Source of the DNA: a virus
IMG/VR virus record: IMGVR_UViG_3300036766_000678
Location: 32,001 to 96,000 of that record
Strand: one strand, 5' to 3'
Length of the DNA: 64,000 bases
Shown here: in pieces, positions 1-64,000 of the stretch
Layout of the letters: each line of letters starts with the position of its first letter
Numbering within the stretch: the first letter of the stretch is position 1
Notes under the pieces: generated by a model
Database searches by the model: none
What the model was told of the DNA's origin: nothing
What the model saw: the letters and a program-made list of their open reading frames with translations, nothing else
Position numbers and translations under genes: made by a program

Positions 1-312
1 TTTGGCAGTAGCTTTTTCAATCATACTAGCCGACCCTCTTGATTTTCCATCCCAACAAATTATAAGAGCATCTGCATTATCAGCCATAATACCGTTTCGT
101 ATTGGTCCCGCTGCTTTGCTATAAATTTTCCAATCTGGAAGAAACACTTTAATAGGTATTCCATTCTTATTGGCCCAGTCTATTCCTAATTGATCTACTC
201 CCGAAGCTCCACCTGAAATAACCAAATTAACTTGAAAACCACTATCTTTAATAGCTTTCTCAAGCTCTAATGGATCTGTAATTGTTCTACTTCCAGCTAT
301 TATTACACGCAT
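1..312 (-). CDS. SLOG-family (DUF2493/YspA-like) protein, 3' end runs off window
   Basis: Not in ORF track. Hand translation from ATG at 312: MRVIIAGSRT...VISGGASGVDQLG...DWKIYSKAAGPIRNGIMADNADALIICWDGKSRGS, typical DUF2493 motifs; no stop before base 1. Confidence 0.85.
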   Translation of the reverse strand, partial: MRVIIAGSRTITDPLELEKAIKDSGFQVNLVISGGASGVDQLGIDWANKNGIPIKVFLPDWKIYSKAAGPIRNGIMADNADALIICWDGKSRGSASMIEKATAK

Positions 313-493
313 ATTTCCACTCAAGATATTCTAAGTTATCTTCTGAAACATACCCAAGACAACGGCATTCATCCCATGAATTTGTTACTTGGACTAAACA
401 TCCACGTTCTTCATAACTATCTATAAGAGCCCAATTTTTTAAATGGGCAAACTTATGATGACCGCATGTTCTACATCTTCCCTGCTTATCCAT
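287..493 (-). CDS. small Cys/His-rich protein, paralog of 28702..28956
   Basis: CxxCGHxxxxH ... C..C ... DNLEYLEWKY, shared with the 28.7-28.9 kb ORF. Confidence 0.7.
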   Translation of the reverse strand: MDKQGRCRTCGHHKFAHLKNWALIDSYEERGCLVQVTNSWDECRCLGYVSEDNLEYLEWKYACNNSWK

Positions 494-505
494 TATTGAA
501 AAGGC

Positions 506-658
506 TCATTTATCTAACTCCATCATTTGTGCGTATAATTGTATTGCCATTTCTCTCGGGTATCTTTTTGCGGCAAGTTCTTGAGAGACATTTCCAGCGG
601 ATTGCCATAGAGCATCTAAAATTGCATTAATGGCATAGGATTCTTTTATATCATTCAT
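506..658 (-). CDS. hypothetical protein (50 aa)
   Basis: Hand-translated ORF MNDIKESYAINAILDALWQ..., fills the gap and overlaps the upstream stop (ATGA). Confidence 0.55.
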   Translation of the reverse strand: MNDIKESYAINAILDALWQSAGNVSQELAAKRYPREMAIQLYAQMMELDK

Positions 659-852
659 ACATTCATCTTTTCCAGCACTTCAACTACCATATATTCTTTT
701 CTTGCTAATTCTAAATGCTTATAACAATAAATTCCATAACCGTTACCTTCTGCATCAGTTAACTCCCGAACAGCCAAATTATCACAAAGATAGCCTGAAG
801 GCAACCTATAGAAACATAAACCATTTTTCTTTGTGTGCCATTTAGTACACAT
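655..852 (-). CDS. hypothetical Cys/His-containing protein
   Basis: ORF track; tight packing with neighbours. Confidence 0.55.
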   Translation of the reverse strand: MCTKWHTKKNGLCFYRLPSGYLCDNLAVRELTDAEGNGYGIYCYKHLELARKEYMVVEVLEKMNV

Positions 853-1970
853 TAAATATTTACCCCTATTGTACTTCGATTACAAATTGGACACACTCCT
901 GCTACTTTAAGCATATCAGAATATTGCTTTGAAGTCTCTTGATATTTTTGCTCTACTTGTCCCAACTCATCAGTCTTACTTACAAGTTCATTTTGATTTT
1001 TAGCAATTCTACTAGCTAGATCTAGTAAAATCTTGTTATGTCCAACTTTCTGGACCATAACAGGTATAACGTCCAAAGAAATGGACGTTAAGAGTTCTTG
1101 GAGCTTAGTTTGCTTATCAAATGTTAGATTAAACTCTGAAATTCTACTGCATAATTTGCGAAAGGTATCAATTTTTGATACTTTTTGCAAAAGAGACTCA
1201 ATATTACCTACCTCAACTTTGGTTAAAACAGCTTCTTTAGCCGTTTCTTGCTGCCACGATGCCTTCCAACCATTAACTCGCTCAAATAGGCTTCTGATTG
1301 CGTTTAATCGGCCTTCCTGAACACTAAGAGAAGCCAATCTAGCCTCTATTTCCTGTACCAACAAGGCAAACTGCTCAATTTGAGCAAGTTTATCTACCTG
1401 ACCTTGTAATTCCACTAGCTCTTTCTCTTTAATTACCTTTTCAGTTGAATAACTACGCCCCTCACGATTTATTTCTCGAATTGCAGAATCTAAAATGTGG
1501 GCACCTGAAAGCTTACCAAAGACTTTCGCCTTGTAACTATTTGATTGGCTTAAGAGAAAGAGATTTTCAAGCTGAGACGACAGATTCAGATTAATGGAAT
1601 CTTTAGAATCTATTTGTACTTCATGTATTCTTAAAGCTTTTTGAACAGCCTCTGGAACCCCTACCCCGAAATTCTCGAATGTCTGGGGTTGGGCACCAGG
1701 AAGAGTAAGAATATATTTATTAACCTTATCCCCTTTCTGACGCTCAACAATAATTCCTGTATCTGTTTCGATTATAATACGGGCAAACTTACAACCACTT
1801 CTCACCCAAGACTTATCAAAATTTCCAAATAATACACAAGACAAAGCTCTGCTAACAGACGATTTTCCTACATTAGAAACACCTACAATAGTTGACAGAT
1901 GGGGAGAAAATTCAAATACTGAATTTTCGTGGGATTGGAAGTTCTCCAACTTTAAAGTCTTTATATACAT
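852..1970 (-). CDS. SbcC/Rad50/gp46-like ATPase, N-terminal half ending at a CPIC zinc hook
   Basis: LKLENFQSH, Walker A GVSNVGKS, coiled coil, terminal CPICNR; no LSGG or Walker B. Confidence 0.8.
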   Translation of the reverse strand: MYIKTLKLENFQSHENSVFEFSPHLSTIVGVSNVGKSSVSRALSCVLFGNFDKSWVRSGCKFARIIIETDTGIIVERQKGDKVNKYILTLPGAQPQTFENFGVGVPEAVQKALRIHEVQIDSKDSINLNLSSQLENLFLLSQSNSYKAKVFGKLSGAHILDSAIREINREGRSYSTEKVIKEKELVELQGQVDKLAQIEQFALLVQEIEARLASLSVQEGRLNAIRSLFERVNGWKASWQQETAKEAVLTKVEVGNIESLLQKVSKIDTFRKLCSRISEFNLTFDKQTKLQELLTSISLDVIPVMVQKVGHNKILLDLASRIAKNQNELVSKTDELGQVEQKYQETSKQYSDMLKVAGVCPICNRSTIGVNI

Positions 1971-1978
1971 TCAAACTA

Positions 1979-2407
1979 TTAGGCATTTACAGGCGAGATG
2001 ACTTTACTGAAAAATTCATCCTTGTGTTCATGATTCAAGCCTATTTTATTAAGCAGAAATTTAAAATCTGTCAAGTCTGGACGAAGCAACTTATATTCAG
2101 ATTTATCCTTCGCATTTAGATCTATGCGCGACAATTCCCGAAAAAGAAGAAGAGCCCTGTCAACAAGCTTATTCAAAACCCAAGCTTGCTTATGAATTTG
2201 AATAATTATCTTTTTACCAGTCAGAGTTCTATATAGGCCATTGGTTACATTCGTTTTCACTTCCCATGAATTCTTATCTCTATCAAGAAAAATCAAACAT
2301 AAATCTTTTCTTCCGATGTGGATAAATCTGTCGGGAAATTTATTAAAGAGTGTGTCTACCATTGTTGTTACATCACTTGTTACATCTGAGTACTTGCCTT
2401 TTGCCAT
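1979..2407 (-). CDS. phage metallopeptidase-like protein with degenerate HExxH
   Basis: IIIQI..QAW....RALLLFRELSRI...KLLRPDLTDF...KIGL matches the W..ALxDHELxH...HDxxxF...GL pattern with the His residues lost. Confidence 0.5.
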   Translation of the reverse strand: MAKGKYSDVTSDVTTMVDTLFNKFPDRFIHIGRKDLCLIFLDRDKNSWEVKTNVTNGLYRTLTGKKIIIQIHKQAWVLNKLVDRALLLFRELSRIDLNAKDKSEYKLLRPDLTDFKFLLNKIGLNHEHKDEFFSKVISPVNA

Positions 2408-2408
2408 T

Positions 2409-2588
2409 TTACTTGCTCCTTTTCTTGTTTAAGAATGTAGTAATCTCTTTTGCAAATGCCCTATCATACACAGTAGCTACAACATTAGGGAATCCTTCAT
2501 CATCAATTTCTTTTAAATCTTCAATGTCATATGTATAATAATCATCGAAGTCTTGATCAGCAATTCGTACAACTTTATATCTATCCAT
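2409..2588 (-). CDS. hypothetical acidic protein (59 aa)
   Basis: Hand-translated MDRYKVVRIADQDFDDYY..., fills gap. Confidence 0.55.
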   Translation of the reverse strand: MDRYKVVRIADQDFDDYYTYDIEDLKEIDDEGFPNVVATVYDRAFAKEITTFLNKKRSK

Positions 2589-2757
2589 TTTTCTTTACCT
2601 TCTTTGTTGTAATTGTATTTTCTACTCTAACCATATGTTCTCTTATAGCTAGTTCCAATGTTTCTTGTGGTGTCTTTCCAAGACTTGCTGCCAACAACTT
2701 AAGCTCTTTTTCATCTTTGCCTGTAAAAGTTACAACTCTGCCCTTCATTTTAATCAT
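2581..2757 (-). CDS. small hypothetical protein, possibly ribbon-helix-helix-like (58 aa)
   Basis: Hand-translated MIKMKGRVVTFTGKDEKELKLLAASLGKTPQETLELAIREH; GAGGAG SD upstream. Confidence 0.5.
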   Translation of the reverse strand: MIKMKGRVVTFTGKDEKELKLLAASLGKTPQETLELAIREHMVRVENTITTKKVKKNG

Positions 2758-2776
2758 TTTAATTTATCTCCTCTAT

Positions 2777-4192
2777 TTATTTTAATTCCCATTTAGTTTT
2801 ACCACAATCATAAATACGATAAAACCCCTTCTTTTGAGCTTCTAATTCTTCATCCATTCCAGCTTTAACTCTAAAATTAAATTTATGAACTCTTTTAAAA
2901 CTATCTGTATACTCGTAATCTGGAGGTAGTTCTTTAACTTTCCCAAATCCAAGCTTCTGATACATACTGCCATCGAATAAACGATTATCTGAAAAAGTAA
3001 CTATGGAAACAACATCCGGTATATTTTCTTTAGCCCAAGTTAATGCCTTACTATGTGGATTCCAAGCTTTAAAGTTATGATCCCAAAATGCTCTGTTCCA
3101 ATCTAAAATCCCATTGAGCGACTTCTTAAAAGACCATCCACCAATAACTTGATCCCTATAGTATGCTAAAAGATATTTGGTAGCGTATACTTTTCTACCA
3201 GAAAGATAATGAAATTTGTCATGTACTTCTTGAAATTCTTCCTGGGATACTTCTTTTATTTCAAAATTATAAATACGTTTTGAATTCTTGAAAGATCCAC
3301 AAGCATTTAAAATAAGATTTAGAAAGATATCTTTATGATGAATCCACTCATCTGAAAAAATACCTATATATTTAATTCCCAATTCTTTCAATTGATTGTA
3401 CTTTTCAAAATCTTTTTGCATACGACCATTTTTAAATTTAGAACTATGCCACAATATTCCATTATATTCAATGGCAACTTTAGACATAGGATCGTAAATA
3501 TCTAATTCTTTTCTTACTAATATACCTCTAACACTAAATTTTAATTTAGGAAGATAAGTTTTTAGAATATTATACACATTTTTAGATGCCTTTGAAGTAG
3601 GTCTAGGGAAAATCCACCCACAACCACAGGATTGAGATTTATTATCAGCCACATCTGCAAATCTAATATATTTCTCTTTTCCACAATCACATCTAAATAA
3701 ATATTTTAATTCCTCTCTAGGCATAATAAAATCTGGCAGATCCTTATCTAATAATTGTAATTTACCAAATTTCTTAGACAACCAATATTGTTTAGACATT
3801 CTACTACATTCACCACAACTAACTGACAGCCCCTTAACTGCCGTAGAAAAACATATCTTCTTCTCAATTCCACATTTACATTTAAATAAATATTTAGTAT
3901 TTGTAGACGGGGCAATGAGAGGAGGTAAATTTAAATCAATAAGAATCCAATCACTAAAATTTTTATTTAACCAATACTCTTTTGTTTTTGAAGTACATTG
4001 TCTGCACGACTTGGATTTTCCTTCAATAACATCTTTAAATATAATTATTTTCTCAGTACCGCACTCACATTTAAATAAGAACTTCTTATGAGAATGTGGG
4101 GATAACTTATCAGGTAAATTATTATTTACTAAAGATAATTTACCAAATTTCTTAACTAACCAGTATTCTTTAGAATAACTTTCTTTTGTCAT
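2777..4192 (-). CDS. Hef-like free-standing endonuclease: 3 Cys-rich repeats + PD-(D/E)XK/Vsr-like nuclease + Mom-like GNAT C-terminal domain
   Basis: 3x KFGKL..LP..F(K/R)CxCG..SCxxC; ELDIY..AIEYNG.LWHS; HYL..WNR..TFSDNRLFDGSMYQKLGF..YRIYDCG. Confidence 0.75.
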   Translation of the reverse strand: MTKESYSKEYWLVKKFGKLSLVNNNLPDKLSPHSHKKFLFKCECGTEKIIIFKDVIEGKSKSCRQCTSKTKEYWLNKNFSDWILIDLNLPPLIAPSTNTKYLFKCKCGIEKKICFSTAVKGLSVSCGECSRMSKQYWLSKKFGKLQLLDKDLPDFIMPREELKYLFRCDCGKEKYIRFADVADNKSQSCGCGWIFPRPTSKASKNVYNILKTYLPKLKFSVRGILVRKELDIYDPMSKVAIEYNGILWHSSKFKNGRMQKDFEKYNQLKELGIKYIGIFSDEWIHHKDIFLNLILNACGSFKNSKRIYNFEIKEVSQEEFQEVHDKFHYLSGRKVYATKYLLAYYRDQVIGGWSFKKSLNGILDWNRAFWDHNFKAWNPHSKALTWAKENIPDVVSIVTFSDNRLFDGSMYQKLGFGKVKELPPDYEYTDSFKRVHKFNFRVKAGMDEELEAQKKGFYRIYDCGKTKWELK

Positions 4193-4197
4193 AGTTA

Positions 4198-6669
4198 TTA
4201 ATCGTCAAAATCAGGACAAATATCATCTAGTCTATTTCCTAATGGGGAAAAAGTTCCTGTAGGATTGAATCCCGTAATTTTATTAAAATCTTTTCCTTTA
4301 ACTGCTTTTACAGCTTGCTTAAAATGACTTTCTGTAAGAAGAAGCTTGTTATTAGCATCGTAAGCCTTTTCATCTATAGCATAGATAACTGCTAAATTAC
4401 AAAGTTCCCGTACTTGTGCTCCCGTCATTTTTTCAGATTCTTTACCAGCGACTTCATTTAAAAAGGGAAGTGCCTCATCAACTAATCCATTGCTAAATAC
4501 CTTTAGCATTTGTAATCGTTCATTTTTATTTGGCAAAGGAAAATCAACCACTTTATCAAAACGCCCAGGCCGATTTAGAAGAGCTGTCTCTAATACTTCT
4601 TTATTATTAGTAGTAGCGATTGTAATAATATCAGTATTTTCTTGAACTCCATCGAGTTGATTCATCATTTCCCCCAACAAAGCAGGATTATGATTAGTTG
4701 CCCTATCCCCGCCGTAAAGGTCTATATCTTCGAGTAGCATAATAGTAGGTGAAAGATCTTTGCATAATTGAACAATTTGTGCAATCTTTCTAGCCCCACC
4801 TTCCAAATGTTTTGGTGTCACCCAAACAAGAGTCCACTGCACTTGATTACACAATACCTTTGCCAACATCGACTTACCAGTATTATGATGTATTGTAAAA
4901 TCTCCTGTGAGATATAAATGATCTTTAGGCAAAGCAAAACCATAATAAGAATCAATCGAAAGCTTTTCTATACCAAACCCAACACGACGAACATCCTTGT
5001 TCATTATTCGTTTTATACATTTTTTACGTTTTAATAATACAGGAACTTTATACACATCCCCAAAAATACTAATTCTAAAATATTCTCCTTCAAAATACTT
5101 ATGATCTCTAATATAACAACCTTTAGTACATAATTTTTTGGAGGCAGAAAAACCTAAAGATCGACATAAGTAAACAATATTATCTGCTAAGTCTTCAGAT
5201 TTTGTAATGTAATCGAAAGATTTACCTCTACCTCGTCTACTAGCAACTCCACCAGTTTTATCTGCATATCCATCAGTATCAATTAAACCTGCGAGTAATT
5301 CCAATCTATCTTTTTCATTAGAAGTTAAATACTCAAATGGAATATGTTTATTATTTAATACATTTAGATTTTTAAGTTTATCAAGAAATTTATTCTCATT
5401 ATAACCTGTATGGCCATTAGTCAATCTAACAGTTATACTTTTATTATTTCCACCTTTATATGCAATCGAATACCCCAATCCTAATTTTTTTCCATAGTTA
5501 ATCCAAGCATCAAAAATAGGTTGATCCATGGTAGTCAACGCTGTTTCTTTAGATGTACCATCTCCAAGCCAAAGACCTAAAATATATGGTGGAATAGATA
5601 AATCTTTTTTGGAAAAAGTAATGCCTGTTCTTACTAATTTTAACCTATTTCTAACAGAAGGTTTTATTGTTAAAAAATCTTTTACAGTTATATTCATTGG
5701 AAATTGGAAATTCATTTCTTTACCAGAAAATTCTAAATGTAAAATATGATGCCCATTCACTACAAAAGATTCCCCTTTATTGGGAATAATCTTATACATA
5801 GTTTCTTGGCCATTAGCTAATTGCAATACTTCTCTACTTGTACTATCTGGTCCCATCAATAAATCCCCAACCTTAACATCTTCAACATTCTTAGTTGTTC
5901 CATCATACATAAGAATCTTAGTACCTTTTGCATGGCATCCTGGCTGACCACTTAAAATTAATCCACGCTTAACTTGCAAACCATTCTTACGGTAAATTTC
6001 CCTTGACTCAATAAGATTCAAAAGATTTGTTCTAATATCATCTTTAATTTTCTCAGGCAAGATAAGATCTGACCAGTCATATTTTTTGTCAAATTTAATA
6101 AAATTACAATGAGGATCAATTTTCTTACCCCGTAAAAAGTTATGCTCTTCTCCATATTTCTTCATCTCTTCTAAAAAAGCATTAGCGTCTGGAACAGAAT
6201 CTTTTCTACTTGCAAATTTAAATTTGTAGTCATCTCTATAACCTTCAGATAACCCAATAATATACCTTACCTTATCATTCGAAATGAAATAATGACCATA
6301 TCCTAATCTACTAACTTTTTCTGTTTCTGATATTTCAATACTACTAAAAGAGGGAGCATATTCCCCGTCACTCTCAATTCCAATAACTCGATCAATATTT
6401 AAACCTTTGCTTTTTATAAAATCTGGAAGTATATATCTAAAAACAAGAGAATTTGCGAGAGGACATGTAAAATCTGCAAAAACAACATCATCAAGTGAAT
6501 CTGCCTGAAGAAATCTTTTAAAAGAGCCCATTTGATAGTCATTATTCCAACGGGATTCCTTAAGGGCCTCAACGTAATTTTTTGCGGTCATATTTTGAGA
6601 AAGTATGGGCGGTATATTATCAAAAGATGATTGCTCTTGGTGTTTAGGTGGTTTGGGGTGATTTGACAT
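4198..6669 (-). CDS. AAA+ ATPase (FtsH/PAN/CDC48-like ATPase module) interrupted by an intein
   Basis: WSDLILP, RGLILSGQPG|TGKS (split Walker A), Walker B MLLEDID, ATTN, NRPGRFD, MTGAQVRELC. Confidence 0.9.
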   Translation of the reverse strand: MSNHPKPPKHQEQSSFDNIPPILSQNMTAKNYVEALKESRWNNDYQMGSFKRFLQADSLDDVVFADFTCPLANSLVFRYILPDFIKSKGLNIDRVIGIESDGEYAPSFSSIEISETEKVSRLGYGHYFISNDKVRYIIGLSEGYRDDYKFKFASRKDSVPDANAFLEEMKKYGEEHNFLRGKKIDPHCNFIKFDKKYDWSDLILPEKIKDDIRTNLLNLIESREIYRKNGLQVKRGLILSGQPGCHAKGTKILMYDGTTKNVEDVKVGDLLMGPDSTSREVLQLANGQETMYKIIPNKGESFVVNGHHILHLEFSGKEMNFQFPMNITVKDFLTIKPSVRNRLKLVRTGITFSKKDLSIPPYILGLWLGDGTSKETALTTMDQPIFDAWINYGKKLGLGYSIAYKGGNNKSITVRLTNGHTGYNENKFLDKLKNLNVLNNKHIPFEYLTSNEKDRLELLAGLIDTDGYADKTGGVASRRGRGKSFDYITKSEDLADNIVYLCRSLGFSASKKLCTKGCYIRDHKYFEGEYFRISIFGDVYKVPVLLKRKKCIKRIMNKDVRRVGFGIEKLSIDSYYGFALPKDHLYLTGDFTIHHNTGKSMLAKVLCNQVQWTLVWVTPKHLEGGARKIAQIVQLCKDLSPTIMLLEDIDLYGGDRATNHNPALLGEMMNQLDGVQENTDIITIATTNNKEVLETALLNRPGRFDKVVDFPLPNKNERLQMLKVFSNGLVDEALPFLNEVAGKESEKMTGAQVRELCNLAVIYAIDEKAYDANNKLLLTESHFKQAVKAVKGKDFNKITGFNPTGTFSPLGNRLDDICPDFDD
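4882..5937 (-). mobile_element. intein (352 aa) with LAGLIDADG endonuclease in the Walker A loop of the AAA ATPase
   Basis: Starts CHAKGTKILMYDG, ends LYLTGDFTIHHN followed by Thr; LGLWLGDG and LLAGLIDTDG motifs. Confidence 0.93.
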
Positions 6670-6678
6670 AAATATTCC

Positions 6679-7986
6679 TTAAGCTAACTCGTAATTAAAA
6701 GGTCGAATTATACGTTCATATTTCTTTTCTTTATCTGCTTCGGAGACAAACAACCAACGACTATCTCCTACAACAAATTTAGAATTAGTTTCCCACATAA
6801 CCTGTACAGGATTATTACTCATTATTCCTACACCTTGAGCATAACTATCAGTCCCGATCATGCTACCATTAATTATTATCTGAATGCCTGAGTTTGTTTG
6901 AAAATGGCAAGGCTGGTGAACATGCCCAAAAATAAATAAAGAAAAAGGTTTCCTATGATGAATACGTTCTTCCTCATTAACCCGATGAGCTTGAACTTCA
7001 ATTCGTTCCGTATTAATACTCTTTCCAGGATTGCCTGTGATAAATACTCCATCTGAATGTGTTAAATATACCCTATGTTTTTGAACACGAATTTCTGCAT
7101 AAGGACTTTTTGGGACAACAACTTCAATCTTTGAATCTTTAGAAAAATAACGAGACAAAGAATAAAATATAATATTTTCAAAAGAATCATACTTTTGAGA
7201 AAGAGCACGGCCCTTATCAGCCTTGTGTTGAAATCTGCCGTGGTTGCCAGGAACACATACAATTCGAATCTTTGGAAAAAGATCTTTAATATATTCGAAA
7301 CCCTGAATAAAATAGCTTAATGCCCCATTTACTTGATGAGTAATCAAATCATAATCAGGTCCTTCTTGATTATGTATAATGCCACCAATCAAATCCCCTC
7401 CAAGAAGAAATACAACTTCTTGATGCAAACTTCTCTGTTCCATTTTATAAGTGGCAATCTGATCTATGATAAAACCAAAACGACGAGCAGCAATTTCCCA
7501 ATTAAACTCATTTTTTCCACCCAGCTCTTCTTTATCAACGTGAGTACCAAAATGTACATCGGTTAAAGCAACACAAATAGAACGTGGAGTAGCATCATGC
7601 AATTCTTTTGTGGCAACTCCTTTGATATATTCTTTTGTTGTCTTTTCATCCAGAATCTTAGGCTCTACTTTAACCTTGCTTAATGTTTTAACAAGGGATT
7701 CAGTAAGTTGTTCTGAAAACATCTCCCAAGATCCATATTTTTTTTCTAATTTGGACAAATATAATTTGCGTTGTTTATTAAGTTCTATATCTTTAAGCTG
7801 TTTTTCAAACGGAAAATAAGTATTTAAAACAGTAGAAAAACCCCCCACCTTCCGCAAATCCCATTCAGAAATTTTAGACAATTCTTTAAACTGAGCTTTT
7901 CCCAACTTATATGGTTCTAACCCAAGCTTATCTGAAATTCGTTCAATTTCTTTTACAATATCTTTCACTAATTTGCTATCGGACAT
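6679..7986 (-). CDS. calcineurin-like metallophosphoesterase with N-terminal helical domain
   Basis: TDVHFG, GGDL, PGNHGR, THSD, GHVH motifs. Confidence 0.85.
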   Translation of the reverse strand: MSDSKLVKDIVKEIERISDKLGLEPYKLGKAQFKELSKISEWDLRKVGGFSTVLNTYFPFEKQLKDIELNKQRKLYLSKLEKKYGSWEMFSEQLTESLVKTLSKVKVEPKILDEKTTKEYIKGVATKELHDATPRSICVALTDVHFGTHVDKEELGGKNEFNWEIAARRFGFIIDQIATYKMEQRSLHQEVVFLLGGDLIGGIIHNQEGPDYDLITHQVNGALSYFIQGFEYIKDLFPKIRIVCVPGNHGRFQHKADKGRALSQKYDSFENIIFYSLSRYFSKDSKIEVVVPKSPYAEIRVQKHRVYLTHSDGVFITGNPGKSINTERIEVQAHRVNEEERIHHRKPFSLFIFGHVHQPCHFQTNSGIQIIINGSMIGTDSYAQGVGIMSNNPVQVMWETNSKFVVGDSRWLFVSEADKEKKYERIIRPFNYELA

Positions 7987-8025
7987 TTTATAACTCCTTT
8001 ATATCTAAACTTTAAAGACTTCGCA

Positions 8026-8169
8026 TTACGGCAATAAACGCATAATTACTATACAAACACTAGATGCCCCTAGGAAATAAAAAGCCCAAGGAAGTGGCGC
8101 GATATAGGACGCGCCATAAAAGGCACTTGCAGCAGTGGCTAACAATGTTTTAACGATTACGGGGTTCAT
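8026..8169 (-). CDS. small membrane protein (47 aa)
   Basis: Hand-translated MNPVIVKTLLATAASAFYGASYIAPLPWAFYFLGASSVCIVIMRLLP; AGGAG SD. Confidence 0.6.
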   Translation of the reverse strand: MNPVIVKTLLATAASAFYGASYIAPLPWAFYFLGASSVCIVIMRLLP

Positions 8170-8182
8170 ATTAATTCTCCTT

Positions 8183-8530
8183 TTACCACAATTTGAAATG
8201 TACTGCTACATGTGTATTGTGTGTTTCTGTTGGGTCATTTGCCGCTAATAACTCGTACTTCTCGTATGCTGCTCCTACACTAAAATATACTCTAGGAGTG
8301 AGAGAATAATTAATGTCCAATCCTCCAGACCTATCTCGAAATCCTTTATTTGTATCAAAAGACCCATAAGGAGCTAAACTTAACGGGCCATATAAAGGCT
8401 GTGTAATATTTAAATTTACAGATGTACCATTTCCAAGAGTAGAATTATGATTTCCTCCTACGGTAAGCCAAGCCTCAGAAAAAGCACAAGTAGGTACTAA
8501 CAAGATTATAAAAAGTTTTAATAGTTTCAT
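8183..8530 (-). CDS. secreted beta-strand protein, probable small outer-membrane beta-barrel
   Basis: Signal peptide (..CAFS-EA), amphipathic strands, C-terminal VAVHFKLW aromatic beta-signal. Confidence 0.6.
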   Translation of the reverse strand: MKLLKLFIILLVPTCAFSEAWLTVGGNHNSTLGNGTSVNLNITQPLYGPLSLAPYGSFDTNKGFRDRSGGLDINYSLTPRVYFSVGAAYEKYELLAANDPTETHNTHVAVHFKLW

Positions 8531-8533
8531 ATT

Positions 8534-9280
8534 CTATCCTTTTATTAATTTAGTAATATCTCCAAAAATAATAAATACCATAAGTAATCCTAATAGCACA
8601 AAACCAAGAATATTCCAGATTTCGTATGCTCTATTTGGAAGTTTTTTTCCCCGTATGCCTTCAATAATATATAGTAGGACGTGTCCACCGTCCAATCCGA
8701 AAATTGGTAACAAATTAAACAATCCCAAACTCAAAGACACTATCGACAATAAGAAAAAGAACTGCATAACACTTTCTTTTAATGAGGACACCATAAGTTT
8801 TGTAACCATAATAGGCCCTGCCATATCTGACATATGAGATTGAGCAGTAAATACCCCGCCAAACCATTTTAATGTTTCATGAATAACAAACCATGAAATA
8901 TCACCTGTTCGTTTAACAGCAGCGAAAACTGGCCAGTGATTAAATAGAAGAAGTGCATAAATCATAGCTAGACCTAGTAAAAGATTCATAACTGGCCCTG
9001 CAAGAGCAATTAAAGCTCGTTTATACCATGGCACAGCAAAGAAGCCACCTTTTGTATTATCTGAGGGGTCCTCTTCCGCAAATTGCACGAAGCCGCCTAA
9101 AGGTAACAACCTAAGTTCATAAGAAGTCCCTTTAAATAAGAAGCCCAACAATCTAGGTCCAAACCCAAATGAGAACTTTAATACTTTCACTCCAAATGCC
9201 TTAGCTGTAAGCATATGCGCTAACTCATGAAGTCCAATCACTAACCCAAATCCTAAAATAACAACAAGAATACTAAGCAT
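8534..9280 (-). CDS. M50 site-2 protease (RseP-like, no PDZ domain)
   Basis: HELAH, FSFGFGP, LLPLGGFV, ALAGPVMN, NLLPIFGLDGGHV. Confidence 0.92.
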   Translation of the reverse strand: MLSILVVILGFGLVIGLHELAHMLTAKAFGVKVLKFSFGFGPRLLGFLFKGTSYELRLLPLGGFVQFAEEDPSDNTKGGFFAVPWYKRALIALAGPVMNLLLGLAMIYALLLFNHWPVFAAVKRTGDISWFVIHETLKWFGGVFTAQSHMSDMAGPIMVTKLMVSSLKESVMQFFFLLSIVSLSLGLFNLLPIFGLDGGHVLLYIIEGIRGKKLPNRAYEIWNILGFVLLGLLMVFIIFGDITKLIKG

Positions 9281-9289
9281 TTAATCTCC

Positions 9290-9397
9290 TTATGGGTGTG
9301 GTAATCCAGCTAAAATCATTTCACCACATTGGGGGCAGTGAAACATTCCAATAGGTTTACCTTTTAATGGTTCAGGGTCAAAGGAACATTTTTTCAT
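9290..9397 (-). CDS. tiny zinc-ribbon-like protein (35 aa)
   Basis: Hand-translated MKKCSFDPEPLKGKPIGMFHCPQCGEMILAGLPHP; start overlaps recA stop. Confidence 0.5.
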   Translation of the reverse strand: MKKCSFDPEPLKGKPIGMFHCPQCGEMILAGLPHP

Positions 9398-10398
9398 TAT
9401 TTCTTATGCTCCTGAATAAGTTTTAACAATTCTTTTTGTAATTTCTCATCCCCACGAAGAGTGGTAAGAAATTCTTCCATCCCTTTAACTGTTGTTTCTC
9501 CAAAGGTAAATTTTGGGCCATGGGATTGAACAATTACTCCTGTTTTAAGTCCTAAAGAAACAATATCATCGATCTTATCAATACCCTCAACAAAGTTAAG
9601 GAGAAAATCTGCTGTTCTAAAAGGTGGGGCAACTTTATTCTTAACTACTTTAATACTAACACGATGCCCCAAGATATCTTCTCCATTCTTAATCTCTGAT
9701 CCAAATAATTTCTTTACTTCAAGACGTTGTGAGGAGTAAAATTTTAGACTTTCGCCGCCTGGCGTGGTGAACGAGATTCCTCCAGGGCTAAAACCACCAA
9801 TTTTCTGACGCAACTGGTTGATAAAGATAACAACAGCTTTGCTACGTCCAATAGCTCCTGTTAAACGGCGTAACCCTTGACTCATCATGCGCGCTTGCAC
9901 CCCCATTGTCTGCTGGCCCATCTCGTTTTCTATTTCACTACGGGGAACTAAAGCTGCCACCGAATCAATTACCACCATGTCAATATTACCAGTTTGAACA
10001 AGCTTTTCCACAACACTCATAGCTTCTTCCCCACTCTCAGGATTACGATAAATGACATTATCTGCATCTACCCCAAGTTTGGTTGCCCATTCTGGGTCCC
10101 AAGCATTTTCACTATCGATTAAGGCAACATTCCCACCAAGACGTTGAGCAGAGGCAAGACCAAGAAGACTTAATGTTGACTTACCACCAGAGGGCTGACC
10201 ATACATTTCAATAATGCGACCTCTAGGATAACCACCGCAACCTAAAGCAAAATCAAGACTGGCTGATCCTGAAGGAATGGCATCAAGCTTTTCCACTTCC
10301 AAATTACCAAATCGTGCAATGGTAATGTCAAGCTCTTTAGCCATTTGCTTTAATTGAGCATCTAGTGATTCTTTTGTTTCTTCTTGTTCTTTGGCCAT
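9397..10398 (-). CDS. recA: RecA recombinase
   Basis: IPSGSASLDFALG, GRIIEMYGQPSGGKS, VVIDSVAALVP, QARMMSQGLR, IFINQLR, GGESLKFYSS, KVVKNKVAPPF. Confidence 0.97.
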   Translation of the reverse strand: MAKEQEETKESLDAQLKQMAKELDITIARFGNLEVEKLDAIPSGSASLDFALGCGGYPRGRIIEMYGQPSGGKSTLSLLGLASAQRLGGNVALIDSENAWDPEWATKLGVDADNVIYRNPESGEEAMSVVEKLVQTGNIDMVVIDSVAALVPRSEIENEMGQQTMGVQARMMSQGLRRLTGAIGRSKAVVIFINQLRQKIGGFSPGGISFTTPGGESLKFYSSQRLEVKKLFGSEIKNGEDILGHRVSIKVVKNKVAPPFRTADFLLNFVEGIDKIDDIVSLGLKTGVIVQSHGPKFTFGETTVKGMEEFLTTLRGDEKLQKELLKLIQEHKK

Positions 10399-10425
10399 AT
10401 TATCTCCTCTTATCTTTTATTCCTT

Positions 10426-10989
10426 TTAGAAAGGAAATTTGCTTGTTGCCCTTGGAGCGACAGGTGCCACTACTGGTTGCACATTTACTACTGGCGCAAC
10501 TGGTGTAGCAACTGTTACAGGAACCTGTTGAGAAACTACGGAAGTTGCTTGAACGGCTACCTTTGCTGGACCATGAGCTAATGGGGCTTGCGCTAACATA
10601 GTCTGCAATACCTGGGTGTCTACCTCAGTCATTGCTACTAAGCTATCCACATTTTGGTACTCTTCATCATTTTCTCCAACTGTGCTTTTAACAAAAGCTT
10701 TGGTATAAACACCCAAAAGCTGATCTGTGTCTAGATTGACAGCTTGTTCTGGCGAAATGCCAAGAGAATTCAACCAAGAACCAAGTCTGCTCTTTGGTGA
10801 AACAACTTTCGAAGTAGAACCAAACACCCAACGTTTCTGAAATGGATTTTGCTGTATCTCAAACTTCCAATTTAGATAAGCGTTTCCCTTCTTACTAACT
10901 TTTTCAGCAATCTCCAAAATCTTAACGAAATAAATATTATCGGGGATTGGTTCGTATTCGCGTTTCTCTGCTTTTTGTAATTGTACCAT
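10426..10989 (-). CDS. DUF669-like single-stranded DNA-binding protein
   Basis: YEPIPDNIYFVKI..KVSKKGNAYLNWKFEI, low-complexity tail ending in PF; next to recA. Confidence 0.6.
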   Translation of the reverse strand: MVQLQKAEKREYEPIPDNIYFVKILEIAEKVSKKGNAYLNWKFEIQQNPFQKRWVFGSTSKVVSPKSRLGSWLNSLGISPEQAVNLDTDQLLGVYTKAFVKSTVGENDEEYQNVDSLVAMTEVDTQVLQTMLAQAPLAHGPAKVAVQATSVVSQQVPVTVATPVAPVVNVQPVVAPVAPRATSKFPF

Positions 10990-11749
10990 TTTTATTTCTC
11001 CTATTATGTTTATTTAAGTACTTAATTAAATTTTTCAATGTTTCAACATTATCTTTTAAACGACCTAAAGCAACATTACAATTACTACACAACAATCCAC
11101 GAATGCACTTGCCACAAGATTTAGCTTTTGGGCAGCAAGCATGGTCATGGTCTACAGTTAAAAGTTTTCCCAATTCTTCCACAGTTTTAAGACATCCTAA
11201 ACATGCACGATTTTGTGTATTAAGTATTGCATTATATTTTTCATCAGTTAAACCATAGCAATTCTTAAGGTGATGCCTTCGAAAATATTCTACTATTTTC
11301 TTCTTATTTAATTCCACGTATGTCTTCCTTTGTTTTTTAATTTTCTCTTTATTTTTTGGCAGATAAACTTCTTTATAGGCTTTAATTTTATCCGCATTGT
11401 CCTTCGCATACTGCTTTTCATAATCTCTACGGCAAACTTCACACATATGATTAATTCTTCCAACAACGGCCATATCATGCCCATTCTTGCAAAAATCCTT
11501 CTTACGAGCATCTTTATTTGGGTCAATTCTCCTTCTTTCACGCCTACACTGGGTACATTCCCAATTACTTCTATCTCTACCTACTATAAAGGTATCATGC
11601 CCATTAACACAGAATTGTTTATGTTCAATTTTATCTATATTATTAATCTTATAGACTCTCACACATTCCTTACACGCTCCTGATTTATACCTACCAACAA
11701 GAGCTATTTCATGCCCATTTTTACAAAAAGGTTTCTTAGGCTTTGCCAT
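10937..11749 (-). CDS. endonuclease VII-family homing endonuclease with three N-terminal Cys/His zinc-finger modules
   Basis: QNRACLGC..VDHDH..IRGLLCSNCNVALG; 3x FCxNGH..VGR..CxxC. Confidence 0.85.
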   Translation of the reverse strand: MAKPKKPFCKNGHEIALVGRYKSGACKECVRVYKINNIDKIEHKQFCVNGHDTFIVGRDRSNWECTQCRRERRRIDPNKDARKKDFCKNGHDMAVVGRINHMCEVCRRDYEKQYAKDNADKIKAYKEVYLPKNKEKIKKQRKTYVELNKKKIVEYFRRHHLKNCYGLTDEKYNAILNTQNRACLGCLKTVEELGKLLTVDHDHACCPKAKSCGKCIRGLLCSNCNVALGRLKDNVETLKNLIKYLNKHNRRNKNGTITKSRETRIRTNPR

Positions 11750-11750
11750 A

Positions 11751-12296
11751 TCACAGATTAATATTCTTAATCATTCCTCGATTATTTCCGCTGATATTTT
11801 GATCGAGCTGCAAGACGGTGATCTGACGGCTCAAGTTGTTATTTGCTGACTCCAGGTTTGAATAAACATTTTGTAATATTTTCATAAACCAACTTGCACG
11901 AATGCTTGCTATTTCGGCATGATGAAGCTTGAGTACAAGATCAGTCATGAGCATCTTAGCATGAGTATTTCGCATTTCTGCACTCTTCTGTGCTGCAACT
12001 GTAGCGTTTGTTGCAAGAAGCATTTCTAGATTCCTATCATATTCCCCTTGCACTCTTTCATGATCAATCTCATGGGCAGCTACATTCCGCATAGCTTCCA
12101 TTACTAAGGAACTGACTCTATCTTTCTGCAACTGACACTCAGCCAGTTTCACCAAGATTGAAGATAGACCGAGTACGGAAGGATCTGGGTCTAGGAAAAA
12201 CTTAATCTTACTAACTTCTTCCAACTTCTCTGCCATCTGTTCTTCTGTAAGTGCCATATTATTCTCCTGTAGGTTCTTGTGGGAAAGTAGTCTCAA
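11751..12296 (-). CDS. helical/coiled-coil protein, possibly UvsY-like mediator; likely start 12257 (MALTEE)
   Basis: Helical composition and position upstream of ssb and recA; the function call is contextual only. Confidence 0.35.
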   Translation of the reverse strand: MRLLSHKNLQENNMALTEEQMAEKLEEVSKIKFFLDPDPSVLGLSSILVKLAECQLQKDRVSSLVMEAMRNVAAHEIDHERVQGEYDRNLEMLLATNATVAAQKSAEMRNTHAKMLMTDLVLKLHHAEIASIRASWFMKILQNVYSNLESANNNLSRQITVLQLDQNISGNNRGMIKNINL

Positions 12297-12483
12297 TATC
12301 TTGTTCTGTTAAATATTTGCATTGGGCAAAAAGCTTACTGGATGCTTCCAACAATTCTGCTCCAGATGACACCTCAACGTCCGTAGTGAGAGTAGAATCA
12401 AAAGTGTAGCTTTGAAAATTGACAGTTACCTTTCGTCCATAGGTTTTTGTAATAACAAATTTCTGTTTAACGCCTTCAACCAT
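12259..12483 (-). CDS. hypothetical protein
   Basis: ORF track; AGGAG SD. Confidence 0.55.
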   Translation of the reverse strand: MVEGVKQKFVITKTYGRKVTVNFQSYTFDSTLTTDVEVSSGAELLEASSKLFAQCKYLTEQDIETTFPQEPTGE

Positions 12484-12492
12484 ATATTCTCC

Positions 12493-12708
12493 TTAACCTA
12501 AATCCTCGCCGCAATCTTTACAATGCATATCTGGTTCCCATCCCATATTATACCACACAATTCCATTTGGATGCTCTTTTATTCTGCATAATAAATTTGC
12601 AAATGATTCACTTTTAAATAAATAAGCATACCAACAAGGTTGCAACCACTTAGGAAGATAATTATAAATCCAACTCATTTTTCCAATTCCCTTGATCTTT
12701 CTATCCAC
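12493..12708 (-). CDS. hypothetical protein with C-terminal HCKDC motif
   Basis: ORF track. Confidence 0.5.
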   Translation of the reverse strand: MDRKIKGIGKMSWIYNYLPKWLQPCWYAYLFKSESFANLLCRIKEHPNGIVWYNMGWEPDMHCKDCGEDLG

Positions 12709-13166
12709 TCTTTCATTATAACAGATGAAACAGAAGATTGCAATACCTTATCTAATTCACAAAGAAACCTCATAACCTTATCTACTAATTCTGGCCTTCT
12801 ATATATAATATCTCTGCACGTCTTCGACACGCTCATGTTCAGTTCATCTGAGTAATCTACTTCTTCTTTTACGGCCAAGCCGTCGAGCGTTTGAGTAATA
12901 ATTTCTAATACTTCGGTATCTCCTTCCAATTTCTCTTTCGCAGCTTTATAACTTATTCCTTCTAATTTTGCTATAAAAGAAGCAGCGTCTCCTCCCATAC
13001 TCATTCCAAAATCAAACCAGGAATTTGTTAAACTGTAGACAGTAAATGAGGGTGTGTGATTGATACTTATCTTAAATGGACTTGAGCCTCGATAGATACC
13101 CTCGCCTATAGGTACTAATTTTACTCCAGCTTCTTCAACTAATTCTTTAATGTTCTTTTGGGACAT
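12675..13166 (-). CDS. stand-alone primase N-terminal (CHC2-like) domain lacking zinc ligands
   Basis: YRGSSPFK..TPSFTV..SWFDFGMSMGGDAASFIAKLEGISYKAA parallels CPFH..TPSF..CFGC..GGD. Confidence 0.75.
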   Translation of the reverse strand: MSQKNIKELVEEAGVKLVPIGEGIYRGSSPFKISINHTPSFTVYSLTNSWFDFGMSMGGDAASFIAKLEGISYKAAKEKLEGDTEVLEIITQTLDGLAVKEEVDYSDELNMSVSKTCRDIIYRRPELVDKVMRFLCELDKVLQSSVSSVIMKEWIERSRELEK

Positions 13167-13199
13167 TTATCTATTCCTTTTATTCTTCGTTAAAGAGCA

Positions 13200-13364
13200 T
13201 TATTGATTCTCTCGTAAATTAATAGTTGTAAAAGCCACTTTAGCTTTTAGTACACAATTATAACAAATTCCACAACTATTTGTATAAAGTTGAACTGCTT
13301 TTATGCCCTCTATTTGGTATATGGCACAAAATGTTATCAAATCAACTATATCGTTATGCTCCAT
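13200..13364 (-). CDS. hypothetical protein (54 aa, CxxCxxC)
   Basis: Hand-translated MEHNDIVDLITF...; AGGAG SD. Confidence 0.45.
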   Translation of the reverse strand: MEHNDIVDLITFCAIYQIEGIKAVQLYTNSCGICYNCVLKAKVAFTTINLRENQ

Positions 13365-13377
13365 TTTATCTCTCCTT

Positions 13378-13530
13378 TCATTTAACCAATACCTGTTGTA
13401 GCTTTACAAATAGCTCTACAGCTTCTTTTCTTGTAATATGCAGCCTTGTACGTCCAAGAGCTAATAACAATCTCTTACGTTTACGATCTCTTGGTCTTGC
13501 TTCTTTCTTTAATGGGATTAGTTTAATCAT
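13378..13530 (-). CDS. basic hypothetical protein (50 aa)
   Basis: Hand-translated MIKLIPLKKEARPRDRKRK...; ATGA overlap with upstream ORF. Confidence 0.5.
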   Translation of the reverse strand: MIKLIPLKKEARPRDRKRKRLLLALGRTRLHITRKEAVELFVKLQQVLVK

Positions 13531-13745
13531 TGTTGAGGTCCTTTCTGCTGTAATAATATTGAAATAGTACGTACTTGTTGTTTAAGTGTACAAGTATCAC
13601 AGGTAACAAAATTACTATAAGGACTCCATTTTGCCAAAGTGTGCCCACAATCTAACATCGCAATACCACCATCAGTGACTTTAACTATTGTACTCATTAG
13701 AATTCTCCTTCTTAGCCTTTTCCACTGCTGCTTGAGCTTCTTCAA
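13527..13745 (-). CDS. hypothetical protein (likely start 13697, MSTIVKV; CGH/CxxC)
   Basis: ORF track; GGAG SD before 13697. Confidence 0.5.
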   Translation of the reverse strand: MKKLKQQWKRLRRRILMSTIVKVTDGGIAMLDCGHTLAKWSPYSNFVTCDTCTLKQQVRTISILLQQKGPQQ

Positions 13746-13905
13746 TCTGCTTGTCTATAGCCTTTAATTTTTTACCAATATCTAAATATGTTTTACTATG
13801 GGAATATTTTGAAAATTTTCCAGTTCCAGAATAACTTGTATAAGACTTAACAAATTCTTGTTTTTTAATTTTTAACATAAATAATTGTTCCTCTTCTTTA
13901 GTCAT
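13681..13905 (-). CDS. hypothetical coiled-coil protein
   Basis: ORF track. Confidence 0.5.
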   Translation of the reverse strand: MTKEEEQLFMLKIKKQEFVKSYTSYSGTGKFSKYSHSKTYLDIGKKLKAIDKQIEEAQAAVEKAKKENSNEYNS

Positions 13906-13906
13906 A

Positions 13907-14593
13907 CTAATTGGCAGCCTTTTTATTTTTCATAGCAGAAGTTGCCTCATCAAGTGTGTTGAAAGTTCCTAAGTACCTATGGCAAATAGAAACTTGAAAT
14001 TTACCATTACTCTTTTTAGCAATTCCTACAGGCAATCCACTATTTTGACGTTTTATTTCATATCTATTAGGCAAATTAAGAATTTGTTGCTTTATATTTT
14101 CATCTACAATAGCTTTTCCACTTCGTATTCGTGCAAGAATAACACCTAAAAAGTGTGAAACTGGATCTTTGCTTACCTTACTGGGAGGAATTCCAGTTTT
14201 TTCATAAAAGGAAATAATTTCTAACGCATTTTTATTACTCTCGTGCTGTCTGAATGTTGGAACCTTTTTATATTGATTTGAAAAACTTTCATCATAACAA
14301 TCACCATGGATATTTGAAAATCTCCCCCAATATTGACTTAATCTTTTTTCATTTGAATTTAAACTAACTTGGGACGGTAAATAGCCATGATTTTTTATAA
14401 AAAGAGCAATCTCTTTTTGAATTTTAATAATTTTTTCATGCTGAAATTTAAAATTATATTTCTCACGTAACAAATTTAAAAATTTAGGATCATAACTAGG
14501 GTTCTCACTTCGTATATAATTATAAAATAATGCTGACAGATATTTTTCTTCAGGGTCACTAGAGTGTGATGCAGGAAACCTATACTTCTTCAT
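13907..14593 (-). CDS. helicase-associated (HA)-like repeat protein with C-terminal AP2-like domain
   Basis: About 60-aa repeats EIxxFxxxxGxxPSxxSxDxxExxL; C-terminal GIAKKSNGKFQVSI..YLGTFNTLDEA. Confidence 0.65.
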   Translation of the reverse strand: MKKYRFPASHSSDPEEKYLSALFYNYIRSENPSYDPKFLNLLREKYNFKFQHEKIIKIQKEIALFIKNHGYLPSQVSLNSNEKRLSQYWGRFSNIHGDCYDESFSNQYKKVPTFRQHESNKNALEIISFYEKTGIPPSKVSKDPVSHFLGVILARIRSGKAIVDENIKQQILNLPNRYEIKRQNSGLPVGIAKKSNGKFQVSICHRYLGTFNTLDEATSAMKNKKAAN

Positions 14594-14988
14594 ATTCCTA
14601 ATTCACTATATAAAGCATGAACACTTTCTTTTAAGAAAACACCAGATAGTCCAAAACCACATTCATATCTATATATGGAACTAATATCATACTCAATAGG
14701 ATCATTAGAATTCATATGGAGTCTTCGTCGTGTCTCACGTATAAAATTTAAAATCTTATTTGCATTACATTCGAAACGATTAATTCTCTCATTCCACGAT
14801 TCTATTTTCTCACCTTCTGGTTTAGGAAAGAATTTCTCGATAAGTTTTCTAAACTCTGGATCAAAACTTGAACTAGAAGGAGCCATATAAGAATGCATTC
14901 GTTGAGCATGATGTCTTTCTTCCAAATCTATGCTAACTGCACTAGGGCGTTTATACCTCTTCATAAGCATGCGCCTCGATCCATTCAA
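14590..14988 (-). CDS. HA-like repeat protein (likely start 14964, MKRYKRPS); apparent continuation of the helicase
   Basis: KRPSAVSIDLEER..SFDPEF is the second half of the repeat whose first helix ends the helicase ORF. Confidence 0.6.
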   Translation of the reverse strand: MNGSRRMLMKRYKRPSAVSIDLEERHHAQRMHSYMAPSSSSFDPEFRKLIEKFFPKPEGEKIESWNERINRFECNANKILNFIRETRRRLHMNSNDPIEYDISSIYRYECGFGLSGVFLKESVHALYSELGI

Positions 14989-16495
14989 TAATTTCTTTCT
15001 TATTTCCTTCTGGATCTTGATAGGAAGTACCCTCTAGAGCCTCTAGGATCTCATTAGGAGAGGCTTTATGGTATGTTTCGATGGGGCGATTACCAAACTG
15101 CTTTACATCGTCAAATACATCAAGCTGCATTGCCTTAAAGTAATCCATAGGATCTATAAACCGCACCACAGGAGAAGTTGGAACCTTCTTTTGTTTCTTA
15201 TGTTTTATCTTCGTAAGATCTGTCTTCGTAAAAATAATGTTTCTATTTCGAATACTACCAAGACCTTTATAATTAGTTAGACCTTCTGAAGTAAGAAGCC
15301 AAAACATAACCTGCATTATGATGTCTGTTTGATGTCTTCGGTCTGGAGTAGTCACCTTCAAAAAAAATTTAGTTTTACCACCTTCTGGACGCATAAGCCT
15401 ACCATACTTTTGTTTCTGGGCTGAAGGATTAAGACCAAGGCTTATATCAACACAATTATCTAGTCCTGGAAAGTCCCAAGCCAATGTAGCTCTATCTACT
15501 ACCACAAGGAAATTGTACTTATTATAATCTAGATCTTTTGGGTTACTAAACACATCCAAATTATTAGAAGTGTCATCATTATCTGAAGTACTAAGCAAAA
15601 CACTGCCTGGATAATGAAAATTAAACTCATCATAAAGATCTTGGGCATGAGTAATTCCATTAGCAAAGATAAGAGTCTTACCAATAGGAAGGAAGGGAAG
15701 TTTCGTCTTACCAAGGAAATTGCCCAAAGAAGGCCAATAACGAGTTTGAGCAAGACGTTGTAAAACTACTTCAACAATGCGCTTTGTCTCTTCTTTAGGA
15801 AGTTTAGCTTCTACACCTTTCAATGTTTCCCAAGTAGTTTCACTATAATCTGCTTTCGTAATGTCTTTATAGGCTTCTGCTACTTCTGTCGTAGGAAGTA
15901 CCGTATAAACTTCGCCCTCCTTACGTCCTTCACGAATCAAATCTATGGCTGAGAAACCAAATATCTTCACACCTTTCTTATCTATAAATTTATCAGGGGT
16001 GGCCGTAAGATAAAGCTGTTTAAGTCCTTTACGTCCAATCTGCTTTGTGATAGATCGAACCATCTTCCCTTCTGTTTGATGGTGTGATTCATCTATTAAA
16101 AGAAACTGATATTTAATTAGAGGTAATTTACGAATAGTGGAAGGAATTCCAAGAACAACTCTTGCATTAGGATTATAGTCTGATTTATTCTCTACCACAC
16201 AGACATCATTTTCTACAAAGGAAAGATTTTTTTCTTCAAGTATAGAAAATAACCTTCTTTTAAATTGATTACGAATGTCTTTACGATTGTGGGCTAAGAT
16301 AAGAACTTTCCAAATAGGATTTAATTGTAATAGTTCTGCTATAATATTGATAGCCATATTCGTTTTGCCACTTCCCACTTCAGAAGCAAGCAAGACAATT
16401 TTATTTTTAGTCTGTAAAAGTTCTGTCACACAAGACGTTTCAAGCGTTACTTGGTAGGGTCTGACTTTATATTTCTTTTTAGTTAAGGTTTTCAT
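14951..16495 (-). CDS. SF2 (DExH, restriction Res-like) helicase
   Basis: RPYQ, Walker A SEVGSGKT, IDESHH, LTATP, KTLIFA, motif VI QKYGRLMR. Confidence 0.88.
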   Translation of the reverse strand: MKTLTKKKYKVRPYQVTLETSCVTELLQTKNKIVLLASEVGSGKTNMAINIIAELLQLNPIWKVLILAHNRKDIRNQFKRRLFSILEEKNLSFVENDVCVVENKSDYNPNARVVLGIPSTIRKLPLIKYQFLLIDESHHQTEGKMVRSITKQIGRKGLKQLYLTATPDKFIDKKGVKIFGFSAIDLIREGRKEGEVYTVLPTTEVAEAYKDITKADYSETTWETLKGVEAKLPKEETKRIVEVVLQRLAQTRYWPSLGNFLGKTKLPFLPIGKTLIFANGITHAQDLYDEFNFHYPGSVLLSTSDNDDTSNNLDVFSNPKDLDYNKYNFLVVVDRATLAWDFPGLDNCVDISLGLNPSAQKQKYGRLMRPEGGKTKFFLKVTTPDRRHQTDIIMQVMFWLLTSEGLTNYKGLGSIRNRNIIFTKTDLTKIKHKKQKKVPTSPVVRFIDPMDYFKAMQLDVFDDVKQFGNRPIETYHKASPNEILEALEGTSYQDPEGNKKEIIEWIEAHAYEEV

Positions 16496-16501
16496 GTATT
16501 T

Positions 16502-16530
16502 AGTATAGCAGAAGATTGTTATCTTGTCAA
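16502..16530 (-). promoter_or_regulatory. sigma70-type promoter; helicase mRNA likely leaderless
   Basis: TTGACA-17 nt-TATACT with TG extension; ATG 6 nt after the -10. Confidence 0.8.
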
Positions 16531-17900
16531 GGGATATTATTACCTACTTGACTTGTACCACCAAGTTGCAATTCTTCTATCTTTGAAATCACCCCATCCA
16601 CAGAAAGTGTAGCAAAAGCATCTGCTGAGTAACGACTCAAATTAAGAGCAAATTTTGCAAATCCTTTGTTCCCATTTTTCTTGAAATCTTCGAGGTTTTC
16701 AATAACAAAACTAAAAGCTCCTGATACTTCCTTTAAAGGTTGTGAACTTAAACCCAAATCTTCAGGGGCAATATTTTTAGAATCCTCTTTAGCATCACGC
16801 GTACCTTGCAGATTCGAATGCGCGGTCATAAGCATGGGAAGACGTAAATCAAGAGCAGTGAGAGCAAGTTGTTGACTAATTTCGCTCATCTTTTCCCACA
16901 TTGGCATATTCCTTTTATCATTTGGCTGCATTCTACCGAAATGATCAATAAGAATTGCATCTACAGAACGAGTTTTATTTAGTTCTTTAACTTTATCAGA
17001 AATATAAGCAGCAGAGCTTGAAGTTAAAACCTCGTCATAGTAGATATTCTGCATAATAGGATTTACATGGTTTTTACAATCCTGCAAAAACTGCATCCAT
17101 TTTGTCTCCTCATCCAACGAGAGTTCTTTTGACTGAATACCAAGGAAAGGAATTTTAAGCTCTGTAGCAGCTACTCTCGCATGAAAAGTTTCCCTGCTAT
17201 CTTCATTTGAATGAAAATAAACAAACAAACCACGTTTGGCCAAATTCACGGCTATACATTTTAAAAGAGTACTTTTAAATCCCTTCCAAGGAGCAATAAT
17301 TAAATAAAGACTTCCTTTTGGAATTCCTTTCATAGTTTTATCTATACTGGGTATACCTAATCTAAGTCGTTCATAACGTTCTGGATGAATCTTATTATCA
17401 TCGTATTCCCATAATATCTTGTCGATATCAGCATCAAGAGTTCCAGATCTAACCACTTCTGTTTTAAACTTATTCTCAATAGTTACTAAAGATCGTTTAA
17501 GTTCCTCAATGGATTTGTCTACCTTACGTTCCGAAAGTGTCTCAACACTACGACGAAGTGCATGTTCAACAAGTGCCTGTTTATGATATTGGAAAAGTTG
17601 GTCACATAAGAAATTTATATCTGTATCTAGGGGTTCTAATTGAAGTTCATTGAATAATACTGTAATGGATTGCTGTAAATCTTCAGAAATAGTAGTAGAT
17701 TGTTTTAAGAGTCCTGCAAGCTCTGTGGCAGATAAAAGAGATCCATAATTACTGGTGAAATAATTTGATATAGTATAAAGCTTACCTGCTGTTTTCCATT
17801 GAAAAAAACCTTCATCTATTCCCCTTTGTTGGGAAATAGAAGCAACTTGAAGATCTTTTAGAATATGGGTAAGAAATTTACGTTCTAGTTGTTGATCCAA
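16527..17900 (-). CDS. DnaB-like replicative helicase (TTG start)
   Basis: LRLGIPSIDKTMKGI..GSLYLIIAPWKGFKSTLL, FHSNED, ILIDHFGRM, LPMLMTAH, NLSRY. Confidence 0.8.
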   Translation of the reverse strand: MDQQLERKFLTHILKDLQVASISQQRGIDEGFFQWKTAGKLYTISNYFTSNYGSLLSATELAGLLKQSTTISEDLQQSITVLFNELQLEPLDTDINFLCDQLFQYHKQALVEHALRRSVETLSERKVDKSIEELKRSLVTIENKFKTEVVRSGTLDADIDKILWEYDDNKIHPERYERLRLGIPSIDKTMKGIPKGSLYLIIAPWKGFKSTLLKCIAVNLAKRGLFVYFHSNEDSRETFHARVAATELKIPFLGIQSKELSLDEETKWMQFLQDCKNHVNPIMQNIYYDEVLTSSSAAYISDKVKELNKTRSVDAILIDHFGRMQPNDKRNMPMWEKMSEISQQLALTALDLRLPMLMTAHSNLQGTRDAKEDSKNIAPEDLGLSSQPLKEVSGAFSFVIENLEDFKKNGNKGFAKFALNLSRYSADAFATLSVDGVISKIEELQLGGTSQVGNNIP

Positions 17901-17918
17901 ATGGATACCTCTAGGTAT

Positions 17919-17947
17919 ACTATACAGGGAACTACAAGATTTGTCAA
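17919..17947 (-). promoter_or_regulatory. sigma70-type promoter for the DnaB-like gene
   Basis: TTGACA-17 nt-TATAGT. Confidence 0.75.
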
Positions 17948-17989
17948 GACTGTCTGCTTATTACGAATACAAAAGATAAAACAAATTAT

Positions 17990-18871
17990 TTACGACAAAT
18001 CATTACTGTCACGAAATCCAATAAAAACAGGGAATCTAGGAGCAATTAGGGCTCCTGCTGCTTGAAACTTATACTTAACAAGTAATTTAGAATACTTCTT
18101 TCTATGATCCCAAATCTCTTGCCGTAAAACATCATCAAAACCAGTGCCAATCTTAAATTCCACCTTTGTCTTAATATCCCTCACCTGCAATGCCCCTAAT
18201 GTTCCTGTCTTAATCATATTCTCTTGGTGAGAAGATCGTTTAGTGCGTCCTAGTTCATCCTTCATGGCTTCATTGGCATTGTGTTCTCTTTCCTCAAAAT
18301 CTAATATTTCTGCTTCGCTATCCGTAAATCGTTTGATTTTTTGAAGGTAGCCTTCTCTTGCTGTACTTCTACCACACTTATAAGGACTTGAAGCTGTTCT
18401 AATCATGATACCCTCGAATCCCTTTTTAACACACTTATTTTCATAAGATAAAAGAGCAGAAAGTGATGTTAACTCTACTGGCAATAATTTAACACAGAAA
18501 TCTGGTAATTCAAGCTTTTCCAATTCATCCATTCGTTCATTATAGGGTTTATCTAACTCACCCGAAACATAATCAAACACGTAGTACCGGAAATCTGGCT
18601 CCCCACTTACACTCATTACAGCGGAAGCAACCTCATTGAATTCCTTCCCCTCAAGGATAAGTTCCCCATCTAATCCATCAGGAAGTTCCATTTGATGTAA
18701 TTGGTCTTGGATATATCTATTTGGAATAAGCTTAAAATTCCTAGATACCGCTTGCCCATCCATTATAAGACACCGGATGCCATCCAATTTTTGTGTGCCC
18801 AATACTGGGAATTTAATAGCATCCATGCTCTCTACACTACAGGCGAGCATTGGCTTAGTTATTTTATTCAT
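17990..18871 (-). CDS. minimal ATP-dependent DNA ligase
   Basis: QKLDGIRC (motif I), LDGEL, YYVFD, EGIMIR, KIKRF, OB domain GTGF..PRFPVF. Confidence 0.93.
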   Translation of the reverse strand: MNKITKPMLACSVESMDAIKFPVLGTQKLDGIRCLIMDGQAVSRNFKLIPNRYIQDQLHQMELPDGLDGELILEGKEFNEVASAVMSVSGEPDFRYYVFDYVSGELDKPYNERMDELEKLELPDFCVKLLPVELTSLSALLSYENKCVKKGFEGIMIRTASSPYKCGRSTAREGYLQKIKRFTDSEAEILDFEEREHNANEAMKDELGRTKRSSHQENMIKTGTLGALQVRDIKTKVEFKIGTGFDDVLRQEIWDHRKKYSKLLVKYKFQAAGALIAPRFPVFIGFRDSNDLS

Positions 18872-18889
18872 TATTTATCATCCTCAAGC

Positions 18890-19720
18890 CTATCTGTTTT
18901 TCCAAAATTCCTTTACTTCTTTGGCTGTTTTCTTAACATGATCTGGCAAAGATAAAGGTCGCATATTTTTATAATTAACTGCTTTAAGGAATTGTTTCCT
19001 ATCCGTAAGATCAAACTTAAACAATGCTATCTTATGGTCTAAATCCCAGATCTTGCCCCAATTGGCCCAAGTCATGCCTCGTTTAAATTTCTTTTCTATA
19101 TACTTTATAAAGAACTCTATTGAACAGCCGAGATCTCTTACTGCGGAACCAGTCTTTTGCTTATTTTTAATTGCCAACCCAAGTCTAGATCGAAGATAAA
19201 CTCTCAGTTTATATTGCAAATCTGTTTTTCGACGAAAAGCTGAACGTTTACATGCTTGAATTCTTATTTTCTTTTTATTCCAACGTTTTTTAGTTTTTCT
19301 AATCCGTTTGATATTATCCCGTCTCCATTTTTGTTCTCTTATTCTTATTTGATCTCTATGTTTGGCTTGATATGTCCTAGCGATTTTTATATACTCTAAT
19401 CTATGACGATGGTAGGATTTTCTGCCTCTTTTTCGTACAAGTCTCTTGTGTTTGTCTCTGTATCTCTTAGACCATAATCTTGCACATTCTAAGCAACAGC
19501 CATTCCATTTATTTCTACCAACAACAGAGACATCATGCCCTTGTAGACAAAATTGTTTTCTTGGTTTTGAAATATGCCCTTCTTTTATTTTTTGTCTAAA
19601 TTTTTTAGCCCTTATTTTCTTACATTTTTTACATTCCCCATTAGCTTTATCTCGTCCATATATAAATGTATTATGACCATTTATACAAAATCTCTTTTTC
19701 TTTCTAATTCTTCTTTTCAT
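18890..19720 (-). CDS. HNH-type homing endonuclease with two zinc-finger modules
   Basis: FCINGH..GR..CKKC, FCLQGH..GR..CLEC; WDLDHKIAL..FDLTD..NYKNMRPL..DHVKK. Confidence 0.8.
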   Translation of the reverse strand: MKRRIRKKKRFCINGHNTFIYGRDKANGECKKCKKIRAKKFRQKIKEGHISKPRKQFCLQGHDVSVVGRNKWNGCCLECARLWSKRYRDKHKRLVRKRGRKSYHRHRLEYIKIARTYQAKHRDQIRIREQKWRRDNIKRIRKTKKRWNKKKIRIQACKRSAFRRKTDLQYKLRVYLRSRLGLAIKNKQKTGSAVRDLGCSIEFFIKYIEKKFKRGMTWANWGKIWDLDHKIALFKFDLTDRKQFLKAVNYKNMRPLSLPDHVKKTAKEVKEFWKNR

Positions 19721-19984
19721 TTATTCTTCATCTTCGTCATGAATATGTTCGTGATCTGGAGTATGAAAATCAGCTATCTCTTCATCATCCATTTGGACAA
19801 TAAAAAATTCTCCACTATAAAAAATCTTAGTTTTAATTGAAGTATCCGACCATACTCTATTGCACTCCAAAACGCCAGAAGGTCCTACACGCACATCTTC
19901 TGCAACCATCATGTCATCCTGCCTTTTCTGAAGCTCCGTATTTAATAAAAAAAATTCTATATAAACGTGTTGGAACAATATCAT
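19721..19984 (-). CDS. hypothetical acidic protein
   Basis: ORF track; true start uncertain. Confidence 0.45.
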   Translation of the reverse strand: MILFQHVYIEFFLLNTELQKRQDDMMVAEDVRVGPSGVLECNRVWSDTSIKTKIFYSGEFFIVQMDDEEIADFHTPDHEHIHDEDEE

Positions 19985-20003
19985 CAGTCATTTTAGGTTC
20001 TCC

Positions 20004-20210
20004 TCATTCTATTTCTTCGTCAATTAATCTAATAAAGCTCACATTAGTTAATGGAAATATAGTGATATGCTCACTTCCATCACCATCTTCTCTAAATGTT
20101 ACCCAAGCACATCCATTCCTAAACTTTAAACTAACTAATTCATCTGATAATTCAGAGGAATCATGGCCATTTAAAAATACTTGAATTACCTTAATTGTTT
20201 TCTTATTCAT
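20004..20210 (-). CDS. hypothetical protein
   Basis: ORF track. Confidence 0.5.
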   Translation of the reverse strand: MNKKTIKVIQVFLNGHDSSELSDELVSLKFRNGCAWVTFREDGDGSEHITIFPLTNVSFIRLIDEEIE

Positions 20211-20211
20211 A

Positions 20212-22326
20212 TTATTCGCTATCGTATTTCAATAAAAAATTTGGATTTATGGCCTTGAACGAGAGCCTTCCGTATAGCTCTTCTTCATATTCCTCAACTA
20301 ACGGGCGCAACACAATTCCTTCTCTATGAATATCTTTATTCAATAAACTTTTCCCCTTTGAAAATTCTACAAGTTCATCAACGGTTTTAGGTAAAAGAAA
20401 ATCTTCTGAAATAATTGGCACAGTTTCTAATCCTAATAATTTGGCTACCTTTATAAATTCATCATAACATAAATATTGCCTCTTGTCAATATCAAATATA
20501 TTAAAAAGTTTTAGGGTTAGCCCAGATAACTTGTATTTGTTGCCCTGACAACCCATGCCAATCAACTCACCCTGCAATCCAAGATTATACCCATATAACT
20601 TTAATTTGCTTTCAAGATCTAATTCTCTAGCCACTTTCCAATATGCATTTCCATCTGTCTCTTTTAGTTCTAAATTCCTTGAACAAACCCCAAACGTATT
20701 GTTATTCAGATAAACTGTCATAGAAGAGTTATGAACCAAAATACCATTAGCGATATAATTATGAGTAGTAGTTTCTAGATCATATCCAACTTTACCACAA
20801 ACAAACTTTTCATTACTTATATTTTTAATTTTTAAAACTTTAGAAGTAAAAGGTAATAATATTTCAGATCCACCTACAATCGGCTTATATTGTTCTTTTC
20901 TGTATTCCTCTGGAAGTTTATATCGCATACAAGGTACTATATAGGGTGAAATTGCTTTCCAAAAATTATTTAAAGATCCTTTCTTCCATAAAATATTTAT
21001 CTCCCAACCTTTATTATAATAAATAGAACAAGATACACCATACATTTCTTCTAATTTTTTTGCCAATCTTTCAACATCACTATTATTAAAGCCATTAGTA
21101 GAAAATCGTGCTCTATCATGCTGACCAAGATATTGCGAATTGTGTATTAAAGAACCATCATCCATATACCATTTAGCTACTGAGAAATCATCTATCCAGG
21201 AAAGATCTTGCGGTACAATCTTTTTTCCTTTAGGATACCATTTCTTTCGTAATTCATGCAGAGCATGATATGCTTTGGAATGAAAATTCATAACCTCACT
21301 ATTAAACTCGGTTACATGAATTGCTCTATTACCATAACAATTACCAAGTAACCTAATTATTTCCTCAGAATATTCAATATGTTCAGTTTTATGATTTTCA
21401 GTATATCTGCAACTTTCACTTCGTTTATCCATTACAAGACACCCATCCCCCAATAATCCTGATTCTATCGTATGAAAAGCTGTTAGATCAGGAGAAGTAG
21501 CATATGAAATTAAATTATCACCAATTCTTACTTTTTCTGCTAAAATTTCTCCTTGTTCCGTAAATATATTATGGTTTGGGGTAACTTTAAGAGTCCATAC
21601 TTTCTTACCTGCTCGTTTATAATGCGGGGGAGTATATCTTATTTCTAACCATTTTTCTTTTCTACCATTATTAAATCTTTTTATGACTTGTGTAGGAACT
21701 AAATTTCCCTGTTTATCCATACCAATTAAAGTAGGGTAAAGCTTCTTATTTACAATATCACCAATAGTACAATGTTTACCATCCCAAGTAGGTAGATATG
21801 TCTTATAACTAAAACAACCATCTAATTTTTCTGTAACATAAAAAGACTTTCCTCGATGCTTATCAAGTAACTGTGGAAAAGAATTTATTCTTTGTTCATC
21901 ACTTTTAAACATAAATTCAGGAAAAGAGCCTTTAGAAATTCCAGCTAACTGGGCTGGTATTTGAACTTCCCATTTTTGGATTTGGAGACATTCAGTAATG
22001 TTATCTCCTTCCTTAATTAACTCGACCATTTCAAGATGTTCCAGAGTATTTGTAAAAACAGACAGCGGAAGACACAAACCTTGACTAATCTGCTTCTTGA
22101 ATCGACGAGTTTTTACTCTATACCCACTATCCTTAAGAAGCTTAAAAGTTTCTGTTTGTGGGGTTACACTATCGACCTCAAGAAACACTACCAGATCTCC
22201 AACTTTAAATTCTCCCTTACCCACAACACAGTGCCAACCAAGGATTGTGGCTCGTTCAATACGATCCGCACCCTCTATAGGACTTATATCTAAAATGCGC
22301 TGAACTGACGCAAGTTTACGTTCCAT
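20212..22326 (-). CDS. ATP-dependent RNA ligase (DRB0094/Rnl2-like, N-terminal OB domain) interrupted by an intein
   Basis: RKLASVQRILDISPIEGADRIE, KSDEQRI, motif I TEKLDG|SS, LQGELIG, LFNIFD, REGIVLR, SFKAIN. Confidence 0.92.
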   Translation of the reverse strand: MERKLASVQRILDISPIEGADRIERATILGWHCVVGKGEFKVGDLVVFLEVDSVTPQTETFKLLKDSGYRVKTRRFKKQISQGLCLPLSVFTNTLEHLEMVELIKEGDNITECLQIQKWEVQIPAQLAGISKGSFPEFMFKSDEQRINSFPQLLDKHRGKSFYVTEKLDGCFSYKTYLPTWDGKHCTIGDIVNKKLYPTLIGMDKQGNLVPTQVIKRFNNGRKEKWLEIRYTPPHYKRAGKKVWTLKVTPNHNIFTEQGEILAEKVRIGDNLISYATSPDLTAFHTIESGLLGDGCLVMDKRSESCRYTENHKTEHIEYSEEIIRLLGNCYGNRAIHVTEFNSEVMNFHSKAYHALHELRKKWYPKGKKIVPQDLSWIDDFSVAKWYMDDGSLIHNSQYLGQHDRARFSTNGFNNSDVERLAKKLEEMYGVSCSIYYNKGWEINILWKKGSLNNFWKAISPYIVPCMRYKLPEEYRKEQYKPIVGGSEILLPFTSKVLKIKNISNEKFVCGKVGYDLETTTHNYIANGILVHNSSMTVYLNNNTFGVCSRNLELKETDGNAYWKVARELDLESKLKLYGYNLGLQGELIGMGCQGNKYKLSGLTLKLFNIFDIDKRQYLCYDEFIKVAKLLGLETVPIISEDFLLPKTVDELVEFSKGKSLLNKDIHREGIVLRPLVEEYEEELYGRLSFKAINPNFLLKYDSE
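20728..21816 (-). mobile_element. intein (363 aa) with LAGLIDADG endonuclease directly after the ligase KxDG motif
   Basis: Starts CFSYKTYLPTWDG, ends YDLETTTHNYIANGILVHN followed by Ser; SGLLGDG and WYMDDG motifs. Confidence 0.93.
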
Positions 22327-22329
22327 TAG

Positions 22330-22665
22330 TTAAATTGGCTCCACAACACGAATATTTTGCAATTGTCTTATATCATAAACTTCATCTGCAAATAGTCCAT
22401 GTTTTCCTTGAGGCAAAATACAAATAGAATCATCATACTTAACAAATCCCTCAAAGATTCCTCTTACAACTGTACCATCTTTTAATGAAATCTCTACAAA
22501 GGATTTCTTAGGAAACTTTTGAACTCTAACTCTAATCTGCTCAGCATATATTTGATTGAATTCCCTGGAGAGATCTTTGTATTCATCTGCATGAACCATT
22601 TTAGCAAGAAAATGCATTACAATAAAAAGAAGAATAAAACCAATGAGCATTCTTAAAAATTTCAT
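22330..22665 (-). CDS. secreted/membrane-anchored protein with Sm/LSm-like beta domain
   Basis: Hydrophobic N-terminus; VEISLKDGTVVRGIFEGF..I..IRQLQNIRVV. Confidence 0.5.
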   Translation of the reverse strand: MKFLRMLIGFILLFIVMHFLAKMVHADEYKDLSREFNQIYAEQIRVRVQKFPKKSFVEISLKDGTVVRGIFEGFVKYDDSICILPQGKHGLFADEVYDIRQLQNIRVVEPI

Positions 22666-22835
22666 TTTAAATTCTCCTTTTTAACGATCTCTTCAACCTG
22701 TCTATCAAACAGAATGAAGCTACATTTATAGCAAAAATAAAACTTATCTTCTCCATTTTTACACATCCAAGTACCTCTACATTTTGGACAAATTAAGTTA
22801 TATATCTCTGGCATTGTCACTTCGTATTTAGTCAT
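22662..22835 (-). CDS. zinc-ribbon protein (57 aa)
   Basis: Hand-translated, CPKC...CYKC; AGGAG SD; ATGA overlap with next gene. Confidence 0.6.
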   Translation of the reverse strand: MTKYEVTMPEIYNLICPKCRGTWMCKNGEDKFYFCYKCSFILFDRQVEEIVKKENLK

Positions 22836-22844
22836 TATATTCTC

Positions 22845-23285
22845 CTAATTCTTTAAAGCTTCCATATAAACATCATGAGCTTCTTGCTCCGTATTAAAAT
22901 ACCCCAAAGAATCCTGTTTTCCATTAATCATAATCTGCACTTGCCACTTATTCTTACCTTTATGCCAAGAAGCCCCTACTAGTCTCCCATTACTATGCTG
23001 TTTTCTGTTTTGTTGATTTTGTCTTGTAGTAGCAATTCTTAAATTATCTCGTTGATTGTTTAATCCATTTCCATCTTTATGATCTACTTCAAATCCTTTG
23101 GAAGGTTTACCAACAACAAGATGGTGAAGACGAATTGTTTTATGGCCCTCTTTTCTACTGGTGTGTCTTACAGCATAAAAAATATTATAGCTTTTTTGAG
23201 CATACCATTTTAAATGCCCTAAAACTTCGTAAACATCATCATCTACTAAAGCTATTTTACCTTGTGTTAATGTTATTTGTTTCAA
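22845..23285 (-). CDS. HNH-AP2 homing endonuclease
   Basis: RLHHLV..VDHKDGNGLNNQRDNLR..N; GASWHKGKNKWQVQI..LGYFNTEQEA. Confidence 0.92.
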   Translation of the reverse strand: MKQITLTQGKIALVDDDVYEVLGHLKWYAQKSYNIFYAVRHTSRKEGHKTIRLHHLVVGKPSKGFEVDHKDGNGLNNQRDNLRIATTRQNQQNRKQHSNGRLVGASWHKGKNKWQVQIMINGKQDSLGYFNTEQEAHDVYMEALKN

Positions 23286-23388
23286 TTATATACTCCTTTC
23301 CTTAATTCTTTTTATAACAAGATTTTATCCTTACCCCCGCTCGATGCTGGGTGGTGCAACAGCACCCCAGGGATAAGGGAAAGTCTAA

Positions 23389-23934
23389 TTACCGAGCCAA
23401 TCTACTAACTAGACGTTCAAGAGACTTAATCTGAGTATCTTGCTTTTCTAGCAGTCGTTCTTCATATGACTTGCCCAGTTTCAATACAATACGTGCTCCG
23501 AACATGAAGTTACGGCTATTATGAAACTCTTCACTTACATCATGAGCATCATGCCGATCAAAGGCATAAGTATTGAACGCCTGAAGCTGAACATACTTTC
23601 CATCATACAATCGAACAGCGGTGTCTACAACCAACTTCGCTGAATTATCAACTTGAGCATCAGTACCATTTTTTCCCGCAACTCCTTGAGGACCTGTTGC
23701 ACCATTTAAACCATCTTGACCTACTCCACCTTGCCCACCTTGGCCACCAACACCCCCAGGCTGACCTGGTTGCCCTGGTTGTCCTAGATTAGAACACCCA
23801 TTTCCTACGCCCTTATCATTACCGCAATTTGCTTTTGCCAGAGTGCCAACACTCATAACTAAAGCAATCATTATTACCAATTTCTTCATTTTATTTCCCC
23901 TTTGTGTTGTCATTGCTGGCTGAGACCAGTACAT
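23389..23934 (-). CDS. secreted collagen-like protein (likely start 23889, MKKLVIM)
   Basis: Signal peptide, about 14 Gly-X-Y triplets, beta-strand block, C-terminal coiled coil. Confidence 0.7.
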   Translation of the reverse strand: MYWSQPAMTTQRGNKMKKLVIMIALVMSVGTLAKANCGNDKGVGNGCSNLGQPGQPGQPGGVGGQGGQGGVGQDGLNGATGPQGVAGKNGTDAQVDNSAKLVVDTAVRLYDGKYVQLQAFNTYAFDRHDAHDVSEEFHNSRNFMFGARIVLKLGKSYEERLLEKQDTQIKSLERLVSRLAR

Positions 23935-24124
23935 CTACTATTATAATGGCATGTTTGAACTTCTCTTCACCTAGTTTGATTAGAGCATCAAATTCATCTT
24001 TAGAAAGCTTTTTTGGACTATGAACTTTATATGAGGGGACATTATATTCATGTGTCTTAGCCTCATGCCGCTGAAGAGCATATCTATTTTTTGGAAGAAT
24101 TTCACCACAAACACATTGAACCAT
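23891..24124 (-). CDS. small C2H2-like zinc-binding protein
   Basis: CVCG..LQRHEAKTH. Confidence 0.5.
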   Translation of the reverse strand: MVQCVCGEILPKNRYALQRHEAKTHEYNVPSYKVHSPKKLSKDEFDALIKLGEEKFKHAIIIVDVLVSASNDNTKGK

Positions 24125-24267
24125 TATTTAATCCCCGCTAAAAATCTTCGTGCTACTTCAGGAAGAATAATTCCCTTTAAAACTAAACGATCCATTACTG
24201 CTTCAATAGGATGAACAGTAGATACTGCCAAATCCAACAACTCTTCATAACCTCTTATAATTTCCAT
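24124..24267 (-). CDS. hypothetical protein (47 aa)
   Basis: Hand-translated MEIIRGYEELLDLAV...; AGGAG SD. Confidence 0.55.
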   Translation of the reverse strand: MEIIRGYEELLDLAVSTVHPIEAVMDRLVLKGIILPEVARRFLAGIK

Positions 24268-24347
24268 TTTCTCTCCTAAGTAAGTATACCATACTTATCA
24301 ACCAATTGCACCCCAAAATTTATTAAAGAACTTTTTGCTATTAATTA

Positions 24348-24376
24348 AGAATATCAGATTTTTAACTACTTGTCAA
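24348..24376 (-). promoter_or_regulatory. sigma70-type promoter
   Basis: TTGACA-17 nt-TATTCT with TG extension. Confidence 0.7.
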
Positions 24377-24379
24377 GGG

Positions 24380-25117
24380 TTATTTTTCAAGTAGTAAAAG
24401 AAGTCCCATTAGTCCTATTCCAAGAACTATAAAAACACATTGATAAATAGAGCTTTTACCATCATTCTTACAGTGTAATTCTGGAACTAAATTGGCCCCC
24501 CCTATATAAATAAAAGACCCTGCTGTAATAGGCAAAACAAACTGAGAAAAGGAAGCCATTTTAGATTGGCAAACAACTGCTAGGATAACCCCCAGAACAG
24601 CAAAAAGGGCACTTACAGCGTTAAATAATACAGCTTTGGCCCATGAATACCCCGCAGACAATAATACAGCGAAATCGCCAATCTCATGTGGAATCTCATG
24701 TAAGATAACAGCCAAGGTAGTAGTTATACCTATACGAATATCCACCATATAGGAAGCTCCAATCAATATTCCGTCAATTAAATTATGCACACTATCTGCT
24801 GCTAAAATAATCCTACCTACAGGTTTTATATGGGCATGTTCACATCCTCCATGTTGTTTCCAACGAAGAAATTTCTCAAACATAAAAGATCCAACAATAC
24901 CAGATAAAATTAAAAGTGAAGATCTACCTGAATGCTCCTTGCAATCGTAAACTTCTGGTACAATATGCAGAAAAGCATCTCCAAATAAAGAGCCTGTAGC
25001 AAAACTGATAAAGAAAAAGAGAAGATCATTGGTTGTAGATTTACGAAAAGGGAGAAGAACCAATCCTAAAAGAGAAAGACTACTGACAACGAGAGCACTT
25101 AAAAGTGGATATAGCAT
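24380..25117 (-). CDS. ZIP-family (ZupT-like) metal transporter
   Basis: SFATGSLFGDAFLHIVPE, His-rich loop, DSVHNLIDG, HEIPHEIGDFAVLL, multiple TM helices. Confidence 0.93.
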   Translation of the reverse strand: MLYPLLSALVVSSLSLLGLVLLPFRKSTTNDLLFFFISFATGSLFGDAFLHIVPEVYDCKEHSGRSSLLILSGIVGSFMFEKFLRWKQHGGCEHAHIKPVGRIILAADSVHNLIDGILIGASYMVDIRIGITTTLAVILHEIPHEIGDFAVLLSAGYSWAKAVLFNAVSALFAVLGVILAVVCQSKMASFSQFVLPITAGSFIYIGGANLVPELHCKNDGKSSIYQCVFIVLGIGLMGLLLLLEK

Positions 25118-25512
25118 TACTCTTCCTTCTTACCTTTCAAATCCCATTCCTTATACACACTTATGTACCCAACCCACATATGGGAAATTGGCTGATCAGA
25201 AGGTTCCATAACATTTCTATATTCAACTCCAAAAGTAATAGGTGCAATAAATGTTTTATTTCTTATCCCCATGGACATATTTTCAATATTAGCTATGTCT
25301 ATTTGTTGGAACTTAGAAAAAGATAAATAAGGTTCAATCCATGGTGCCCCAACAAAACGTACTCCTTGAGTAATATCCATAGACATATTAAAATTATCTG
25401 CATTAGACACCCTATCAAATCTCCCATCCATACTGCCTTTCATATCAAGAATATCCAATGGGCCAGCAAATAAAGGGGAAGTTAGAAATAATAGCAATAA
25501 TAATTTTTTCAT
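25117..25512 (-). CDS. secreted beta-strand protein, possible outer-membrane barrel
   Basis: Signal peptide (..PLFA-G); amphipathic strands (EPYLSF, TFGVEY, VGYISVYKEW). Confidence 0.5.
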   Translation of the reverse strand: MKKLLLLLFLTSPLFAGPLDILDMKGSMDGRFDRVSNADNFNMSMDITQGVRFVGAPWIEPYLSFSKFQQIDIANIENMSMGIRNKTFIAPITFGVEYRNVMEPSDQPISHMWVGYISVYKEWDLKGKKEE

Positions 25513-26681
25513 TTATGGTTCTCCTCATATTTCATTTCCAAAAAAGGAATAAACAATAAACATAACAAGGTAGCTATACCTGAAACAACCACTAATCCAT
25601 TATAACCTAAATATTTAAATAAGGCTCCTCCAGCTAATTTGCTGCAAAAAGTTCCAAAATTTACAACACTACAAAGAAGTGCAAAAGTCGTAGCTTCAGT
25701 TCCATCTGGACAAGCTCTTGCCATGTAATCCAATAAAATTAATTGGATAAATGATCCACTTACACCAAACAATAGAGTGTACCATAAAACTGTGCTTCGT
25801 GTCAAGTACAAATATGCAAACGTACTAATTGCACTCAAGAGAGTTCCCCATATAAGCCATTTTTTGATATTTATACCTTTCGAAAATTTAAAATATAAGA
25901 GGGCCCCCATCAAACTGCATACGGCCCCAATTGTCTCCAGCCATCCAATCCAAATTTTACTGAAATGAAGTCCATTTCTCATTTTATCCATAAGAGGTGT
26001 TCCAATAGAAGGACTAAACCATAAACAGAATAAAAAAAGTGCTGATAGTAAGAACTGCCTTCTAGATAAAGCTTTTAACCAGCTTCCTAGGCCCAAGGAC
26101 GACTTTTTAGATTCGGCCTTGGGTTCAGGATACCTAAATGCAAAATAGCTTATTAGAAGAGGAAAAATAGCTATGATCAAATATGCTGTCTTATAATTAT
26201 AATGTTGGGCAATATATCCACCAGAAATTCCAGTTAAAATTTGAGCTGTGTAAAGGGCTCCCCATTGAATTGACTGGAATCTACCAGTTTCATTTAGTTC
26301 CTTTCCACGTTCAACCATAATTCCATCTATACAAACATCATCAAAAGCTCCTCCTAATGATTCAAGTACAATAAGACTCATAAGTAAAGGCAAGGAGAGA
26401 ATTGGAGAAATACCAATAAAAAATAAAATACCCACACTAATTATACAACTTAGAATTATATAGGATTTTCTTTTGTAAGAAAAAAGAGGAAACGAATCAC
26501 TAATCCAGCCATATACTGGCTTCACCATCCAAGGAAGTGTACTTAATGAACCAAGCCACATTATTGTGGGAACTGAAAGCCCAAGATTCTCACGAAGATA
26601 AAAATATAGGGGTTGTGAAGCCAAATTATTTATACCCTGATTAAAGTAAGTAAGTGCAAATAATATATAAAGAATATTCAT
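25509..26681 (-). CDS. BT1/FBT-family (folate-biopterin) MFS transporter
   Basis: LPWMVKPVYGWISDSFPLF.YKRKSY, DVCIDGIMVE, ARACPDGTEATTFALL; about 12 TM helices. Confidence 0.88.
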   Translation of the reverse strand: MNILYILFALTYFNQGINNLASQPLYFYLRENLGLSVPTIMWLGSLSTLPWMVKPVYGWISDSFPLFSYKRKSYIILSCIISVGILFFIGISPILSLPLLMSLIVLESLGGAFDDVCIDGIMVERGKELNETGRFQSIQWGALYTAQILTGISGGYIAQHYNYKTAYLIIAIFPLLISYFAFRYPEPKAESKKSSLGLGSWLKALSRRQFLLSALFLFCLWFSPSIGTPLMDKMRNGLHFSKIWIGWLETIGAVCSLMGALLYFKFSKGINIKKWLIWGTLLSAISTFAYLYLTRSTVLWYTLLFGVSGSFIQLILLDYMARACPDGTEATTFALLCSVVNFGTFCSKLAGGALFKYLGYNGLVVVSGIATLLCLLFIPFLEMKYEENHK

Positions 26682-27346
26682 TATAATTCTACCACAATAG
26701 GTTTGTAAACTACTTTATAACTTTCATTCAACACAGAAGCATTAACAAATTTGACTCCATCTATAACTTCCTCGCCGTGTGAGGAATGTATATGGCCCAT
26801 ACAATGCAAACGAAGGTCTTTCAATTGGTCTACTCGTTTCCTAAGTTCTTCACATCCCAAATGTTCAGGACCTAAATGCTTATGATAAGGTTCTTCTGTA
26901 TTAACATCTAAGATTCCAAATGGGGGGCCGTGTGTCACTAAAATTTGTGTATTTTCTGGAATTTTTGCCCACCATTTTTTTATCTCTGCACCACGTTGTT
27001 CATTGAAAGCCCACGAATTAAAAAACGGGGTCCTAGGGGACCCGTACCACCTATAACCCATAAACTCTAATGGTTCATCTTGAAGATAAATACAATTGGT
27101 CATGATAGATCTAGCTAATGTAGGATTTTTTTCGAATAAAAAATCATGATTACCACAGACGGTCACAACCTCAGAACATACCCCATCTTTTTTTAATTTC
27201 CCAAACCATTGATTAATTTCCCAAAGAGATTGAAAATCACCCGTATAAGAATAATCCCCCGCATGAATAAGAACATCACACTTTGGAATTTCTATACTTC
27301 GATGCTGGTTATGGCTGTCCGAAATACAAGCTATTTTAATCATCAA
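26681..27346 (-). CDS. metallophosphoesterase (MPPED/239FB-like)
   Basis: ISDSH, HAGD, GNHD, THGPP, GCEEL, GHIH. Confidence 0.9.
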   Translation of the reverse strand: MMIKIACISDSHNQHRSIEIPKCDVLIHAGDYSYTGDFQSLWEINQWFGKLKKDGVCSEVVTVCGNHDFLFEKNPTLARSIMTNCIYLQDEPLEFMGYRWYGSPRTPFFNSWAFNEQRGAEIKKWWAKIPENTQILVTHGPPFGILDVNTEEPYHKHLGPEHLGCEELRKRVDQLKDLRLHCMGHIHSSHGEEVIDGVKFVNASVLNESYKVVYKPIVVEL

Positions 27347-28730
27347 AGTTCATCTCACTTATATCTTTAACCGGAACTAATTTATACTTTGATTCTTTAG
27401 CATATACACTCATCCGACTATTTGCATGAGATTCTAAGTACTTTACATTATTATCAAATACATCAACAATAATTGCTTTATCTTTTCCATCTGAAAGCCG
27501 CAAAGTACGACCAATGGCTTGGTACGCTGCCACAGTGGAAGCTTCAGCCCTAGCGGTAATAAGGACCTCTAATTTTACAATATCTACCCCTTCACCCAGA
27601 ATATTAGAACTTATGATCAATTTTCTTGTGCCTTCCTTGAATTCCTGCAATACTTTTTTTCTTTTCTCTGGTTCTGTACTACCATGAATGAATACTGCTT
27701 CAGGATATACCTTCTCTAAAATTTTTAGAAGGTTTTCTCCATGTTCGATGTAATTGATCAAAATTAAAGTACTCTTATTTGCTTGTACTGCTTTCATTGC
27801 AATATCAACAACTAATTGGTTTCGTTCTACATTATTTGTTACTTCTGTATCGTAAATTTCAGAATAAGGCATTCCTTTTCGTGGTTTACGTTCATGCTTA
27901 AAATCATAAAGAAATATTGTAGGCGGGACAAGCCAACCATCTTGTATAAGTTTGGAAGCATCAATATCCCATTTTTTCTTTCCAGCAAAGCCATCAAGAA
28001 GAATCGACATATTATCTTCTCTCCAATCCGTTCCAGTCCAGAGATACCTATAGTAAGCATTAGGACAAGCCTGAGCAATTTCCCAATATGTCTCGCATGG
28101 GGCGTGATGCCCTTCATCCCCCATCAACACTTCAACTTTAGGTAAAAAATCTTTCAGTTCATGAGAAGATTGAATCATAGAAATTGTTATGGGTTTTATA
28201 TCAACAACCCCTGCTCCAACAGTTCCAATCGGTACTTGGAGAATTCGCTCTAATGTTTCTTTAATCTGCTGCATAATCTCTTGCCTATGAATCAAAATTA
28301 AAGTGGTGAGATTCAACTTACCCACCAAAGCAGCAATACAAACCGTTTTGCCCCCACCTGTTGAAATCCTAATAACTGCTCTTTGCTGTTCAACAGAATC
28401 ATTAACCACTTGTTCTTGATACGGTCTAAGAGTAACATTGTACAAAGGAAGAGCTAGTTGTTCTTTCGGTTTTATTCTCAAATCCACATATTCATATTCT
28501 ATTTTAAATTTCTCCAATACTTCTCTAACCAACCACACCATCCCAGTTGCAAACGCCAGTCCCTTTTTAGTAAAAAAATGCTTTCGACCATCCCAATAAG
28601 GGGTTCTTTGTCTAGCATAATAAGAACCTACTACTTCTGCTGAGAGTTTATTGTACAAAGCAGAAATAATTTTAGGATCAAGATCTCCTACAAGCTTAGA
28701 TTTAACGTTCTGGATTTCTATTTGAATCAT
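27336..28730 (-). CDS. SF2 helicase (UvsW/XPB-like)
   Basis: LRPYQ, STGGGKT, DEGHH, WTGT, LGEGVD, QAIGRTLR. Confidence 0.9.
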   Translation of the reverse strand: MIQIEIQNVKSKLVGDLDPKIISALYNKLSAEVVGSYYARQRTPYWDGRKHFFTKKGLAFATGMVWLVREVLEKFKIEYEYVDLRIKPKEQLALPLYNVTLRPYQEQVVNDSVEQQRAVIRISTGGGKTVCIAALVGKLNLTTLILIHRQEIMQQIKETLERILQVPIGTVGAGVVDIKPITISMIQSSHELKDFLPKVEVLMGDEGHHAPCETYWEIAQACPNAYYRYLWTGTDWREDNMSILLDGFAGKKKWDIDASKLIQDGWLVPPTIFLYDFKHERKPRKGMPYSEIYDTEVTNNVERNQLVVDIAMKAVQANKSTLILINYIEHGENLLKILEKVYPEAVFIHGSTEPEKRKKVLQEFKEGTRKLIISSNILGEGVDIVKLEVLITARAEASTVAAYQAIGRTLRLSDGKDKAIIVDVFDNNVKYLESHANSRMSVYAKESKYKLVPVKDISEMNFDD

Positions 28731-28956
28731 ATTTCCACTCTAAATATTCTAAATTATTCATCTGTTGCCAATAACACTCATTATTACACATGTAACAAAC
28801 AGGATATCTTTCTATGTGCTCCTGCCAAACTTCATGGCCAACATCTTCTAAAAATACATACCCACCACGATCAAATCCTTCTTCACCATGATCTTGATAT
28901 TCATGGCCACACTTGCATGGGTAATTACTTTGTTCATTCATAGAAATTTGGTACAC
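28702..28956 (-). CDS. small Cys/His-rich protein (likely start 28941), paralog of 287..493
   Basis: CKCGHEYQDH...CYMC...C...NNLEYLEWKY. Confidence 0.65.
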   Translation of the reverse strand: MYQISMNEQSNYPCKCGHEYQDHGEEGFDRGGYVFLEDVGHEVWQEHIERYPVCYMCNNECYWQQMNNLEYLEWKYDSNRNPER

Positions 28957-29040
28957 CCGCCTGGACTTGCACCAGGATCACGCCCTTATCTGGGGCTTGC
29001 AGTGTATAAAGCTGCTGTTTTTCTATTAAACTACGGGTGT
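28949..29040 (-). tRNA. tRNA with UAU anticodon (Ile/AUA), atypical long variable arm, encoded CCA
   Basis: ACACCCG/CGGGTGT-A-CCA acceptor; GTTT/AAAC D stem; GCAGC-TTTATAC-ACTGC anticodon arm; 22-nt variable region containing GCCC/GGGC; CCTGG-TGCAAGT-CCAGG T arm. Confidence 0.85.
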
Positions 29041-29041
29041 A

Positions 29042-30019
29042 CTAAATTCCCCTTTTCACAATATCACTATAAACATCATACACAAAATCTTCAGCCCATT
29101 GATAATCTGGCTCAGTCCTAAGTGTAGAAATCTTTTGAGCTTCTTCTAAGTCTTGTAGGCCCTTTTCAATGATAACTTCTACTTCTTTGTAAGGCATCTT
29201 ACCAGTTTTGATATCTAGAAGCAACTTTCTTTCTGGGCAAGGAAAAGTAATAAAACCCGTCAAAAGAAGTTCCTTTGCCTCAAAGTTGACACGTACAGCG
29301 TGACTACACGCCTTGAGATCTACATTTTGATTATTGGAAGCCTCAATAGATCTCTTACCATATGCCTCATAAGTTTTAGTAAGGGAATCTTTAACATTTT
29401 TCACTGTATTAGTTAAAGGAAATTTTCGAGTAATCACTTCAAAATGAGTTACTAATTTATCTTGAGGCCCCAAGATATCTTTATACTTAATATGCTCAAG
29501 GTTTTGATTAACAAAAGAATCCAATTCGGATTTGAATTCAATCAGCCTAGAATAATTATCAAATTTAGAAATAAATTCTAAAGCTTCTTTAACTGCCCTA
29601 ACACGAGATCCTTTAATTCCATATTTAGAACATTGTCTGAGAGCGTAATGGTAGAAGGCTGCAACATTCTTAGACAATAGTTTATCTCTATTCTCATAGA
29701 TCTTCGTAAAGATATTATATCTATCCCCTTTAAATATATGGAATGATTCTGGTGAGAATAAAATATCAAGTGCAACCGTTTGTCCCCCAGTTAATAGTTT
29801 TAGATATTCCTTCAAACTAAAGAATTCCTGATCAATATCATCTTTATTATTGCGTTCGAATTCCTGCTTCGGACGAGATGTACTAATATTGTGTTTCCCT
29901 GTTCCCAAAACAATCTGTCGTGCAGTTGGAAGATAGATACCTTTTATATCTAAATCGCTGTCTGGCGTGTTCGTACCATATAGCCAAGAACCAAATTTAA
30001 TCTCGATGATTTTGTTCAT
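29042..30019 (-). CDS. RlaP-like Pol-beta-superfamily nucleotidyltransferase
   Basis: KFGSWLYGTNTPDSDLDIKGIY, ALDILF, DLKACSHAVR, LLDIKTGK..TEPD. Confidence 0.85.
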   Translation of the reverse strand: MNKIIEIKFGSWLYGTNTPDSDLDIKGIYLPTARQIVLGTGKHNISTSRPKQEFERNNKDDIDQEFFSLKEYLKLLTGGQTVALDILFSPESFHIFKGDRYNIFTKIYENRDKLLSKNVAAFYHYALRQCSKYGIKGSRVRAVKEALEFISKFDNYSRLIEFKSELDSFVNQNLEHIKYKDILGPQDKLVTHFEVITRKFPLTNTVKNVKDSLTKTYEAYGKRSIEASNNQNVDLKACSHAVRVNFEAKELLLTGFITFPCPERKLLLDIKTGKMPYKEVEVIIEKGLQDLEEAQKISTLRTEPDYQWAEDFVYDVYSDIVKRGI

Positions 30020-30022
30020 ATT

Positions 30023-30193
30023 TTAATTATTTTTAAAATCTCGATTTTTTAATCCAGATTCCACAGCAACGCCGAATGACTTATGCACTAAACACATATT
30101 ATTCAACAATTCTCTTTCTGTCTTATTAATATGGGAATATTTTACTAATTGTCTAGCTTGTTCAATTGAACAGCACATCATGCAAATATTCAT
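30023..30193 (-). CDS. hypothetical protein (56 aa)
   Basis: Hand-translated MNICMMCCSIEQARQ...; ATGA overlap. Confidence 0.45.
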   Translation of the reverse strand: MNICMMCCSIEQARQLVKYSHINKTERELLNNMCLVHKSFGVAVESGLKNRDFKNN

Positions 30194-30828
30194 GCTACTT
30201 TTTCTTGTTTCTTGTCAAAAATAGCTTCAAGATACTCAAGGTTATTTCCCACCCTACTGATTAAGGCTGTCAATGAATTTATCTTTCTCTGTATAGATTT
30301 GAGATCTTCTATTTTGTCAATTTTTTGAAGCATCCTATTATAATCCTGATACTTACTGTAATCCTCATACCCCAATTTCCAATACCCACCTTTTTCTTTT
30401 GCAAGATCCAAAACTTCTTTATTTTTCCAATTCAAGAACGCAATAACATTCACTTTAATGTAGTTCTTTGCAGCAGCCATTCTTTTAATTCGGGCAAGAT
30501 AGTTCTCGTTATTGTTCAAAAGATCTTTCTCAACCACTTCCAGCTTGCCGACTATCTTATTAAACACTACAAGCTTCTTTGTACCATGATTAATATTCCC
30601 GCAAGGACAGTCACAATGTGGCCCAATCGCATTCGTGCATCTCGCGTCACAAATACTCTTTGTAATATCTTTAACAAGATTTTTCCGTTGCACCCTTCCC
30701 ATATAGCGAAGAGCTTTTTCACCACATAGAGGACAAGGTTGATCCAAAATAAATTGAATCTCTGTTCTTTCAGCTTCAAATGCTAATGGTCTTTCACAAT
30801 ATGAGCAGCGTCCATAGTGCCGTTCCAT
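30190..30828 (-). CDS. Cys-rich metal-binding hypothetical protein
   Basis: CSYC, CPLC, CDARCTNAIGPHCDCPCGNINHG. Confidence 0.6.
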   Translation of the reverse strand: MERHYGRCSYCERPLAFEAERTEIQFILDQPCPLCGEKALRYMGRVQRKNLVKDITKSICDARCTNAIGPHCDCPCGNINHGTKKLVVFNKIVGKLEVVEKDLLNNNENYLARIKRMAAAKNYIKVNVIAFLNWKNKEVLDLAKEKGGYWKLGYEDYSKYQDYNRMLQKIDKIEDLKSIQRKINSLTALISRVGNNLEYLEAIFDKKQEKVA

Positions 30829-30829
30829 A

Positions 30830-31078
30830 TTATTTACCTCTATAAGAATAACTTATAATTTCATCTTCATAAACCATTTCCACATCTTTATCCCAATAAA
30901 GATGAGTAACAAGAAACGAATTATAACCTGGGCTATTTTCTACAGGAATTTTTTTCTTGGCTTCTTTACGAGCAAAATCTCGTGCTTGTTTCTCTGTACG
31001 AAAATGCCCTACCTCTTTATCACAATCGTCATAAATTCTATATGGAACTTTTAAATCTTTTCGAGTGGCAAGTTTCAT
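30830..31078 (-). CDS. hypothetical (early) protein
   Basis: ORF track; GGAGG SD; consensus promoter upstream. Confidence 0.65.
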   Translation of the reverse strand: MKLATRKDLKVPYRIYDDCDKEVGHFRTEKQARDFARKEAKKKIPVENSPGYNSFLVTHLYWDKDVEMVYEDEIISYSYRGK

Positions 31079-31098
31079 TTTAATTACCTCCCTAATTA

Positions 31099-31127
31099 AT
31101 TATAACAGATTCTTACTTACTTGTCAA
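31099..31127 (-). promoter_or_regulatory. consensus sigma70 promoter
   Basis: TTGACA-17 nt-TATAAT with TG extension. Confidence 0.85.
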
Positions 31128-31136
31128 GGACTTTCT

Positions 31137-31409
31137 TTAGATAAGTGGTTTAATCTTTTTCATCCAACAAGTACTTCCAAATTCATAATAGGAACAAGAA
31201 CAATAATCAGCAGTAAAATCAGATTTCTGTGATTCATCCAAGCAAAAATAGACATTAACATTAGGTTCAGGTTGTCCACATAAATCACATTTGCTGAAGG
31301 CTACTATTCCAAATCTATTGGCATCTTCATCTACAATAAACATATCCAAGGATTTAGCTAATTTTAAATCCTTAAGAACTTTTTCAAGTGATATGTTCTG
31401 TTTCTTCAT
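31137..31409 (-). CDS. hypothetical Cys-containing (early) protein
   Basis: ORF track; CDLC and CSCS motifs. Confidence 0.6.
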   Translation of the reverse strand: MKKQNISLEKVLKDLKLAKSLDMFIVDEDANRFGIVAFSKCDLCGQPEPNVNVYFCLDESQKSDFTADYCSCSYYEFGSTCWMKKIKPLI

Positions 31410-31414
31410 ACTAA

Positions 31415-31443
31415 AGTATAACAGGAGAAGATAAGATTGTCAA
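31415..31443 (-). promoter_or_regulatory. sigma70 promoter, likely leaderless mRNA
   Basis: TTGACA-17 nt-TATACT; ATG 5 nt after the -10. Confidence 0.8.
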
Positions 31444-31471
31444 GGGGTATTTTAGATGTTAAGAGATGTTA

Positions 31472-31518
31472 ATAAAAAGAAAAGCCGTGATCAACCTTTG
31501 CGAGGTAAACCACGGCTT
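31472..31518 (-). terminator. Rho-independent terminator closing the late/lysis transcript
   Basis: AAGCCGTG..ACCT-CGCAA-AGGT..CACGGCTT followed by TTCTTTTT on the minus strand. Confidence 0.8.
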
Positions 31519-31545
31519 AATTAATATTGAGATTTTAAAAAGATC

Positions 31546-32064
31546 TTACTTCAATCCTGCTTTCTCTAATAACTTACCATACCACTCAGAAATTTCTACT
31601 AAATTACATTTATTATTTTTACTACTATTTGCTGACCGAGTTAAATATTGAAGATTCCAAATAACATTTAATCCTGACACAAAATCACCAAGCAAAGGTA
31701 TATAATGATCCACAGTTTTACTTTTGGGGCACTTTCTAACAAAAGTTTTTATACCTTTTTGACCAAATTTAGGAGTTCTCAGATTACGTTTTATCTCTCT
31801 TTTAGCATTAGATAATCTATGCACTTCAGGATGCTTTCTTCTATAGATTCTTTTATATGCCCTACATTCTTCTTTATGTGCATCTCTATAATCTTTTTCT
31901 AACTTAGCAAGTCTTTGTTTATTTTTTCGACGATATTCTTTTTGATATATTTTATAACATATCAAACAGGAACCATTGCCTGTTCTTCCACCAATACTAT
32001 AATAATGCCCTTTAGGGCAAACAACGTGTTTAAAACCTTTTGCTCTACCCGCCATATTTCTCAC
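31546..32064 (-). CDS. HNH homing endonuclease with one zinc-finger module
   Basis: CPKGH..GR..CLIC; VDHYIPLLGDFVSGLNVIWNLQYLTRSANSSKNN. Confidence 0.85.
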   Translation of the reverse strand: MRNMAGRAKGFKHVVCPKGHYYSIGGRTGNGSCLICYKIYQKEYRRKNKQRLAKLEKDYRDAHKEECRAYKRIYRRKHPEVHRLSNAKREIKRNLRTPKFGQKGIKTFVRKCPKSKTVDHYIPLLGDFVSGLNVIWNLQYLTRSANSSKNNKCNLVEISEWYGKLLEKAGLK

Positions 32065-32818
32065 CTTTTTTCAAAGTTAAAACTTCTGCTTTATCTTTCG
32101 TTATCAAAATCGTATGTTCCGCGTGGGCTGCCAAACCACCATTCAATGTAAAAGTCGCCCATTCATTATCTTTGAAATATACACCAGCATCTTTAAACAT
32201 AGTAAAAATAGGTTCGATGCAAATTGTCTCATTTTGAACTAACATAGATCCTTTAGTTTTTTGCGGGATATTAGGAATCTGCGGGGCTTCATGAATTACA
32301 TTAAAACCGATCCCATGCCCCACAAAAGGAATTACTACCCCATACCCATTCTTATCTGCTTCATCAAATATGGCTTGGCTTATATCTCCCACATAATTGC
32401 CTTCCACTGCCTTCTCAATACCCCGCCAAAGGGCCGCTTTTGTGGTTTCTACAAACTTTTCCACCTCTGGACGTATCGGAGGAACCAAAAGGGTTAAAGC
32501 CGAATCTGAACACCATCCTTGAAAGGATACAACTAAATCAAACTTAACCAGGTCCCCGTCTTTAATAGGTAAGTTTGTTGGAGGACAATGGACTACAAAA
32601 TTGTTTATTCCAAGACAAATTGAATGTTTATACCCGCGATAGCCAATCGTAGCGGGAATTGCATTATGATCTCTAATAAATTCCTCTGCTTTTTTATCAA
32701 GTTCTACCCCTGTAACCCCTGGTTGGCATAAAGAAGATAAGTAAGAAAGAGTATCAGCACAGATCTTTCCAGATTTTCTCATTAGCTCAAGATTGGAATC
32801 AGACTTTATCTTTATCAT
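32045..32818 (-). CDS. map: methionine aminopeptidase type I
   Basis: All five metal ligands present: KFDL, SDSA, GHGIG, IEP, AEHT; also HCPP and IHEAP. Confidence 0.93.
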   Translation of the reverse strand: MIKIKSDSNLELMRKSGKICADTLSYLSSLCQPGVTGVELDKKAEEFIRDHNAIPATIGYRGYKHSICLGINNFVVHCPPTNLPIKDGDLVKFDLVVSFQGWCSDSALTLLVPPIRPEVEKFVETTKAALWRGIEKAVEGNYVGDISQAIFDEADKNGYGVVIPFVGHGIGFNVIHEAPQIPNIPQKTKGSMLVQNETICIEPIFTMFKDAGVYFKDNEWATFTLNGGLAAHAEHTILITKDKAEVLTLKKGEKYGG

Positions 32819-33414
32819 TTTAGTTGTAAACGGAATTTCTGTATATCAAATAAGGCTGGGCATTCTTTGGAAGGTTCAAAATATGAATGGGGGTAAATAG
32901 ACGAGGGAGGGAGATGATAAATATGAAGAAGATATTTGCATAGTTTTGTAAGAGAAGCGTTTTGTTCTTCAGTAAAGGTACTTAAATTATCTCCCACTAG
33001 ATGGATAGACAGAGATACATTTACGAGTCGCTGCGCTTCAGAATAACGGATGAGGGAAGAAACATGCCATGCTCTATCACTATCTCTAACTAATTGAATA
33101 ATATTCCCTTCTCTAGTAATAAGATAATGGGTCGAAGTTTGACTCACTTCACTCCTAAACCATTCAAGAGCTTTTTCAGTATCAAGAGAGCCTGTATGAT
33201 GAAGAACAATACAAGAAATATTATGTTTTTTGCGGATACTAAAATTAGAAGTAGGTACAAATTGAACAGGCGGTTTTGATGGGGGGATAGATTTTGGAAG
33301 AGGAACAAGAGATTTGTAAAATGGGTTAAGCTTTCTCAATACTGACAAAAGCTTCATTTTGAATTTAAAAAAATATCTTTTCTTTGGTTGTCTTATCTCT
33401 ACTTGTACAGGCAT
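32815..33414 (-). CDS. N-acetylmuramoyl-L-alanine amidase (Amidase_2), probable endolysin
   Basis: IVLHHT, STHYLITREGNIIQLV..RAWH, YPHS..KECP zinc ligands. Confidence 0.85.
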   Translation of the reverse strand: MPVQVEIRQPKKRYFFKFKMKLLSVLRKLNPFYKSLVPLPKSIPPSKPPVQFVPTSNFSIRKKHNISCIVLHHTGSLDTEKALEWFRSEVSQTSTHYLITREGNIIQLVRDSDRAWHVSSLIRYSEAQRLVNVSLSIHLVGDNLSTFTEEQNASLTKLCKYLLHIYHLPPSSIYPHSYFEPSKECPALFDIQKFRLQLK

Positions 33415-33420
33415 AGGTAT

Positions 33421-33429
33421 ATTATATCA
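33421..33429 (-). promoter_or_regulatory. extended -10 promoter (TGaTATAAT), likely leaderless amidase mRNA
   Basis: TGATATAAT 6 nt before the ATG; no good -35. Confidence 0.55.
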
Positions 33430-33454
33430 GATTTTATAAGGAAATACTATCTTT

Positions 33455-33712
33455 TTAAAGGTCTACAGGGCCATTCAAATCATCAATCTCTTCTGCATTA
33501 GAATAAAAAGCTTTAAATGCACTTGCTTGAGCACAGGCTAGAGTTTTAACTTCATTTAAATCGGTAGAATTAGATAGAACACTACTTTCAATACAAATAT
33601 GGTTGCAAGGTGATGGTATAGTTTCCCCATCAAATGAAAAAGTAACATCATAATACTGAACAGACCCATCAGCATTTTTATAAACTATACAATTAACGAT
33701 TGAATCACTCAT
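33455..33712 (-). CDS. small protein downstream of tail fibre (possible assembly chaperone)
   Basis: ORF track; position. Confidence 0.45.
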   Translation of the reverse strand: MSDSIVNCIVYKNADGSVQYYDVTFSFDGETIPSPCNHICIESSVLSNSTDLNEVKTLACAQASAFKAFYSNAEEIDDLNGPVDL

Positions 33713-33723
33713 AATTTTTTCCT

Positions 33724-35700
33724 TTATATTTTTATAATTTTGGTAACGATTGCACTTTTTTGAATAACCGAAGAAGGGTTATTAGTAGCTGTTGTACTTT
33801 GATTTGTAGCTGTTGTAGGCAGATCGTGAAGAAAAGGTCTTGAAGCTGATCCTGATGACCCTGCTCCTACAAAAATAACATCTGGAGTAAGGTTAGTAGT
33901 CCCATAAGGCCAAGAAGCCGCATTTCCTGTTACTATAACTCCAGGCGATCCCCCGACAGGAGAAATATGAGTATGTGCATCTTGAATATGATTATGAGCA
34001 TTTTGAGTAGAAGTAACATCTTCTGCCCCACCAGTATTACCAACAGTATTTCCAAGTGTTCCTGTCCCCGTACCTCCAGAACCTACTGCTACTCGTCGTC
34101 TAAAATCAGGAAGCCTAAAATTACCAGCCCCCTCCCCACCCGTATTCCAAATTGTGCTAATAACTGTAAATAAATTTGGGTAATCTGTTTGAGATTTTAC
34201 ACTACCGTCGCACAGTAAAAATCCAGAAGGACTTGAAGCACCTGCAAAATCTAACATAGCCCCCGTAGGAACTGTAAGAGATTGCCAAGAAGGACTTACT
34301 GGAGCACCATCATAATATTCTGGAGAATTAATATCCAAATTAAACCCGTATTCTCCTGGTATTGGATTTGGAGGTCTTGCCGTTGTGACCCAACGTTGAT
34401 ATCTTTCTGTAGTACTTCCAATCCTTCTTCGTTCAACCAAAGCTGAAAGAGCATTATGCCCTAAAATTCCAACATAAGTATATGTAACTGTGCAAAGCCA
34501 AAGTTTAGTAGCATCATTAGCAACCGCTGCTGTTGTTACAGCAAATGCTTGTGTAATAGAATCCCAATAAACATTATATGTACCAGATGCCGTTGGAAAA
34601 GTTACAGCAGCATCCGCTGGAACTGCACTAAAAATGGAAGTTACATTGTAAGCTGATCCATTAACAATTGCAAATTCCGTAGAAAGCAATTGATGAACAA
34701 GAATATAATCACTAGTAGCAATAATAATATCACATGCCATAGCTGATGTATTAGGATATGAAGCTGGGAATACTCCAGGTACACCAGCAATAATAGCATT
34801 ATTAACATCCGTACTGCTTCCTGGCCCACTACCATTTATTCCATGTTCAATTTGTCGATGTGCATTTACTGTGTCAAACTGGGAAACTCCTAAATCCGCT
34901 AAAGACATATTATGGGGATTGAATGGAGAAATTCCAGTTCCAGTTCCCACACTTTTTATATGGGCCTGGAGCGTGTAAGTAGAAGCAGGTGCATATGTAG
35001 AGGTTCTATCTGAGGCATTAGCTAATGGTGTGGTTATAGGAACGAGATTAGGTAAAATCTGGTAAAAATTTCTCCCTACCTGCGAAATATTAGACGGTGC
35101 AACAGCAGCAACTGGGCCAGTGGGCATAGTAACAGTAGCCAGAAAAATAGAATTGGCATTAGGTGGAACAGGAGGAGCAGGAGAAAGAGAATAGGCAACC
35201 TGAACTGTTTGAATATTATATCCATCCGTTTGTTTGTAAAACTGTTTTCCGTTTGTCTCTTTATTTAAAGTAAAAGCAGAAGTATCAATAGTAGCAAGGT
35301 AATTTATCCAAATATAAGTTATTGTTCCACTATTACCAACAGAAATATTTACTACTCCAGATGACTGGGGTGTACTGATAAATGCACCAAGACCGTCATT
35401 TGTAGTAGCTGTAACATTGGCAGGATTATAAAGAGTAACATCTGAAATATCTATAAAGATTCTATTGCCTAAATTATCTTGTGCTATAGAAGTTCCTGTG
35501 CAATTTACGCTAGGAGTAGCTGATGTATTATTTGTACCTGGAGCAATCAAAAATCCTTCCCCAGAGGAAGTAGCATTGTTAATGCCACTAGAAAAAGTAT
35601 CCCCAATAACATTATTAGTTTTTCCTTCTTGACTAGTTTGCATCCAATCAAATACCTGTTTAATTATTCTTGCTGCATTATTATAAAGTGTTGAGGCCAT
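33724..35700 (-). CDS. tail fibre protein with tail-collar domain
   Basis: PTGAMLDFAG..PSGFLLCDG..YPNLFTVI..FRLPDFR..HNH..HTH. Confidence 0.85.
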   Translation of the reverse strand: MASTLYNNAARIIKQVFDWMQTSQEGKTNNVIGDTFSSGINNATSSGEGFLIAPGTNNTSATPSVNCTGTSIAQDNLGNRIFIDISDVTLYNPANVTATTNDGLGAFISTPQSSGVVNISVGNSGTITYIWINYLATIDTSAFTLNKETNGKQFYKQTDGYNIQTVQVAYSLSPAPPVPPNANSIFLATVTMPTGPVAAVAPSNISQVGRNFYQILPNLVPITTPLANASDRTSTYAPASTYTLQAHIKSVGTGTGISPFNPHNMSLADLGVSQFDTVNAHRQIEHGINGSGPGSSTDVNNAIIAGVPGVFPASYPNTSAMACDIIIATSDYILVHQLLSTEFAIVNGSAYNVTSIFSAVPADAAVTFPTASGTYNVYWDSITQAFAVTTAAVANDATKLWLCTVTYTYVGILGHNALSALVERRRIGSTTERYQRWVTTARPPNPIPGEYGFNLDINSPEYYDGAPVSPSWQSLTVPTGAMLDFAGASSPSGFLLCDGSVKSQTDYPNLFTVISTIWNTGGEGAGNFRLPDFRRRVAVGSGGTGTGTLGNTVGNTGGAEDVTSTQNAHNHIQDAHTHISPVGGSPGVIVTGNAASWPYGTTNLTPDVIFVGAGSSGSASRPFLHDLPTTATNQSTTATNNPSSVIQKSAIVTKIIKI

Positions 35701-35711
35701 ATACTTCTCCT

Positions 35712-37241
35712 TTATTCTTGTACTCTAAAAAAAGTTTTTACTTCGGCTGGTACTAACTGGTTAACTAAAGATTCTACTGTAGGAATATTAACTGTTGCTA
35801 TATGATCACTTTGAGCAGTAATTGAATCAGTTACTGTCATACTGTCTGAAACATCCTGACTAATTGAAAATGAGGGAGTAACTGAATCACTCTGGGTAAC
35901 TGAATCGGACAACGATAAAGTTAAAACAATACTTAAAGGAGAAGGAATATCACTAGACCACGTAGGAGCAATATTAAATGTAATTGTGTTTCCATTTCCA
36001 GTAGAATCATTTAAAATATTCCCAGAACCTTCTTCCATTCTCCAATATGCTATAGGGCAAGCTGAAGGACTTCCTCCCGAAGCAATAATACTGGCATCAA
36101 CAGAAGATAAAATTACATCCCAAATTCGAGTATCATCAACACTTCCATTCCAAGGAAAACCTTGTGCATTACTAAAAGCTAATGGGGCTGCATTAGAAAG
36201 ATTTCCGCCTGGTGAGCCATATACAACTGTAGTAACATCTATTCCATCTAAATATAGTTTAGACCCTAAAACGCTATCATAAGTAGCCACTATATTATGC
36301 CACAACCCATCAACTACAGAACTTGGGGTTTTAACAATGTAATCTGACCCACCTGCACGAATAGTAAGAGCTAAAACATTTCCAAAACTATTAATTAAAG
36401 CTAAACCCCATCCAGGAGATGCTATAGAATTTATATTTGCTGTTTTCCATATTAATGTATCATAATTTGATACATTAATACTAGTTTTAAACCAAGAACT
36501 AACAGAAAACCTATTTAAATTATCTGCTAAAGTACTGTTGCTATTTGTTCCAATTTGTGTACCATTCTCGCTAATAGAATAAGCAGAACCAGCAGTTCCA
36601 CTACAATCAGAGGCAGATAAAAATATAGCCCCAGTAGATGAAAATCCAGAACATCCTCCAACGGATAGCCAATGAGCTTGTTGTGTACTTACAGGTGGAT
36701 TTATATAATAAGCATCTGCACAAGCAGGGGCAGGAATTCCAACAAAAGAAGTTCCTAACCAAGGAGAAAGAACTGTATCATAAATCTCAACATTAAAACT
36801 TTCCACAAAAGATACTAACAATTCACTTGTTGTAGAAGGGGTAAGTATAGGCCCGTTATGTGGGGGAACATGACAACCATTAGAATCCTCTGAATTAAAA
36901 ACTGCAATATCCAAAGGATCTGAAGTAGACAAAACTCCAGAAAATTCCTGAACTGAAACCACAAGATGACTACTATTTATAGAAACTGTTACAGATGTAG
37001 CCCCACTTAAGGAATTATAGGCATACCAAATTTGAACCGCTCCCCCTTGGAAGTTAACTCCGCTACCACCAGAAGCCAAATAATAAGTATTACCCGCATT
37101 GTCTGTTACTGTAGTAACAGTAGAAATTAGGGAACCAAACATTACAACAATAAGATTTCCACTTCCCGTAGCTGAAATAGGAACAGAGGTGATGGAACCT
37201 AAAGTCCTATTATTGCCTTCTTGTACAAAAGTGATAGCCAT
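35712..37241 (-). CDS. virion protein with LamG/concanavalin-A-like domain
   Basis: FSVSSWFKT..WHNIVATYD..KLYLDG..GSVDDTRIWD..YWRMEEGSG. Confidence 0.75.
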   Translation of the reverse strand: MAITFVQEGNNRTLGSITSVPISATGSGNLIVVMFGSLISTVTTVTDNAGNTYYLASGGSGVNFQGGAVQIWYAYNSLSGATSVTVSINSSHLVVSVQEFSGVLSTSDPLDIAVFNSEDSNGCHVPPHNGPILTPSTTSELLVSFVESFNVEIYDTVLSPWLGTSFVGIPAPACADAYYINPPVSTQQAHWLSVGGCSGFSSTGAIFLSASDCSGTAGSAYSISENGTQIGTNSNSTLADNLNRFSVSSWFKTSINVSNYDTLIWKTANINSIASPGWGLALINSFGNVLALTIRAGGSDYIVKTPSSVVDGLWHNIVATYDSVLGSKLYLDGIDVTTVVYGSPGGNLSNAAPLAFSNAQGFPWNGSVDDTRIWDVILSSVDASIIASGGSPSACPIAYWRMEEGSGNILNDSTGNGNTITFNIAPTWSSDIPSPLSIVLTLSLSDSVTQSDSVTPSFSISQDVSDSMTVTDSITAQSDHIATVNIPTVESLVNQLVPAEVKTFFRVQE

Positions 37242-37266
37242 AAATTATTCTCTATTTAACTCTTAA

Positions 37267-37749
37267 CTAAAATGTGATTTGCCACGTAAGTACGAAAGTA
37301 TTACCAGAACCTTTATTTAATGCTCCAAAAGTATTACGAGCAAACATTGTTCCTGCTGGAGTAGGAGAAGTCCAATCTGTAGAAAATAATCCTGCTTCAG
37401 TAATAGCTCCGGTATCAACACCAGGACCAAAAGTTGCAACGTTTTGCCAAATATTAGTAGAACCTGGAGTTGTAAGAATTCCTTGAACTCTAGTAACAAG
37501 TGGTACTTCTAGATCTGTATTTCCAATTACAGGGGCTGTCCCACCTGTTCCCAATCCAACCCAAGACATAAATTTAGTAGATTGGGTAGTGGCAGTAAGC
37601 CAAGAAGCTAAGAAAACTGGACCCACCGTGACCACAAGGTTAGAATCTGTATGATCATAAATAAGAATACCTTTTTCATCAAAAAGTTGTTTACGAACAG
37701 ATCCTGTTATTCCTTTAAGACTATCATGTTGTATACTTTTTTCTATCAT
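37267..37749 (-). CDS. baseplate/tail-fibre attachment structural protein
   Basis: NLVVTVG..VGLGTGGT..ITEAGLF..MFAR..NK pattern; context. Confidence 0.6.
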   Translation of the reverse strand: MIEKSIQHDSLKGITGSVRKQLFDEKGILIYDHTDSNLVVTVGPVFLASWLTATTQSTKFMSWVGLGTGGTAPVIGNTDLEVPLVTRVQGILTTPGSTNIWQNVATFGPGVDTGAITEAGLFSTDWTSPTPAGTMFARNTFGALNKGSGNTFVLTWQITF

Positions 37750-37776
37750 AGTAATTCTCCTAATTTATACTAATAT

Positions 37777-39186
37777 TTATGCGAGGACGAAGGCTCCAGG
37801 ATTAAAAATTGTGATAAGAATGCCAGCTTTAAGTGTAGAGCGATCAAATAGGACAGGTGGAGGTAAGGAAATATCTGTGTACAACAACCGATAAGCAATA
37901 TTAACTTCAGTTGGGCCGTTCCATGGTAATAGTAAATGGGCTTGAGTGTCACTCGTTATTTGATCAATTGTTCCTATGTAAATTCCATTCAAATCTGTAA
38001 TTTGATCTCCAACCACAAGTTCAGTTAAAAATAATGTCCCACTTCCCCCAATATCATTGCTACCATTATTAAATGTTACATTTCCAGTTAATAATGTTAC
38101 ACCATCTAAAGCATCGAAGACTACTGGAAAAGGGTCATTTGGATTTCCCACATCAAATGTGGCTTGTAACGTATCAGTCGTAGCCACATTCATTGTCCAA
38201 ATTCCTAACGGCCCATCTGTTGTATAAGCACTTGTAGGGACTAATAATCCTGTTGTAATATCTTCTACTACTAATGTTGCATCAATATAAGGTTCTGAAG
38301 TATTAAATACTGTTTGTGGTCCACTTGGAACAATCGGGTCATCTTGAATTGTAATTAAAAAGAAATCTTCTAAATCACGAATATTTGTGATTGCAGGAGG
38401 AACACCAGTAAAAGATTGCACTGTTAATATAATAGCTTCATTTGTACTACCTACCAAAGAAGCTAGGAAGAGATTCATCAAAATCCAACGATAATCTACA
38501 AACTGTAAAGTATTAGGCTTTGGAAAATTAAATAATACCCCAAAATTTTGCTGAAGAAATTCATCTCTACACATATCTACATAATTATCTGTTTGAGTAA
38601 GAAAATTCTCATAAAATACTTTATCTAACTGGTTTCCATACATATCTTCTACGACATACAAATTTGAATTTCGTTGAGCTACTGGTAACAGAAGATCACC
38701 TTTACCATACACATGAGCATCAGGCAAAGAATTCATTAAATTCTCTGCATACTGTTGTTCAACTTTTTGCGGTATAGTCCAAATTAATGTTTGAGACCAA
38801 TCCGATTGAAAAGAACCAGTATGGGTTCTAACTCTAGCATACCAAACTTGTTCTATCCCATCTATACGAGCGGCCACAGGAACTGTAAATCCTTTTCTAA
38901 CATTACCATTTTGAAAAGTAATTGGAGGAGTTCCCACAAAGTTAGAAAAAACAACATCATTTGGGGAAATAAAAGCTGGATCAGTGTCAAGTTCTAGGTC
39001 AAAGGTTGCTGCAATTAATGCTGGAGTAATAAATGACGGGTCAAAACCAAACCAGAATGTATAAATTCCATCTAGAGTATTTCTATAAAAACGAAGATCT
39101 AAAGGAATACCTTGTGCTGCTGCTGTAGTAGCACCACTATAAAAATTTCCACTCGAATAAAATATCCCACTTCCAAAAAATACCAT
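37777..39186 (-). CDS. baseplate wedge-type protein
   Basis: LMNSLPD..LQQNFGVLF..YRWIL..GSTNEAI; context. Confidence 0.55.
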   Translation of the reverse strand: MVFFGSGIFYSSGNFYSGATTAAAQGIPLDLRFYRNTLDGIYTFWFGFDPSFITPALIAATFDLELDTDPAFISPNDVVFSNFVGTPPITFQNGNVRKGFTVPVAARIDGIEQVWYARVRTHTGSFQSDWSQTLIWTIPQKVEQQYAENLMNSLPDAHVYGKGDLLLPVAQRNSNLYVVEDMYGNQLDKVFYENFLTQTDNYVDMCRDEFLQQNFGVLFNFPKPNTLQFVDYRWILMNLFLASLVGSTNEAIILTVQSFTGVPPAITNIRDLEDFFLITIQDDPIVPSGPQTVFNTSEPYIDATLVVEDITTGLLVPTSAYTTDGPLGIWTMNVATTDTLQATFDVGNPNDPFPVVFDALDGVTLLTGNVTFNNGSNDIGGSGTLFLTELVVGDQITDLNGIYIGTIDQITSDTQAHLLLPWNGPTEVNIAYRLLYTDISLPPPVLFDRSTLKAGILITIFNPGAFVLA

Positions 39187-39689
39187 TAGAGTAATCCTCT
39201 ATTTTTAGAGATTTTTCTATTCCATTTTCTTAATATGTCGCCACTTCTCTTTTTTGCTTCGGGGGTATTCATTCTAATTTTAACAATTTTACTCATTATT
39301 TTTTTATATTTTTTACCCTTTGTACTTTTCCAAAATTTTCTTTTTGCTTTTCTAGATTTAAGACTCCATTGTAATCCCAATCGACTATTAGCTTTGGGAC
39401 AAATATTATATCCTTTCATAAGGTCATAACTCTTATAGTAATCCATCCAATATTGTTCTTTTTTCTCTAATTTTTTCTTAGTTGGATTTTTAATTACTTC
39501 TATTATTTCAAATTCAAATTTATTTTCACCATACTTATTCCATGCCCTCTGAAGAAGAATAGAATGATGATAATTTCCGCGTAATTCTTTTTTATGATCT
39601 AGCCATCTTTTTATAAAATTTATGGCAGACCCAACATAGACCTTACCACTTTTAATGTGTCTAATTTTATAAATACCACTCTGTATCAT
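39186..39689 (-). CDS. GIY-YIG homing endonuclease
   Basis: SGIYKI..VYVGSA..RW..H..LQRAWNKYG..FEFEIIE..EQYW..GYN. Confidence 0.92.
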   Translation of the reverse strand: MIQSGIYKIRHIKSGKVYVGSAINFIKRWLDHKKELRGNYHHSILLQRAWNKYGENKFEFEIIEVIKNPTKKKLEKKEQYWMDYYKSYDLMKGYNICPKANSRLGLQWSLKSRKAKRKFWKSTKGKKYKKIMSKIVKIRMNTPEAKKRSGDILRKWNRKISKNRGLL

Positions 39690-39707
39690 TATTATTTACC
39701 TTTATTT

Positions 39708-41888
39708 TTAACCAAGAATATTCCAAGATGTTCCGTCATAGCCGACAAACTGAGAAGTATTAGAATTAAAAATGATCATTCCTGCTACAGGTGTCAAAGC
39801 ATTCTGTTGTGTTGTATCAAGAGAAGGAAGAACAATCGCCCCATCTGTAATTCCATAATTCAGATATAAACTACCTGAATTAGTTGTGAGATTTACTTCA
39901 GAAATATTCGTAAACCCATGGACAGTGGTATCTAAACGATCAACAATTAAATAATGATCTGCAACTACCTCATTTTCTGCCCTTGCTTGAATCATAACAT
40001 TTGTATTACTTGACATTCGAATACTTGCATCTGTAGTGGTATTATCCCCCGCAGTAAGACGAAGCATGTGTGGAGATTGGAGTTCTACATCCATCTCCAA
40101 ATTTCCACCTGTGATAAAGCGCGTCTTTAAAGTTCCTGCTACATTATATCCACTATCAAAGAAAATACCTGAATAAGATGAAACTACTGCAACACCTTCT
40201 GACGGATCTTGATGCCCTTTGACAACTACTGAAGATCCATTATCTCTAAATCCCTGAACTTTTCCATTAACAAGAAGTCCTTGAGAGGGAGTTGTATTAG
40301 TAATAACTAAAGCATCTGTTGATGGGGTAGTATTAGTAATTGTTTCATTTCCATCAATTGCAGAAGTTCCAGATAAAAATAAATTCTTCCAGCGTTTTGG
40401 AGCAGATCCCAAATTAATACTGTTATCAGATCCTGGAAGAAGTGAAGTATTAATAGCAACAGCAGAAAGATTGCTCAAAGCTTGATTTGCACCAATACTT
40501 CCAGTGTCAAATTCAGTCCATATAGGAGAAGCTTTAGTTCCAGTATTAGAATACAATGCACCAGAAGTGGTATTCATATATAATGAACCAATTTCGGCAA
40601 ATGTGGCCCCAGTTACTGCATTAGTTGGAATACCAGACCCATTCAAAATACAAACTTCATGGTCCATACGAATAGCAGCATTCTTAATTGATAGTTCTAG
40701 ATACCCATTATGGGCTGCACCAAATAAATCCAATCCATAAGTAAATCCACTACCTGATTGTGAATTATTCTGCATTGCCTTAAATGCCGCATTAGCTAAA
40801 GTAACACTACTATCTCCATCAATATACGCAACAACAGCACCATCAGACTCAGTTACACCATCTGTAATCTGAGCAAGAACAGCTCCTTTAGGGTAAGTAG
40901 TTGCTTTAACCCCAGTGACACTATCAGCACCAATGACACCACCAATATAGTTAGAAATTCTAGTAAGTGAGGACCCATGGACATTGCCCATAATAGAAGC
41001 TAAATATTTAGGATTAGTAGATGTATTACTACCTGCGCCAGCACTTAACGTTTCATCACTGGCAATACCTTGATTAGACCCAGAACCAGAATATGTTTCA
41101 GATTGTGTAAGTGAACCTGTTAAAATAAGAGAAACAAAAGTAGGACTAGAGGTGATATTAATATCTTGTGGGGTAGAGAGAGTTATAGCTCCAACACTTG
41201 AACTTGCAATAATTTGATTAGTAGTTCCAGTAATAGATGTAACTGCTCCAGCACCAGTCGCAATTACATTTCCTTTCCATCTAAGATCATCACTACCATC
41301 CGAATCAAGTACATCGTCACCACTACCTGCAAAATTCCTCCAGGCAATAACATCTGTATGTGCCAGTCGTAATACTCCAGTACTTGCAGGAGAGGCTGAA
41401 GCTGTAATAAAATCTGCCGCTTTTGTTTCTCTTATAGCAGTAACATCTCTTGGAAATATAAAATCGTCTGTACCTGTATTGCTTATACTTGCTGGTTTAA
41501 CAATATTGTTAGAAAGAGAACCATTATAATTTAAAGCGACACCCACAGGTCCTTGAAGTTCATTTACATCCTCTGCGGCAAATTCTGAACCTAAACCATT
41601 ATACGATACCAAAATAGCATTTCCATCTTGTGATACATTAAATGTAATAACACCTGTTAAATAATTAACAAGAAACTGTGTTCCCGTTGGGGAACCAACT
41701 GTAATTTCATTATATCCAGGAATTGATACTATAGGAAGAAGTGGGGAGGGTGCTTCAGGAGTTTCAACAAGACGGATAAGTCCAGGGGTCACAACAGCAA
41801 CACCTGTGATTCCGACTACATGACTTTCTGACACAATAGCTTGTGCAATTAAACGCTTATTTACTTTATCAACAAATGGGATGCTCAT
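39708..41888 (-). CDS. modular virion/fibre protein sharing a ~200-aa module with the 62835 gene
   Basis: Gly/Ser/Thr-rich beta modules; duplicated segment. Confidence 0.7.
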   Translation of the reverse strand: MSIPFVDKVNKRLIAQAIVSESHVVGITGVAVVTPGLIRLVETPEAPSPLLPIVSIPGYNEITVGSPTGTQFLVNYLTGVITFNVSQDGNAILVSYNGLGSEFAAEDVNELQGPVGVALNYNGSLSNNIVKPASISNTGTDDFIFPRDVTAIRETKAADFITASASPASTGVLRLAHTDVIAWRNFAGSGDDVLDSDGSDDLRWKGNVIATGAGAVTSITGTTNQIIASSSVGAITLSTPQDINITSSPTFVSLILTGSLTQSETYSGSGSNQGIASDETLSAGAGSNTSTNPKYLASIMGNVHGSSLTRISNYIGGVIGADSVTGVKATTYPKGAVLAQITDGVTESDGAVVAYIDGDSSVTLANAAFKAMQNNSQSGSGFTYGLDLFGAAHNGYLELSIKNAAIRMDHEVCILNGSGIPTNAVTGATFAEIGSLYMNTTSGALYSNTGTKASPIWTEFDTGSIGANQALSNLSAVAINTSLLPGSDNSINLGSAPKRWKNLFLSGTSAIDGNETITNTTPSTDALVITNTTPSQGLLVNGKVQGFRDNGSSVVVKGHQDPSEGVAVVSSYSGIFFDSGYNVAGTLKTRFITGGNLEMDVELQSPHMLRLTAGDNTTTDASIRMSSNTNVMIQARAENEVVADHYLIVDRLDTTVHGFTNISEVNLTTNSGSLYLNYGITDGAIVLPSLDTTQQNALTPVAGMIIFNSNTSQFVGYDGTSWNILG
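40509..41109. repeat. ~600-bp dispersed direct repeat, copy 1 (copy 2 about 63108..63710)
   Basis: Near-identical peptides; identical DNA islands of about 50 and 38 nt (e.g. 40699..40749). Confidence 0.9.
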
Positions 41889-41903
41889 ATTTTTATCCTC
41901 TTA

Positions 41904-43382
41904 TTATGCTACTGAAATTGCTAATGTGCCTGGAGTGGTATAGGCTAATTTTCCGATTATTAGGCGTTGCGACGGTGGAATAGTGGTAGTGGTTGCCCCA
42001 ATAGTGGATGAAACAGTGAGTGAGTCAATTAGTACGGCATCAACTCCAGGCACCAACTCCTCGATCACGACCACATCACTTAAATCAATGACCGCGCCAA
42101 GTCCAAGTCCATTAATATATAGGCTGAGCGCAGTCTGTACATCTGTGACTACATTAGCGGAAATAAATCCTGGCAATACTAAAATTGAATTCGTAACCGA
42201 AATGAACGCTTCTAAAGCCTCTTTTACAAGTATGTCTGAAGCAACAATATGATTAGAATCATTATTAAAAAGGGCTTGAAGTGTCTCAATCAAACTATCA
42301 TATGTATAAGAAATTGTAATAACTGTATTATTATCTGGATTAGTACCTGCTGGAATCCATTCAATATAACTAGCTGCATCTGTACTACCTGCAAATAAAG
42401 TGTTTGGATTCTCCACAAAATTATAATCTACGGTTGGAGTAAAAACATGACCAGAAACACTTGCCACTACACCAGTAACAGATCCAACTGATAAGGCAGG
42501 TTGATGATTTAATATAAAAGATTGTGATCCTGTTGTTGAATACATTGGAGTATCAGAAACCGTTGTTAAAATTTGACCCTTAATATAAACATCGACAGAC
42601 CCACCAAATTGATCTCGTTGCATTTCAGGATCATTGGGGCCAACTACAATAGCTTGTTGCACACTTGGGTTTGTATTTACTAAAGAGATAATTCCATTAG
42701 GAGTACCAACATTGTTACCCTCCAGTTTAATCTGTATACGTGCTGCAAAGGCTGTGTTACTTTCAATGTCAGTGCCTCCTGTGGTGGAGACCGTGTTTAT
42801 TACACTGTCAATACCAGGAACAGAAGATACAAGAGAAGTAATTGTCTGTGCTCCAACGTTGCCCACAATTCCGATTGTTTGACACGATATTGTAGTTGAC
42901 TGTTCATAAAAACCTGAAACTGGGTTAAAGTAGCTGGGCGCGAGAGAAGGAGTAAATGTTACTCCTGCTGTAGTAGCAAAACTAACAGCGGGAGATTGCG
43001 AAGTTGCTAAAGTAGAAACTGTTGTTCCAGCATTAACGTTAATAATTGGGCTACTGGTAGTATATGTTCTAATTCGGAATGTAATATTTCCAACAGAAGC
43101 ACTTCCTGAATTTCTGGTCAATCCATAATTAAGTGCTAGGTTGTCCAAATCTGAGGGTGTAAGAATTGCTGCGTTAACAGCGAAACTTTGGACATCCTGA
43201 GTATATTGAATTGACGAAAAAACTGACTGAGAAGTTCCATCTTGTGCCGATAACTGATTGGCAACAGTGCTACAAATTACGTCCGAAACAACACTCCCAG
43301 AATTTGTTGCAATATTTGGACGCTTAGTTTGCAAAAATGAAAGCATCGAATTTAAAATTTGCGAAAATGTTGGAAGTGCCAT
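41904..43382 (-). CDS. baseplate J-like protein
   Basis: LDNLALNYGLTR..SVGNITF..GGTDIESNTAFAARI..AIVVG. Confidence 0.85.
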   Translation of the reverse strand: MALPTFSQILNSMLSFLQTKRPNIATNSGSVVSDVICSTVANQLSAQDGTSQSVFSSIQYTQDVQSFAVNAAILTPSDLDNLALNYGLTRNSGSASVGNITFRIRTYTTSSPIINVNAGTTVSTLATSQSPAVSFATTAGVTFTPSLAPSYFNPVSGFYEQSTTISCQTIGIVGNVGAQTITSLVSSVPGIDSVINTVSTTGGTDIESNTAFAARIQIKLEGNNVGTPNGIISLVNTNPSVQQAIVVGPNDPEMQRDQFGGSVDVYIKGQILTTVSDTPMYSTTGSQSFILNHQPALSVGSVTGVVASVSGHVFTPTVDYNFVENPNTLFAGSTDAASYIEWIPAGTNPDNNTVITISYTYDSLIETLQALFNNDSNHIVASDILVKEALEAFISVTNSILVLPGFISANVVTDVQTALSLYINGLGLGAVIDLSDVVVIEELVPGVDAVLIDSLTVSSTIGATTTTIPPSQRLIIGKLAYTTPGTLAISVA

Positions 43383-43392
43383 AATATTATCC

Positions 43393-43869
43393 TTAAATGT
43401 TTCCTATTTCTATACCTGTTGTGATTTCTTGCCCTGAAGCACTTATAATTGTTAACAATGAACTAATACTAGTTAACCCCGAAATGTTCGTACTTAACGA
43501 ATGGAGTGTCTGTACAATCTCAGCAGGATTTGATCTATTTTGGGTAAGAAGGAAAAGTATCTGAAGGGCAGTTGTTATTTGATCTTGTACTGTTGCAGAT
43601 AACGTGTTTGGATTTAATTTATTGCCTATTAATACCTGTAAAGTTGTGCCATATAAAGGAAATAAAATATTAGCCCCCTGTTCTGTAAGGAGCACCTTCT
43701 GGACATCTTGTGTAGTTTCTTCAAGACCTGTTACTAAACTAAAATCTTGGTTTGGCCCTATTTGAAGATCATTTGTTCCTTCTCCAAAAAAGCTCTGGAT
43801 TCCAGGCAACGGCTGTGGAAAGTTTGGCCCCACAGGATTTGTTAATGTTATAAGTTGTAAGTCACTCAT
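43393..43869 (-). CDS. gp25/GPW-like baseplate wedge protein
   Basis: DVQKVLLTEQG..FPLYGTTLQVLIG; adjacent to baseplate J. Confidence 0.7.
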   Translation of the reverse strand: MSDLQLITLTNPVGPNFPQPLPGIQSFFGEGTNDLQIGPNQDFSLVTGLEETTQDVQKVLLTEQGANILFPLYGTTLQVLIGNKLNPNTLSATVQDQITTALQILFLLTQNRSNPAEIVQTLHSLSTNISGLTSISSLLTIISASGQEITTGIEIGNI

Positions 43870-44555
43870 TTTTTCCTCTTCTTTTTATCTTTTAATCTAA
43901 ATTTTTCTAAAAGCTTACCGTACCATTCTGAAACTTCTAGTAAATCACAACTATTACTTTTTGAAAAATTATCATGAGGAATCAAATATTGAAGATTCCA
44001 TGATACATGTAAACCAGAAATTTCATCCCCAAGTAAAGGAATATAATGATCTCCTTGCATTCCATCTGGTTTATTTATATAAAATTCATTTATTTTATTC
44101 CAATCTGTCCAAGCTACAACTCTAAGTTGCCTATTTGTTTCAGATTTTATTTTAGTTGCCTTAACTGATTCAGGATGCTTTTTTCTCCATTTTCGAACCT
44201 TTTCATTTACATGTTCTTGATGTTCCTGAACCCATTCTTTAGATCTTTTTAAACATTCTTCTCTATGACTCTTATAATAATCTCTATTCTTTTTATTAAT
44301 TTCATCTCTATGTTCTTCAATATATTCATGTTGTTGTTCGAGTATTTGGTCTCTTTTTGCCTCATATCTTTCTTTACCATATGCTATAATTTCTTTTTGA
44401 TGCTTTTCTTTATATTCTTGTTGTAATTCTCGGTTACATTCAGTACACATACCATTTTTAACTCTACCAACTATAAAGGTATCATGGCCATGCACACAAA
44501 ATTGTTTCAGAGGATTTTTACTTCCTTTTGGCCTACCTACTTTCTTTCTAGTCAC
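43866..44555 (-). CDS. HNH homing endonuclease with zinc-finger module
   Basis: FCVHGH..GR..CTEC; GDHYIPLLGDEISGLHVSWNLQYL..DNFSKSN; related to 31546..32064. Confidence 0.85.
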   Translation of the reverse strand: MTRKKVGRPKGSKNPLKQFCVHGHDTFIVGRVKNGMCTECNRELQQEYKEKHQKEIIAYGKERYEAKRDQILEQQHEYIEEHRDEINKKNRDYYKSHREECLKRSKEWVQEHQEHVNEKVRKWRKKHPESVKATKIKSETNRQLRVVAWTDWNKINEFYINKPDGMQGDHYIPLLGDEISGLHVSWNLQYLIPHDNFSKSNSCDLLEVSEWYGKLLEKFRLKDKKKRKK

Positions 44556-44566
44556 TTACTTTCTCC

Positions 44567-45076
44567 TTAAGAATTCGAACAAACCGAATCAATATTATCT
44601 AAAATTGTTTGGGCTTGGTTTACAAATGCCTGTAACTGTATTACATAATCTGAAATTGTATTCCTTACATACTGCCTTCTATTATATTCATTAATCAAAT
44701 TCTGTAAACCTGCCAAAAATTTTGTCACAGAACCACCAGCAGGAATTCCTGGAATAGTAGGCATAGCATTTTCAGCTCGCTGCAAAAGTTGGGTAATAGC
44801 GGGACAAGTAGCATATCCAGACATAGGACCAAAAACCACATTAAGATCTGACTGAATCTTATTCTTTATTGTTGCTACTGTTTGAATTTCTAATTGAACA
44901 AAAGCATTTATAATATCAAGGGCTATAATCTCTGCTCCTAATGCTGCAATTGCTCCATTAGCCAATAAAATCTGACTATTCAAAAAAGTTTTAAAAGTAC
45001 TTCTTAAAATAGCATTTTGACAGAGGATAGTTTTAATAAATTGCACTACACATTGAGCAAGAGCAGGAGTAGGCAT
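44567..45076 (-). CDS. hypothetical baseplate-region protein
   Basis: ORF track; context. Confidence 0.5.
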   Translation of the reverse strand: MPTPALAQCVVQFIKTILCQNAILRSTFKTFLNSQILLANGAIAALGAEIIALDIINAFVQLEIQTVATIKNKIQSDLNVVFGPMSGYATCPAITQLLQRAENAMPTIPGIPAGGSVTKFLAGLQNLINEYNRRQYVRNTISDYVIQLQAFVNQAQTILDNIDSVCSNS

Positions 45077-45081
45077 ATTCC

Positions 45082-46203
45082 TTATCCCCCTATAAAAACA
45101 GATGTACTACCAGACGAAATCTTAGATGTTAAAGAAGGGGGGGCTATTGGTGATTGTGCTAAAAATGCTGTTCCTAATGCCCCTAATTGTGACTGTAACA
45201 CAGGACTTCCACCTTGAAACCCAGAAAGTGCTGTAAAAAATCCCTGTATTGCATTTATAAATTTCCAGTAAATTGGATCGACTACAAGAGCAGATGTTGT
45301 AGAATCAGTAATTCGGGCAGCACCCAATGTTCCAAAATTTATATCAATCGTACCAGTCCCAGATAAAGTGATATCTGCTATACTAGTAAAACCAGCACCT
45401 ATAACTTGCAAAGAACAAATTCCTACAGGAAGCATTGTAAGAGAACACTGAGAAATGCCCGTACCTACTATAGTATTTCCTAAAGAAAGATACCCAAGAG
45501 GGGTCATTTTTAATTCACAAATTGGAATAGGAGGTACAACACTTGGAAGCCCTGTTGGAAGAGCTATCTGAGTAGCAACACTAAGTCCCTCATCAATACC
45601 TGTAAGGATATTTCTTGTAAAATTAAAAGAACTCTGAGTATTTAAAATAGGATGTGGATTAGACTCAAAAAAACCATTATTACCAGTAAGAATTACCTCA
45701 TGATCATCATCTGCACTTGTCCCACCAACAATGAGCTTTTCCCCCATGGACCCAGAACTAATCTTAGCTACACCATTATTGCCTAAGAATAAACTGGCAC
45801 CAAAACCTGGAATTAATTGGCCTGTAGGAGAAAGAGGACCAGTGGATTCCATAAATATTTCACCATCTAAAATAGAATTAGAATGATTGGCAATATCTAA
45901 AGTAGGATCACCTGTAGAAGGAATAAAACCTGCGTATTGCTGATTGGCAGTAAGAAAATCAAAGGGTTCACGAAGAACAGAAATGATATATGCTGAATAA
46001 TCCTCTAATTGAAGTACTAAAACAATACTTCCAATCAAAGGAGCACTCTGATCTTTAAGAGCATTGGGTAATTGAACCCCTACCATGTTATACCCTTCTG
46101 GGATCTGCATCACAGTATATTGCCTAGGATTTACTTCATCTTTATTTAAAATTTGACCTTGGAAAATAGAATAATTACCATTAGGCATTTTATTTACCAC
46201 CAA
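45082..46203 (-). CDS. baseplate spike/gpV-like protein
   Basis: N-terminal OB-like region, beta-rich C-terminus; position after hub. Confidence 0.5.
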   Translation of the reverse strand: MVVNKMPNGNYSIFQGQILNKDEVNPRQYTVMQIPEGYNMVGVQLPNALKDQSAPLIGSIVLVLQLEDYSAYIISVLREPFDFLTANQQYAGFIPSTGDPTLDIANHSNSILDGEIFMESTGPLSPTGQLIPGFGASLFLGNNGVAKISSGSMGEKLIVGGTSADDDHEVILTGNNGFFESNPHPILNTQSSFNFTRNILTGIDEGLSVATQIALPTGLPSVVPPIPICELKMTPLGYLSLGNTIVGTGISQCSLTMLPVGICSLQVIGAGFTSIADITLSGTGTIDINFGTLGAARITDSTTSALVVDPIYWKFINAIQGFFTALSGFQGGSPVLQSQLGALGTAFLAQSPIAPPSLTSKISSGSTSVFIGG

Positions 46204-48358
46204 ATTTTCTTTCTAAATCTGCTAAAACTGGGAGTTGCTCAACATTAAGAACTACAATGGAATTATCTTGTCCAAGTAGAAATTCTGCATCTCGAACATA
46301 AGTAATACCAAGTGTCATTGTTGCTGTACCTGTTACAGAAATTTGTTTTGAAATATTAGAAATATAACCAAACCTATAATTTGTCTCATCTAAAAAAGTA
46401 TACCCAACATGTATAGATGGATCAAAATCACAAACAACTGTCATAGTTTTTAATCTGGCATTTAAAATTCTAAGAAGATATCTACAATACTCAAAAAGAC
46501 CATTAGTTTTATTATCATTAATTGAGGATTCGGTAGATTTTTTAAGATTAACATTTGGATTTGCTACGGTACTTGATTCAATAAGTCCAAATTGATCCAG
46601 AAGCTTGCCATCACAATATCCAAATTGTTCTAAATTACTAACTACTGGTAAACCATTTATTGAGAATCCAGTAAATAGTTTAGTAATTAGATTGTCTGTT
46701 GTTTCTGAATAAGTATTTGAAATTATATTTAAAGTGCTACTTCTAACCATACTCACGTCAAGCCTATTAGTTGCCGTCTGTTCTCCTTTAGGGTCAAAAA
46801 TTTTAGCATTATTATATTGTGGTGCCCTAATTAAAAATTGGCCATAGGAGGTTTCAAAAATCTCGACAAAAGTAATCTTTCGAATTTCTTCTAAAATTTC
46901 ATGCGGTGTTTTAAGATCGGGACTAAATTTTGTAGTAAAAACAGAATCCAAAAATTTAAAATAAGCTTGTAAACCCTGTACATCGACATCAAAAATTACA
47001 GGTGAAAAAGTATCTAAAGTACCGACTTGCCCTGATAATTTAGCTAACGCACTTTGAAATTGCTCAGGAGGAATTCCAAGATTAGTGGTTGTAAATCCAA
47101 CTTGTGACGAAATTTGAGAAGGTGCAGTTAAAGCAAAAGTAGTTATATCCTGTGGTTCGAGATATTCAAATGCCCTTCTTTTCATCACACAAGATAGCAA
47201 GTATTGAGGAATATTAAATAGATTTGCTGGATAGGTATTTCCTACAATTAAAGAAGAAATATTAAAAAAACTATTATCTAATGTTGTAACCCCATTAACT
47301 GTGCTTATATCATTAAAGTCAATTCTAAATACTAAATCAAATAAATCCCTTACAATAGCAGAAATTGGCTTACCAGCAAATACCGTTTGAAAACCAGAAA
47401 CTGCCTTTGCATTTAAAAGTTGCCCCTGCTGATATAATGCTCCAGTAAGATAAGAAGGCTTTATCAAACGTCTAGTACATCCAAATAATCTAGACCAGCC
47501 ATTTCCTGATAGCATAATCCTATCAACTTGATTGATAGCCCGAATAGGTGTCTTTTTAGTTACAAATCCATTAAGATCATTAGTAAAAAGAGGTTGACCA
47601 TTTAACATGGGAGAATTAAGAACAGTCTCATATTTAAAATTAGGATCATCTGGACTTAAGCCATTACCAGGGGGGGAAATAGTGCTTGTTCCTTGAACAA
47701 AAATTGGCAATGGATTATTAGGCAATGGTGGCTGATTTGTTGTAAAAGTTCCTACAACATCTGTTATTGGGGTAGTATTTTTATAAATATAGACGGAAAT
47801 AAAATCATACTCTTGAATCAAATCACTCAATCGTAATCCTGGAACCTGCGGTAATACACCAGTCAAGGCTGGATTCTGAACTGTAAGTCCTGCATAACCT
47901 TTACCCCTATTCTTTTTTGCAGAAATAATATTATCAATAGGTAATGTAAGATCCCTTAAAGTATCAGAATTTGCTTCATATACTGCCAATCTAGTAATTG
48001 AATCTGTTGACGTAGAAAAAGCAAGCCCTGTTGTTTTACCACCTTCGGGGGCTGGAACTTTTAATTTATTATCAATTGTTGAAAAGCTTAATGCTAAATC
48101 CTGTAACTCTAAATTCCAAGAATATGTAGTCTCATCTATATTTTGAGAAACACTATAAGAAACTACAAAAGGAGAAATATCATATTTAGTAAAATACAGA
48201 GTATCATTTAATACTGTCGCATAAGCATCAAATGAGACTAATCCAGGAACTGAGGGATTAGGATTTGATATAATAACAGGATCAAATGGGGGTGTATATT
48301 TATAAAGAAATACCTTTGTAATAAGATATTCTATGTTAGTTTGGTTATTATCAGCCAT
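46190..48358 (-). CDS. baseplate hub (gp27/gpD-like) protein
   Basis: Size, position; EIFETSYGQFLIRAP..YCRYLL..N..TV..DPSIHVG pattern. Confidence 0.6.
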   Translation of the reverse strand: MADNNQTNIEYLITKVFLYKYTPPFDPVIISNPNPSVPGLVSFDAYATVLNDTLYFTKYDISPFVVSYSVSQNIDETTYSWNLELQDLALSFSTIDNKLKVPAPEGGKTTGLAFSTSTDSITRLAVYEANSDTLRDLTLPIDNIISAKKNRGKGYAGLTVQNPALTGVLPQVPGLRLSDLIQEYDFISVYIYKNTTPITDVVGTFTTNQPPLPNNPLPIFVQGTSTISPPGNGLSPDDPNFKYETVLNSPMLNGQPLFTNDLNGFVTKKTPIRAINQVDRIMLSGNGWSRLFGCTRRLIKPSYLTGALYQQGQLLNAKAVSGFQTVFAGKPISAIVRDLFDLVFRIDFNDISTVNGVTTLDNSFFNISSLIVGNTYPANLFNIPQYLLSCVMKRRAFEYLEPQDITTFALTAPSQISSQVGFTTTNLGIPPEQFQSALAKLSGQVGTLDTFSPVIFDVDVQGLQAYFKFLDSVFTTKFSPDLKTPHEILEEIRKITFVEIFETSYGQFLIRAPQYNNAKIFDPKGEQTATNRLDVSMVRSSTLNIISNTYSETTDNLITKLFTGFSINGLPVVSNLEQFGYCDGKLLDQFGLIESSTVANPNVNLKKSTESSINDNKTNGLFEYCRYLLRILNARLKTMTVVCDFDPSIHVGYTFLDETNYRFGYISNISKQISVTGTATMTLGITYVRDAEFLLGQDNSIVVLNVEQLPVLADLERKFGGK

Positions 48359-48360
48359 AA

Positions 48361-48858
48361 TTAGAATTTCTGCAATAGGCTAGTAATTTTTGCATTAGCC
48401 TGATTTAAAGGAATATTTAAAATAGTCTGTAATCGACCAATGGCTCCTAATACAAGACCATTATTTGTAGTAGAAATAGAAAAATCTTCGATAGCAAACT
48501 CTTGACCCGTTAAGAGTTGAAAATTTAGTGTGTATGTAAATTCATTTAAATGCCCCGTAGAAGCTTCAACATCTAACAGAGTGATAAAACCTTGATAAAG
48601 ACGAGTTTTATAAAAAAGAGTACTCGACTTATTATTTTTTTCATACTGTTGCTTAAGGAATAAAAGTTCTTGATAAGCTGTTTGGCCAGCGGAAGCACCT
48701 GATAAGACAAGCATTTCAGGGGCATTATACCAAACTTGATATTGTACACCGCTCTGAGTTGGTAAAGGGGCAAAACTTACATTCTTTGTAATCTTCATGT
48801 TACGAGGATTTACAAAGAACCGAAGATTATTAAGAGTTAATGGGTATATAGAAGCCAT
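48361..48858 (-). CDS. tail tube initiator/baseplate protein
   Basis: LRFFVNPRNM..YQGFI..FTYTLNF; directly after tape measure. Confidence 0.6.
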   Translation of the reverse strand: MASIYPLTLNNLRFFVNPRNMKITKNVSFAPLPTQSGVQYQVWYNAPEMLVLSGASAGQTAYQELLFLKQQYEKNNKSSTLFYKTRLYQGFITLLDVEASTGHLNEFTYTLNFQLLTGQEFAIEDFSISTTNNGLVLGAIGRLQTILNIPLNQANAKITSLLQKF

Positions 48859-48869
48859 GTTATTTACCT

Positions 48870-50543
48870 TTATTTATGACGAGCCCCTTGCATACTACGA
48901 GCTACAGAAGTAGCTGTACCAATAACATTACCTGTTAAAAGATTTGATGCAATATCTGCTGCTGCCATACTTTTAAGAGGATCATTAAGAATTCCACTCC
49001 AAAGATTCAAAAGTTTGTTCTCAATAGTAGCCAATCCTGTTGTAGCATCTGTTAATGATTTTCGACCAGCTTCTTCTGCTTTAGCTGCTTCATTATCAAA
49101 TTGTGCCATCTTAGCTTGAGCCTCTTTATCAGTAATTCCAGGAGCAGACAAAGATTCTATCAACTCATCAAATTTGGGTATAAGACGCATGGGAAGATTG
49201 GGAAAGAATTGCTCTTGTAACTGACCTTTTACCATCATGGATTCAGTAGAGCCCTTACCAAATTGTGACGTAATGCCTTGTAAGAAACCCCCCATCAATG
49301 CTCCAGGATTTCTAAAGACATTTTGCATTTGCTTCTCATTGGGTAGTTCTCCACCATGAGTAAATGCAAACATTCCGGCTAATTGAGAGAATTTAAGGTT
49401 TGCAATTCCACCACCAATAGCTTCAGCAAATTCTCGTTTCTCTCTTGGTCCTTTTGTTACATCCTTTAAATATGAGGATAATCCTAACAAAGTAGCAGCG
49501 GCGGCGTGGCCATCTGTAGTAAAGGTACGAAAAGTTTTTGTCAAACTAAGGTATGCCTCAAGAGTATCTTTTTGATTAATATTAAACTCTTTTTGACTGT
49601 GGCTCATTTTCATGGCAGCTAATCGGCTGACAGTAAACACATTAGTTAATTCATCTAAATTAAGACCTAAATCCTTAGAATTTTTAGAAAACATTTCTAG
49701 TAATTCAGTAGAATTTGGCATGATATTACCAAACATAAATAAGGCTTTTTGAAACTTTTCGGTATTATCTGTGGCCTCACCTAATAAAGCAGGGGATTGT
49801 GCTAAAGCTCCAACTCCAGCACGTTGTTCTGTTGGGGATAATAATTTCTCAAACACCCCACTAAATAATTTGGTACGAAGATTTTCTACCCCCATACCTG
49901 TTGTCCCAATTATTGCACCAGCAGATACGAGTCCAGCAGCACTACGGGCCAATTCTGTTTGTCGTTCCTGATATGCCACTGTTGCTCTAGCAGCCAAGAC
50001 TATGGCAGTTGAAAAAAGAGTAACTCCTGAAGCGGTAGAAGCAATTAAATCACCAAAACCACTAAGAGCTGTGCCAACAGACGGTAATGCAATTCCTGCT
50101 GCTTGTTGTACACCACCAAACATTGTGGATACATTACTTAATCTACGCTCTCTACCTGCTTGTATTTCTATAAGATTTCTTTCTTTTTCTTTATATTCCC
50201 TTCTTGAAGCTTCAATTTTTTGGTTGGCTAAAGCTGCATCTTTAACTTCTTTTTGAATATTTTCTTCTTTTATTTTTTGTTCTTGCCGAAGATTGTTCAT
50301 GCTCTTTTCATGTTGTCTATCTAAAACTCCATAATAACTTTGGGCAAAATTTGTTGTTCTTTTCCAATAACTATCTGCTTCCTGCCCAAGCATTTTAAAT
50401 TGATTTTTTTGTAAGGCAATAACTTTTTCTAATTGACCAGCAAGATCCGCAGCAGCCCTTTGAGATGAACTCATATCTGGGGGGATGGGCCCACTACTTT
50501 GAAAAGGATTAGGTTGCCCCGTAGGGCCTATTGGATCTGGCAA
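48870..50543 (-). CDS. tape measure protein (TTG start)
   Basis: Helical Ala/Gly/Gln-rich; follows tail chaperone pair. Confidence 0.7.
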   Translation of the reverse strand: MPDPIGPTGQPNPFQSSGPIPPDMSSSQRAAADLAGQLEKVIALQKNQFKMLGQEADSYWKRTTNFAQSYYGVLDRQHEKSMNNLRQEQKIKEENIQKEVKDAALANQKIEASRREYKEKERNLIEIQAGRERRLSNVSTMFGGVQQAAGIALPSVGTALSGFGDLIASTASGVTLFSTAIVLAARATVAYQERQTELARSAAGLVSAGAIIGTTGMGVENLRTKLFSGVFEKLLSPTEQRAGVGALAQSPALLGEATDNTEKFQKALFMFGNIMPNSTELLEMFSKNSKDLGLNLDELTNVFTVSRLAAMKMSHSQKEFNINQKDTLEAYLSLTKTFRTFTTDGHAAAATLLGLSSYLKDVTKGPREKREFAEAIGGGIANLKFSQLAGMFAFTHGGELPNEKQMQNVFRNPGALMGGFLQGITSQFGKGSTESMMVKGQLQEQFFPNLPMRLIPKFDELIESLSAPGITDKEAQAKMAQFDNEAAKAEEAGRKSLTDATTGLATIENKLLNLWSGILNDPLKSMAAADIASNLLTGNVIGTATSVARSMQGARHK

Positions 50544-50595
50544 TGGAATTACCTCGGATTGTACTACGTTAGGTTGGAACTACAAAAATTAACAA

Positions 50596-50638
50596 ACTAT
50601 TTACTATATTTACTATATTTACTATATTTACTATATTT
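50596..50638. repeat. tandem 9-mer (ACTATATTT)x4 plus a partial copy
   Basis: Directly visible at 50603..50638. Confidence 0.9.
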
Positions 50639-50663
50639 AAAAATTACAGGTTAAAGATATCTA

Positions 50664-50771
50664 TTACACAGGACCATTTGTAAATGGTATTTTTGAATCA
50701 AGTATAACACTTATTATACCTCCAACAATACACACCAAAGAAAAAAGAAAAAAAACTAAAGTGCTATCCAT
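50664..50771 (-). CDS. 35-aa single-TM peptide with own promoter (moron-like)
   Basis: Not in ORF track: MDSTLVFFLFSLVCIVGGIISVILDSKIPFTNGPV; AGGAGG SD; promoter upstream. Confidence 0.75.
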   Translation of the reverse strand: MDSTLVFFLFSLVCIVGGIISVILDSKIPFTNGPV

Positions 50772-50808
50772 ATTAGTTACCTCCTGTTTAATTCTCTTAT
50801 CTATTTTA

Positions 50809-50837
50809 AGTATAACAGGAAAAGATAAGGATGTCAA
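50809..50837 (-). promoter_or_regulatory. sigma70 promoter, near-duplicate of the 31415 promoter cassette
   Basis: TTGACA-17 nt-TATACT with TG extension. Confidence 0.8.
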
Positions 50838-50862
50838 AGGTTATTTTTGATGTTAAGGTAGG

Positions 50863-51195
50863 TTAAACTTTTTCAATACGATCTAACTCTTGATAATGTT
50901 CTGGGGATTCTAACATAGATTCAAGCTCTTCTGGACTATATTTATCTTTGAGTTCTTTTGGCATTTCTTCGAACATGAACGAATCTGTACTTTCAGTTCT
51001 TTCTACAACACTTTCATCAAACACTTTTTTGGCTGCTTCTGGATTGATAAATCGGGCGAGGAGTTTTACTTTATCAAAATCTTCTTGTTGATCTTTATGA
51101 TAATTGAGGAGAGTCCAATAGAATTCAGAAGGAGAGAGTGTGGCCACTTCAGGAGAGAACGGAGAAAGGTGTAAAGCTTTTGCTACTAACCACAT
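50863..51195 (-). CDS. tail assembly chaperone C-terminal extension (gpT-like), reached by -1 frameshift
   Basis: The -1 frame from A-AAA-AAG (51228..51222) reads DLNDPPFRE in frame into MWLVAK. Confidence 0.8.
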   Translation of the reverse strand: MWLVAKALHLSPFSPEVATLSPSEFYWTLLNYHKDQQEDFDKVKLLARFINPEAAKKVFDESVVERTESTDSFMFEEMPKELKDKYSPEELESMLESPEHYQELDRIEKV

Positions 51196-51215
51196 TTCCC
51201 GAAAGGGGGGGTCAT

Positions 51216-51563
51216 TTAAATCTTTTTTTTTAAAATGTCTAATGCTTCTTGTTGTGGCTGTGATAATTCATCAAAGGCTGTATAAATTTCATTAAACAAA
51301 GGCGTTTGAAGGTTTGAATAAAATTCTTTGGACTGTTCTAAGGTAACAGCTTCATTATTAATATGAGAAGTGGCATACATCAAGAAAGCCATCTGCATAA
51401 TTAAACCGCGATACGAGGCATCACTATTTAATGCACTAGGAATTTCTGCAAGTGCTTTCTGAGTTTCAAGTGTTGAAAGTGAATGTAATGTTACATTCAA
51501 ATCCTTTGTTACCTCTACTTGCTTTTCTACTTTTCCGAGACTCCCAAAGCTTTTTAAATCCAT
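51216..51563 (-). CDS. tail assembly chaperone (gpG-like)
   Basis: Between tube and tape measure; ends in slippery TTT-TA-AAAAAAAAG. Confidence 0.8.
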   Translation of the reverse strand: MDLKSFGSLGKVEKQVEVTKDLNVTLHSLSTLETQKALAEIPSALNSDASYRGLIMQMAFLMYATSHINNEAVTLEQSKEFYSNLQTPLFNEIYTAFDELSQPQQEALDILKKKI

Positions 51564-51635
51564 ATCTTATCTCCTTTTAGCTCTTATCTTTTAGCTCTTA
51601 TCTTTTAAAACTAGTTTTAATTTTTAAAAAAATTA

Positions 51636-52157
51636 TTACACTACTGTTTTACTCGTGTATCCAAGATCAACATTTTCAATGACGCGGAGATCACCACCAG
51701 CGATATTATAACTTTTTGCGACTGAATGGACCCACAAACCAATGTACACAGTGGTTCGGGTACTTATCCCAGATCCAGCAGGTGCTCGTTCAACTTTAAC
51801 CATAGCTAAGGGGGCTGTGTTGTTTGTAATTTCATCAGCAGAAATTCCAAGAATATCTAGAATTGTAGAACTATACAAAACGGCCCTATCAATTCTAATG
51901 GAATACTCGTCAACCGTTCTAGGAAGACGCTCCACAGGAAGGCCCCCTGGATTATCTGCATCAAGCTCAAATCGAAAATCTGTATTACGTCTTTGAGTCT
52001 CGGTGAAGGTCTGAACAGCACCAATCTTCGTCGAGCCCTGAGCCAAGGCAAGAAGGGCAGCAGGATTATTTAGCGTCTGTTGGTCAAGCGATTTTGGTAA
52101 AACGAACAAGGATACGCTTGTAGCAAGCCTTGCATTAGTTGCGCCTAGATCAGCCAT
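51636..52157 (-). CDS. tail tube protein
   Basis: KIGAVQTF..RFELD..IRIDRAVLY..YNIAGGD..IENV; downstream of sheath. Confidence 0.8.
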   Translation of the reverse strand: MADLGATNARLATSVSLFVLPKSLDQQTLNNPAALLALAQGSTKIGAVQTFTETQRRNTDFRFELDADNPGGLPVERLPRTVDEYSIRIDRAVLYSSTILDILGISADEITNNTAPLAMVKVERAPAGSGISTRTTVYIGLWVHSVAKSYNIAGGDLRVIENVDLGYTSKTVV

Positions 52158-52158
52158 T

Positions 52159-53664
52159 TTAATTCTCCTTAATGCTATCTAAAGTATTTAATTTCCATTT
52201 AATTTTACCACAATCATATACTCTGTAAAAACCCTTTTTTTTCGCCTCTACTTCTTCGTCAACTCCAGCTTTTACTCGAAAATTAAATTTATGTTTTCTT
52301 ACATTTCCATCTGTATACTCATAATCAGGCTGTAATTCTTTAACATTTTCAAATCCTAATTTAGAATACATACTACCATCAAATAAACGATTATCAGAAA
52401 AAGTAATTACAGAATTACAATCAAACTTATTTATTGCGTACTGCAAAGCTTTTTCATGGGGATTCCAAGCTTTAAAGTTATGATTCCAAAAAGCTCTGTT
52501 CCAATCTAAAGTAGTTTCATTTATTTTCTTAAAAGACCATCCACCAATAGGAGTATCTTTATAATAAGCTAGAAGATAAATGGAAGCAGTTACTTTTCTA
52601 CCAGAAAGATAGTGCCATTTATCATGATAAGTTTGAAACTCATTCTGAGATACTTCTTTTATTTCAAAACTGTAAATCCGTTTAGCATTCTTAGTAACAT
52701 TACAAGCATTTAAAATAAGATTTAAAAAGAGATCTTTATGATTTTGCCATTCATCAGAAAATATACCAATATACCTAATACCCAAATTTTTTAATTCAAG
52801 ATATTTTTCATAATCTGTGAATAATCTTGATTTTATTTTAGTTTTTCCCGAATGCCATCGTAATCCATTATATTCAATAGCTATTTTATTTTGTGGAAAG
52901 TAGAAATCTATTTCTTTCCTTTTTAGCACGTTTTGAACACTAAACAACAACGTAGGAATGTAACTTTTTAATTTTTCAAAAATAACTTTAGAGATCTTAG
53001 AAACCCTACCAGGAAAATCCATTCCACAACCACAAGAAGTTGATTTCCCAAATGTTACATCATAAAATCGTATATTGTTTACTTTTCCACAGTCACATTT
53101 GAATAAAAATTTCGAATTTGTATAAGGAGAAATATTCTCAGGAAGGTTATTATTAACTAAAATCAATTTACCAAATTTTTGTGAAAGCCAATAATCCTTA
53201 GATTTCTTATTACAACCACCACAAGAAATAAGGTGCCCACGAATTACTAATCCGAATACTTTTTTACATAAATTACCACAATCACATTTAAATGTAAAAA
53301 TTTTATAAGAACCAGGACTAATTAATTCTGGCAATTCTTTATCTACAAGTTCTAATTTCCCAAATTTCTTCAATAAAAAATATTGCTTTGGCTTTGCTGT
53401 ACACTTACCACATGAAGTTCTATGCCCAGATAATACTTCTCTTAAAACTAATTTTGGTATATTACCGCAATCACATTTAAAGTTATATTCTTTATGAGAA
53501 CCCTTAGTCAATAAATTTGGTAAATTTTCATCTATTAATTGTAACTTACCAAACTTCAAATTCAAAAAATCTTCTTTTAATATTTTATTTATAGCCATTT
53601 TAATTTCCTCGAAGGTGGTAGTCCATAGATAGGAATGTGCCTTCGAGTTCACACTCCCATCCAT
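52159..53664 (-). CDS. Hef-like endonuclease/Mom-like fusion, paralog of 2777..4192 (likely start 53598, MAINK)
   Basis: 3x FKCDCG repeats; EIDFY..AIEYNG..WHS; TFSDNRLFDGSMY..YRVYDCG; GAGG SD before 53598. Confidence 0.78.
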   Translation of the reverse strand: MDGSVNSKAHSYLWTTTFEEIKMAINKILKEDFLNLKFGKLQLIDENLPNLLTKGSHKEYNFKCDCGNIPKLVLREVLSGHRTSCGKCTAKPKQYFLLKKFGKLELVDKELPELISPGSYKIFTFKCDCGNLCKKVFGLVIRGHLISCGGCNKKSKDYWLSQKFGKLILVNNNLPENISPYTNSKFLFKCDCGKVNNIRFYDVTFGKSTSCGCGMDFPGRVSKISKVIFEKLKSYIPTLLFSVQNVLKRKEIDFYFPQNKIAIEYNGLRWHSGKTKIKSRLFTDYEKYLELKNLGIRYIGIFSDEWQNHKDLFLNLILNACNVTKNAKRIYSFEIKEVSQNEFQTYHDKWHYLSGRKVTASIYLLAYYKDTPIGGWSFKKINETTLDWNRAFWNHNFKAWNPHEKALQYAINKFDCNSVITFSDNRLFDGSMYSKLGFENVKELQPDYEYTDGNVRKHKFNFRVKAGVDEEVEAKKKGFYRVYDCGKIKWKLNTLDSIKEN

Positions 53665-53701
53665 AGAGTACCAAATTATTTATTCCTAAATCTTCACTAT
53701 A

Positions 53702-53730
53702 ATTATATCAGATATTTGTCTATTTGTCAA
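53702..53730 (-). promoter_or_regulatory. consensus sigma70 promoter for the inserted endonuclease
   Basis: TTGACA-17 nt-TATAAT with TG extension, just after the sheath stop. Confidence 0.85.
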
Positions 53731-53736
53731 GTCCTA

Positions 53737-55701
53737 TTAAACAAGATTTAATCCCAACGTTATAATTATTGTGTCAGTTTCCAATGTGGGTTGTACACCT
53801 ACACTAAGGTTCACTTGGGTAGGAACTACTGAATCCACTGTTGCAGAAGGTGTAGTAAACGCAATAATAATTGTGTCATTTTGTATAGTTTGAAGAATAG
53901 CACTCGTTACTGTTTGAATCTGAAATGGTGTATCTTTCAAAAGTTTCTGACCTATGAAAATTGGATCAAGAAGTCCACGTAAGCTCTGAGCTACAAAATC
54001 CATAATTTGTGTAACTTGATAAAGCTGATTAGCAATCGTATCAAAAGCTGTAGTAGTTCCAAACAATACCTTGGGAACTGCCTGAATTGTATCAACAACA
54101 CAAACTCCTTGATTAATAAGCAGAGATTTTTCTGCCTGAGTCAAAGTATTTGTAATTGAAGTAAATCCAGAAATAACTTCACGAGTCATTGGTTGAGCTA
54201 CATCAAAAGAAGGATTACATCGAACACCAGCAAGTGCTGCTGCAACAAATTGACTACCAACAACTGTTTCAGTTGTATCTGTTCCGATAAATAGTTTGTT
54301 AGTCACTGTGGAATTGTTAAGTAACACTACACGCTTATCAGATACTGACGAAGCAAATCCCAGCATATCTTGATCTGTATAAGTTCCCTCAAGACCAACA
54401 ATAGTAGTACGTTCTAATTTATTAATAGTAGAACTAGCTGTATCAACATGATTTTTTATAACGGCTAAAAGCTGAGCATTTGCTGTACCCGCTAATGAAA
54501 CTACAATACTAATATTTGCTGTAGAAAGAAGTTTATTTAAAGAATTTTGAACTTGGGCAAAAACACTCCCATCATCTGGATCTTGCTGAATCACACAAAC
54601 AATACTAGCTCCATTTTGAAATGCTAAACTTGCACCAAGAGAAATGGAGGTGCTATTACTTACTGGACCATAATCATTCACAACTGATTGAAGTGTAAAA
54701 TAGAATTTGGGCGTATAATCTGCCGTTACTTTTGCATATTCATAAGTAACGAAATAATTAACTCCAGTAGCAGGAGCATCGGGGGTTTCAACAAATGACC
54801 CCGAAGTAAACCCAAGAAGGGAATTCGCTGTACCAGCACCAATATAAAGGCTGGAATTAACAGTATCTGTAGTAGCAATTTTTACATAATCTGACCCACC
54901 AGTTAATGTCACACCTGATTTAGGAAGATTAGTTGCATCACTAGTGGCTAAGGTTACAGCATTTCCTGAACGACCTGATGGAGTAGCAGTAATATTTACA
55001 ACTGCCCCAACAGCAACTGCACTCACTTCAGATAAAGCATTAATAGCACTAGCTAAAGAAGTAGCGGTGGCGGGATTCGATACTGCGGCTGTCCATTCAG
55101 CACCATTTGTCAATACATGACCTGCTACTGTAACAGTATCACCAGCAAGAGCTGTATAATCTACAACTGTATAAAAACCAGTAGCAGCAGTAGCAGCAAT
55201 ATTAGTTGTATTCGTAACTCCAGTAAAATTCGCCAAAATTGCGGTTTTTACTTCAGCAGCAGTGGCAGCAGATGGAACAGAAAAATTTCCATCAACAAAT
55301 GTATAAGTTTGAACTGAACCATTAGCGACGGCCAATTCAAATGTCTTATCATTTCCAGAAAGATCATATGTATCGGCTTCTGTACCAGTAAGTGAAGCGG
55401 CTAATGTAAGCCATTCTACTTTTCCAGCATTCCCACCCGTACCTAATTGATAGTCGATACCATTATCATAAAGTACAAAATTTTCATCTTGAATAGTTGA
55501 AGCAAGAGAAGTGGCAGTATGTGCTAAAGCATCATAAGCTGTTCCACCACGAGTAACTTCTTCGTTACTTGCTAAATTTGTAGTACGCCCAGTTCCCACC
55601 AATGCGGGAATGCGAATTCCCCCAGGTGCCGTGGGTAAAAGATTTGCTTGTATTTGTGAAAAAACGCCAGGAAGAACGAAGGCTCCATTTACGATAGGCA
55701 T
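53737..55701 (-). CDS. contractile tail sheath protein with inserted beta domains
   Basis: LPGVFSQ..ALVGTG; AAALAG..EKSLLINQGV..TT..DFV..FIGQK. Confidence 0.9.
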   Translation of the reverse strand: MPIVNGAFVLPGVFSQIQANLLPTAPGGIRIPALVGTGRTTNLASNEEVTRGGTAYDALAHTATSLASTIQDENFVLYDNGIDYQLGTGGNAGKVEWLTLAASLTGTEADTYDLSGNDKTFELAVANGSVQTYTFVDGNFSVPSAATAAEVKTAILANFTGVTNTTNIAATAATGFYTVVDYTALAGDTVTVAGHVLTNGAEWTAAVSNPATATSLASAINALSEVSAVAVGAVVNITATPSGRSGNAVTLATSDATNLPKSGVTLTGGSDYVKIATTDTVNSSLYIGAGTANSLLGFTSGSFVETPDAPATGVNYFVTYEYAKVTADYTPKFYFTLQSVVNDYGPVSNSTSISLGASLAFQNGASIVCVIQQDPDDGSVFAQVQNSLNKLLSTANISIVVSLAGTANAQLLAVIKNHVDTASSTINKLERTTIVGLEGTYTDQDMLGFASSVSDKRVVLLNNSTVTNKLFIGTDTTETVVGSQFVAAALAGVRCNPSFDVAQPMTREVISGFTSITNTLTQAEKSLLINQGVCVVDTIQAVPKVLFGTTTAFDTIANQLYQVTQIMDFVAQSLRGLLDPIFIGQKLLKDTPFQIQTVTSAILQTIQNDTIIIAFTTPSATVDSVVPTQVNLSVGVQPTLETDTIIITLGLNLV

Positions 55702-55845
55702 TGGTAATTTCTCCTTAAAATAAACTAAAAATCAAAACTATCTGTATGACAAAAATTTGAGTAAATAACTATTAAAATACTACTTAAACAGTATTCCCTA
55801 TATACACGCATTTTAATTATATTTTTACATCAAAAACAATATTAC

Positions 55846-57216
55846 CTACTGAGATAAATCTATAGTTAAAGTGAGAGGTGAAGTTCCTGTTCCTGTCGCG
55901 TTTGTTGCTTGCAATGTTACATAGAAAGTTCCAGAAACTGTAGGTTCACCGCTAACTAGCCCATTTCCGCTATCTACAGTTAATCCAAAAGGAAGGTCTA
56001 GAGCACCGTAGCTTAGAGGGCTATTAATAGCAGTAATTAAGTATGTAAAAGGTAAAATTAGGGCGGTTACATTTCCAGCAATAAATCCAGTTGTATCAGA
56101 AACAACTAAATGAGTAGCATCTGTTACCGAAGTAACTAAAGTTGTATTAATATCCTGAACAATTTTATATCCAGCAACGATACCATCTGTAGTATCTACT
56201 GTTAAATCGGTTGCATTATCAACGGATACAATATTAAATAAAATCTTCTCAGGTCCAGAAGCACTAATTGGGCTAGTAATTTTAGGTACTGGGGCTGTAT
56301 CTAAAGCTAAAGAAGTATTAACCCCAGTAACATTAGTAATTTCTAGGTCATCCGACCATTCACAATAAACATTTAGTACAAAATGATTTGTTATATACCA
56401 ACGACCATCTTGATAAGCTCTGCTTTCAGCAGGAAAAGTACGATCGATCATCTCAATGCCATGTGTGGCTAAATCATCTCTTATGGTTGAAATATTGTTG
56501 TATATTAGATCTAAAATTTCATCTCTAGCAATCGTATCATCAATTGTATAGAGATTGATATTTACTGTAACTACTAAACTTGAAAATATTTTATCTTGAG
56601 TAACTACCCCAAATTCATTTTTTGTCCAACCTAAATCATCTGGGCCAATATAACGAGTTTCATTTGCAGAGGTGGAATCAACCACGACCATGGGCCAGTC
56701 GTTGTAGTCCTGCGGGATAACATCTCCAATAAAAATCTGAGAATTATCAAAATCCCATTCTCCACCTTGAGTTAAAGTAGGGCCTGAAATTTGAACAACA
56801 GTAGAAATATTTGTCACTAATGTTATTGAATTACCAGCAGTACCTGAAATAGTAGCAGTTAAATTTACTACATTATTAACTGGACTTTGAGTAGCAGTGA
56901 CATTTAAAGTGGACGAATGAGCATTTACAAAAGCAATAAAATTAGCTTGTGTTATTACCTGGGTAACACCAATTTGAACTTGATTGCCAACTGGGGCACC
57001 AGTGACAAATGTAATTGTTACACCATTTATAATAACAGTATTTGTATTAGCAGGATTTCCAACAAATCTAATTGTACCTGTAGACGAAGATTCAAGATAA
57101 GGATATTTAAAATTTGGAACAGCCGTATTATTTTCGGGACGAAATAAATCTCTTAGGTTACGGATAACAGAATCCCGCACCCGACGAAGTACCAAAAAAG
57201 GGTTCGAATTAGCCAT
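55846..57216 (-). CDS. neck/tail-completion protein with inserted Ig-like and C-terminal He_PIG-like domains
   Basis: Context; C-terminal LPFGLTVDSGNGLVSGEPTVSGTFYVTLQATN. Confidence 0.6.
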   Translation of the reverse strand: MANSNPFLVLRRVRDSVIRNLRDLFRPENNTAVPNFKYPYLESSSTGTIRFVGNPANTNTVIINGVTITFVTGAPVGNQVQIGVTQVITQANFIAFVNAHSSTLNVTATQSPVNNVVNLTATISGTAGNSITLVTNISTVVQISGPTLTQGGEWDFDNSQIFIGDVIPQDYNDWPMVVVDSTSANETRYIGPDDLGWTKNEFGVVTQDKIFSSLVVTVNINLYTIDDTIARDEILDLIYNNISTIRDDLATHGIEMIDRTFPAESRAYQDGRWYITNHFVLNVYCEWSDDLEITNVTGVNTSLALDTAPVPKITSPISASGPEKILFNIVSVDNATDLTVDTTDGIVAGYKIVQDINTTLVTSVTDATHLVVSDTTGFIAGNVTALILPFTYLITAINSPLSYGALDLPFGLTVDSGNGLVSGEPTVSGTFYVTLQATNATGTGTSPLTLTIDLSQ

Positions 57217-57218
57217 TG

Positions 57219-57782
57219 TTAAAGTCCCGAAGGCAAAGTATAAACTATATTTCCACGTTCTACTTCTACTAGATCGAAATCTTGATGAGTGATAAAATGC
57301 TTCATTCTTCGAGGAAAAACCTGGGTAACAAAAAATCTTTGATTATTACGACGTACAATCATATCACCAGATGCCAAAAGAGGTTCCCATAGCGTCCACG
57401 AATGTGGTTTGTAAACTCTCTGTACACCAAAATCTGTTTTAGTAAATTCCTCTGGGCCACTAGAAAGCAAACTTATTACAATTTCAATTGGAGCAAAATA
57501 CCCATGATAAGGCCCTCCAATATCGGAACCTGTTGTTGTAGAATTTTCTGCAACAAATCCAGTTCCAAAACATTCGGTATCAGAATGTTGAACAGATGAA
57601 TGTCGAACAGCGTCATATTGGCTACAGCGTCGGCCAGAATATCTCCGCTTATAAAGTAATACCCGCTCGCCCCCTGCGGTCAACACCCATTTATCGCGTT
57701 CTCTTATACTCAAAAAGTACCACTCCCAACCAGATGGGCCACGTAAAGACAAATCAGGGAGTATGCCAAAAGAATGTCCCAT
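57219..57782 (-). CDS. head-closure/neck protein
   Basis: GGERVLLYKR..CFGTGF..WTLWEP..GDMIV; context. Confidence 0.6.
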   Translation of the reverse strand: MGHSFGILPDLSLRGPSGWEWYFLSIRERDKWVLTAGGERVLLYKRRYSGRRCSQYDAVRHSSVQHSDTECFGTGFVAENSTTTGSDIGGPYHGYFAPIEIVISLLSSGPEEFTKTDFGVQRVYKPHSWTLWEPLLASGDMIVRRNNQRFFVTQVFPRRMKHFITHQDFDLVEVERGNIVYTLPSGL

Positions 57783-57783
57783 G

Positions 57784-58707
57784 TTAAAAATTACCTCTTT
57801 TTATTTTGTAAGGAATTTTTTTAATTTTCTTAGCCAATATAGGATTGTACCCTTTAGAATTTGGACTTATATAATAAGCCAATTTCATTTTTAACTGTCG
57901 TTCTTTTTTATTATTAGATTTTCTAGTGGGACGATACCCATGTTTATTAATAAACTTAAAAATTTCATTTTCTACTTTTTTTAATTTATATACAGTGAAA
58001 GTTGGAAATCTATTTATCTTTTTCTCAAAATTTAGATCATATGCAGAACCATTATGGTTTAAATATACGCTTAGGGCATTACCCAATATAGATTCATATT
58101 TATTATCTGTTTGATATACTGGCCTATATCCATACTTTTTACAAAATTCTAATATTTCGTTCTTTCTATCTTCTGCTCCTTTAATAGCTTTATCAGGATA
58201 TTTAGAAATTATTTTTGCAAATTCTGGGTCATACGAAAAAGTTGTTTTTCCCATATACATACGTAAAGCATTACCTAAAAATCTTTCTCTTTTAGTTCCA
58301 GTTCCACTAGAGGGCCTATACCCAAATTTTTTAATAAATTTTAAAATATTCTTTTTATTTTTAATTGTTTGTGGCTCTGGACCAAATTTTATTCCAAAAT
58401 TACTTTCTGCAATCTTACGAATATTGTACCCAAATTTATCATCATAACTTTGCAGCTTATCCATCCAATATTGCTCTCTTTTTTCTAATTTCTTTTTAGT
58501 TGGATTCTTTATAATTTCAAGTATTTTAAATACAAAGTTATCTTCTCCATATTTATTCCAAGCATTTTGAAGATACGGATTTTCATGTTTATTAAAAAAA
58601 AGATCATGGAAATGCATAGTATTTCTATGAGATAAATCTCCAGAACTACCTACATATCCTTTCCCATTAATCTTATTTACTATCCTGTAAATACCTGATT
58701 GTTTCAT
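57784..58707 (-). CDS. GIY-YIG endonuclease with three HA-like repeats
   Basis: SGIYRI..GYVGSS..LQNAWNKYG..GYN; 3x FxxKxGYRP..E..L..Y..YD. Confidence 0.88.
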   Translation of the reverse strand: MKQSGIYRIVNKINGKGYVGSSGDLSHRNTMHFHDLFFNKHENPYLQNAWNKYGEDNFVFKILEIIKNPTKKKLEKREQYWMDKLQSYDDKFGYNIRKIAESNFGIKFGPEPQTIKNKKNILKFIKKFGYRPSSGTGTKRERFLGNALRMYMGKTTFSYDPEFAKIISKYPDKAIKGAEDRKNEILEFCKKYGYRPVYQTDNKYESILGNALSVYLNHNGSAYDLNFEKKINRFPTFTVYKLKKVENEIFKFINKHGYRPTRKSNNKKERQLKMKLAYYISPNSKGYNPILAKKIKKIPYKIKRGNF

Positions 58708-58714
58708 ATCTTTA

Positions 58715-58723
58715 ATTATATCA
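58715..58723 (-). promoter_or_regulatory. extended -10 promoter, likely leaderless mRNA
   Basis: TGATATAAT 7 nt before the ATG at 58707. Confidence 0.55.
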
Positions 58724-58790
58724 TATTTATATTTATTTTACAGCCAATATAAATGAATGTCCGATTGTAGTATACCTCTCTAGTTAAAAT

Positions 58791-58949
58791 TTAATTTGGC
58801 TGCAATAATATAATCGCAGAATTATATTCTTCTTCAGTAATAAACTGAATATCTGCGCCACCTAATTCAGTAAGAAGCCTAATTACTGTTTCCTGATCCA
58901 TTCCTTCTGTTGATTGATATCCTCTTGAGGAACTTATATAAAGTTTCAT
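58791..58949 (-). CDS. small fibre-associated protein (52 aa, XkdX-like ITEEEY motif)
   Basis: Not in ORF track; hand-translated MKLYISSSRG..IQFITEEEYN; TAATG overlap. Confidence 0.55.
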   Translation of the reverse strand: MKLYISSSRGYQSTEGMDQETVIRLLTELGGADIQFITEEEYNSAIILLQPN

Positions 58950-59443
58950 TAACGCATTCTCCTTGCTGATAATCGAGCGGTACAGAAAAAGGAGCCTGTA
59001 TAGGTAGCACTCTCTTTTAGATAAACTGTTGTAGTTCCACTTAATGACATTCGATAACTTGAAACCACTTGGGTAAAGTCATGTGTTGTTGCACCAATAA
59101 CATCTATTGCTTGATTACTTCCAGCAACTAGTCCTGTGCTAGAATTCCCAGATGTAGTTGAAATTCCCGTAATAGCTATAGTAATCGCTGTACCACTATT
59201 AAAGTAATTTATCGCTGTAACATCCCAATCCCCAGCAGTAAGACTTATAGATGTAACATCACCATAAGTTCCAGAAGCAGCTACGGCTGTACCAGCAGTA
59301 ATTGATTCAATATATTCCCCTACAACTCCAGAAGATGCATTATCATTTGTTGTAGTACCTTTAATTCCTGCTGTAGTAGGACTAAAGATAAGATTCGAGC
59401 TTAAATTATTAAATAAAGCTGGATCTATTCGTGTTCGAGACAT
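58949..59443 (-). CDS. stand-alone paralog of the C-terminal tip domain of the 59555 fibre
   Basis: KGTTTND..GEY..SISLTAGDWDVT..GNSSTGL..GTTT..RLSARR(M/V)R shared. Confidence 0.8.
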   Translation of the reverse strand: MSRTRIDPALFNNLSSNLIFSPTTAGIKGTTTNDNASSGVVGEYIESITAGTAVAASGTYGDVTSISLTAGDWDVTAINYFNSGTAITIAITGISTTSGNSSTGLVAGSNQAIDVIGATTHDFTQVVSSYRMSLSGTTTVYLKESATYTGSFFCTARLSARRMR

Positions 59444-59554
59444 AAAATTATATCTCCTGTTAAGTTAAAATAACTAATTAGGTTTGTAATTCTAAAATTA
59501 AATGGTAAATCTTTTACTATTTTCAAGCATTACCATCAGATGTATAAAATCTCA

Positions 59555-62122
59555 TTAACGCACTCTCCTCGCGGATAAACGCCCATCCCATTGAGGGGGA
59601 CCACCAGAAGCATACTCAGCACGAAATTTTGCATAGATGGTTGTTGTTCCATTTAAGGATTGATGATAAACTGCAACCGTACCATCAGATTCATTATCAG
59701 CCGTAGTGGGTGACCGTAAATAATGTAAATTACTTCCTATGACTAGCCCAGTACTGCTATTCCCCGTAGTTTGGGAAACGCCAATCTGGTAGGCTGAGTT
59801 ATTATTAACTGTTGCACCATTTCTTGACACATGGGCATTCAATGTAACGTCCCAATCCCCAGCAGTTAAAGAAATAGATGTCAAATCTCCATACGCACCG
59901 CTGGACGGAGAATTAACTGCCGAGACGACACTTTCAACATATTCCCCAACATACCCAGCAGCAGCACTATCATTTGTGGTTGTACCTTTAATAGTAGTAG
60001 GTAAAAATGTGGTAATAGCTGTAGTACTAATTGTAAAACGGATGGTTTTACTGAAAGAGTTCCCAGAAGTAAGTCCACTATCTCCTGTTATATTTAATAC
60101 TCCACCAACTTTAGTGAGTGCATATGCCGATGTACTACGAGCGATATCAGCATTACCTGTCCATTCAGAATCAAATTCGAGTTGCACATTATCTGCTGAA
60201 TAAGTAAGAAATCCTAGATTTCCTAGTCCATTTGCTTTAATATGAAATTGCTCTGCTGATGGAGTAGCCCCAGTATCTATTACAAGTGGAAGTGCTGCTG
60301 TAATAGCCGTGGTACTTACTTCTAATTGTTTAATACCATTTGTAGCGAGAGCAATATCATCTGCGCCAATTCTATATAAACCAGTATTAACATCTCCTGA
60401 AAAAGAATAACCTGGAAGAGAGACAGTCCCATCTGTAACTAATAATTGATTACTTGAATTGGTAGTAATACTACTATCCCCACTTACTGTAGTACCACTA
60501 GTAGCATAATAGGCTAATTGATTAGCCGTTCCACTATTAACATTTCCAGAAGTAGATGTTGCTGGTTGAGAAAAAATAAAACTTACTTTCTCACCAGATA
60601 TCAAGGCATTATTAAAGGTTACTGTTGTACTATTTGTTTCTAAATAATCTACTGTGGCCCCAATCGTTTGAACATCTCCATCAAGAGTAACAATTAATGT
60701 ATGCCCCCCTACATTATAAGAATTAACTAAATTAAAAACAGTTGTTGACCCAGTGTAGTTACTTAAAGCAGTTCCTACAACATAATCTTCTCGATAGCCG
60801 ACTCCACCACCTTGTTGCCAAGTTGTATTTCCCGACCCGTCTGTTTGCAAGAAATAAGCAGAAGTTCCTGCTGTTGTTGGTAATTGTAATGTATAAGAAG
60901 TTGTACTATTTGTAGCTTTTAGTGTAACAGTATTTGTTGAATTGTCTGTAAGGACTAAAGCTTTTGTACTTGCAAGAGTAATACTATTAGAAAAACTCCA
61001 AGTCCCACCAATAGTATAATTACCTTTATCCAATACCATATTTGCGGCACTACCTGCATCTGGAATAGTATAAGTTCTTGAAGCAGCAGGTGCTGTTGAA
61101 GAAATTGTAGTTGTATTAGTAACCCCTAATACTAATTGATTTGTTGTAGGATTAATTGTAACAGCACTTGAAAATGTTTTGGCCCCATTTATTGTAGCGG
61201 TACCTTCAGACATTACAAAATTAGCACTAGTCCCCGCATCTAAAATTGTATAAGTTCTAGCTCCTGCTTGAGAAGCATTTGTAATAGTTGTAGTGGTGTC
61301 CCCCGAACTTGATGTAGCAGTAATTTCAATTTTACCTGTAGTAGCGGATGAGGGAAAAACATCCACAGTTCCTGCTGTACCAGAAGCACCTGCTTTAATA
61401 TCTTTTGCAAATACTGTTGTCCATCTTTTCGAACTAGAACCTAATGCAATTGAATTATCTGTTCCTGGTAACAAGGCCGTATTTATGGCTACTCCAGATA
61501 GATTATCTAAAGCAACAGTTGCCCCAGAACTTGCAGGAGTTGACCATGAGGTAACACCTGAACCATTAGTAGTGAGAACCTGTCCACTATCCCCGTCATT
61601 GACGGGCAAAGTTAATGCCCATGAAGCATCTAATATTGCAGGGGCACCAATTGTAATTGTATCAGTTCCTGCTCCTGCCTCTTGGATAATAAGGCTGGTT
61701 CCAAGATAAAGTGTTCGCCAATTGATACTAGATGTTCCTAAATCATCAGTATCATGAGTATCACTTACTAGAGTAGTATTTATAGCAACGGATGCTAAGT
61801 TATCTAATGCTGTTGTTGCCCCTCCGCTACTTGAGTTCCAAGAAAGATTACCACTGCCGTCATTTTGAAGAAATTGCACCCCTGTAGATTGGGCAACAGG
61901 CAATTTTAATATATACGAAGTTGTTACATCATCAGGAGCTTCTATTGTAACTGAATCTGTTCCATTTCCAGTTTGTTCTTTAAAAATAACAGAACCCTGA
62001 TTTATAAGAGTAAGATTTCCTGTACCAAGTTTAGAAAGCTGAATAGCTGCCGTAGTAGCTATGTCATCATCTACAATACTGCCATCAAGTATTTGGTCTG
62101 CGTTAATCTGTGTTCGTGGCAT
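59555..62122 (-). CDS. modular tail fibre protein
   Basis: Internal repeats (ALDNLxxVAINT x2; LxLP..LxxDGSG..SW x3; RTYTIxDAG x2). Confidence 0.8.
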   Translation of the reverse strand: MPRTQINADQILDGSIVDDDIATTAAIQLSKLGTGNLTLINQGSVIFKEQTGNGTDSVTIEAPDDVTTSYILKLPVAQSTGVQFLQNDGSGNLSWNSSSGGATTALDNLASVAINTTLVSDTHDTDDLGTSSINWRTLYLGTSLIIQEAGAGTDTITIGAPAILDASWALTLPVNDGDSGQVLTTNGSGVTSWSTPASSGATVALDNLSGVAINTALLPGTDNSIALGSSSKRWTTVFAKDIKAGASGTAGTVDVFPSSATTGKIEITATSSSGDTTTTITNASQAGARTYTILDAGTSANFVMSEGTATINGAKTFSSAVTINPTTNQLVLGVTNTTTISSTAPAASRTYTIPDAGSAANMVLDKGNYTIGGTWSFSNSITLASTKALVLTDNSTNTVTLKATNSTTSYTLQLPTTAGTSAYFLQTDGSGNTTWQQGGGVGYREDYVVGTALSNYTGSTTVFNLVNSYNVGGHTLIVTLDGDVQTIGATVDYLETNSTTVTFNNALISGEKVSFIFSQPATSTSGNVNSGTANQLAYYATSGTTVSGDSSITTNSSNQLLVTDGTVSLPGYSFSGDVNTGLYRIGADDIALATNGIKQLEVSTTAITAALPLVIDTGATPSAEQFHIKANGLGNLGFLTYSADNVQLEFDSEWTGNADIARSTSAYALTKVGGVLNITGDSGLTSGNSFSKTIRFTISTTAITTFLPTTIKGTTTNDSAAAGYVGEYVESVVSAVNSPSSGAYGDLTSISLTAGDWDVTLNAHVSRNGATVNNNSAYQIGVSQTTGNSSTGLVIGSNLHYLRSPTTADNESDGTVAVYHQSLNGTTTIYAKFRAEYASGGPPQWDGRLSARRVR

Positions 62123-62371
62123 CTAATTAAAATCCTTAAAATCTATTTGTGTAATTAATCGTGCTGCTTTTTGAAAAGCTCCTTCTGGAACTTTTATGTG
62201 AGTTCCGTCAGTTGAAAGTGTGCCCCAAGTTATCTCCCTTGCATGACTTAACGGAGTATCCTTTTTTAAAAGGACAACAATATAGAAGATATCGTGCTCG
62301 AATGAAAATGCTTTTACTACTTGTAAATTAAGAGTAAATGGAATCTTTTGATTAACTCGTAGAATCGGCAT
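62123..62371 (-). CDS. hypothetical protein
   Basis: ORF track; AGGAG SD. Confidence 0.55.
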   Translation of the reverse strand: MPILRVNQKIPFTLNLQVVKAFSFEHDIFYIVVLLKKDTPLSHAREITWGTLSTDGTHIKVPEGAFQKAARLITQIDFKDFN

Positions 62372-62460
62372 AGTACTCCTAAATATATTTTTAAATAAAC
62401 AGAAATAACACTACATTATTACAATGTAATGTTAAAAATGGAAGAATTATTTACTGCGGA

Positions 62461-62706
62461 TTACTTCTTTAAACTATCAGCTAGAAGCTGGAGTCCTTCT
62501 AAGGCACCTTCCAATTTCGTCGCCAAAATTTTCTGTGCTTCAAATTGCTGTTGCAATTTTGCCATATTACTTTTGGCTACTTCAAGCTGCTTACGAAAGT
62601 TATCCTGTTGGGCTGTAAGCACTTCAACAGGTGTCTTTGTTACAACTGGAGTAGAATTATTTTCTACAACTGTAGCTTCAACTGCTTCATTGCTTTTCTT
62701 TGTCAT
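62461..62706 (-). CDS. small coiled-coil protein
   Basis: Heptad-rich; AGGAG SD. Confidence 0.65.
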   Translation of the reverse strand: MTKKSNEAVEATVVENNSTPVVTKTPVEVLTAQQDNFRKQLEVAKSNMAKLQQQFEAQKILATKLEGALEGLQLLADSLKK

Positions 62707-62834
62707 CTCTGATCTCCTATTTTAATAATATACCGAAGAGCAATAAAGGGGGTAAACCTCTACTGCTCTTCATTAGTATATCATACTTTTCGAATTTTTA
62801 TTCTACTTATTTTTATCTAATAGATAACTATCTA

Positions 62835-64000
62835 TTATGATTTCCAATAAGTAACTAGTACAACACTTCCTGTTTTAGGGGCATTTCCAGCTTCAAATGT
62901 AATCTGACCTGGGTTAGTACCCGTAACAGTATAATCATTTCCAGAACCTTTTTGCTGAACACTACCATTTAAATAGACCATTTCTGATCCAGATACAAGT
63001 GTATTATCAACAGTGAATACTGTAAGAACATCATTAGGAGTTTCGTTAACTTTTTCCAAAACTACTTCAGTAGTATCAGCAAATGCTACAGAACCTGCAC
63101 CAGATTCAAATGCCGTCCAAGCAGGAACTGCTTTACTTCCTGTATTTGCATACATCTTTCCAGTAGAATTATCAATATACAATGAACCCTTTTCAGTAAA
63201 TCCTGCCCCAGTTACAGCATCAACTGGTGCTCCAGAACCATTCAAAATACAAACTTCATGGTCCATACGAATAGCTGCATTTTTAATTGAAAGTTCAAGA
63301 TACCCATTATGGGCTGCACCAAATAAATCCAATCCATAAGTAAATCCAGATCCTGGAGTAGAGTTATTCTGCATTGCTTTAAAAGCAGCATTTGCAAGTG
63401 TTAGAGAACTATCTCCATCAATATAAGCAACTACTGCACCATCAGACTCAGTTACACCATCTGTAATCTGAGCTAAAACAGCACCTTTAGGATAGGTAGT
63501 AGCTTTGGCTCCTGTAACACTGTCTGCACCAATAACACCACCAATATAATTGGCATTTTTGGTAAGGCTATCTCCGTGAACATTACCCATTATAGAGGCT
63601 AGATATGCAGTACCAGAAGCAAAGTCTTTCCCTGCACCAGCAGACAATGTTTCATCAGAGGCAATACCTTGATTAGAAGGTGCCAATGAATAAGTTTCAG
63701 CTTGTGTAATTGAATGTGCTGGAACTACAACATTTACTCCAAATGTGGCCGCAGTACTATTTAAAGTCAACAGATCAGTTGCTACTTCCTTGAAATGGAA
63801 CTCTTTTCCAGTATTAACAAGGAAGTTTAAAGCCTCTGTACCAGAGGTTTCAATCATCTCAATAGTTGGATAATAATCACCTGAACCATCAAGTTCAGCG
63901 TTTGCAAATAATGAAAATCGTCTTGGGGACATTAAATATGTTGTTTGAGCACTATCACTCTCCAACATAATACCAGGCACATCAGTATTATATCGAACCC
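62835..64000 (-). CDS. virion/fibre protein, 5' end beyond window
   Basis: Frame is open to the window edge; shares module with 39708..41888; C-terminal NG..Q..G.DY Ig-like module. Confidence 0.75.
   Translation of the reverse strand, partial: VRYNTDVPGIMLESDSAQTTYLMSPRRFSLFANAELDGSGDYYPTIEMIETSGTEALNFLVNTGKEFHFKEVATDLLTLNSTAATFGVNVVVPAHSITQAETYSLAPSNQGIASDETLSAGAGKDFASGTAYLASIMGNVHGDSLTKNANYIGGVIGADSVTGAKATTYPKGAVLAQITDGVTESDGAVVAYIDGDSSLTLANAAFKAMQNNSTPGSGFTYGLDLFGAAHNGYLELSIKNAAIRMDHEVCILNGSGAPVDAVTGAGFTEKGSLYIDNSTGKMYANTGSKAVPAWTAFESGAGSVAFADTTEVVLEKVNETPNDVLTVFTVDNTLVSGSEMVYLNGSVQQKGSGNDYTVTGTNPGQITFEAGNAPKTGSVVLVTYWKS
63108..63710. repeat. ~600-bp dispersed direct repeat, copy 2
   Basis: Matches 40509..41109. 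Confidence 0.9.

Follow-up and report, generated by a model that had tools for sequence, protein, structure and literature searches.

Organization of the helicase locus

The window analyzed here is a stretch of 64,000 nucleotides from the IMG/VR virus record IMGVR_UViG_3300036766_000678 (positions 32,001 to 96,000 of that record). Three minus-strand ORFs were found in it that encode an SF2 helicase (ORF1), a small protein with two repeats (ORF2), and a repeat protein with an AP2-like end (ORF3), and the two boundaries between them are referred to as junctions 1 and 2 (Table 1). The ORFs with their coordinates, a pair of similar 13-mers at the boundaries, and the frame arithmetic connecting them had been put forward by a sequence-only reading of this DNA, and all were reproduced from the sequence. 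ORF1 and ORF3 have a common reading frame and ORF2 lies in the +1 frame; the frames are joined at junction 1 by taking out 13 nt and at junction 2 by taking out 13+1 nt.

Table 1. Coordinates of the genes, repeats, and junctions in the window.
Feature	Position	Strand	Description
ORF1, SF2 helicase, 514 aa	14951..16495	minus	ResIII/DEAD/Helicase_C core; orphan helix 1 of the repeat at the C-terminal end
Donor helix, helicase residues 498-511 (Trp-containing helix 1)	14963..15004	minus	Repeat profile positions 2-15
Junction 1, dual-coding overlap	14951..14970	minus	Frame 0: H-A-Y-E-E-V-stop
ORF2, 124 aa (126 from the CATG start)	14590..14964	minus	N-truncated repeat and one complete repeat
ORF2 N-truncated repeat, helices 2-3	14833..14961	minus	Profile positions 12-54
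ORF2 complete repeat, helices at residues 57-78, 89-102, and 105-122	14599..14796	minus	Profile match at positions 2-27
Junction 2, ATGA stop/start overlap (-1 frame)	14590..14593	minus	Between the complete repeat and the next truncated repeat
ORF3, 228 aa	13907..14593	minus	N-truncated repeat, two complete repeats, and AP2-like end
ORF3 N-truncated repeat	14465..14590	minus	Profile positions 12-53
ORF3 complete repeats	14255..14443 and 14066..14254	minus	Profile positions 3-54 and 2-52
ORF3 AP2-like strand-strand-helix end	13910..14065	minus	Matches to PF00847-carrying proteins; AF2 model
Free-standing GIY-YIG homing endonuclease, three intact repeats	57784..58707	minus	Reference copy of the repeat

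ORF1 was assigned to the SF2 helicases by three Pfam matches, all above the curated cut-offs: ResIII (PF04851, 4.5e-19), DEAD (PF00270, 4.6e-08), and Helicase_C (PF00271, 1.8e-05). It also matched the DNA helicase family PHROG 16 (2.6e-28), and its orthologues included P0001 (91%), P0002 (66%), and P0003 (65%). The donor helix at its end is of the type NKxxIIxW[IL]ExH, and the helicase itself contains neither helix 2 nor helix 3 of the repeat. This helix occurs only once in the 180-kb genome, which holds one donor and two acceptors.

The AF2 model of ORF2 consisted of five helices (mean pLDDT 92.3, pTM 0.63). Its C-terminal helix (residues 105-122) is helix 3 of the complete repeat, and the C-terminal tail has homologues in the helix 3 tails of the contigs L011 and L009, which are located after the YD motif. 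ORF3 was modeled with the same mean pLDDT of 92.3 and a pTM of 0.78. A structural aligner divided this model into helix 1+2+3 units at residues 49-112 and 112-189, a parse based on weak similarity to generic three-helix folds (Z of at most 5); since the units begin at residue 49, the first 48 residues are short of one helix. At the other end of ORF3, residues 161-226 matched P0065, P0075, and P0090, which themselves carry PF00847 at 1e-10 to 1e-13, and residues 181-227 matched the AP2 parts of PHROG HNH endonucleases (PHROG 99, 953, and 13470). The Pfam AP2 profile PF00847 had no direct match in ORF3 at E up to 1, and the AP2-like end was modeled by AF2 as two strands and a helix with a lower pLDDT of 68-82. 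On these assignments, the best explanation is that the locus encodes an SF2 helicase of the replication module, a small adaptor with two repeats (ORF2), and a DNA-binding protein that combines repeats with an AP2-like module (ORF3).

A three-helix repeat shared with GIY-YIG endonucleases

The repeat was described by a profile of 54 positions that spans three helices. The gene at 58707..57784 encodes a GIY-YIG homing endonuclease (PF01541, 1.1e-08; PHROG 7168 and 314), and the three intact repeats that had been read from it were confirmed as full profile matches (i-E 1e-17 to 1e-19). That reading had also called the repeat HA-like. A match to PF03457 (Pfam HA) was absent from ORF2, ORF3, P0009, P0019, P0008, and P0017 when E values of up to 5 were allowed, and from the GIY-YIG protein when E values of up to 0.1 were allowed. 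The name "HA-like" is therefore justified by analogy only. The window repeat resembles the HA repeats in being a unit of about 55-65 residues with three helices that occurs in tandem behind SF2 helicase cores, with presumed nucleic-acid binding, but differs in that GIY-YIG homing endonucleases use it as well.

A Foldseek search of the PDB returned no match at E 0.001 or better, and the VIA wide structure search returned only generic three-helix bundles (Z of at most 5), so that the fold is given no name here. The literature searches turned up no description of the repeat or of the junction cassette. The repeat is a family without a Pfam model that is common to phage helicases and GIY-YIG homing endonucleases.

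Structure of the two junctions

Junction 1 is a single repeat split between two proteins, as the donor helix covers profile positions 2-15 and ORF2 starts at position 12. The helicase keeps helix 1, and the two halves align to the profile at 2-15 and 12-54, respectively. In the +1 frame of the overlap, two ATGs (14970..14968, within CATG, and 14964..14962) are followed by K-R-Y-K-R-P-S. A GAGG motif is located 9 nt 5' of the second ATG, and the same spot carries GAGG in four of six contigs (the window, L012, L009, and L008).

In contrast to junction 1, the earlier proposal that a repeat is broken at junction 2 was not borne out, as ORF2 ends in helix 3. The truncated repeat of ORF3 has no helix 1 upstream, and a candidate repeat assembled from the C-terminus of ORF2 and the start of ORF3 was rejected on both the profile and the AF2 model. 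Junction 2 is an ordinary gene boundary with a canonical ATGA overlap, and AGGA is found 4 nt 5' of the start. The same geometry was observed in L011, after its LGI tail, and in L008 and L013, after the AP2 domain.

The start/stop overlaps, together with the motifs resembling ribosome-binding sites, predict coupled translation at both junctions. In the best reading of the locus, its genes overlap, are coupled in translation, and encode three separate proteins.

The 13-mers at 14953..14965 and 14582..14594 are identical at 12 of 13 positions and had been interpreted as near-identical stop/start inserts at the same repeat position. By itself the 13-mer is statistically unremarkable, with 0.46 matches expected by chance and two or more matches in 9 of 100 shuffles; it is homology that gives it a meaning. 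Its 13 nt code for MK[KR]Y, a tetrapeptide that falls on repeat positions 11-14 and forms the family-wide N-terminus in at least 14 stand-alone proteins, and the residues of this region are in frame within unsplit relatives. Judging from these alignments, the "13-nt insert" is the conserved 5' end of a gene family and not an insertion. For annotation, this means that the "YEEV-stop" at the helicase end and the "MKKY" start are a single DNA stretch read in two frames.

The same reading had explained both cuts by one 13-nt insertion that split a repeat and was followed by tandem duplication. Both downstream ORFs do begin at profile position 12 with the similar 13-mer, and tandem MKKY-type ORFs are common in relatives. 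However, the 13 nt lie on native repeat positions, helix 3 rather than helix 1 is upstream of junction 2, and the two truncated repeats of ORF2 and ORF3 share only ~20% identity. Both junction types are also older than the separation of lineages whose helicases are ~30% identical, as in L011. One split followed by duplication cannot be shown from these data, and such an origin is largely refuted and quite improbable.

Split and fused forms among relatives

A cut after helix 1 was found in 10 further metagenomic contigs (L004, L012, L009 twice, L011, L013, L008, L134, L135, and L136), which are independent and originate from different projects in ENA, JGI, and Logan. The arrangement of junction 1 in the window was also present in L012, L009, L011, L008, and L134, while variants occurred in L013, L004, L135, and L136. 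At least five geometries were distinguished, namely a 14/20-nt overlap, a 17-nt overlap, ATGA, TGATG, and a 1-nt spacer, and the frame relation differed among relatives (+1, -1, or adjacent). An ATG was present at all 11 junctions.

The helicase cores of the window and L012 are 28% identical, whereas the 21-residue cassette at the junction is ~70% identical and the donor helix ~70% conserved between them. At the DNA level, the cassettes of the window, L012, L009, L011, and L008 are 58-72% identical, with differences that include synonymous ones; the cassette of L013, which is one codon shorter, gave 37-43 of 90 in an ungapped DNA comparison. The synonymous differences and the DNA divergence point to long-term purifying selection on the cassette rather than a recent transfer. 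Its conservation is partly forced by dual coding.

The three-gene layout was also found in L011 and in an 80.9-kb ENA contig, in the order of a helicase, a protein ending in LGI, and an MKKY-type protein with AP2. The L011 helicase is ~30% identical to that of the window, and both junction types are already in place there. A donor adjoins the acceptor in seven of the 11 cases of MKKY-type ORFs. The other four have no helix 1 donor upstream, two of them being located behind a helix 3 tail and two behind an AP2 end; a truncated repeat can, on this distribution, exist without a donor next to it. In L136, a stand-alone acceptor-type gene (P0082) follows an unrelated ORF, and more distant family members likewise start near the loop between helix 1 and helix 2. 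In L008, a cassette with a donor is appended behind an AP2 domain where an acceptor ORF comes next. In L013, the helicase end is near-identical to that of the window, and the module behind it is a different one.

Fused forms were recovered as well. An unsplit helicase-repeat-AP2 gene, the search for which had been suggested from the sequence, was found, namely P0003 (675 aa). In P0009 and P0011, a fused repeat of the same subtype continues from helix 1 through a loop of 5-7 residues into KYRFPS, and a 2-nt difference in the loop separates these fused forms from the split one.

Searches of other collections were less productive. The phage GenBank collection had no match at the DNA or protein level, and IMG/VR, queried with peptides of the helicase and with three DNA patterns of the junctions, returned either none or one chance match (L010). 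The degenerate MKKY[RK]FP pattern occurred in at least 120 stretches of the JGI metagenomes, where the profile search revealed no true relative among the matches listed. Word-index searches with ORF2 and with the last 45 residues of the helicase recovered only the queries themselves and P0001.

Maintenance and possible function of junction 1

Because the first cut is conserved in at least ten unrelated phage contigs, it represents a kept design and not damage. A decaying pseudogene tail or assembly errors at the junctions would be a conceivable source of such breaks, and some metagenomic breaks are indeed errors, as is seen in L134. In this contig, which probably stems from long-read assembly, an A-run directly ahead of the cassette carries an additional frameshift, and odd breaks follow at a greater distance. 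The same junctions nevertheless recur across contigs of different projects, the ORFs are intact and were confidently folded by AF2, and neither window junction sits in a homopolymer. Damage or artifact is accordingly regarded as extremely unlikely, and the junctions, kept in independent assemblies, are real.

A second possibility is recoding, in which a ribosomal hop or frameshift (+1 at junction 1, -1 at junction 2) would yield one long helicase-repeat-AP2 protein. In the window, L012, L009, and L008, a TAT precedes another TAT by 10 nt at junction 1, and the loop produced by +1 read-through would be about as long as the loop of the fused relatives. The TAT-to-TAT hop proposed from the sequence does not survive comparison, since the codon pair is replaced by TAC and TTT in L011 and is absent in L013; compared with a programmed bypass of the T4 gene 60 type, the pair occurs in only four contigs and the take-off codon is followed by GAA instead of a stop. 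No slippery heptamer or shift-prone codon was found at either junction, nor a conserved slippery site for programmed frameshifting in the six aligned contigs. Moreover, none of the junctions has lost its in-frame ATG, although five geometries and two frame relations occur, and junction 2 is a canonical ATGA. Recoding, which the sequence-only reading had correctly ranked as the lesser alternative, is very improbable.

The explanation judged modestly probable is that of three coupled proteins in which junction 1 is an old, selected cassette, with docking of helix 1 and a role as a joint for module swaps proposed in addition. The cassette occupies the long loop that connects helices 1 and 2 in a special, Trp-containing subtype of the 54-residue repeat. 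There, a His codon and the G after it create the ATG of the +1 frame, and the downstream gene's codons for Tyr-Lys or Tyr-Arg form a stop in the frame of the helicase, so that a switch between fused and split forms needs an indel of only 1-2 nt. The orphan helix 1 of the helicase may dock on helices 2 and 3 of the truncated repeat with which ORF2 or ORF3 begins. Such docking would restore the three-helix fold and hold exchangeable DNA-binding modules at the helicase, and the conserved DNA of the cassette could double as the recombination joint for exchanging these modules. The single donor for two acceptors in this genome and the MKKY-type ORFs that have no donor upstream weigh against docking. 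The cassette after AP2 in L008 and the different module in L013 are consistent with such an exchange. Since junction 1 does cut a repeat, the earlier suggestion that the coupled polypeptides are able to reassemble is a fair reading at this junction.

A more far-reaching version, which is offered tentatively, is a plug and socket in which a conserved terminal helix, carried by the helicase and by some AP2 proteins, would snap on the two-helix stump of the next product. Interchangeable DNA-recognition modules would in this way form a non-covalent chain on the enzyme, with the junction DNA as the swap joint.

Alternatively, the fission could be merely permissive, without reassembly. The loop would tolerate cutting, the terminal helix of the helicase would be harmless or otherwise used, ORF2 and ORF3 would be independent DNA-binding accessories whose first repeat is an N-terminal cap, and the cassette would be kept by dual coding and coupling. 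The four acceptor-type ORFs without an upstream donor, the stand-alone P0082, and the starts of distant family members near the same loop agree with this account. The helix 2-3 stumps of ORF2 and ORF3 were also modeled at pLDDT 95-97 in the absence of helix 1, so they may simply be N-terminal caps. However, the part of the donor helix outside the overlap (DPEGNKxxIIxW) is conserved far better than the helicase core, and donor and acceptor adjoin in seven of 11 cases, with a donor in L008 even placed behind an AP2 domain when an acceptor follows; both observations speak against this account. Permissive fission is considered somewhat unlikely.

Comparison with known systems

Stop-start overlaps of the ATGA or TGATG type are characteristic of translationally coupled genes in bacterial and phage operons. 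Junction 2 is exactly of this kind, and junction 1 is a longer version (14-20 nt) with a Shine-Dalgarno-like GAGG. Junction 1 differs in that its overlap lies inside a protein repeat as a dual-coding cassette found across helicases down to 28% identity, and in that the cut recurs at one loop in five geometries. Gene fission with coupled translation is common; what is uncommon here is that the cut has persisted at a single loop in a small repeat while the helicases diverged to this extent and fused forms survived in relatives.

In T4-like phages, the topoisomerase genes 39/60 are split and involve a 50-nt bypass, and the DNA polymerase and nrd genes are split by homing-endonuclease insertions. 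The locus described here is similar in that an essential phage enzyme of the replication type is made as several polypeptides but is a single gene in relatives. In contrast, the window junctions include no inserted endonuclease gene, intron, intein, or conserved take-off/landing pair, and the cut falls within a small helical repeat that belongs to the accessory tail rather than to the catalytic core.

The end of ORF3 resembles the AP2 modules of phage HNH endonucleases in its PHROG matches and its modeled strand-strand-helix, but ORF3 has no nuclease domain and the module belongs to a helicase system. If the proposed helix donation is true, the locus would provide a natural fragment-complementation tether and a modular DNA-targeting part of a replication helicase.

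Homeologous recombination has been discussed as a source of phage mosaicism (PMC2327257). The short conserved stretches at module borders could likewise serve exchange, as the different modules behind near-identical helicase ends in L013 and the window may indicate.

Organization of the three-gene locus

The locus, encoded on the minus strand, belongs to the replication module of an uncultured virus (IMG/VR; 180,416 bp, 94% complete), of which the window covers bases 32001-96000. It comprises an SF2 helicase (ORF1), a small two-repeat protein (ORF2), and a protein with repeats and an AP2-like end (ORF3), and its neighbors included a DnaB-type helicase, an ATP-dependent ligase, and a primase zinc-ribbon protein. 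No counterpart of the locus was found in the GenBank phage collection. The reading frame of ORF1 is also that of ORF3, whereas ORF2 lies in the +1 frame. At junction 1 (ORF1/ORF2), the ORF2 start is 14-20 nt ahead of the helicase stop, and at junction 2 (ORF2/ORF3), the stop and start overlap as ATGA. The locus very probably yields three coupled polypeptides.

Coordinates of the locus and of two further genes in the window
Feature	Position	Strand	Description
ORF1, SF2 helicase	16495..14951	-	514 aa; ResIII 4.5e-19, DEAD, Helicase_C; PHROG 16
ORF2	14964..14590	-	124 aa; 126 aa from the ATG inside CATG at 14970
ORF3	13907..14593 (14593..13907)	-	228 aa
GIY-YIG homing endonuclease	58707..57784	-	Free-standing; among structural-looking genes
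Basic ORF	13378-13530	-	50 aa; KRKR stretch, then a helix

The basic ORF, directly downstream of the helicase tail genes, is kept at the same place in the related contigs L005 (7094-7246) and L012 (3498-3650), and has the look of a small protein in conserved synteny that binds DNA or RNA.

A three-helix repeat is split at junction 1

A repeat profile of 54 positions was seeded with the GIY-YIG endonuclease's three intact repeats and with those internal repeats that are clear in ORF3 and the related protein P0003, and was iterated over 119 proteins. In the endonuclease it recognized three repeats in full, and in ORF3 two, which follow a truncated one (positions 12-53). In ORF2 a truncated repeat (positions 12-54) precedes the beginning of a second, and in the helicase positions 2-15 fall on residues 498-511. 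No further copies were detected by the profile in the whole 180-kb genome. AF2 models of ORF3 (pLDDT 92.3, pTM 0.78) and ORF2 (pLDDT 92.3, pTM 0.63) had three helices in each repeat, and a structural aligner delimited compact helix 1+2+3 units at 49-112 and 112-189 of ORF3, with weak generic matches (Z <=5). Pfam HA did not match the repeat, which the sequence-only reading had described as HA-like, so the name is valid as an analogy only. The ORF3 end matched PF00847-carrying proteins and the AP2 portions of PHROGs of HNH endonucleases, through which it was indirectly assigned as a putative AP2 domain.

In the endonuclease, the same repeat is the DNA-binding part. Similar N-termini occur in the representatives P0022, P0023, P0029, and P0042; the repeat is thus a common module of endonucleases.

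A broken repeat had been proposed at both junctions. By profile, junction 1 is a split repeat: helix 1 stays on the helicase and ORF2 opens at position 12, so that positions 12-15 occur on both sides. Junction 2, in contrast, is not a split repeat. ORF2 ends in a helix (residues 105-122) that comes straight after helix 2 of the second ORF2 repeat and is therefore helix 3. The LYxxLGI tail of this helix has homologous counterparts at the C-termini of the L011 and L009 analogues of ORF2, where the tail lies behind the YD motif, a marker of helix 3. Hence, the first repeat of ORF3 has no helix 1 upstream.

Origin of the 13-nt sequences

The two 13-mers and the arithmetic of their deletion were read correctly from the window, but the sequences are not inserts. 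A full HMMER search identified 114 relatives of ORF3, and at least 14 stand-alone proteins share the starting position within the repeat and have MKKY[RK]FPS-like N-termini. In P0009 and P0011, the same repeat subtype is internal and unsplit, with a Trp-containing helix 1, a loop of 5-7 residues, and KYRFPS; in L011, split and fused copies differ by 2 nt in the helix 1-KYRFPS loop. The 13 "extra" nucleotides thus correspond to a loop that is naturally longer in this subtype and carries a change of frame. The junction 1 DNA, T ATG AAG ARG TAT A, reads Y-E-E-V-stop in the helicase frame, so the conserved last residues of the helicase are the start of the next gene, read out of frame.

Joining of the ORFs by recoding, through a hop or a frameshift, is unlikely: a slippery site was present at neither junction, the frame relation varies among relatives, every junction retains an ATG, and the Tyr/Tyr pair required for the TAT-to-TAT hop suggested at junction 1 is missing in L011 and L013.

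A 13-mer search allowing two mismatches also recovered a ~45-nt segment (…CCGAACTTCATAGAAATATGAAGA…) twice on the minus strand outside the window, at genome positions 113617 and 113892; the copies look like repeated ends of paralogous small genes.

Conservation of the cut after helix 1

In a small census drawn from ENA, JGI, and Logan assemblies, a cut after helix 1 occurred with a 14/20-nt overlap in the window, L012, L009 (first of two), L011, L008, and L134, with a 17-nt overlap in L013, as ATGA in L009 (second) and L004, as TGATG in L136, and as a stop, 1 nt, and ATG in L135. The cut of the L008 donor, the orphan helix 1, is placed behind an AP2 domain. The complete three-gene layout was also found in L011 and one 80.9-kb ENA contig. 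Because the same junctions recur in independent assemblies and the predicted folds are confident, an assembly artefact or gene decay is an unlikely explanation.

The helicases of the window and L012 are 28% identical, but they have ~70% of the 21-residue junction 1 cassette in common. Cassette DNA identity was 58-72% in five of six aligned contigs, with synonymous differences among them; the L013 cassette, one codon shorter, matched at 37-43 of 90 positions in an ungapped comparison. This pattern argues for an old sequence under selection rather than a recent transfer. Closer relatives of the window helicase, at 65-66% identity, carry other tails in fusion; one of them, P0003 (helicase, two repeats, and AP2; 675 aa), is the product of an unsplit helicase-repeat-AP2 gene, for which a search among relatives had been proposed. 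The tail region is thus exchangeable, with the cassette retained.

The orphan helix 1 might dock on the two-helix stump (helices 2-3) of the next protein, the acceptor, although this reading is tentative. In its favor are the strong conservation of the donor helix outside the overlap, the adjacency of donor and acceptor at seven of 11 junctions, and the addition of a donor after AP2 in L008. Against it, four of the 11 acceptors have no upstream donor, the genome holds one donor and two acceptors, and AF2 is confident in the helix 2-3 stumps alone.

In L135 (1-1999), the same donor helix ends a longer helicase (>687 aa), the N-terminal part of which weakly matches an Mrr-like nuclease domain, and an acceptor-type ORF comes next; the cassette thus does not depend on one helicase architecture. 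In the apparent sibling genome L134 (ENA contig of 182,960 bp), the helicase frame stops early (100-165; DPEAKKERNY-stop) through a one-base A-run difference immediately before an otherwise intact donor-helix cassette, and the downstream tail is broken at non-canonical sites. This is probably long-read homopolymer error, which calls for caution in any census. Directly upstream of the helicase, L004 (1387-2325) and L006 (3801-4982) encode an MFS/BT1 (folate-biopterin transporter family) protein, an unusual cargo for a phage, and NAPRTase, phosphoribosyltransferase, and pyrophosphatase genes also lie near the helicase in L006.

Follow-up and report, generated by a model that had tools for sequence, protein, structure and literature searches.

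A two-arm phage tRNA(UAU), probably for isoleucine, whose extra hairpin resembles the anticodon arm of tRNA-Ile(GAU)

The separation of AUA (isoleucine) from AUG (methionine) is a classic problem of bacterial decoding, and its known solutions are TilS-dependent lysidine, agmatidine and a rare UAU tRNA combined with an adapted IleRS. The stretch of 64,000 nucleotides of phage DNA analysed here (the window: bases 32001-96000 of a 180,416-bp virus record; 34.5% GC; rated 94% complete) carries a tRNA gene with the anticodon UAU and an additional arm, and thereby raises the question of which amino acid such a tRNA receives, which codon it reads and what the arm is for. Three tRNA genes were counted in the whole phage, Ile(UAU), Met(CAU) and Asn(GUU), and a look at the whole record revealed no gene for a class Ia synthetase, TilS or a CCA-adding enzyme. 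ATA accounts for 1,024 of the 54,825 phage codons (18.7 per thousand; 27% of the isoleucine codons), in agreement with an earlier note, made from the sequence of this DNA, that had called the genome ATA-rich. The phage genes include those for a tail-collar protein, an amidase, a helicase and a T4-type RlaP-like nucleotidyltransferase.

The earlier note had proposed a check with ARAGORN, and across the window this program made a single tRNA call, the minus-strand tRNA-Ile(tat) listed in Table 1. The gene scored 50.1 bits with Rfam RF00005 (gathering score 29) and 102 bits with R1, a covariance model of the family described below; at minimum free energy (-29.1 kcal/mol, z -2.4) the single sequence folded into a four-arm cloverleaf plus an additional hairpin. 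The length of 92 nt, the anticodon, the C31-A39 mismatch and A37, as reported before, were confirmed by ARAGORN together with the minus-strand sequence, and the same sequence bore out the 22-nt region between the anticodon and T stems with its GCCC/GGGC stem, the T-loop UGC, the D loop lacking GG, and the three Ile identity marks A73, C4:G69 and U12:A23; the strand had been missing from that description. The 7-nt anticodon loop (UUUAUAC) has U33 and a purine at 37, and the stem pair 29:41 of this arm, hereafter hairpin 1, is A29:U41. The combination of G18 G19 with U54 U55 C56 that marks an elongator tRNA is not found in its D and T loops (AAUAGAA, UGCAAGU). CCA is encoded in the window copy and absent from the genes of two relatives (L018 and L028). 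Genes are tightly packed on the minus strand around the tRNA, with 7 nt from its CCA end to the start of the next ORF.

Table 1. Parts of the two-arm tRNA gene and neighbouring features, with positions in the window
Feature	Position	Strand	Basis and remarks
Whole tRNA gene, 92 nt, anticodon UAU, CCA encoded	28949..29040	-	ARAGORN tRNA-Ile(tat); Rfam; family model
Acceptor stem, 5' strand ACACCCG	29034..29040	-	Sequence; C4 pairs with G69
D arm GUUU-AAUAGAA-AAAC	29017..29031	-	Sequence; U12:A23; AG where GG is usual
Hairpin 1, decoding anticodon arm GCAGC-UUUAUAC-ACUGC	28999..29015	-	UAU at 29006-29008; C31.A39 unpaired; U33, A37, C38
Hairpin 2, the supposed V arm, GCCC-CAGAUAA-GGGC	28982..28996	-	GAU at 28988-28990
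GUGAU, 5 unpaired nt between hairpin 2 and T stem	28977..28981	-	Central G; U48 opposite A15
T arm CCUGG-UGCAAGU-CCAGG	28960..28976	-	Sequence; U54 G55 C56, G55 replacing U55
Acceptor stem, 3' strand CGGGUGU, with discriminator A73 and encoded CCA	28949..28959	-	Sequence
RlaP-like nucleotidyltransferase gene, upstream of the tRNA	29042..30019	-	Pfam PF10127, phrog_388; stop codon 1 nt before the tRNA; genomic context
Putative sigma-70-type promoter, extended -10, 12/12 consensus matches	31099..31127	-	Pattern scan only; ~2 kb upstream of the tRNA
Second putative, near-perfect sigma-70-type promoter, extended -10	31415-31443	-	Pattern scan only; ~300 bp from the first

Relatives of the tRNA were gathered by synteny with the nucleotidyltransferase gene, by an extra-arm pattern, by an anticodon-free pattern of the arm plus the T arm, by BLAST with two members and by the covariance model. 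Homologues of the nucleotidyltransferase in a large protein collection led to syntenic contigs carrying related tRNAs, and BLAST with two members against named phages yielded Acinetobacter phage vB_AbaS_qsb1, Latilactobacillus phage TMW 1.1393 P1 and Lactobacillus phage LpeD; the search for the same extra-arm tRNA in phages, suggested by the earlier note, thus had a positive outcome that includes three cultured phages. No tRNA feature is annotated at the site of the two-arm tRNA in the LpeD or Latilactobacillus phage records. Outside phages, one member sits in a MAG labelled Pyrinomonadaceae, and a scan with the covariance model over 151 genomes from the phylum of one MAG member found the tRNA in 5 of them, each time within a dense tRNA array. 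Close DNA copies did not emerge from exact-pattern scans of viral contigs with the tRNA's own anticodon arm, T arm or whole core, the matches being unrelated sequences; neither blastn against phage records, with the tRNA or with its 4-kb surroundings as query, nor a locus search with a single protein gave anything useful. A pattern scan of metagenomes returned one contig already in the set and a false positive (L026) that is not a tRNA. Descent from a nearby tRNA-Ser(UGA) (L021) was considered and rejected, the two having no similarity.

The alignment used for covariation (A7) comprised 14 distinct members including the window copy, more relatives having been collected later. Standard pairing was found in 94.7% of its cells and 19 of 26 pairs changed on both sides; the covariation score was 0.70 relative to 0.22 in shuffles, none of 500 of which reached it, and in slid-partner controls the pairing fell to 33-45%. 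The tRNA fold is under selection, because so many pairs have been doubly changed and nearly all cells are still paired. Covariation extends to all four stems of the cloverleaf. Each of the 7 acceptor pairs is doubly changed somewhere in the family, 4:69 nevertheless being C:G in 13 of the 14 members. U33, UAU and A37 are invariant in the family, whose decoding loop reads YUUAUAN, and A73 is present in all 14 members of A7, U12:A23 in 9. The branch of acceptor and T stems is 7/5 in every member, and the equivalent of the GUGAU spacer is kept as G-N-G-A-Y or A-C-G-A-U.

What, then, is the additional arm? Class II tRNAs are marked by an anticodon for Leu, Ser or Tyr and a class II D arm, with 1-2 nt between the extra arm and the T stem. 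The window tRNA has UAU, a 4-bp D stem with a 7-nt loop, and 5 nt after the arm. The earlier description of the insert as a class II long variable arm did not survive this comparison: judged from the sequence, hairpin 2 is not a Leu/Ser/Tyr-type arm, because the D arm is of class I type and the hairpin is followed by a 5-nt loop of class I length. Furthermore, its stem covaries (CCC/GGG, UCC/GGG, CGA/UCG, CAC/GUG, CUC/GAG, CGC/GCG and GGCC/GGCC) while the loop keeps C-N-G-A-U-N-A, with the versions CAGAUAA (window, qsb1 and L140), CAGAUUA, CCGAUUA, CGGAUCA, a tighter AGAUC form, and CUGAUAA in a bacterial copy (L159). The anticodon loops of tRNA-Ile(GAU) at the same loci are mostly YUGAUAA, that of L158 being UCGAUAA, and hairpin 2 of the window copy places G, A, U, A and A at positions matching 34-38 and, in its stem, a C:G pair at the site that corresponds to C29:G41. 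On the strength of this loop and stem pattern, hairpin 2 is a second anticodon-like hairpin displaying GAU, a copy of the anticodon loop of tRNA-Ile(GAU). Its likeness to that tRNA, the major bacterial isoacceptor, extends to the C:G stem pair and the class-I-like variable loop of 5 nt; the differences are that the decoding loop is UAU and that most copies of hairpin 2 lack U33 and a purine at 37.

The GAU hairpin and the UAU anticodon occur together. A pattern of hairpin 2 plus T arm that is blind to the anticodon retrieved 22 tRNAs from viral contigs, and all 22 had UAU; conversely, hairpin 2 was present in 21 of 21 long UAU tRNAs, and no convincing GAU hairpin was seen among 340 other unique tRNAs. 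The tie is strict in this sample, part of which was obtained with patterns containing CCCAGAU; this bias does not touch the members that came from synteny, BLAST or the model, and they agree. Kissing of the two loops (UUAU with AUAA) was rejected as an explanation, since it works for CAGAUAA only and not for CAGAUUA or AGAUC. In the hairpin 2 loop, GAU with the next base also spells an isoleucine codon (AUA, AUU or AUC), and therefore other readings of this loop exist. In most members hairpin 2 has a base other than U at 33 and a pyrimidine at 37; the pyrimidine leaves no t6A37-type determinant there, and to judge by these two positions a decoding role of hairpin 2 in most members is unlikely. 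The hairpin may be a decoy, a regulator or an element of the fold.

How could a tRNA of this kind obtain isoleucine? Ordinary IleRS reads G34 or lysidine-34, A35, U36, A37, A38, C29:G41, C4:G69 and A73, and the bacterial Ile identity set also includes U12:A23 (PMC9976931). The E. coli enzyme charges UAU tRNA-Ile poorly unless W905 is changed to Arg, and an unmodified U34 could also read AUG (PMC3575796). With a probability of roughly 70%, in our judgement, the gene specifies a working elongator tRNA-Ile that is charged by the host, decodes AUA and carries a GAU-showing second arm. Of the readings offered in the earlier note, that of a TilS-independent, AUA-reading Ile tRNA is the one which the evidence favours, namely A73, C4:G69, the invariance of U33, UAU and A37, and the Ile-type ATA columns described below. 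We infer that the UAU tRNA is expressed and charged with isoleucine. It would probably be transcribed in an operon from the consensus promoters ~2 kb upstream and then be cut out; pattern scanning revealed no minus-strand terminator-like site between the nearer promoter and the tRNA, and this promoter is a candidate start of the tRNA-carrying transcript. Host IleRS would then charge the tRNA with isoleucine, and the UAU of hairpin 1 would read AUA on the ribosome without TilS, the AT-rich phage thereby being supplied with a TilS-free AUA reader.

For the second arm, the likeliest job, though at less than even odds, is that of a handle for IleRS. Hairpin 2 would give the enzyme the anticodon-type determinants that are absent from the UAU loop (G34, A35, U36, A38 and the C:G stem pair), and the labour would be split, with one hairpin for the synthetase and the other for the ribosome. 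Against this idea, the extra arm of a normal L-shaped tRNA lies off the anticodon-binding site of IleRS, so that a handle would require the arm to be flexible or to stack differently; the base other than U at 33 and the pyrimidine at 37 in most copies of hairpin 2 also speak against it. Doubtful, too, is the wider proposition that two anticodon-type arms divide the work, hairpin 2 being a surrogate anticodon for any ordinary host IleRS and hairpin 1 decoding, to make a portable AUA reader, independent of TilS and of any particular synthetase, that phages and mobile tRNA arrays would have spread across phyla.

Full-text searches of the literature found no description of a two-arm UAU/GAU tRNA design, and the nearest cases were the tRNA-Ile(UAU) of Mycoplasma mobile, the nev-tRNAs and the allo-tRNAs. 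The class I tRNA-Ile(UAU) of M. mobile (Taniguchi et al. 2013, PMC3575796) likewise uses UAU for AUA, has no need of lysidine, and has A73 and Ile-type features. It pairs with an IleRS adapted at one residue (Arg865), whereas the present tRNA must use whatever IleRS its host has; unlike the M. mobile tRNA, the present one has the added GAU-showing hairpin and is phage-borne or array-borne.

The best-surviving alternative to a working elongator is an RNA outside translation that would act as a sponge for a host anticodon nuclease or another tRNA-targeting defence, would titrate IleRS or would work with the neighbouring nucleotidyltransferase and RNA-repair genes, with the GAU hairpin as bait; that hairpin 2 mimics the anticodon arm of tRNA-Ile(GAU) and that the gene abuts an RlaP-family nucleotidyltransferase would suit this reading. 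TilS-independent tRNA-Ile(UAU) has reportedly been described for lactic acid bacteria, by Tomikawa in 2018 and by Uesugi in 2022, and the L. plantarum tRNA-Ile(UAU) of Tomikawa et al. in 2018 was reportedly expressed but uncharged, which, if that tRNA has the present architecture, would also speak for a role outside translation. Conversely, the features that translation needs (U33, A37, the 7/5 branch, A73 and C4:G69) are all conserved, the members lie within ordinary tRNA clusters and arrays, and we know of no Ile-specific anticodon nuclease, a point that counts against a decoy. In favour of a role outside translation, most allo-tRNA(UAU) species have been suggested by Mukai et al. to be unused in it (PMC5389517).

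The surroundings of the gene bear on the supposed partnership. Homologues of the nucleotidyltransferase occur in more than 1,500 phage records, the enzyme being common in T4-like phages, and the stretch from this gene to the helicase gene (27336-30019 in the window and the related loci L018-L047) is a tRNA insertion hot spot of variable content. The sets found there in relatives are Asp+Thr; Asp+Asn+Thr; Arg+Met+Ser+Trp+Gly; Thr+Ile(UAU); Met+Phe+Ile(UAU)+Thr; Ile(GAU); and none, and in some relatives the hot spot holds a tRNA(UAU) of 91-92 nt built like the window copy. A functional tie between the tRNA and the nucleotidyltransferase was rejected, as the synteny is not kept: in relatives the tRNA lies elsewhere, or the site is occupied by other tRNAs or by none. 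The decoy or repair-substrate role that had been put forward in the earlier note finds no support in the present results, and we consider a function outside translation unlikely.

Next in rank is decay, the window copy being taken for a pseudogene in the course of being lost. The departures on which this alternative draws are real (G18G19 missing, G55 for U55, a broken 31-39 pair), and the Rfam score of 50 bits is modest. All three departures are, however, common to the window copy and L018 despite many compensatory stem changes, which argues that they have been kept under selection. Across A7, the D and T loops combine GG with UUCGA in 10 of the 14 members and GG with UUCAA in two (L144 and L148), and only the window copy and L018 have G55. 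These two share AG for GG as well as G55 for U55 across many compensatory differences in the acceptor, D and T stems, and the change must therefore be old and kept. The 31:39 pair is non-standard in 7 of the 14 members. L148 also has C.A there; it has an acceptor stem and a 3' strand of the T stem nearly identical to those of the window copy, but the usual loops, AAUGGUA in the D arm and UUCAAGU in the T arm. Among the tRNAs of all loci that had not been obtained by the T-arm pattern, the D loop had AG instead of GG in 6 of 6 true G55 tRNAs and in 16 of 302 others (Fisher p 1.6e-6), and G19:C56 is kept in the A18/G55 tRNAs. We read A18-G55, from this co-occurrence, as a paired replacement of the G18-pseudouridine-55 contact.

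The window copy is thus a derived family member with an A18/G55 elbow. The combination recurs in independent tRNAs, the tRNA-Met of the same phage included, which also counts against decay, and a pseudogene seems very unlikely to us. Of the non-canonical D and T loops in the earlier note, their presence stands and degeneration does not: the change is a coherent, paired one, A18 with G55. In the working elongator tRNA-Ile that we prefer, the A18/G55 elbow and the open 31-39 pair would be lineage variants of the same design. A literature search returned no paper in which A18, G55 and the T-loop are mentioned together. The A18/G55 elbow represents a recurring natural alternative, in phage tRNAs, to the near-universal G18-pseudouridine-55 contact. 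The phage's own tRNA-Met (G000 C1 111536-111610, minus strand, outside the window) has G55 with AG and an initiator-like C1.A72 mismatch. G55 (UGCAA or UGCGA) with AG is also seen in L157, L159, L015 and L012, in tRNAs of Met, Phe, Ile, Arg, Gly and other specificities, and a second paired change joins U56 with GA (A19:U56).

The remaining alternative is a recoding or mistranslating tRNA, a substrate of LeuRS, as are the nev-tRNAs of nematodes, or of SerRS, as are the allo-tRNAs, so that AUA would partly mean Leu or Ser. The long extra arm, A73, and A15 with U48 fit such a tRNA; bacterial LeuRS ignores the anticodon (PMC9976931); V-arm UAU tRNAs are known from nematodes (PMC3333845) and among allo-tRNAs (PMC5389517); and in one array (L124) a tRNA-Leu(CAA) and the UAU tRNA have an identical acceptor stem and discriminator. 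The meaning of ATA in the phage was evaluated by comparing phage ORFs with related loci by tblastn and tallying the relative's residue per query codon, with ATA-encoded subject residues left out. At 184 positions with ATA in the query, the relatives had I in 40.7%, V in 16.6% and L in 10.6%; the corresponding values were 40.7%, 16.2% and 13.5% at 437 positions with ATT or ATC, and 8.0%, 6.5% and 55.3% at 825 positions with Leu codons. The log-likelihood of the ATA columns was highest with the Ile profile (-391, relative to -444 for Val, -514 for Leu, -586 for Met and -791 for Ser), and I/(I+L) amounted to 0.79 (0.72-0.86) at ATA, 0.75 at ATT/ATC and 0.13 at Leu codons. Because the ATA columns best fit the Ile profile, ATA means isoleucine here and a Leu- or Ser-charged AUA reader is unlikely; recoding of ATA in the phage appears unlikely from these columns, which show no Leu or Ser excess. 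The mis-acylated recoding tRNA considered in the earlier note is disfavoured by this test, and a Leu identity drawn from the shared acceptor stem in L124 was rejected as outweighed by it.

Structure points in the same direction. The class I D arm, with its 4-bp stem and 7-nt loop, is no Leu- or Ser-type D loop, the discriminator is A73 rather than the G73 of tRNA-Ser, the extra-arm loop has kept its sequence, as Leu or Ser arms do not, and the Leu tRNAs of the L124 and L069 arrays have no long arms. Class II tRNAs (Leu, Ser, Tyr) and nev-tRNAs, which include the anticodon UAU (Hamashima et al. 2012, PMC3333845), resemble the present tRNA in a length of ~90 nt and in having a further stem-loop between the anticodon arm and the T arm; the present family differs from both in its class I D arm, the 5 nt after the arm, the conserved loop sequence and the reading of ATA as Ile and not Leu, the I/(I+L) value at ATA contradicting a nev-tRNA-like Leu reading of an odd codon. 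The allo-tRNAs (Mukai et al. 2017, PMC5389517), for which Acidobacteria are named as a source, are similar in their long arm, in UAU, a predominant anticodon among them, and in their metagenome occurrence. They have an 8/4 or 9/3 branch of acceptor and T stems, a long D stem with a tetraloop and a Ser-type identity, as opposed to the 7/5 branch, ordinary D arm and A73 of the present family, which is not an allo-tRNA because of its 7/5 branch. The 8/4 allo-tRNA fold was rejected, since an eighth acceptor pair is possible in the window copy only and impossible in L018 and L028, where U8 is unable to pair. Recoding is the least probable of the alternatives, and we regard it as very unlikely.

If the handle is real, a mobile tRNA that carries an element of its own for recognition by IleRS would add a fourth to the solutions of the AUA problem. 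It would also, to our knowledge, be the first natural case in which identity and decoding signals stand on separate anticodon-like arms. Such an arrangement would explain the use of a UAU tRNA by phages of very different hosts, and would offer a template for engineered orthogonal tRNAs. Annotation pipelines label two-arm genes as plain tRNA-Ile or miss them.

Several observations concern other tRNA genes at the loci collected here. Bacterial tRNA-Leu normally has a long variable arm; the tRNAs with Leu anticodons (UAA, CAA, UAG and GAG) at L124:3619-3889, L069:146-220 and L050:12361-12437 are 75-78 nt long and have none. The arrays L155-L159, from the bacterial genomes G001, G065, G051, G138 and G102, hold 9-29 tRNA genes within about 3 kb, and the array L124/L155 adjoins genes for an HNH endonuclease, a Ser/Thr kinase and a TPR protein and looks chromosomal, not phage-borne. 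The two-arm tRNA of phage TMW 1.1393 P1 lies between a tRNA-like gene, called with the 4-base anticodon agtg, and a 68-nt call resembling Ile(GAU) (L153:1413-1490, 1590-1657); the record annotates no tRNA at this place, which a CDS overlaps. A 74-nt class I tRNA, called UAU by ARAGORN, directly follows the two-arm UAU tRNA at L134:6404-6477 (also in L135), and its loop is CCUAUAA, with C33. Lastly, a homologue of tRNA-Thr(UGU) at L033:9073-9174, whose acceptor stem is as in the Thr tRNA of L047, was not called by ARAGORN and carries a 26-nt insert within the anticodon loop that may be a small intron-like insertion or mark a disrupted gene.
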